Origin: Podarcis liolepis
Lineage: Eukaryota
Direction: 5' to 3' (one strand)
DNA: 64,000 nucleotides
Assembly (NCBI GenBank): GCA_965112155.1
Contig: OZ218103.1
Under the pieces are notes generated by a model that was not told where the DNA came from, searched no databases, and saw only the letters and a program-made list of their open reading frames with translations. The position numbers were made by a program, and so were the translations under genes. Position 1 is the first letter of the stretch; each line of letters opens with the position of its first letter. Shown in pieces: positions 1 through 64,000 of the stretch.

Positions 1-432
1 ACTGCAAATGCAAGGAGAAAGAACACTCTGGCCCCATCCATCAGTCAAAGGAACAAAAACCACCAATTGCTTATTAAGCATGATCCCTAGCAAAGGAAGA
101 TCAGCCTGGCCTGAACTGGATATAAACACCCTCTTAAACCTCATCACTTTGTTCTGACCTTGAATAACTTGATCTCCTTCCTCGATGTTTTCCTAGTCTG
201 TTGTTTTTTCATTTTGTAAGCCTGATGTCAAGGGTTTCTCATTACTTACTTACTTATTTGAGCCACTTGGGAACTACAAGTGTTTGAAAATTGTGACTGA
301 AATACAGTAAATAGATGCTTTTGTGCAAACTTATCCTAAGTTTAAAATAGAAGGTTCTTTAGACATTGGTACATGAAAACATATTTAAAGGCCCATTGCT
401 ACTGTCTGTGTTGCATCAGGATTTCTGGAGTT

Positions 433-460
433 ACACACACACACACACACACACACACAC
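433..460. repeat. (CA)n microsatellite
   Basis: Direct reading. Confidence 0.95.
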
Positions 461-1088
461 CCAGGTCATGAGTCCATACTAAAAAAGGAAATCAATATAC
501 ATTTGACTGTCAACTTGCTTTTTAATTGGCTCGTGTCCTATTCTTGCTGCATAAAATGGTTTGTACTTGGTTCTTAGGTAGTCACACACTCATGCAGTAC
601 TGAGGCCCAGACCTTCAGCAGCAGAACTGCATCATGTGCCTTCAAGACTGTTTTCTGGGCCTGGTGGTTAGAATATTCAAGTTGCATAGTAATTATTTTT
701 AAGGGAGTTCAAGCTGTATACAATTGTGAAGATCACTCCTATTTATATAGCACTAAATTTGTAAAGGTCATTTCAGTCTTGTTAAACATCTGAGATAAGA
801 GTAAGAGATAATAAATTGCCTCTTTTTATTTTCTTTATTTCTGAATATCTGTAACCTTAAGCCTCCTAGGTACTCATGCCACATATTAACAGCAGTGATT
901 ACACAACCCTAGACAAAATTTCAGCAAGATGCAGTTCCTCCAGAATCATTTGTTACCTTTCACTAACCAATATTAAGACTCAGCATTTCAGTGTTTAAAA
1001 TATGAAATTGAAGAATACCAGCAAGTCCCAAATGCAGCTGAACACAACTGCTTAACAAGAAGCACCTGCATGGATTAAATCTGAGACA

Positions 1089-1377
1089 TTTATTTTCCAC
1101 TATATTTCATAGCAATGCATTTCCTGAAAGATGGGTGGGATGTTCAAGTATGACTGAGACACTAAAGAGTCAGAATGCTATGAAGGTGCCTCTCCAAATA
1201 CAATTTTAATGTTTGTCATGAATAGTGTTAAGGTAAAGCTCAGGTGGAAAAGCAAATTAAGAAGTGCTGGGTATTGCTGGGACTAAGTGACAGTTTCTTT
1301 GCAGACAACTACAATTTATTCTACCATAGTAAGATATATATTGCTAGACAAATACTTTAAACAAGAGCTTATTTATT
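1089..1377 (-). terminator. Candidate CSE1L polyadenylation signals (AATAAA at 1377-1372, 1320-1315, 1094-1089)
   Basis: TTTATT hexamers on the + strand, 390-680 nt downstream of the stop in an AT-rich 3' UTR. Confidence 0.55.
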
Positions 1378-1765
1378 CACAATTCAGATAAATTTTTTGA
1401 GACACAAAAGAAATACAAATGACAATAAACTGGAAAAAAATAAGTGACAACATGAGTTTGCATCCAGTACTCTATACATTTTAAAATGGTACCCAAACAC
1501 TGCAGATGTGGAACTTCAATCAATCCCAAATGATAAACTCCTATTACTATTCCCTTTGAAAGCAAACTGGGAATGGAAAAGTCACTTGCTTCTTTACCTA
1601 TGATCACATGAACAAAGTATCATTCAGCTTCTGTATCAAGCAGTAATTCAGTGATGTGTTTTTCGAAGTAGCAACTCGTTTCACCTTGTCCGAGCTTTGT
1701 TTAGAACAGTCAATATCAGCGTTCCTTGATGCAACTTTGAAATTCTCCCATTCAAAATAAAGAGG

Positions 1766-1855
1766 TCAGAGCAATGTTACACTTGCAGCCTGTAAGTATC
1801 CTTGAAGAAATTTCAAAGCTTCTGCATTCAGGCTAGTACTCAGCATCGAGGGAAC
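1766..1855 (-). CDS. CSE1L: CSE1L exon 25, coding part (stop TGA 1768-1766)
   Basis: VPSMLSTSLNAEALKFLQGYLQAASVTLL*. Confidence 0.95.
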   Translation of the reverse strand, partial: VPSMLSTSLNAEALKFLQGYLQAASVTLL

Positions 1856-4800
1856 CTTTAAACACAAGATAGAGTGGCACTATTAATATGCATCTAAATT
1901 ACAGTACAGTGGTGCCTCGCAAGACGAAAAGAATCCGTTCCGCGAGTCTCTTCGTCTTGCGGTTTTTTCGTCTTGCGAAGCAAGCCCATTAGCGGCTTAG
2001 CGCTATTAGCGGATCAGCTGATAAGCGGTTTAGCGGATCAGCTGATAAGCGGCTTAGCGGATCAGCTGTTTAGCGGCTTGGGAAAGGGGGGGGAGGAAAA
2101 AAACCCCCGCAGGAACTCGCAAGACATTTTTGTCTTGCGAAGCAAGCCCATAGGAAATTTGTTTTGCGAAGCACCTCCAAAACGGAAAACCCTTTCGTCT
2201 AGCGGGTTTTCCATCTTGCGAGGCATTCGTCTTGCGGGGCACCACTGTACTTTAACATACCAGCATGCAGACATTCAGTAGTGTTTTAACATTTTAGTTT
2301 CTCCAAATCCTAAAGCGTTAATTGACTTGTGTGCATCTCAGCGTATACTTTCATATTATAGCTTCGTCTTGCAGTCAGCACTTAAGCTATTGCCTGCATC
2401 TACACACTTTGGTATCGTCGCTGCAAACAATGCGCAGAGCTAGCACAGCCTGATCTGTTTCTAGTCAATAAGGACCAAGGGCACTTGTAAAACTCCCTAG
2501 TCCCTCAAACCACGGGGGCGGGGGCAGTACCATGCTGCCAGGACTGTGGGAGGTTAACTTTGGATGCAAGGAAAGGGAAAAAGATGGAATCATGTATGTG
2601 GTTATCCAGTTAGTCCAACCAGCATGAAGCTAGGTGGAAAGTTATGAACACACCTCTTCACCTTCTACTTGGTGAGCTGGTGCATGGAGCAATGCCACAA
2701 CCAAGTAACCATCCAGTTGCTGACTAGAGTTTGACAAATTAAGCCATATCAGAACCAGATAATCTGAAAGTGAAGCACGCTTTAGAAATCGCTCTTGCAG
2801 AAGCCTGGCACCCCAGTCCCCAACACATCTACAAAATCAGCACAACTGATTTCAACAGAGTGCGATTATGAGCACGTTCATTCAAGATAGCAGTCAAAAA
2901 AAGGAATCTTCCAATTTTGACACACTGCGTTTTCTAGGATAAGAGAATAGACTCAGGAGAGAGAAACGATTCCCCACATTCATATCACCACACACACACA
3001 CACACTAGATTACAGCCATGCAATCTTACTCTGCCTGGACACGCAGTTGATAACTTGTGAAGAGACTGTGCAAGATGGATTTTAGGATTGTTCACAATTT
3101 GGCCCACTGGATCGTGTTCTTTTTTCCCAGCAAAGGCAAGCTGGGAGAATGCAGTTTGGTACCCTGGCGTGTCTTCTATATCAATGAAGTGTTCTTCGTC
3201 AGGAAGGGTATCATCTTCAGGCAACTCAAAGAGACCAATGAGGGCCTGAAGAAGGGGTGTCCTGTGGAGAAAACCTTTTATTTAATGGACTTATTTGTTG
3301 CTCGCTGCAAAAGAATCTAAGCAACTTACGAAAATTAAAATCTTAAAGGCGTAGCACAAAAACAATATGTTACAGCAAACCATTTCAAACCACCACAGAA
3401 AACAGCCAATTTTCAGCAGCAGAATATTCCTTAGGCAGAGGACTACCTGGATCTAGTTATCAGAGCCAGAGCAGAAACTGGCAATGGAATGGCACAAGCA
3501 TTCAGAAAAACTGGAAAAAGCCTGTCCATACTCTGGCTGTTCTTCTATTTTGGACGGTGTCCAAGGAAAACAATGTACTTGCTCTTGTTTCCATTATGCT
3601 CCATACATTTATTTGTTTTCCTTATAATTCATATTTCCTCTACAATATAACCACTGCCTTGGTATAAATGCCCCTGGAACTGTTGCTGCCAAATTCATTG
3701 ATATTGTTATAATTTGGCTATTATTGGAGGAATATTGGAAAACTACTAACAACTTATTTGGAACGGTTCCTGCCGGGAACACTTCTTACTGACAGCTGCA
3801 CTCCAGCCCACCTTCTGCTCACACAAGCATTCAAGCTCTAGTAGTAGATAGGTAGCCGTGTTGGTCTGCCATAGTCAAAATAAAAAAATTCCTTCCAGTA
3901 GCACCTTAAAGACCAACTAAGTTAGTTCTTGGTATGAGCTTTCGTGTGCATGCACACTTCTTCATACCAAGAACTAACTTAGTTGGTCTTTAAGGTGCTA
4001 CTGGAAGGAATTTTTTTATTCAAGCTCTAGTCACTCCTGCTCCTGACTTGGCAATGTGGATTTTATTATTATTGTTGTTGTTGTTATTTGTCTTAATCTA
4101 GAACAGGAGAACTTATATCTTATTAATACTTTTGCTCCCTGACTAAGGTGCATGGGAAAACCACTTTCAAAAGAGGAATATACAACCAAACCTATTGCTT
4201 CTCAAGTGCTAGGTGGGGACAGTGAATGGTGGACACAAAACAAGCAGAGGGCTTAACTGCTGAGGTCTTCTCCACTGATACTGACCAGAAGCCCATATTA
4301 ACAACACATAATGCGCTAACATATTCTGGTTACATATCATTAGTAAACTTCATTACTCTGAACTATGCTAAATTGCATGTGCTTCCTGACCTCACACACA
4401 CATATTCTGCAAGATTTGTATCCTGAAAACACTGTCCCTAAACTGATCCCCTAAATTCTTTCAGACACAGCAAGATTGAATTCTCACCCCCAAGTTGGAA
4501 CTCTTATCCTCTTATTCCTAACAACACAGCATATTTTGGCCAGCACATTTTCAAATCTTTTTTGAAATAGGAATGGAAGCAATGGAGGGAGGGAGAGGCC
4601 AACAGAGAGATTCCTTCCTTTGGCAAATATCTCTGTTGCAACTGTTTAAGCAAAAACTAGCATATTCCCTGGGTAAGATAGAAATCTTTTTTTAAGAGAG
4701 GAATTTCTTCTTCATCCTTAGAAGTTCTACCTTTCAATAATAAACTTTATCAAAGAAGTAACTGCACTTACCACAGCTTTGTGTATTCTGTGTCCATCAT

Positions 4801-7800
4801 AGGAGGGCATTCTGTGAGTATTTTTGTGATACCAACGGCACAGATTTTCTTTTCTACTTGCCCAGATACTTTCTGTATTTCTGGTATTATGATTTTCTCT
4901 AAAACCATTCCAAACATCCTGTTAAGTGCCAAAAGAAACCCATTTAATCTTGCAGTATCCACCTAATGCATTTATTGGGTCAAGTACAGATAATTAGAGA
5001 GGCTAGAGATCCATTGACTCAGAAATCTGAACACAAATCAGGCAGACCACTGAGCATTACCAAGGAAATGGTGTGTTATGAGTTCCTGGCTTAATCAGTA
5101 TACCATGAGAGAAGAGCATTAAGAGGCCTCAACATTTCTGACTGAACAGTGACAGAGAAAAGGTGCCAAATCCAAAAAGTACCAAATTATAAGGGCATAC
5201 TTAAGAGTTTGCTCCTGAGCCTTCCTTTGCCATCTTGAATTAAAGCTGCAAGTGCAAACAAAGAATCTTCCTTTGCAGCCAAAGTAGTTATATTATTATT
5301 ATTAATTAAATTTGTATGCCACCCTATACCCGTAGATCTAAGGATAGATAGATAGATAATACTTTATTCGGCTATAAGCCCACCAGGTAAAACCAATCGG
5401 TAAATAAAATAGCATTTTACATTTTAAAATATCAACCAAAATATTTCAACGCATAATCTCCTTCACATTACACACAGTTTCTAGATGTACCATATTGTGG
5501 CCTTGAATATAAAGATGGTGGATAGAGTTTACTAGATTTTAATAGTCATGCAGCATTCCATGAAGTCTTTTATATGAAAGAACAGAATTCAGGAATCTTG
5601 CAACCTGTAATGTTCTATAAGAGTCAATGTCCTGGAGTAGATAGGCTAGATGTAATTCAGGTGGTTTAGCAACAGTTTCCAAAATGATTGAACTCAGAAT
5701 CCTTGATCGGGGAACAATATATAAAGGACAATTAAACAAGATATGATGAAGGGATCTAAGGACAATTCACAGCCTAAACAACTTTTCAAAAGGGTGATTG
5801 CTCCTGGTTCTTCCTCTACAGTTTGCCACCTTGAATTAAAGCACATAACTGTCAGGCCTTTATTGCAAGATGACACCAAATTAATTATGAAGTCTAGCCA
5901 CTTGTGAGGGGATCACTTGGTTTTGCTGCCCTAGGCTTTGCTGGGAGGAACGGTGGGATATGAATTTAATAAATAAACAAACAAATAATATATTTTCATA
6001 TTCACTTTCAGCTCCGCTGCCTTCTTCCTGGGAAACAGAATGATACCTGAAAATACAGCTATCAGTTATCCCTAGTATAGCCTGGTGCAGTCAGTGTGGT
6101 ACAGTGGCTGCAGAGCTGGATTAGACCCCCGGAATACCAGGGTTCAAATCCCCATTTGGCCATGAGGCTCACTGGGTGGCCTTGGGCCATTCACCCCCTC
6201 CCAGCCTAACCTACTTCACAGGGTTGTTGTGAGAATAAAATGAGGAGCAGGAGAACTGAGATGAAAGGCAGGATAGAATTGTAATAGTAAGAAACAGAAA
6301 GAAAACTAAAAAAGAAAAGAAAAAGATACTAACTTTGGCTGTATACTGTCAAATATTTCTTGAAGTGCTATTGCTCCGTATCTTACACAATACAAGTTGA
6401 TAAAGACTAAGAAACCTATTAAAAGAAGAAGAATGAATCAGAAGCTGTAAAAGAGCACGTATAACAGTATTAATATGTGTCTCTCTCTTCTATAAAATCA
6501 CAGTGAATAAGCATCTGTATCTTTCCTGCTATCTGTCGACAAAACTTCTTTGCTGGTTTCACAGGGTCTCTAGGACCCACCTGGCAAAGCTGTTATGCAG
6601 AGGGACCAACTCCATCACAAATCCCCACCAACCCAGCTCTTATACTAGGTAGGCACAAAGTTCAAGCTTCAATGAATATTCCTCTCTTTGCCTCCAAATC
6701 CTGTTACTCTGACCAATATGCCCTTTACAGTGGTACCTTCGGTTATGAATGGGATCCGTTCCGGAGTCCCGGCTGTATCCCGAAAATTTCATAACCAGAG
6801 GACCGCTTGTGCGCACGTGCGAGCGGCAAACCTACTTCTGGGTTTGCCACGGCCGTAACCTGAACGTTACGCAACACAAGGTACCACTGTATTGCCATCT
6901 TTGAAATCAAATCAAAAGACAAGTGATGATTGTTCTGATCCAAAGCATACTAAGCCCCTCAGGGCAGAGTTCTTCCCCAAATCTATCAGCCATAAAACAA
7001 ATAGCTTACTTTTGATAAATTTTGTTGTTTTGGAATTCTGAAGTCTTTGGAATAACAGGATGAAAATTTGTTTCCTGTACTGATCAATGGATTCACTAGA
7101 AAGACAAAAATACGTTGAAACCGGTTAATCAATCCAGTAGGCCATCTGAGTGTACTATTTCTTAACTTTCTTTTGGCATATTTTGAGTACATCCGATGGG
7201 AGATCTACAATAATGCAAGCTAATAGCAGCAAAATTACTTGAATTTGGTATGTTCATACTCACGGGGGCATATGTTCTATAATACTGTTGAGAAGGTAGA
7301 ATCCTTGATGGTCATTAAGTTTAGAGGCAATAAGTTTCTGGAACACACCCAAAAGTCCAGGCTGTAAATTAAGGAAAACACAAAGTTTTGCATTGGCCTC
7401 CACAGTCACAGCAGGCGCTGCAACGTTCCAACAGCTTGACCTCACCTCCAAAGGTGCACTCCTCTGTTGTCTCCCAAGACAGACAGATGCCAGCAAATTA
7501 TTAACAGTAAAATGATCTGGCAGCTACAAAATCTACCCAGAATGGAATTATGATGTAACTGACTACCAGAGCACAACAGTCAATGAGTCTGGGAACTGAT
7601 TTAACTCTGCCTAGTTAAACTTGCCTAGCAATGGGGTAAAAAACTGAGTTAAGATTATTCAGGAATTTCAGATCATAGCTGGGTATTCAGCAGTGCTAGG
7701 ATAGATTGAATGCACTACTGAAAAGTATTGCTTTCATGGGAAAGAAGTATCTAGCTCATCTAATAATTTTATGGCTTATGTAACTAGCTTGCATGGCTTG

Positions 7801-10800
7801 GAAACAACAGGGAAAATATATAGCCATTCATTCTCTGTAAGTGACAAATGCCTAGCATCAAGTGCAGATTAAGAATTTAAGTCCTGCAGGATCAGGCCTA
7901 ACTAGTCCCACATTCTGTTCCCTGATTGGCTACCCAGACCCCTATGGGAAGCCCATAAGAGGACATGAGCAAACCAGCACTCTCCAACAGACTGGAAGGG
8001 CTGATTTTGGGGGCTGGCATCTTTATGAGAATTCTAAACGGAAACCCAGCCAGTAATCTCTTCAGTCTGCAAAAATCTGAAGTCAGTAAGACTTCCATTC
8101 CCAAACATAATGAAAGTGGCTCTGGGGGCTGTAGGAGGGGCCTCAGGTGGATCTCATTTCCTTCTCTGAATGAAAGCAGCATTTCCATTTGTGGAGGGGC
8201 AAATCTGAATCCATTCCAACATGAAAAGAAACTTGCTCAAGATAATACATTCAAAATGTGTCGTTTTCTACAATGAAGCATATGCATAGCATCTTTGAAT
8301 TCTGCCTTCTAGGGTCGCAGTCTGGTGCAGACTTTTCCCTTAGTGATAGCCATTAGAGTCTAATAAAGTTTTGTAACTTCACAAGCTAACTTGAATTAAC
8401 AACTTGGATTTTCAGGGTGAGTAAAAGATAATTCATTCTTTCTGATATCTACTAACACAGGAGAGGGTCTCCAACCTCTTTTTTATGAAACACACACACA
8501 CACACACACACACACTTTTAGAAATCAAGCAATGCAATCAGTGTATACATACAATTTTGTCAGCTGCGGCATTTGCTATCGTGCTGGCACCTCTCTCCAA
8601 GTAGGCCTGAAGGAGTCTCACCAAAGGGGGGATGTTTCCTGACCTCTCCCACAAGACTGGCTGAAGCAGGTGTGGAAATAAGGCCATATACGACGATGGG
8701 ATGTCATTTTTATGCATTTCCAGAAGCAGAGACATCACTTGAAACACATATGGAATGAATTCTGTTGAAAGGGGAAGACGGTTTATAAGTGACAGGAGGG
8801 TGTATTCATGTGTGCAAATACTGATACCTACAGTATAATCCAAAGGAGCATTTTGTGATTTTGAGCTGGTTGTGAACTCTCAGTCTAACCTACCTCCTCA
8901 GAGAATAAGAAACCACCATTTATAGCACCCTGAGGTTATTGGAGTAGGGGTGGGCCAATAACATAAATAAATGAATATAGCCACACAAATTAAGATTTTT
9001 CTTTTGGCTTACATAAAGATAAGAAGATATGGGTGGTCATATGTACATCTGCCAAATATAAAAAGGTGTAAATAGGTATATTTTCAATTAGATAAATAAA
9101 TAATGGCTACTTGAACTGCAGACACTGCTTATACCGTATTTCAAAGAAGCCAGATCATGTTTTATTTTTACCTTGCACGTCATTCTGCAGAATCTCTGTG
9201 AACACCATAAACAAAGCATCTTCAAAGCTTCCAATAGCAGTGGGGTTTGCTTTGCAAGTTATCCTTATTGACAAGCAAATTGATTCAAACATGTAATGAT
9301 TAAAGTGAGGCTTGCTTGGATTCTAAAAAGGAAAAGGAAAAAAAGAAGACGTGAACACCACAAAGTTACTGATAAGATTCTTACTTAAACTAAAAAGCAA
9401 GAAGTTGCTTTCAGTGCAACTATCATTACCTAAAACATGATAATTCTAGTCACACCATAGGAAAGCAAACAGTTAACCTCTGACATGAGCCTCCTCCAAT
9501 CTCTAATCAGGTCAAAATCTGAAAATGGCCATATTTAGCTTGTATCTGGCTAGAACCTCCTCTTGAATTCCCAAGGCCGCCTTAGATGAATATCAACACA
9601 CTTCTGACTACCAAGTTACTTTTCACCGTATAGATTAACAGTTACATCAATTATAGGTGGACGTACAACTATATATTAAGAAAAATCACATGACAAGCTT
9701 AAATGCTTCCATGCAAGTTCCAATCACAATTTTTACTATAACTTACTAGATCCTCATTTAACTTGCATGGAAATTACATGAAAACACAGTGAAAAAATAT
9801 TTTGATGTTTATTAACTATTAATTTTATTCAGCAGACACACTTGGGGGTTTTTTTGGCTATGCTTTTATATGTACATTTGTTCTGTAGTATTCAGTGGAA
9901 TCTCCTGATGTGTCTCTACAAAAATTCAATAGAATTCTTTAAAAAAGCGGATACAGTGATATAAGTAAGAGAAAACCTAAGGTTAAAATAAAGTTGTATT
10001 CAATAGCTCTTGTCCATAAACACAAGCCCAGAGCAGCACTGTGTGCGCAGATCCACTGTGTGCCCAGTAGATCTTGGGATCATGGTGAGTACCTCCCCCT
10101 CCACACACATAACTTGGTTCCCTAACAAGGATTCAAGCAAGCTTTATTTTTTAAATTGGCAAGGAATTACATCAACGCAAGTGACAAAAAGTGAACCTCT
10201 AAATCAGGTCGGGAAAAGGGGAACAGAAGAAAGCAATAGTATCTTCTTTTTTACCTTACTGACAGCAAGCAGTTTCTGTGTGAGTTGAGTGATGAGAGAA
10301 GGGATGTAGGGAATTATGGCTTCCTGAAGTAGGGAAAAGCTTCTCATGATAGCTGGAAATTCAGAGATTTATATTACTGAATGCAGAAACAACAGCAACA
10401 TTAAGCTTAACATTACCTTTTCTTCCTTGCATAAAAATACTAGATCTTGTAGGTTGCATCCAAGATAAGAACTTGTTTATTAAGTTTTATATAGGCACGT
10501 AGCACCACATTCAAAAATACTAATGGGAGAACCTCTAAGATAGAAAAAGTGGTTTAAATTTGAGGGTAACTATTTGGACTAATAAATGTAGCCTCTTACC
10601 TTTCATAATATACTCATTTTCTGATGACCCTGGAAGTGTCAGTGCTTTGAAAAGGTTTGTTAGCAGCATTTCTGTATATGGTGCCATCTCTGCAGCCGTA
10701 ATCCTGCAGAGGAAAAGAGTGTTTGATTATCACCAATGTTCTTCCAATGACTCATCAAGATCCTCTACTTTGGAGAGTCTTACCAATCCTGAATGGACAC

Positions 10801-13800
10801 CAGAGGGAATGCACGAATGTATGAAATCCTAGAGTATGACAGTGCAAGGGACAGAGAGATGGAGAAGGCCAACTCATTTTCAAGTGCCTCTGGAGCGCAG
10901 TCAACTTGGAAATCAGCTAAAAACTCTGGTTTTAGAGAATGCAAGAACTAGCATAATAAATACACGTGTGTGGTTTTATCAATTTAGGATTCTCCATATA
11001 CAGTGAGGGATATAGCCAAAGCGGCAAGAAATCAATGAATAGATGAGTGTAACATATATACCTGCACATAAACTTACAGTGTAGTGTTGTTAGCTCCTTT
11101 CATTGTAAATAACCTTTCAAGAGCATGGGCTGCATAAGTATGAACTACAATGCTTTCTGCTTGAAGATGATTGATTAGGAGAGGAATAGACACCAATAGT
11201 TGTTCTTTGGGTACCTACAAAATAGACACATATGTAAAAATGCTTTAGAAGCAAGTACCAAGCCGTTTTGGAAGAATTAGGTCAGAAACAATGGACTGAA
11301 AAAATCCATCTGTTATTACAATGTTTTGGTCATTGCAATTGTTATATCAGCAGACCACTGTAACTTTCCTGAATGAGGTATATATACATTGTGCAGCCAT
11401 ACCTGTATTAAGCTTTTTTAAAAATTACTGTGCATATTCTATTAAACCAAGGTCATGGGTCAAGTAAGAGTTCCTAGCCACAGCAATTCAATGTGGGTGG
11501 GGGAATCTGTGGGGGAAGAACTGCCAGCAGCAACTGCAGACACCGTGTGTCAGTGGCGTAGCATGGGGGGTGCAGGGGGGCCCGGCCGCAACATCTGGGG
11601 GTTAGGGTTAGGGGGCGCAAATCCATGGGTTAGGGGGCACAAATTACTTGCCTTGCCCCGGGTGCTGACAACCCACGCTACGCCACTGCCGTGTGTGTTG
11701 GGTGTGGGGGAGGAAAAACAAGCACAGCAGCTCTAGAGCCAGCAATTTCCCCCTCCCTTGCTGGGGAAGCAAGAGATCTTTGGAGCCTATGGACCCCAAG
11801 CCTCTCTTTCATGTCCCCCTAACATGTCCTTTTTTACCTCCTTACTGCCAAATCACTGATAGTAGAGGGACAGCCTTGGAGGCTGCTGCAGCCACAACAA
11901 AGAGGTTTCCAGGAGGCCACAGAAACTGAGGCTCATGAAATCCTATGGTCCCCAGGATGCTGTCCCATGGACCTTTGGAATGTTTTGCATATTAGAAGAT
12001 TGCATAGCTGAAGATTTTAAAAGATACCACACACACGAAAACAGGAGCACTTTCTGTACCTGTTCTAAGAAACATAAAGTATGATATTAGAGAATCTTCC
12101 CCAAATCAATTATGATCTGTTCACTGGATTCCAGGGAAAGGGTTTTGTCATCTGCATACTGTAACTTTTTCAGAATTGGAGGTTTTAAAATGGGGGGTGG
12201 GGTGGGGTACCCTAAAATAATTTATGTTATTTTCCAGAAGTACTGATACCACACTGTGAAACGATTAGTACAGTTCTAGGTACACCATTTGCAGTATTTT
12301 TCCCACACAAAAAATAGTCTATCAAACAATTTCAGCTGGATGTTAAGAACTCTGAACTTACTTGGTTCCTGAAAATCATGATGTACTTGATACCATCAGC
12401 CTTAAGCACGGGAAACTCATTCACTGCCAAAAAGTTAATACTAGTTACTTATGCAGTTACCATATAGACAAAATTAGATATCTAATAGAAGTTCAAAGTC
12501 CCTCAAATTTCACAGCATATTCCCACAATTTATCAACAGAATAAAGATTCCCACTGACAGTCTCAAGCTTAAGGAGAGACAAGATTGCAGAATGACACAC
12601 ACACAAAAATGCTCTTCACTTGGCTCTCCTTTGTTCTGTCCCCATACCCATTACCCCACCCAACTTCAAAAAAATAACCCCAGCCATCCTCAATTTCTGG
12701 ACCCACATTAAGAACACAGGAAGCCGTCTTCTACTATGTCAGAACACTGGTCCACCTTGACAAATATTGTCAACTCAAACAGTGGGGAACATAAGGTCCT
12801 GGCACTGTACACAAGCCACACTTCCTCCCCAACTTTTTCCTCTCCCCCTGGTTGGAATGTGCCCATGAACTCCGATAATGGCTCTTGCTTGCCTACACAG
12901 AGGATAGAGAGGAGTGTGAGACATGCATACAAACTAGTTTATTGTATAAAGGCAAAATCTGCATTCATTGCTCTGCCCACTTTTGTCGTTGGCCCTGCCC
13001 ACCACTTGCATGTGGCCCCTGAAAGGTTGCTTTGATAATCTTCAGCCGATAAGGGTTCTGCACCCCAGGCCACTCTGAGTGGCAGAGGCTTTCCAGGATC
13101 TTGGACAGTTTGCCCACCGAGACCAGGTGTGCATCTACAAAAATACAATATACAAGGCAATCCACTAAAACCTGATAAGAAATTAAAGAGATCTTATGAC
13201 TGTTTTAGTTATCTATGCCCATGTCTTCCCTGCATGACACAACAACACAGATCCAAAATTATTCCCATGTTCGTTTACATTTATTGGTGTTACAGATGTT
13301 TAATATAGAATTCTAAGCATACCATTAGGAGACTTCAGGTCTGGTAGAATGTGATTCACAAAGAATTCCGTCAGGTTTACAAGTTCATTGGCTTGTGTTA
13401 TTCCATGCTAGGATGAAAAAAGTGTGATAAAAGAATCATAAACAATATTAATTGCTGGACTGGTTTATAGAAGCTCCCATTTACACACTAATGAAGTTTG
13501 CATGTGAATGATATCTGGCAATTTCTGTAAGTATTCATTGTATATACTTTGGCTTCAAGCATTGGATTGTGAATGGGAGAAGGAATGAGTACTCTTATAT
13601 TCTACTTATAGGATACTAGGTTAGCCTATTTCAGATATCTAATATAGTTATGAAAGGTGCAAGTGAAAGGTAGGTTAACCACAATACATTTTATGCCATG
13701 TCTTCTAAAATGTAAAAAACACAACTTTGATAGAAACAGCCTATATTGCAAACATAATAATAGTCCTAAAAATGCTAATTCTCCATATGCTCATGATTGT

Positions 13801-16800
13801 TATGTCAATTTAGGTTTTTATTGTAGAGGTGCTCTAAATCTGTGAATGTAATCAGTACTTCTAATTTCAATTGTTGGTAAAATGGAAATTCCCATTCGAG
13901 ATAACAGAGCAGCACATGGCTATCCCCAAAACACCAAAAATTATAAAGCTGGGCCGCTGTTCTGAAACTTTATTTTCCATATGTCCCACCTCTTATATTT
14001 ACATCAAGTGCTGAAGTCCCCACCCCAACATTCTGCCAAGCCTAGAAGAGATTGTTAAACCACAGCAATCCAATCCTTGAACACTTACATTAGCATACTT
14101 CCAAGAAGGCATGCATGGGAATGCAACAAAATTGGAAGCAGTGACTGCAGAGGTTGGTCCCAGGGCAAATACCAAATTTTGCTCATGGGTTGACCTACTC
14201 TATATAAACTATTCCAAAGTCAATTTTATATATCTAAAAGTCTGTGGGTCATAAACATGTCATTACTGTGAAGAAAGCTCTTCCACGGAGTGCTTACTAT
14301 TAAATAATGGTTCTTCTCCCCAAGGAAACGGGTCTGGATGGGTATTCAACTTATGTACCCTGTGATGCAAACAAGTACCTTTTGTGTCTGAGCTTTCGAT
14401 GCCAAAGATGTTACAAGGTAAATAGCAGCATCTTTATGCTTCCAGTTGACAGATGGATTCTTTGCATACTCTTGCAGCATAGAGTTAACGTAACCAGAAA
14501 AGATCCCAGTAACAGGTCCTTCAAAAAACTTGCACAACCCTCTTACAAGATCACAGGCTGCTCTGCGTCTGGTATCAATATCTGCAAGGCAGAGATAAAA
14601 ACAAGATGCATTATGGGTTATATTAAAACAATGTTTCTTCATTTTGAAGCTCTGCTTGCAAAACGGCTAAATTGGATTCACCCTGCTGTGCTTCAGGGAC
14701 AGAGCAATTTGCTAAAATAGGCTTCTCTATTCATAAAAATCATGCTAGTGGTATTAAGGAATGCAGAATTACAAAATCTGCCAAAATATTGATTCTCATG
14801 AATATAAATGAAAGCAAAAACTGCAGGTCCATAGCATCAAAACACAAGTAAAATAACATTCAGAAGAATTTTGGGACTATTTAAAGGATAGTTTAGGATC
14901 CTATAAAACTTATCCTGACACAGTCAGCAATTTAAGATCACAAGGGGAACAAATGGTTCACTAAAAATGACTGCTCCCTGCAGCATGTGCCCCTTAAAGG
15001 CTCAGAAGAAACTCTCAGTCCCAGAGTTCAATGGGGTTTAAATTCCAAGTGTGCACATATATAACTGAGACTTTTGAGTAAGAAGTATGTGAAGCACTCA
15101 ACCCAAATGCATCTGCTTCTTTGGTACTCCATAGAAACAGACTATATATTAGAAGAGAGGGTGTGAAAGGCTACAAGAAGAAAATTCTGGCTGGGGTAAA
15201 GAAGAACTTCATAGAGAACTGTTTGGAGTAACTCAGGAGTGGAGGCTGAGCTTTCAGTAGGAGAATGTTGTAGGCACTGGATAAATAAGGTGCAACAACC
15301 ATTTAATCTGATGTAGTGCTAGCCCTCCTAGTGTTGCAGTAATACACCAGCAACTACTAAAAAGCAAGACAAAAACAAGTAGCCCTTAAAGCAAGCAAAT
15401 TTGCCTTAAGGCTTGTCAGATGAACCCCCACCCCCAATAGCCAACAAATGTGCTCATCCATGGAATCACAGGACAAGCGCAAAAAACCCCACACCATTAC
15501 ATATTTGAATCCCAAAGGGAAGAAGTATTTTAACCCTATTACGAATGCATGCCTATTCAAGGGAAGACAATTAATGCATGTACTTATGCACATGTCAACA
15601 CTTCAGAAAACTGCATCAGTTCTCAAATGCCATTATACACCCAGTATAGAACTGCTTACCAGATCCTTCCAAGTCTCTTCTGATATATTCTTCAGAATTA
15701 TCTTCAAAGGCTTCTTCATCAGCAGCTGCAGAAAAGCAGTCCACAAACATGTAAAGGATCAGCCATGATATACAAACTGCATTTATTTTAATATAACATA
15801 TGCTTGTAAATAAATTTAAATCACCTATTATTGGGCTCTGTTTTATGAAGTTACCATGATCAAGGCAATGGGAGTTCGTGAACCATCAGTATTTTATATG
15901 AGAGTAGTAAATAAAGTTCTCATCTAGAAGAGTTTGGATTTGATATCCCGCTTTATCACTACCCGAAGGAGTCTCAAAGCGGCTAACATTCTCCTTTCCC
16001 TTCCTCCCCCACAACAAACACTCTGTGAGGTGAGTGAGGCTGAGAGACTTCAGAGAAGTGTGACTGGCCCAAGGTCACCCAGCAGCTGCATGTGGAGGAG
16101 TGGAGACACGAACCCAGTTCCCCAGATTACAAGTCTACCGCTCTTAACCACTACACCACACTGGCTCTCCAGTGTGAATACTCAGGTCAGGGTCCAAATT
16201 ACATTGTGGAACTATTTTCATAAAGCCATGCATTCCACCTTTAAATAGCAACCCCGCACCATACTGCACAGCAAATTAGTTTTGAAATAGAGAGATTTCC
16301 AGAAGCAGCAGCTTATGGTATAGCATTGCTCTTCAAAGGCAAAAAGTAAAAGATTCCATTAGCATGAGATGCTCTTTAGATCCTGATCACAACCAATGTA
16401 TATCTTTGTATGACAAAATATTGAGGATAGCTTGGAGTAGCTGGGGATTTTAACCGTTTGGCTGCTTCAGACATAAAGCCAAATCTTTAACAACAAGATT
16501 TGAAGCAGCCTCTCCTTAGACATGATGATTCCCTGACTTCTTTCATCATTTGAGGTGAACTATGATTTACCATTTCATCTGAACTGCCAAAATTATAGTT
16601 TGTACTTCGCCCAACAAACTAAGACTGGAAATCAGTTTGAGATACTGAAAGACTCATTTCTGGAGTACAAAAACTTTCTTTGGCATTATGTATGAACCAC
16701 TTCATGACAGAGACAGGGGGAAATCCAATTAATGTAAAAGCAGTGTACTACACTCAGATTAAACTGAGCTAGAAGAACTGGTGGATGAGGAACTCAACTC

Positions 16801-19800
16801 TTCCAAACTGATGAGTTACTTCAGTCACTCATGATGGGATGGGATACCTGTACCCCTCTGGATACTGCTGGGATCCCAACTCCCATCAGCCCTGCCCAGC
16901 GTGACCAATGGTCAGAAATAGTGGGAGTTGCAGTCCAACAACAGCTGGAGTGACAGAAGTTCCCCAACTCTGACGGACATACATATTACATATATATAAA
17001 AGGGAAGTGCAGTTCTGAGAGTGCAGAACAGAAAATGCCTCTCAAAACCATGCTGCAAACCTCTTGAACGCAAATGGCCACAAATACAGTCCATTACTTG
17101 GCTACTGTGCCAGTTCTAAAGCCCTCAGTGTTAAAAACTCAATTTTTGCTTTCCTGGAAAATTTTAATAAAGATTTTAAAGAAAGGAAATATTTACCTCT
17201 AAATTCCATGTTGGGAACAATGACTTTTTCACAAATACTTGTCAGTGTATTCTGGTCTTCAAACAGGTGCTTATAATGGGGCCTCTCACAAACCGAAGCT
17301 AGAAACTGGATTGCATTACTTACCAACTGAGGGGGGGAAAACACAAAATGAGCATAATCTGAAGACCACCTAAAAAAAGGTTCATTTATTTCAAGCTGGA
17401 TGGAGGAGAGTCACTTACCAAATCATATTTAACTTCTTGCCCTGTTGTGACTAATAAATTCCAGATTGCTGTGACAAAACGGGGCAGGTAAGGCTGAAAT
17501 TCTTCATCATATTTTTGGGCGTACAAAGCTGCATTGTCACAAATTTGGGATTTCAAAAGCTCTAGCAGACCAGCTTCTTCTTCATCCTAGCAACAAAAAA
17601 GAAGCACCACCAACGTATTTGGAAAATGCAGTCTCCTAGTACCCCTGACATCTGCCAAAGCAGCAAGTAAAGCAAATGAAAGGAGGGGATTTGGAGGCAG
17701 GAGGAGGGCAGGATGATCAGGAGGCTCAGGGGATGAAAACGGGACAATAACACATGCCTAGGGGCATCATCTAGGGTAAAAGTCCCAACTGGGTTCCAAA
17801 ATCAGCCAAGCAATTCCCCATGTCTTGAAAAAGTAGTTTGTGTTGCCCAAAGCCAAAATCCTAGTCTGGCTGGAGAAATGTTCCCAAACACTAACAGAAA
17901 GTGAGGCCAGATTAACTAGATGCTCATCCGAGGGCAGGCTTGGTAGCATTTCCCTCTTCCAAAGCCAATTTCTCATTGCCCAGTCAGTCATCACATATGA
18001 CCATGACAAGAGAATTACCACCATCAACATATGGACCCAGTGCTATGATATGTTATACAAAGGGACACAATTTTTTATTTGAGAAAATTACCATCTAACT
18101 TTAATTTTTCCTATACTGGCTCCACAATTTCCCTCCAAGAGAATGACAAAAATCAGAATTACTTGAGCTACTGCAATTTCAGTGTCCTGTTCAGAACCCA
18201 GGAAAGCTTCTTTTTTGCAGCTCAAGTGGAGTTCTGAATTCCCTTTCCCATTACACAGAAATTTTCCAAAAGATTTTATGCCAGAGAAGAGGAAATTGTG
18301 ACCCTCCAAATTTTGTTGACTCCATCAAATTAAGTCAGCATGACCAATGATCAGGGATGAGTTTTAGTCTAGCAGCATCTGGAGAGCGACAGCTTCTCTA
18401 TCCCACTTTTATGTTGCTACTTACATCTGTCTGTAAGAGTTTGTTATCCAAAGTTAGAAGATTATGGAAATTCATCATCCAGGTTTCCATGTTATCTTCA
18501 AAAAATTCAGGAAGATCCTACAAAATAGAGAAGTAGATCCACATCCGTAGTTATTTTTCTATTAGGTAATTGCTTATTTAAGAAGCATACTTTCCTGTCT
18601 ATTTTGGCATGCAACCTGCTCAAAGAAATACAGAATCACCACATTACTTTTTTTAAAAAAAACAAGAGAAGGTATGGAACATAATTTTCAACTGCTAAAG
18701 GAAATCCAAAGCCCAAGAGACACAAACAAAGTCAATTTCTCTGTAGCTTTTAACGTGTGTAGCTCATCAACCTTCTCCTCAGTTTTCAATCAGCATAGCA
18801 GGAGCTGTGTAACAACCAGCTTGCTTTACGGCTTGACAGTGCTTCAAGGCAATGGAACTGCAGCCTATTGTGTCAGATCCGTTTTGCTCACCCAGGGTTC
18901 CCAGAATTAAGGGTCATTGTGGACCACATTAGACTTAGTAACAGATGCATGTAAGCCCTGCTTCTTTATTTACTGGCCTACCATTACGCCTATGAAGAGT
19001 AAAAAACAAGAAGCACCCACCTTTCCTTTGACTTAATTAAACTTAAGTAGGTTTATTACCCCTAAATTTGAGAGGTTCTGTCTGTCAACAGCTATCGTTC
19101 CCTCTGTTCTTTTGTCTCCTGATACAACCTTTGATCAAATCCAGTCTTACCAAAAATAATCAGCGCTGAATCCAAATCTGAAAAGCCAAGCTTCTTATAC
19201 TAAAAGGTTACATGCACATTACTTTAGATTTGTTAAAGCTCTAACAAACAACTTATCCTAGCACACTTATGGAGCACTGACATTTGGCCAGATACTTGCG
19301 TTTTTAAACTTGCTTGCATCTCCAAAACCCATCAAGAATTTTGGCTAGCAGCACCGAGGTTTTTAATCGTGCAGTTATCCATCAGTGAAATTGCTCCTAT
19401 ACAGAAAGTTGCTTGCAGGATCAGAACTATCCACTAGAAGAGCATGTAAAAGATGGCTTACCTGAAAATTTAAACTGTAGAACAGCTTAGCAATCAGAAT
19501 CAGAGATGAGAAGAGTACTTTCAAAGCACTGACATCATTTGCATGAGTACTACAAAGCTCAATTGTGGCCTGGAAAAGAGCAATTTTAATAGCAATCACC
19601 AACAAAATCTATTCAGACACTTGCCAATACTGTTCCACTTCTGTGAAAGCTCACTGATGCCACAAATTCATGCCTCTCATCCAAATTCAACTAAATGCAA
19701 TTTCTCTTTTCTATTAAAAGCACAATATATGTTCAAAACCAGATAAGCTAAAACATCAATAAAATATAAAAGCAACAAAACAAAAAGGCACAGCCTAAAA

Positions 19801-22800
19801 AAGAGAGGTCTGAACACCAGTAGCGTTGTTTTAATAAAAACATCTTAATTTAGCATCAATTATTGCAGTTATTAATAAACATCTTATTATAGGGTGCTAA
19901 CACATGGACAGAGTAAGCATGGAAGATTTTAATTCAAACTTTATCTTCTTCACCTTATATATCTGACTATCGCAGCAGCTAGGACAGAAGTAGGAACTTC
20001 ATAATAGTCAACATAAAATGCTTTATGCTGGCTGTGAAGTTAAAAAAAATACATTACACAGAAGATATATAAATCAATTCCATATTTCAAATACAACACT
20101 GTACCTTAAAGAGATTTGTCAAGGGAAGTGCGAAAGCATCAAGAACTAGTTTGATCTCTGTCCACAGTTCATTTGATTTAAACTCATGACGATACCTGAC
20201 AAATGAAGGAAAACCAGAGCTATTTAATTTGCGTGATCATTTTCTATGTATTTGAAAACTAGAGCCAAGTAAAAGAAAGAAGTTGAAAGGCATTACTGCT
20301 AGAACAGAGTGCTTTTACTTTCAAAACAGAACTTGGAAATTCATGGCCCTCACCCACTACCTTTTGAATAAAGAATGTGCTGTACGAAGAACTCCATTAA
20401 TAACATGGAAGTCTCCACTCTGAAAGCGATTCACCATCTCCGTTAGCAGATCAGGCCATTTCTGAGGGAAGTCTTCTCTACCAATTATGCTGATAGCATC
20501 ACTTAACTAGGACAGAGCGAGACAGAAACATTATGCAGGTATTTGCATGGAGATAAACAACCACCTTACAGTAAACTCAAGACAGGCTTTCTACATGTTA
20601 AGTATGCAACTGCCAGTGACAAAAGCAGGTGCATGTGTACCTCCCTGATCCTTTCTGCAGTATCTAGCAGATCTTATTCATGACACCACAACTTTCCCCC
20701 CTTCCCCACCCCACTGTCAATGGCAGCATGATAGGACAGTGGACCATGTGAAATCATGAAAGTGGTACAAGATACTATGGAGGGGGAATTGCATGTACAG
20801 CTACCATTTTGGCAGACTCACATTCAGTGTCCTGGCTCATTTTGCCTTAAGAATATGCCACTAAGGATGGTATCCAACTAAACAGATCCACTAGGGCAAG
20901 GACTTTTGGCTGTGCAAATGAATTTCTTCTCCTTCTCTTCTCCCTGACCCCCCCAACCCTTCAAATCTTTTATGGGGGTTCCCTTGACCATCTACAGCAA
21001 ACTGGGGAGGTGCATGGAGGGCAAGGAGAAAGAAGAAGTTTCAGTGCTCAAGCAGAAATTATTGCACTAGTGGGCCTATTTAGTTGCCTTTTCCCCACTC
21101 ACCCTGGATATCAAACTAGAACAAGACACTGCATATGGGAAATTCAGCTGGCATACTGGGGTAGTTTCACACACTGCCTAATTATTTCGTGACTTTTAAA
21201 ATCTGTCCAAATGTTCTCATAGGATTCCCTCCCATGGCTTCAATGGCACACCTGTAATCACATGTTTTATCTTCACCATATCAGCTATGTTTGCTAAAAT
21301 TAAGAAGCGAAAAACCCAATACTTCTGAAATGTTAATGCAGGTTTCATCTTATTTCCAATAAAAAACTTAATAGCGGCTTCCCTTCTTTGCATATAAGAT
21401 ACATATAATATGAATAGTAGGAATACATATTAATAATACCAATACAAATCGGAGCAAACTTATCCTTCAGACTTCACACTTCCCTGAATTTTGTAATACA
21501 ATTCTCAACTCAAAACAACATACCAAAATGCACCAAAAATCACTTATTTTAGGGTAAGATATTTAAAAACCAATTTTCATACTGATTTTTTTCCCCAGGT
21601 TATAGACAGACTTGTGAACCAACATGCGTGAAATTGACACAAACCAGAAACAAAGCAACTCATCCGCCCTTAGATGTATCTACTGCGTCTCACTTTAAAA
21701 CAAAATTTCATATACTAACACAATCAGTCTCCCAGCACAAAACAATTCCCTGTTGAAATAAGCTGAATTCTGTTTTTTTTCTTCATTGTCACCTCACCTG
21801 TTTTTGAATTTGTTCTGGACTGCTAAGCATTAGGTGTACTATGTTGGCTTTGATGGCTATCCTGTCGGCTTCACATATTTTGTTTGGTTCATCTTCAATC
21901 TAGGAACAAAATGTTAGTTGAGCTAGTATCATAACATCTCGAGATCCTTGCATTTTTGCAGCAAGTGCATTGGCTGAGTTGTAAGATTTCAGGAAAAAGC
22001 AAACGCTACACATTTATTCTGAAACATGTTGGGCCCAGGAAATATTTTCCTGTGCATACCGCCAATCAGACAGACAATAGACCACAACCAGTTGCATCAC
22101 AACAGCTCAGCTGTAAACACTACATACTGGCATGTGGATGCATCAGGCGAGATGGGTGGAATTTGCTGACACCAGGAAGCAGAGTTCCATTTCGTGCTCT
22201 GTTTCCACTTCCATCTGAAATTATCTGGTCACTGCATCAGTGTTCTCCATCAAACTAAACAGCAACTGCAGGGGTTGCCATGGTGCAGCATCCACTGCCG
22301 GCTTATAGCCTCCCCACTCCACCCCCGCTGCTTCAGTTATCATCTTCACAGGTTCAAATGCTCCATGAGAAAGGAGCTACCTTCCCAATTCCTGATTCTG
22401 TGCCAATAACTGCAGCTGTAAAAATGATACTTCTCCAAATTTATGATTTAACTATTTATATGACGTTATTTTTCAACGTTTTAAACCCATTGCTGAGAAA
22501 GCACCTGAAGAGTAACCAAGTACAATCCCTTAAAGCAGATTCTGGAACATCCTCAAAATAATAAATATTAACCTCAAAGTGGACCATTTGATTCAGTTGT
22601 GATTAAGTGTCCTAATTTCCTGTTGCAATGAATTAGTACCAATAGTTGGAAGATCTGAAGCAGATACAGTTCAAAGTTATAAAAATTAAAACACCAATTC
22701 TAATGAAAGTAACCAAATCAGAAAAGGGTAACATGGTAGGAAGTATAATAAATTCATTCAACAGTTCACCAGTAAGAACTATTTCTCATCTATCAAGATC

Positions 22801-25778
22801 ACTGTACTGTCTCAAAAATCCTGACTGTGAGAGAGAAAAAATTCTTCTTTTTCTTTCCTCTACTTCTCATTTTTCTTTCCACATCTCATTTGCAGAAGAT
22901 AGTAACAACAAGGCATTTGTAATGTTTTCTGCAAAAGCCAAGTTCAAGCACCATCATCCATACCTTTCTCAAGTTATTTGTAGGTGCCACAGAACTTGGG
23001 GAAGGGAGGAGACAATGAAGGGCACCAATAAAGGATTGGCTAGTAAAGCAAGTCCAAATGTGTGGATCCTTGCAACTAGCAAAGCAACCAAGGAAACTAT
23101 TAACCTGGGATTTCAGATACAAAATCACTATTACCTTCAGTAAGTAAGTGTACTAATAGTATGTTGTTCTGGAAGAATAGATACCTGTTTCTAAAGGCAG
23201 CCTTATGGGTAAAAGGTAAAGGTACCCCTGACCATTAGGTCCAGTCGCGGACAACTTTGGGGTTGTGGCGCTCATCTCGCTCTATAGGCGAGGGAGCTGG
23301 CGTACAGCTTCCGGGTCATGTGGCCAGCATGACTAAGCCGCTTCTGGCGAACCAGAGCAGCGCATGGAAACACCGTTTACCTTCCCGCTGGAGCGGTACC
23401 CATTTATCTACTTGCACTTGACGTGCTTTCGAACTGCTAGGTGGGCAGGAGCTGGGACCGAACAACGGGTGCTCACCCCGTCGTGGGGATTCGAACCACC
23501 AACCTTCTGATCGGCAAGCCCTAGGCTCTGTGGTTTAGACCACAGCACCACCCACATCCCTGGTATTCCCTTCAATAGCTTACCACAATACCAAATCTGA
23601 TGTCTATAATCATCCTGCAACATCTTAGTTCACAAGCGTTCCCATTACTTTATTCATAACCACTTACTTTACAAGGAAACACACTATCATAGTACAATTG
23701 TAATAAATAAAATACCTACAATTCTCCAGTTCCTTTTAATGTAATTCTTGAATGTGACAGAGGCACAGACTTTGATGACATTATCTTGGGACTTCTCCAG
23801 TAGAGTTAAAAGTAGCAGTGGGTAATTCTGGTTTCCTTCAACCGACTCAAGGAATTTTTCCGCTATAAAGCATTTAAATATAATGAATTTAGCATAAAGG
23901 TTAGCTATTCCACAGTCTAAACACCAAACATTTAACACCATTTAATACAATACCAAGCTAGTGTTTAGCATGATACAGTGAAGAAATGGCTATTAATGGA
24001 TGGTATCCTACTAAGCCACACTTAGGGTAGATCCACTGAAATCAATTTACTTTAGTCACAACCAGCTTGTTCAATACCGCTACTGTTACTTGACCTACAC
24101 AGAGTATGACTTAGTTGGATATCGCCTAATATTTCTATGACAGTACTTGCAACCCCACAATTATTAAACAGCTGAAATATGGCAACTGCAAATCATTTTA
24201 TATGCAGATCAGGAAGCTGCTCTTAAATTCTGTATCTTCACAATTTATGAAAAGGTAGCCCAGTTTGGACTGTCATCTTAACCTAAATGTTATGACTGTG
24301 AATAACAAAGAGACAAAAAATATTAAGCCTCTCCTCTTCATTTTACTGAAAAACTTTGACTCATATAGTATTTTGAAAGTTTTCCAGAAATGCAGAATGC
24401 ACAGCAAGAATTAGTACTGGAAGACCCAATTTAACTGATGGGAAGTAATTTAATGAAATAGTTACGTATTTTGTAAAATTTAACAGTTGAACACCAATAT
24501 TATACATATTTACTTATTTATATTTTGCAGTGTTAATAAACTGTTTTGGATTCAAAGAACCACATAACTAGTTCCACACAGCCAACAGATGTTTAGACTT
24601 AATGTTTCTTGTACAGAAGCTCTCCATGCTGCATGACAAGCCTGTTGTGAGAGCAGTTTCATAAGCTGTGTGAGATTTGGCCTGAGGATCTGCTGTTAAA
24701 AGCGGGAGGGGGGAGTCAACAATTCCACTAGGCAAAAACAGCACCTCCAGTAGTGACTCTTTCTAAGAGGTCAGGACAGTGTGGACCTGACCTTCAATGC
24801 AATTCAACGAATATTTATTCAAAAGCAAATCCCAGTATATTCAATGGGGCTTACTCAGATATAAGCATGCAGAGATCACTAATTTATCTGAACAGCTAAT
24901 AAATAAAGATGTGCAAAATACACATTTGCCCCTCCTCTAGTCTTTTTGAAATTAGTTTGATTTTTCTTGAGATTTCCACAGTTACTTTGCCTAAGCAGGA
25001 CCCCCTGAATTCACATTTACTATCCTGAGTGAGACTGTGGGTACAATCAAGATAAGTAAGGCATGCCTAATGAAGCTGAAGGGACATGAAGTGCTTAAAC
25101 AGTTCACCTCAACTTCAAATCTGATTTCAGATTTCAATGCAACCTCCTCTCTTTGCATCATGCCCAATCACCTCAAAGGCAGATTTCAGAATGGAACCAT
25201 GGACAGTTAATATGACTCAGAAAGTATTCACTGATCCGTCATGCAGTTTTGATCGCAGGAAGATTAAAGCCAACTTGCATTTAATAATCAGTAATGTGAC
25301 TGCAATTCAAAAAGCATACAGATGGACCTTCTAACGTTTTTTTTAAAAGAATGTATGTCCAACTGTCACATGAGGTTTCCAGGGGTCAGCCATCCCACCC
25401 ACACAACTGATCTGCATTTAAAGTGACAGAAAGTAAAAAGAGGTCTCATTTTGACACATACTGATTTCAGTCAGCCTGCTCCTTCAGATAAGAAAATATT
25501 GAAAAAAATCAAGCAGTTTTCTTTTTCATTAATGAATGTTGTTCCAACAGTTTGAAAAACCATGTTCTGGGCCATTACCATTGATTCTGAAAAAACCAGA
25601 AAATGACTAAACAGATCTTATAATGTTTTGGGTCAAACTATCACTAGGCACCATTTAATGCAGGCTCAAATTTCATATTTTTAAACTGTTTACCAGGACG
25701 CCTTATGGCAGGATCAGGATCAAGTGTCTTCTTTAAGTATTCTGTCAAAGTCTGCAAATTGGCATCACTCAGTTCCAT
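1766..25778 (-). CDS. CSE1L: Exportin-2 / CAS (chromosome segregation 1-like), complete spliced CDS, 24 coding exons, 2916 nt = 971 aa
   Basis: Exon translations run MELSDANLQTLTEYLKKTLDPDPAIRRP ... VPSMLSTSLNAEALKFLQGYLQAASVTLL*. All introns are GT-AG, phases are compatible and exon lengths sum to 2916. Confidence 0.98.
1907..2247. mobile_element. Non-autonomous Tc1/mariner/pogo-type MITE
   Basis: 22-bp TIRs CAGTGGTGCC(T/C)CGCAAGACGAA (21/22 match); TA on both flanks (1905-1906, 2248-2249). Confidence 0.9.
3030..3261 (-). CDS. CSE1L: CSE1L exon 24
   Basis: TPLLQALIGLFELPEDDTLPDEEHFIDIEDTPGYQTAFSQLAFAGKKEHDPVG...STACPGR. Confidence 0.96.
3843..4020. mobile_element. Penelope-like retroelement remnant (inverted pLTR fragment) with hammerhead-like core
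   Basis: GGTAGCCGTGTTGGTCTG...GCACCTTAAAGACCAAC...GAGCTTTCGTG resembles reptile PLE termini; perfect 59-bp inverted repeat; 14-bp flanking duplication ATTCAAGCTCTAGT. Confidence 0.8.
4772..4918 (-). CDS. CSE1L: CSE1L exon 23
   Basis: MFGMVLEKIIIPEIQKVSGQVEKKICAVGITKILTECPPMMDTEYTKL. Confidence 0.95.
5343..5900 (-). mobile_element. 5'-truncated LINE 3' end with degenerate CCHC zinc knuckle (clade uncertain), AATAAA and (TATC)n tail
   Basis: Minus translation CLGC...[frameshift]LHHILFNCPLY...RIL...LL...VARFL; tail at 5343-5357. Confidence 0.6.
6090..6290 (+). mobile_element. tRNA-derived SINE (Squam3/MIR-like), diverged
   Basis: A/B-box head GTGGTACAGTGG...GGTTCAAATCCC; core CCTAACCTACTTCACAGGGTTGTTGTGAG. 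Confidence 0.75.
6334..6415 (-). CDS. CSE1L: CSE1L exon 22
   Basis: FLVFINLYCVRYGAIALQEIFDSIQP; donor GTTAGT. Confidence 0.93.
6728..6889. mobile_element. Short Tc1/mariner-type MITE
   Basis: TIR CAGTGGTACCTT / AAGGTACCACTG; TA TSD at 6726-6727 and 6890-6891. Confidence 0.85.
7010..7095 (-). CDS. CSE1L: CSE1L exon 21
   Basis: ESIDQYRKQIFILLFQRLQNSKTTKFIK. Confidence 0.94.
7264..7361 (-). CDS. CSE1L: CSE1L exon 20
   Basis: PGLLGVFQKLIASKLNDHQGFYLLNSIIEHMP. Confidence 0.95.
8490..8515. repeat. (CA)n microsatellite
   Basis: Direct reading. Confidence 0.95.
8553..8761 (-). CDS. CSE1L: CSE1L exon 19
   Basis: FIPYVFQVMSLLLEMHKNDIPSSYMALFPHLLQPVLWERSGNIPPLVRLLQAYLERGASTIANAAADKI. Confidence 0.95.
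9172..9322 (-). CDS. CSE1L: CSE1L exon 18
   Basis: NPSKPHFNHYMFESICLSIRITCKANPTAIGSFEDALFMVFTEILQNDVQ. Confidence 0.95.
10255..10352 (-). CDS. CSE1L: CSE1L exon 17
   Basis: IMRSFSLLQEAIIPYIPSLITQLTQKLLAVSK. Confidence 0.95.
10600..10703 (-). CDS. CSE1L: CSE1L exon 16
   Basis: ITAAEMAPYTEMLLTNLFKALTLPGSSENEYIMK. Confidence 0.95.
11078..11214 (-). CDS. CSE1L: CSE1L exon 15
   Basis: VPKEQLLVSIPLLINHLQAESIVVHTYAAHALERLFTMKGANNTT. Confidence 0.95.
11551..11688. mobile_element. hAT-type MITE containing TTAGGG repeats
   Basis: TIR CAGTGGCGTAGC / GCTACGCCACTG; 8-bp TSD CCGTGTGT (11543-11550, 11689-11696). Confidence 0.9.
12362..12423 (-). CDS. CSE1L: CSE1L exon 14
   Basis: NEFPVLKADGIKYIMIFRNQ. 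Confidence 0.94.
13323..13407 (-). CDS. CSE1L: CSE1L exon 13
   Basis: HGITQANELVNLTEFFVNHILPDLKSPN. Confidence 0.94.
14379..14581 (-). CDS. CSE1L: CSE1L exon 12
   Basis: IDTRRRAACDLVRGLCKFFEGPVTG...AIYLVTSLASKAQTQK. Confidence 0.95.
15660..15725 (-). CDS. CSE1L: CSE1L exon 11
   Basis: ADEEAFEDNSEEYIRRDLEGS. Confidence 0.94.
15926..16169 (-). mobile_element. Young tRNA-derived SINE (Squam3-like)
   Basis: Reverse complement of the copy at 26011-26250; head GAGCCAGTGTGGTGTAGTGGTTAAGAGC, tail CCAAACTCTTCT. Confidence 0.85.
17197..17326 (-). CDS. CSE1L: CSE1L exon 10
   Basis: LVSNAIQFLASVCERPHYKHLFEDQNTLTSICEKVIVPNMEFR. Confidence 0.95.
17419..17586 (-). CDS. CSE1L: CSE1L exon 9
   Basis: DEEEAGLLELLKSQICDNAALYAQKYDEEFQPYLPRFVTAIWNLLVTTGQEVKYDL. 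Confidence 0.95.
18425..18517 (-). CDS. CSE1L: CSE1L exon 8
   Basis: DLPEFFEDNMETWMMNFHNLLTLDNKLLQTD. Confidence 0.95.
19462..19569 (-). CDS. CSE1L: CSE1L exon 7
   Basis: ATIELCSTHANDVSALKVLFSSLILIAKLFYSLNFQ. Confidence 0.95.
20105..20195 (-). CDS. CSE1L: CSE1L exon 6
   Basis: YRHEFKSNELWTEIKLVLDAFALPLTNLFK. Confidence 0.95.
20361..20506 (-). CDS. CSE1L: CSE1L exon 5
   Basis: LSDAISIIGREDFPQKWPDLLTEMVNRFQSGDFHVINGVLRTAHSLFK. Confidence 0.95.
21798..21899 (-). CDS. CSE1L: CSE1L exon 4
   Basis: IEDEPNKICEADRIAIKANIVHLMLSSPEQIQKQ. Confidence 0.95.
23208..23560 (-). mobile_element. Sauria SINE (Squam1), near full length
   Basis: tRNA-like head GGTGGTTCGAATCCCC, body GGTCATGTGGCCAGCATGACTAAGCCGC, (ACCTTT)n tail. 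Confidence 0.9.
23720..23862 (-). CDS. CSE1L: CSE1L exon 3
   Basis: EKFLESVEGNQNYPLLLL...NYIKRNWRI; AG/GT boundaries. Confidence 0.96.
25694..25778 (-). CDS. CSE1L: CSE1L exon 2, coding part (ATG at 25778; exon starts ~25789)
   Basis: MELSDANLQTLTEYLKKTLDPDPAIRRP; donor GTAAA. Confidence 0.96.
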
Positions 25779-26010
25779 AACTGCAGAACCTAAAAATTTA
25801 ACAAAAATTTCTATAAAAATCAGAAACAAGAACAAGAGTCATAAGCAAAGTTTCTGTATATTGCTACATGTTTTTGAACCACCTCTTATACTTGTTTCCA
25901 TTGCCTTCTGAAAAATCTCTCTGGAAAGTCAAGGATCCCTTGGGAACAACCACTAGAAGAAAAAACCCTGCAGGCATGTATGAAAACCTCTAGGTGCACA
26001 CATGCAGTTC

Positions 26011-26250
26011 AAGAGCCAGTGTGGTGTAGTGGTTAAGAGCAGTAGACTTGTAATCTGGTGAACCAGGTTCGCTTCACCACTCCTCCACATGCAGCTGCTG
26101 GGTGACTTTGGGCTAGTCACACTTCTCTCAGCCCCACTTACCTCACAAAGTGTTTATATGGGGGAGGAAGGGAAAGGAGAATGTTAGCTGCTTTGAGACT
26201 CCTTAGGGTAATGATAAAGCGGGATATCAAATCCAAACTCCTCCTCTTCT
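26011..26250 (+). mobile_element. Young tRNA-derived SINE (Squam3-like)
   Basis: Pol III A/B-box-like head; 3' end GCGGGATATCAAATCCAAACTCCTCCTCTTCT. Confidence 0.85.
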
Positions 26251-26857
26251 TTAGTTTTAGATAAGTTACATACAACATACTTGACCATCACACAAAATCA
26301 GGAACCAAAGTGATCATTCACACACATGTACTCATAGACAATTATTGACAACTGATTATAATACTGAGAGGCCTCTGGAAACAACAAGAATTTCCTCTCC
26401 TGCGCAACTGGGCAAGAGAAAGGTCACTATACTCTCATTCCTCTTCTGAAACTGACAGCCCCAGTTGGAACACTGAACTCTCCTCCTGAATTCTAGGCTG
26501 ATCACTGATCTACTGAGAGCCATAGGACCAAGGATAAACAGTTGAGCAAAGAGGAGGGCACATCATGTGTGAATGTATGGATCTGATGGATAATGCAAGA
26601 AATGATGAACATGGCTAATTTAATACATGGCCTGTTAGAGGCATGAGGCGGTTAATAAGGCAACAAAGGGTGACCCTCCAGCTTCTCTTCCACAGATCAC
26701 GCTTCTTGGTTTACTGACAAGCTTGAACACTAGTGGTAAAAAACATAGAATTTTCCATACGGTGCAGGGGCTGACTCCACTCACTGTAACAGTTAAATTT
26801 TGCTGAAAAAGCTACTAAGGTACTGTCCAACTGGTCATAATTAGATACTGCCTATAG

Positions 26858-27038
26858 TAAGTAAAGGTAAAGGGACCCTTGACCATTAGGTCCAGTCGTG
26901 ACCGACTCTGGGGTTGCGGCGCTCATCTTGCTTTATTGACCGAGGGAGCCGGCGTACAGCTTCCAGGTCATGTGGCCAGCATGACTAAGCCGCTTCTGGC
27001 GAACCAGAGCAGCACATGGAAACACCGTTTACCTTTCC
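26858..27038 (-). mobile_element. Sauria SINE, 3' half
   Basis: Near-identical to 23208-23385. Confidence 0.85.
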
Positions 27039-27799
27039 TATAGAGGAAGTGTCAAAAGCATCCACTTGTTGCAGTTGCATGGCTCACGTTTGACCTAGTT
27101 TCCACACAGGTTGTTTGATACTGTGAAGGCCATGATGTGTTTTTTCACCCCAGACCCACCATGACAGATGAAAACTTCTAGCTACAATTACAAACATTTT
27201 CCTGGAGAAGGTCCACCCACTGTTTAAGAAACCATTGTTGTATGAGGAGGATCCAGCCGCTGTTAACCCAGTTTCACTGCTACAAAATGCTACTGCACAT
27301 CTCCTAAATAATACTGGGAGATATAAACATATTCTATTTCATACCATTTACCGATATGTCGATTACCTGTGCTGTGAGTTCAGGAAATGGCCATTATTTT
27401 TTCTCAACTCCTAATTTGCAATGTGGAAATAATATGCCATGCAAAATTACCACAAACGTTTATGGAAATCCTTTGAAATGTAACGTTCCATGCAAGCACC
27501 TAAGAATCACCTCTGAACACGTGCAGAGTGGCTTTCCCTTGCCACTGAACACCCGCAAGTCTCTTCCAAGTCAGGTTAGGAAACACCCTATTTCCGCATA
27601 AGCCTAGACCCATCACATCTTTCTGGAGCTACTAGCACCGTAGTCACTGACATGCATGCTTACTCTTAAGTCAGCCCAGCTCCATTCAGTGGGGCTCATG
27701 CCCAGGAAAAGCACGCAGAGGATTGCAGCCTAAGCCTTGCTTTGCACCCGCTCATTACACCCAGGGAACCAGGAGCTACAAATCCTGCTCCCTCCGCAG

Positions 27800-28660
27800 C
27801 ATGTGGCAGTCCCGTGGCCTCCGGGCTGAGTCCGCGAGGAGAGAGGCTTGGCCTTAATACCACGAAGGGGGAAATCGCAACGGAGAGACAGTGATTGAAA
27901 GTATATTCGGATCACACCACCTCGTTATTTCGCCCACCGGAGTGGCAGCTGCGGTGGCCAATCAACAGGGCGCTTTCGTCACGGGCTAGGCTCAAGGACC
28001 AACGGGGGGCGCGCGCAGCCCCAAAGGGGCGGGCCGAGGCAGACGCAGCATGCTCAGGTGCGCCCCCTCCCTCGGCTGGGCCCACAAGCCGAGAGCCACC
28101 CGAGGGCCGGGGAAGGCGGACCGCGGCCGCCTCCCTTCGGGGTTCCGCCGTCTCCCCCCCTGCCCGACTCAGGGCTCCGGACCCCCGCCGCTCAGGCGCC
28201 CGGCCTCACCTGACGGACCCCTTGAGAGAGCTCGACTAGCAGCGACGGCGGCGACAGCAACTCCTCCGCTTCACATTCAAACCTCGGCGAGAGGGCGCGG
28301 CGGCGACGTAGTGACCGAATTACGCAGGGCGCCGAGCGGCCTCTTCCCCTCTCCCCCCCCCCGCCGAGCACCAATCAGCGGCCGCCTTCTCGAAAGGCCC
28401 CAGCCAATCCCGAGCGCGAGCCTGCCCAGTCCGGGCGGGCCAATGGGCTTCGCCCTGCTCAGCGGTTTCCCACAAGGCAACGCGGCTTGGCTCAAGCCTG
28501 GCCCGGGAGGGTGAGAGCAGAAGGGCGGCGGCGCGCCCGGAAGCTGCATGGCGGTGCTGCTGCTGTCCTTTGGCTTCGTTCTGCTGATGCGCATCGGTCC
28601 ACCCAGGCTAACCCAGGGGTGGGTGGAAGGCAGAGCGGGACGTACGGGGACACCTTGTAA
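27800..28660. promoter_or_regulatory. CpG island / CSE1L promoter with three CCAAT boxes (28371, 28404, 28440), CHR-like TTTGAA (minus, 28281-28276), ETS CCGGAAG (28537-28543) and GC boxes
   Basis: Marked GC/CpG enrichment against an AT-rich background; motifs read directly; surrounds exon 1. Confidence 0.85.
28210..28290 (-). other. CSE1L: CSE1L non-coding exon 1 (5' end approximate)
   Basis: Strong donor CAG|GTGAGG at 28210/28209 inside a CpG island, upstream of the ATG exon. Confidence 0.75.
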
Positions 28661-28808
28661 AGGTTTATGATGATGTCGTCATCACATTTTGAACTTCTGC
28701 CCCTGCTCTGTACACGAATAGGGAAGCTTTTAAATGTTTTTATATATAAAACCCAGTCAGGTGGTCGGAGTACAAATAAACTAATATTATTCTTTGTGTA
28801 CCTTCGGC

Positions 28809-29187
28809 CAGGGTTGCCACCTGTCCTGTATAATACAGGATTGTCTCGCATTTCAGTATAAAAAGCGACGTCCTGTATTGATACAGTTTTGTCCTATATT
28901 TCAGGTCTTCTCTCTGCCAAGTTAGGGATCATCTCGCAACTGCATGTGTTTGAAAGGATGTGTGAAAAAGGTCATGTATTTAAGCTCTGCGTAGCCTAGC
29001 ACAGACAGATTTACAAGTTCATGTATGTGCGGGGGTGGGGGGTGGGGTTATGTGTATGACAGATTCCAGATTCCTGTTAGGCTGCAATAGATGGTAATGG
29101 ATTGCTTTTAAGTCACTTCAGTACCAGACCTTTTTTAAAAAAAAAATGCCCTCCCTGTACGTTGCCAGAATAAAGTTGGCAACTCTG
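28809..29187. mobile_element. Degenerate non-autonomous DNA transposon upstream of the CSE1L promoter
   Basis: Termini CAGGGTTGCCA / TGGCAACTCTG; repeated GTCCTGTAT subterminal motifs; no clean TSD. Confidence 0.5.
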
Positions 29188-30171
29188 CTTCAGACACACA
29201 CATAATAGGAGCTTTTGAACGTGGATGAGGAAAGGAGATAAGTGGGAGGCTGTCCTGGGAGCGCACACGATTGACCATGACATCTAGCTCGTGTTTCCAT
29301 CTGTGCTAGAAAGGCTTTGGTGTCTGTGTATCACTGCTGCCAGCTGCTGAGCGTAACTGGTATAGCACCTTCCACCCTTTCCATAGGGACCCCTCCATTC
29401 AATGCACATGATTTCTGCTCATGATGCTATTGCGGCAGTTATATGCAATCCCACTTTCAATACTTCTTGTGCCAGCAGAAGTTTTGGGGTAGTCATACTG
29501 CTTTGTTTCTAGTCCCTGCATATCCTGCTGAAATAATGCAACTTCACACTGTAAATGTGTTGCATTTTTTATTTTATTTTTTTGGTCCCACGTTAGTTGC
29601 CCTGGAGCCCCTCTGGACAGCAGTAATGTGGTAGTATTGGGGAAGCATCACAGAGTAACTAATAAAGCAGAATAAATCCACCACTAAGGCATTATTATCA
29701 TTATTAGCAGTATACACCTGCAGGAAAACACCAGACCAGGATGGGCTTTTCTTTACAACGAAGCTTTCAGAAAGCTGCAATAAAGCTTTCAGAACTAGGA
29801 CAATTGTACACCATATGCTGCCCCTGGGTGGCTACTGGGTACTAGCAAAGCAAAATATTCACTATGCTTATATTCCATTCTCTTGGAAAGCTCTGAGTGC
29901 TTTATATGGATGGGGCAACCAGGGTTCTGACCAGATACTGCTCATGTGCAAACACAGCAGCTTAACTTTGACAATGCTGCAGGCGTCACATGCTCACTTT
30001 GCAGTGCTGTAGTCAGCAGACACTTTGAAAACAGAACTGAAATATTTAACTTCCGGCTACCTGCTGCACGTTGCTACAAATTTTATACATACAAAAAGGG
30101 CAGATGAACATGACATGTAGTTGCATGCAACTATTGGCCCTGGTTTATATTTATTTATTCATTCATTCATT

Positions 30172-30176
<5 letters not shown>

Positions 30177-30228
<52 letters not shown>
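30177..30228. repeat. (TA)n microsatellite, ~26 units
   Basis: Direct reading. Confidence 0.97.
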
Positions 30229-30229
<1 letters not shown>

Positions 30230-30864
30230 TACAGCAGCAGAGGTTGCAATCTTCCTTGGAAGAGCAGCAGCAGGGGACTGAATGGTTCTGAAAATCGCAA
30301 CTACTTTTTCTCTTGAAAAGGAAAAAGATGGTAGAACTGGTGCACTTTTGTCCATGGGCAAAACAGTTTACAATAAAATTATGTAAACGTAATTGTACAT
30401 GTTTATACCAGGGGTATCCCTTTACAGCAGGTGTAACCAATGTGGGGTCTTCCAGATGTTGTTGAACTCCAACTCCCACCAGCCCCAGCCACCACTGGGG
30501 ACATTAGGGGAGTCCGACACACTGCAAAGTGCTGGATAAGTAGATCCTTGTGTTGCAACTACTGACACCACACATAGGGAAGATCCTTGAATAGAAATCA
30601 TTGCTATGAATGTATCATTCTTGACTGGATTGGGTGACGCATAGCAAGCTGTTCCATCGATCTGCCGGTATTGGAACACACTTTGGCTGGTTCCAGACAA
30701 GGTGTTTATTGTGGAATGAGTGGGTCTCATTCACTCAAAATTTTACAAGGGGAAGTGGACCAGATGGTATCAGGCATGTTATACCTGTGTTTTCCTCTAT
30801 AGTATCACCCCATCCGACTGGATACAAATAGTTGATGTAAGCTTGAAATCATTGCATTTGAAAA

Positions 30865-32550
30865 AGAAAGTTCGTTTTTAAACTTTTATTTACCACCTGA
30901 TTAAAGCATGGAATACAACAGTATTATACATAATATTTTTATGTAAAAAACTTTACATAGCTTTTCATAATTATATAATTATTCTGCTATTCTCTCAAAA
31001 ATGTATACATCCATCGGGCAAGGAATGCTTTTCATTAACTTAATGATATTAAATGCACTTCATAATAGAAGATCTCTTAAGAAAAAAAGTAGCTTGTAAC
31101 TAATTTTAGGCATTTATATAGGTAAAACATTTTGCACAAAGTATATTTTATTTAAAGTTGCAAAGAGATATTCAGGACAAAATGTCAAGACATTTAGGAA
31201 CTGCACCTCTCACAAATTGTTTCAAGCCAAGGATCATATCATCCAATTAAATGTTAAAATAAAATTTGGGGGCAAATTTCACTGGCCATTCTACACTGGC
31301 TTACCTTATCTTCAAACACAATTGTGCTAGTGGTAAGCAAACTATCCTTATAAAATGCAACACACAAAGATTTAAGCAAACTTTATTCCATCAACTTTGC
31401 TCAAAAAATAAACCAGCTTGTGTGCAAATACGCAGGCTTAAGACATTTGAGCCTCGGTTTGAATTTATACTACAGACCTTTAACATACAGGAGCTGTACT
31501 GGACTTTTGTTCTATCTCTGGTTTAGAATTTAAATATATAAACTTAACTTTCAGAAATGGGTGCAAAAATAATAATAATAAAGCTCCATAAGACAACCCT
31601 CGAACCCTTCAGGACATCTGTCTACGTTAACCGTTTTTCCTCACCTGTTTACTGTAGAGTGCGTCTTCCAAATATTGACTACATGTAGATTTGTACATCT
31701 TGTCAGACTGTATTCTACACATTTTACTGTGGCATAACTTACTTCCATCAGTTTAAATGTCTCCAATTGTAAGAGTGCTCTGTGGGCTACTGTAGATACA
31801 ATGCTGGGCAGCCACAGTTTAAAGAGAATATGAGCAGGCTTTGTGTGTTCATATCTCCCTTCTCCAGTTCCTATTCCTGCTGCCCCATTTCCCAATTCAT
31901 AGTTTAACAATGTGTCTGCATCAGCAATAACCAGGGTTAATGCTAACCAGAGTTTACATCTTAAAACTGTTTGAGAAGCAGGTCTGCAACCTCTGGTTTA
32001 AGAGGAAACCTGATGACTGTTAACCACGAGTGCAGACAGTATAGTGGTAAAGCTAAACCATGGTTAATGCTGATAAGGACAGAGGGTAGGAATTCATACT
32101 AGAAATGGGAGGAAGGGGCCTGTGTTCTGCATGTGTCCATGGGTCACTCCTGATCTCTAAGTTATGGTTAACGGATGGGCAGAAATATGTACATAGGACC
32201 CTACACAATCTCTAATCCTACATTGGATCCAAGACACAGAATTCTGCTGCTGACCTGTACCAGCTGAATCAAATTTCATGTGGATCGAAGGAAGTCTATA
32301 GGAGGTACTGTGTTTAGTCTGCAGAATCTGCTCCATGATCTGCACTCAAATGAATTGCTGTGAAAGCAGCCGGAGAGAATTTCTATCACTGTTACGATTG
32401 TCTGTGGAGTTTGGTGCTGACAAAATGGAAAGGTGCACTGAAGCCCATAGCCACTGCAAGAACACATCCAGACATTACATGTACAATATCAATCTCCACA
32501 GATCTAGTACACACACACTTTCAGGAACATCTGGAGTAAGGCTATTATGG

Positions 32551-32619
<69 letters not shown>

Positions 32620-35196
32620 TCATATGGTAATCTAGATCCCCACCTCCGCCCCTCCAAGTGTCATTAAATTAAAGTTCAGCAATTTGAAAATGTAACTGTT
32701 GACTGCTAACAGCTTACTGAAGGAAACGAAGTCATTTAACACTAAGGCTTTAAAAGGTTCTAAGTTGTATGATCAGAATATTATCTATAAGCTAAGATCT
32801 CACATATAAAGCTTCTTCATATTATTTTACATTGCAAAGTTCTGGAAGATACTATTACAGTCCCAAGGGTATTGCACTTCTCTTTCAGATTCTGAAGCAG
32901 CTGTAATGTTGCCATGCTCTCTTAATAAAAGACAAACAGCTACAACTTTGAACAGGTAACACTTGACAAAACGGGGTGGAGGCCAAGCTGCAGTCATACA
33001 ATGTATTAATAGCAGAACCATAGCAGTGGAAAAAATAAACAGCTCAGTTAAAGAATATGTCCAATTAAAGAATATGTGGATGTAAATTTATATATTTATA
33101 TATAAACAATAAATGACTTGGTACACAGTGAAATACATATCTATGATGCAAACTTAAAAGTTGAAATTTCTTTCAGTTTTGAAGAAAGTCAGACTTGTTT
33201 TTTTCACTGTGGCAAAATGCCACCACAATCTTTTAAAATAAATTACTCACATTTCTGTCAACGTACTTCATATGAGACAAATGCTGCAGCTCTTATGCCA
33301 AAAAATTCTTTGGTAGAGAAATTAAACGTCAGAAACTGTTCTTACTTATATTAATGACCAAACACAAATATAAAACAAAATTAACTTGAGATAGAGAAAG
33401 AGAGCACCAGTATTTAATAAAACAAATCTAGCCGTCAATTCTGGTTCTCCAAAACCGCAACAACTTTGGTTGAGCTAAACAGCCAAACTCAATTTACAAA
33501 GCAAAAAGTTCCAAACACACTGAACCCCAATCACATTTCAACTCGGGCGTTATCATTTTCAATGGAACTTCAGGAACGCTTGCTTAGGATTGCAGCCAAC
33601 CAACTACCATTTCCCCACCCCCAATTAAGTTAATACTTTTACCATTCTTATTTGCAGATATGGGTAAGTACAAAATATGCTTAATAATACTCTTGCGCTT
33701 GCATTTTTTAATATATATACACATTTGGACGGAAACAATTCCCTTCCTGCCCTCTTATGCAAATCTTACACTCATATCGGAGAGTTGAAATACAACTAAA
33801 CAGGTTCTAGCCTGCTATACCTTACAAAACTATTTCCTCTACTAGGCCAAGAATACTAAGACATGGTCTTACAAATAAACAAAACAACTCTACCCCCCGA
33901 CCCAAAGTCAGTAGAGCCAATAGAACTGCACTGATAAAACTGCAAGTTTGCTTCCTATTGCCCCTAACAAACAGGATTTCGTCACAAGTACATGTGCACT
34001 TATATTAATAAATCAAGTGGTCCCAATAGGAACCAGACTCTTCGCCCTCATACAACTATTGACAATAAAGTACTAACCAAGCCATTAAAAACAACCGCAA
34101 CTCACAATTCTGCAATAAAAATAGAAATATCTTAATGCACATTAAAGATAGACTGCTTCTACCAAAATGTTAATCTATATATTATTCAAAAGGGGAAGGG
34201 CTTGACCAACTGCTATACATTTTAATTCATTCAATGTGCAATTCAAATATTAATTCGAAAGTTTCATTTTGCCATTTCCTCCATACGAGTCAAGAATCAG
34301 AAGAATTTTCAAAGATATCAAGCTTCGTGGTGCATTCAAGGCATGAGAGATTTAGTAATGGGATTAAGAGGCTCATGTGTAATGGTTTTCTCCTGCTACA
34401 TTTGGTGGGGGGGGGGTAGTATTTCCTTTGCAATACTGTATACTGCAAATTATCTTCTTGATACAGATCTAGTATCAAGGGTGTTTACTTATGTTGAAAA
34501 ACAATGAAGGTCCAGGCCAACACGATATGCCGCAGTTTGGGAATGATTTACCACACACGTTCTGCAACATGTAAGTTGGCAGGGAGGGTGATGAAGATCA
34601 ATATCTCTTTGGATTCTTGCTAGGTTGTTGGTTATACTACCGCCCAACTGCCATCTTGCTATGACGTTGCAGAATAGACAGCACCAAACCATTAAAACAA
34701 AAAAGCACCCCGTATTCACACAGAGGTTGAATCCACCCAAATGGGGGCGTGGGAGACCAGATGTCCCAGCATGATTTTCGGATGAATTTAAGCCCTCTCT
34801 TAAATATTTATTAATACATTTGCTAACATTACAGGCCTATATGAATATATTCGGTATTATCTCATTTTCCATTCATTCATCATTTCCAACAGATTATGGG
34901 CAATTAGCTGAAAGGCATTAAGAAGGAACCATTGCAAACAACAGATTTGAAGACACAAGCTTTGTGATAAGAATGACTTGACATTTACTGCATTAAATTG
35001 CAAAATGCTCAACAGCTATTCTTATAGGGAAGCCAGATTTTTTTTTTTTTTAAAGGAGACAGTTTTCCTTTAGAAATGCTATTATTTTGATCTGTTCCAG
35101 TGGTTGTTTCATCTTCTTTGAGTACAATCTCCCTCTCTCTGCATCCATTCTTTGAACTTAGCACAACTCAAGCTTTGGGAAAGAGCAGTGATGGAG
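30865..35196 (-). other. ARFGEF2: Putative long ARFGEF2 3' UTR; distal AATAAA at 30890-30885 (others at 31387-31382 and 34812-34807)
   Basis: AT/U-rich, TE-poor stretch after the stop, ending at a canonical hexamer followed by U-rich sequence; end point inferred. Confidence 0.5.
32553..32619. repeat. Compound (TC)n(AC)n microsatellite
   Basis: Direct reading. Confidence 0.95.
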
Positions 35197-61983
<26,787 letters not shown>

Positions 61984-62074
61984 CTGATAAAACATATATC
62001 AATAAGTCATTTGAAAAATGTTGCAATTTAGCCTTCTCTTTTAAAAGATGGTTTCAACAATTTGCATAAGATCA

Positions 62075-62193
62075 GAGGTTAGGTTTATATTATATGTATG
62101 CATATGTATACATATAATATGTATATTATATGTATGCATATGTAGGTTTATATTATATGTATGTATGCATATGAGGTTAGGTTTATATTATAT

Positions 62194-62223
<30 letters not shown>
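62075..62223. repeat. Degenerate AGGTTTATATTATATGTATGCATAT tandem repeat followed by (CA)n
   Basis: Direct reading. Confidence 0.85.
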
Positions 62224-62224
<1 letters not shown>

Positions 62225-63835
62225 GCACAAAGCCCTGGTTAGGAAAAGCTGATTAGAGATATTTAGACTTATTTCACACAGAAGCCCTAAAGCTGTTTGA
62301 CATTTACAGCAAGCTTGCTATGGGAACGCATGGACAGAATTATAGAGTTTCCAATGGGGAACTCTACACAGCAGCCGATTCCAGCAGGTCTGTTGCCACC
62401 ACCAATTAATTGATCGGCACTGACAGCAAGCCTGACTTGCCAAGGAACTATCAAAAGCATTTTAAGGCTTCCAAATGTTCCTTGCAAATACATCTTCACC
62501 TGGACATAGGACATCAGATGGCTGGGGGGGAAACTGCCACTTGGGCCAAACTGAGACCTGAGCCAGGACTTAACAGAGCCTCTACATAGCAGGAAGTCAG
62601 TTCACTAGATAAGCATGTTATATTCTGAGCTAGATCTTAGGGGAAATTTGATTCTGCTCTGTGCTCCTCTTTTAAGGATGGCTAAGCTCCAGTGGTTCTT
62701 AGCTATTACGGAAGTCACCTGAAAAACCATTTTGATCAATCTGTTCACAAGGCTGAAGAATCAAGTAGCACAGTATGCTATGTCAGAGAATGCTTTGTAG
62801 AACACCAAGGCACTTGGACTCACCTGGTGTCAGTTTCAAAGGCTAAAACTGTGTTTGTATCAGTAAAATAGGGCTACAATGGCTATTAAACAAGTCCCAC
62901 CACTGTAGAATTTTTACTTCCCACTGAAAGACACATGGGAACAAATATTTGGGATTCAGAGTACTTACTTCAATCATCCTAGAAAAAAAATCAGTTTTGG
63001 TGCAGTCAATTATTATTAAATTGGGCCAATATGTCAATCATTTCCTAGAATATCTGTCAAATGGATGATATCTGAAAGAACTTATATTTGATGCCAAATA
63101 CAATACTTTCTGCTATATGCGCTTTTAAAAATAAATGTTGGCAATTAGAATCCACTAAAAAAAGAGATAACATTCAAGATATTGAGCTAGGAAGTGAGAT
63201 CTATTAGCAGGTGACAAACTACTTATTATACTTCAGACAAGAAATAGGAATCAAAATAGAAGATTTTACATTTTAATAGAGAGATTATCAGGATTAATAT
63301 TACCGATATGTGAAAATATTGTTTTTATCTTAACATAATTAGATTGGTCTCATAATTAAAATTTATTCTCTCTCTTTTTTCTGATGCTGCAATCTGTAGA
63401 TTAGTCTTCAACAAATAGAGTCCTATTTAGCAACAGTACTTGAAGTTCAGCATCTGGATGGCCACAAGTCAGCCACACCTGCCCTATAGCTACACAAATG
63501 AATGCTTTTAGCTATCTTGACAAATCACGGCATCCAATAAGCTGGAAAATCTAGCAGTTGTTTATTGTGATTGATTCTTTTTTTAAAAAAAAATGCCTTG
63601 CATGGTTTTTTTGTCAACCATTCACCTATCCAACATACTTTTTAACGATGCCCAATTCCATTAGACTAACATTTGGCACAAAAAGCTGCAATTTGATAGA
63701 GATACCTACAGATAAATTACACTGCTCGGAGCTGCAAGGCTTTGAGAAATAGCCAGCCTGCTGCTGAAAGCTTTGATGAAGCAATAAGTACTACAATTTG
63801 GGATCAGAGGCAATTTGAGTCATTTTTTGACAAGT

Positions 63836-64000
63836 GTAAAGGGGCCCCTGACTGTTAGGTGCAGTCACGGACGACTCTGGGGTTGCGGGGCTTATCTCAC
63901 TTTACTGGCCAAGGGAGCCGGCGTTTGTCCGCAGACAGCTTCCAGCTCATGTGGCCAGCATGACTAAGCCACTTCCGGTGAACCAGAGCAGCGCATGGAA
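63836..64000 (-). mobile_element. Sauria SINE 3' part, truncated by the window end
   Basis: Similar to 23215-23370. Confidence 0.8.

Follow-up and report, generated by a model that had tools for sequence, protein, structure and literature searches.

The 64,000-nt window (the whole stretch of DNA that was analysed) carries exons of CSE1L on its minus strand, and an insert lies in one of the introns of this gene. The minus-strand coding exons on either side of it, at 4771..4920 upstream and 3024..3260 downstream (Pfam-matched parts only), match Pfam CAS_CSE1 at profile positions 289-337 and 338-417, and RNA reads over these exons lie on one strand only and leave the intron flanks uncovered. The host intron is the second-to-last CSE1L intron as seen in the window; the name intron 23, under which it had been described, presumably follows the numbering of the human CSE1L gene.

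The insert is a 175-bp head-to-head fragment composed of two arms of a Penelope-like element (PLE), and it is bracketed by the same 14-bp sequence at 3829..3842 and 4018..4031 (14/14 matches). A contig from a relative (organism F; run X10, record 11) joins position 3828 directly to 4018, an empty site with one copy of the repeat, indicating that the 14-bp sequence is a real target-site duplication (TSD). A contig from organism A crosses the left junction into the insert. Because organism F has the empty site and organism A carries the junction, the insertion is recent and lineage-restricted.

Element positions are numbered from the first base after the predicted hammerhead cut (+1, window position 3935 on the minus strand; -1 is C17), and 3' ends are called S1 when they lie at a T-run (+45 to +66) and S2 when they lie at the end of the tail (+84 or beyond). 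In the long, tail-bearing (S2) arm, 3843..3964 on the minus strand, the pLTR runs in element sense from -29 across the cleavage site as far as the end of the tail; its one difference from an intact full-length copy is a single base in the length of the T-run. The PLE “tail” between the two preferred 3' ends occupies 3843..3878 (minus strand) and contains the first in-frame ATG of the element ORF (3872). The short (S1) arm, 3962..4020, lies on the plus strand and spans pLTR positions -2 to +57, again in element sense, ending at the T-run site. The arm ends at -29 and -2 overlap by 3 nt (3962..3964), a microhomology that links both arms; the last 3 nt of the left TSD copy also match the tail end of the element, and the first 3 nt of the right copy are common with the end of the S1 arm. 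The preliminary description of this locus had reported perfect 59-nt arms (3879-3937 and 3962-4020) separated by 24 nt, together with the 14-bp duplication. Both are exact, the arms being 100% complementary, with the correction that arms so defined take in 3 nt of the right TSD copy (4018-4020) as well as the 3-nt junction microhomology (3962-3964). The minus strand of the insert folds at -112.8 kcal/mol (z -17.95), and none of 200 shuffled sequences folded as well. A canonical poly(A) signal in CSE1L sense arises where the TSD meets the arm (4020-4015, minus strand) and is buried in the hairpin stem. Within the window we found neither a second copy of the family nor another hammerhead matching the descriptor, and a bacterial promoter scan, of no relevance here, found nothing.

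The source family and its hammerhead motif

The Penelope-like origin and inverted pLTR architecture that had been proposed for the insert were borne out: it is 98-99% identical to the pLTR of intact elements encoding a reverse transcriptase (RT) and a GIY-YIG domain, and its two pLTR arms lie head to head. This architecture is already described for PLEs, of which inverted, 5'-truncated pLTRs with a one-sided tail are called typical (PMC8557442, PMC3846280). Sequence-pattern searches of the 1.57-Gb genome yielded 15,506 occurrences of an exact 20-mer from the hammerhead core, 17,943 of a downstream 16-mer that served as the arm count, and 1,236 loci with head-to-head hairpins separated by a gap of up to 60 nt. 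Long copies continue into the GIY-YIG frame, and three fetched regions (L284-L286) contain a 926-aa stop-to-stop ORF with RVT_1 and GIY-YIG domains (PF00078, E 1.4e-11; PF01541, E 2.2e-05; both over the curated cut-off), a tandem period of 3,008, flanking pLTRs and inverted partners. L285 and L286 contain three- or four-unit arrays; the units are close to full length, vary in orientation and keep the 926-aa frame intact, which makes them candidate active donors.

The RT plus GIY-YIG ORF, the partial tandems in direct and inverted orientation and the short TSDs are the features of EN+ Penelope-like elements. A Cys-x4-Cys-x2-Cys-Cys-His stretch ahead of the GIY-YIG domain, recognized by eye, resembles a Zn-finger linker and points to the Neptune clade by the criterion described in PMC8557442. 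In common with Neptune-clade elements as described there, the family has a single ORF in which RT is followed by a C-terminal GIY-YIG domain, a Cys-rich linker, a DKG motif, partial tandems, inverted 5'-truncated pLTRs with a one-sided tail, and a hammerhead in the pLTR; the CSE1L-intron locus differs in being only a minimal 175-bp two-arm product. Elsewhere in the genome, a perfect palindromic head-to-head copy (L001:901-2415) breaks an otherwise open reverse transcriptase frame, which we take to be Copia-like. Seven arms (L117, L140, L181, L183, L198, L202 and L238) keep the downstream anchor with a different sequence upstream of +14, and probably represent a related subfamily with its own hammerhead variant.

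Reading of the minus strand confirmed the apex sequence and the hammerhead core, sense to CSE1L, that the preliminary description had reported. The motif, at 3932..3964 on that strand, is a truncated minimal type I hammerhead with the layout described in PMC4209133: a core without C3 (3964-3959) followed by an extra A, a palindromic stem II (3957-3944), GAAA (3943-3940) followed by a 4-nt palindromic stem III, and a predicted cut between 3936 and 3935 followed by the 3' strand of stem I. As had been anticipated, natural copies of the family have the intact minimal type I layout, with CUGANGA, GAAA, UH, helices I and II and the palindromic stem III. Rfam made no hammerhead call in the CSE1L-intron copy or in an intact family copy, so the assignment rests on motif layout. 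The family motif agrees in several details with the minimal hammerheads that Cervera and de la Pena (2014, PMC4209133) describe from metazoan PLEs: helix I is 4 bp and helix II long, one base is added between positions 9 and 10.1, G10.1 pairs with C11.1, and stem III is palindromic. Unlike them, the CSE1L-intron copy has neither C3 nor the native 5' strand of helix I. The same paper notes pairs of hammerheads on opposite strands, 100-700 bp apart.

The view that the core of the CSE1L-intron copy is disabled is supported, with one correction: relative to the intact family the loss comprises two bases between stem I and the core, not C3 alone. Without C3, the U-G left in the core pair into the stem with a probability of 1.0, and an open core costs 6.1 kcal/mol. 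Silencing of the ribozyme had also been offered as the reason why the insert is tolerated in an essential gene. Single minimal hammerhead motifs are reported not to cleave, and dimers to cleave at a low level (PMC4209133), and the loss is therefore not needed to explain tolerance. Among the paired arms described below, the whole core is kept on each strand in 19 of 109 pairs. When two intact copies were cofolded, the intermolecular pairing ran through stem II and not stem III. The hammerhead is cargo of the family, broken in the CSE1L-intron copy as a by-product.

Arm ends and the structure of arm pairs

The preliminary description had further proposed that the inverted arm starts essentially at the predicted cleavage site, such that the junction would record an RNA end made by the ribozyme. 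This is not supported for the CSE1L-intron copy, whose arms reach 29 nt and 2 nt past this site and meet in the 3-nt microhomology; microhomology accounts for the junction without cleavage. Among 89 arms sampled regardless of their 5' end, 78 read through the cleavage site: 11 stop at +3 or later, none from +2 to -9, 17 at -10 to -29, 35 at -31 to -38, and 26 further upstream. The frequency of arms ending at the cleavage site is therefore 0/89, with an upper 95% bound of 4%. Genome-wide counts, all made with the same filter (19 exact bases preceded by three mismatches), gave 35 ends at +6, 13 at +3, 23 at +2, 51 at +1 (44 loci once palindromic loci are counted singly), 22 at -1 and 1,485 at -36. 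The clustering of junctions at the cut site that had been predicted is thus absent from the main peak, where -36 dominates, and present as a minor, approximately twofold local peak at +1.

Just upstream of the main 5' end, the pLTR contains a TATA-like box at -67 and an Inr-like motif at -38/-37 (L286:3861-3899), both read by eye against consensus sequences. The main stop, ~30 nt behind the TATA box, likely reflects run-off at a transcription start near -36; TATA plus Inr in the pLTR has also been noted in rotifers (PMC3846280). The junction of the CSE1L-intron copy recurs at one further locus (2 among 100 listed of 137), and inspection of these 100 by eye found a 3-nt join at +7 in 5 and a 4-nt join through stem I complementarity in 11. 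Our literature search, which had subscription Penelope papers outside its scope, found no paper that maps PLE junctions to the cut site or tests shared templates; the supplements of PMC11167929 may map genomic ends.

The relationship between the two arms was determined in 120 pairs, loci fetched by several junction-biased patterns and therefore a set enriched for short junctions and not a random sample. In 109 of the 120, the two arms differ in their 3' end, one having S1 and its partner S2, which leaves the tail on one side; observed 3' ends lie at +53..+66 or +90..+100. This S1/S2 rule, when tested, held in 109 of 114 pairs versus 49% expected under independent ends (p 2e-27). TSDs of 12-15 bp flank 58 of 102 pairs, and none was found for 29 of the 102. 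Overlaps of 1-4 nt occur at 47 of 109 junctions, and most of the others carry insertions. At L106, L135, L166 and L173, short stretches of the arm ends recur at the junction as templated repeats, a pattern reminiscent of polymerase theta end-joining or of an RT that jumped repeatedly.

Paired arms also tend to share sequence variants. Downstream of the anchor, 9 variants are common to both arms versus 6 found in a single arm, and the concordance of T-run length between paired arms is 69% versus 40% expected; upstream of the anchor, 2 are shared versus 22 single, and CpG-type single changes are common there. Because variants are often shared downstream and seldom upstream, wholesale gene conversion is disfavoured, and one template or donor is favoured. 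The same-template signal could also mean one active donor locus per cell, not one molecule.

Models for the formation of paired arms

We read the insert as a recently acquired, head-to-head piece of an abundant PLE, likely produced by dual-end-primed reverse transcription on uncleaved RNA and by joining of the cDNAs at microhomology. Family membership, the empty site, the arm-end positions, the microhomologies and the S1/S2 rule are established directly, and we infer from here dual-end priming at two sites, a shared template, its start and the joining of cDNA 3' ends. Both ends of the 14-nt staggered cut would prime reverse transcription on uncleaved element RNA, with one DNA end starting at the T-run and its counterpart at the end of the tail; the arms would share an RNA template whose transcription started near -36, behind the TATA box; and the cDNA 3' ends would be end-joined, here at the 3-nt microhomology and elsewhere by way of microhomology or insertions. 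This is the best model because the pair data agree with results obtained in vitro for an Anolis PLE, in which both strands are cut and extended, two internal starts bound the tail, and uncleaved RNA is dominant (PMC11167929). That element, the Poseidon element PAc of Anolis carolinensis (Frangieh et al. 2024), is described as having two internal 3' ends around a 30-40 nt tail and a mostly uncleaved RNA template, as we propose here. Two differences emerge from the same description: the PAc ORF begins inside hammerhead stem II, whereas the first ATG of the Podarcis family lies ~64 nt after the cut, in the tail; and the in vitro reactions show no strand difference in start site, whereas 109 of the 120 Podarcis pairs use one site per arm. 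Two findings stand against dual-end priming on uncleaved RNA, namely that the same-template signal rests on recurrent downstream variants and that arm ends are in local excess at +1.

In LINE-1 twin priming, both DNA ends prime and an inverted segment is joined through microhomology inside one TSD, and the two segments are not known to overlap. The PLE pairs share with it the proposed dual-end priming, the inverted segment, the microhomology join and the single TSD, but their arms both copy one stretch; therefore either the RNA is read twice or two RNAs come from one donor. A fuller version of this scheme, which we hold at somewhat under even odds, is that one RNA, started ~30 nt behind the pLTR TATA box, would be read twice by a dimeric enzyme from two fixed internal sites, with the two ends of a staggered cut of 12-15 nt priming one reading each, and that hairpins with both arms at the cut site would reflect the minimal ribozyme cleaving in the vertebrate germ line, with cleaved RNA used in under 1% of events. 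Passages of PMC8557442, PMC4209133 and PMC11167929 treat as open how PLEs come by their inverted pLTR and tail and whether cleavage by minimal hammerheads takes place in vivo. Both questions become testable by junction counting in a family this young, which has ~18,000 near-identical arms as well as intact ORFs; these ORFs also supply a candidate active enzyme for in vitro work. The CSE1L-intron locus itself is ordinary; the junction pattern of the family is more interesting and merits a full-genome count.

Alternatively, one cDNA (or an antisense template) could fold back and prime itself, the second arm then being copied from the first, a route that has been proposed for the Penelopes of rotifers (PMC3846280). 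This reaction accounts for the shared variants and the palindromic junctions, and it fits the CSE1L-intron copy, whose tail arm exceeds the other in length and whose stem II would place the microhomologous stretches next to each other. Fold-back of a cDNA started in the tail predicts, however, that the tail arm is always longer, and in the 109 pairs it is longer in 40, shorter than the other arm in 54 and equal in 15. In those 54 the shorter arm carries tail sequence absent from the longer arm, and zero-loop palindromic joins would be hard to self-prime. That either arm may reach further led us to reject simple fold-back as the general mechanism, and we regard fold-back as unlikely for the CSE1L-intron insert as well.

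Less likely again is that the short arm was copied from hammerhead-cleaved RNA and stops at its 5' end, the extra 2 nt matching by chance. The excess of ends at +1 over +6, +3, +2 and -1 is in its favour, as are the +1/+2 ends on both arms of 17 of 50 listed shortest hairpins; yet the 2-nt match has a chance of ~1 in 16, and two different templates are required (the other arm reaches -29) for arms that tend to share variants. Among the 100 listed junctions, the 3-nt join is commoner at +7 than here (5 versus 2), and none of the 89 unbiased arms ends at this point.

Ends at +1 nevertheless form a minor class. The GAAA run is lacking from 417 arms; of the first 100 of these, 17 end at +1 versus ~4 at each other position. 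Of the 103 arm rows, we set aside 3 that came from the shortest-hairpin list, 3 indel false positives and ~7 at +14/+16 that look like another subfamily. In 50 listed of the 55 shortest hairpins, 8 of the 17 with +1/+2 ends on both arms have no microhomology (L323, a stem III join carrying a variant, is counted in neither number); symmetric joins at 2-nt palindromes number 7 at +1, 2 at +2 and 0 at -9/-8, and 10 joins lie at the 4-nt stem III palindrome. Poisson tests of the +1 peak gave p 4e-7 by arms and 5e-5 by loci, values whose significance is overstated because microhomology makes the counts overdispersed (13-35 at control positions). The +1/+2 class may correspond to cleaved templates in under 1% of arms, and is possibly a fossil of cleavage in vivo. 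Against this reading, stem I microhomology supplies part of the count and palindromic loci count twice; an RT pause at the folded ribozyme may also be the source of +1 ends. At one locus (L314:1411-1810; G000:C7 near 799,200), two arms lie head to head at +1 and are followed by two 123-bp tandem units, both of which begin exactly at +1 and have an internal tail deletion; its sequence looks like the product of repeated template jumps from a cleaved 5' end.

The idea that the hairpin is a retained CSE1L regulatory element (an editing substrate, a small-RNA precursor or a silenced ribozyme under selection) is very doubtful: a very stable dsRNA would form in CSE1L pre-mRNA, and family RNA of a related organism has strand-biased A-to-G differences, but the insert is missing from at least one close relative, shares 99% identity with intact elements, belongs to a set of more than 1,200, and has Rfam miRNA matches that all fall far under gathering scores (best, 64 bits versus 95 needed). 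The hairpin is most likely neutral in the CSE1L intron. In one raw RNA run of a related organism, of which ~12% was read, no read ties the insert to that intron and read ends do not accumulate at the cut site, although fragmented RNA-seq would not reveal such an accumulation; no RNA record was listed as containing the stretch. Across the genome, the family has scattered thousands of perfect hairpins, intronic as well as intergenic, that could engage ADAR and dsRNA sensors. Family reads in RNA of organism H, which derive from other copies and not from the CSE1L intron, have T>C at 3907 in 80 of 357 reads in one direction versus 5 of 385 in the other, and at 3918 in 92 of 343 versus 6 of 355; in DNA contigs both changes stay under 1%. 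Judged by the strand on which the CSE1L reads lie, they are A>G in element-sense RNA, and they may represent ADAR editing or one expressed variant locus. The two positions are mirrored at 3992 and 3981, in UAA and UAG contexts.
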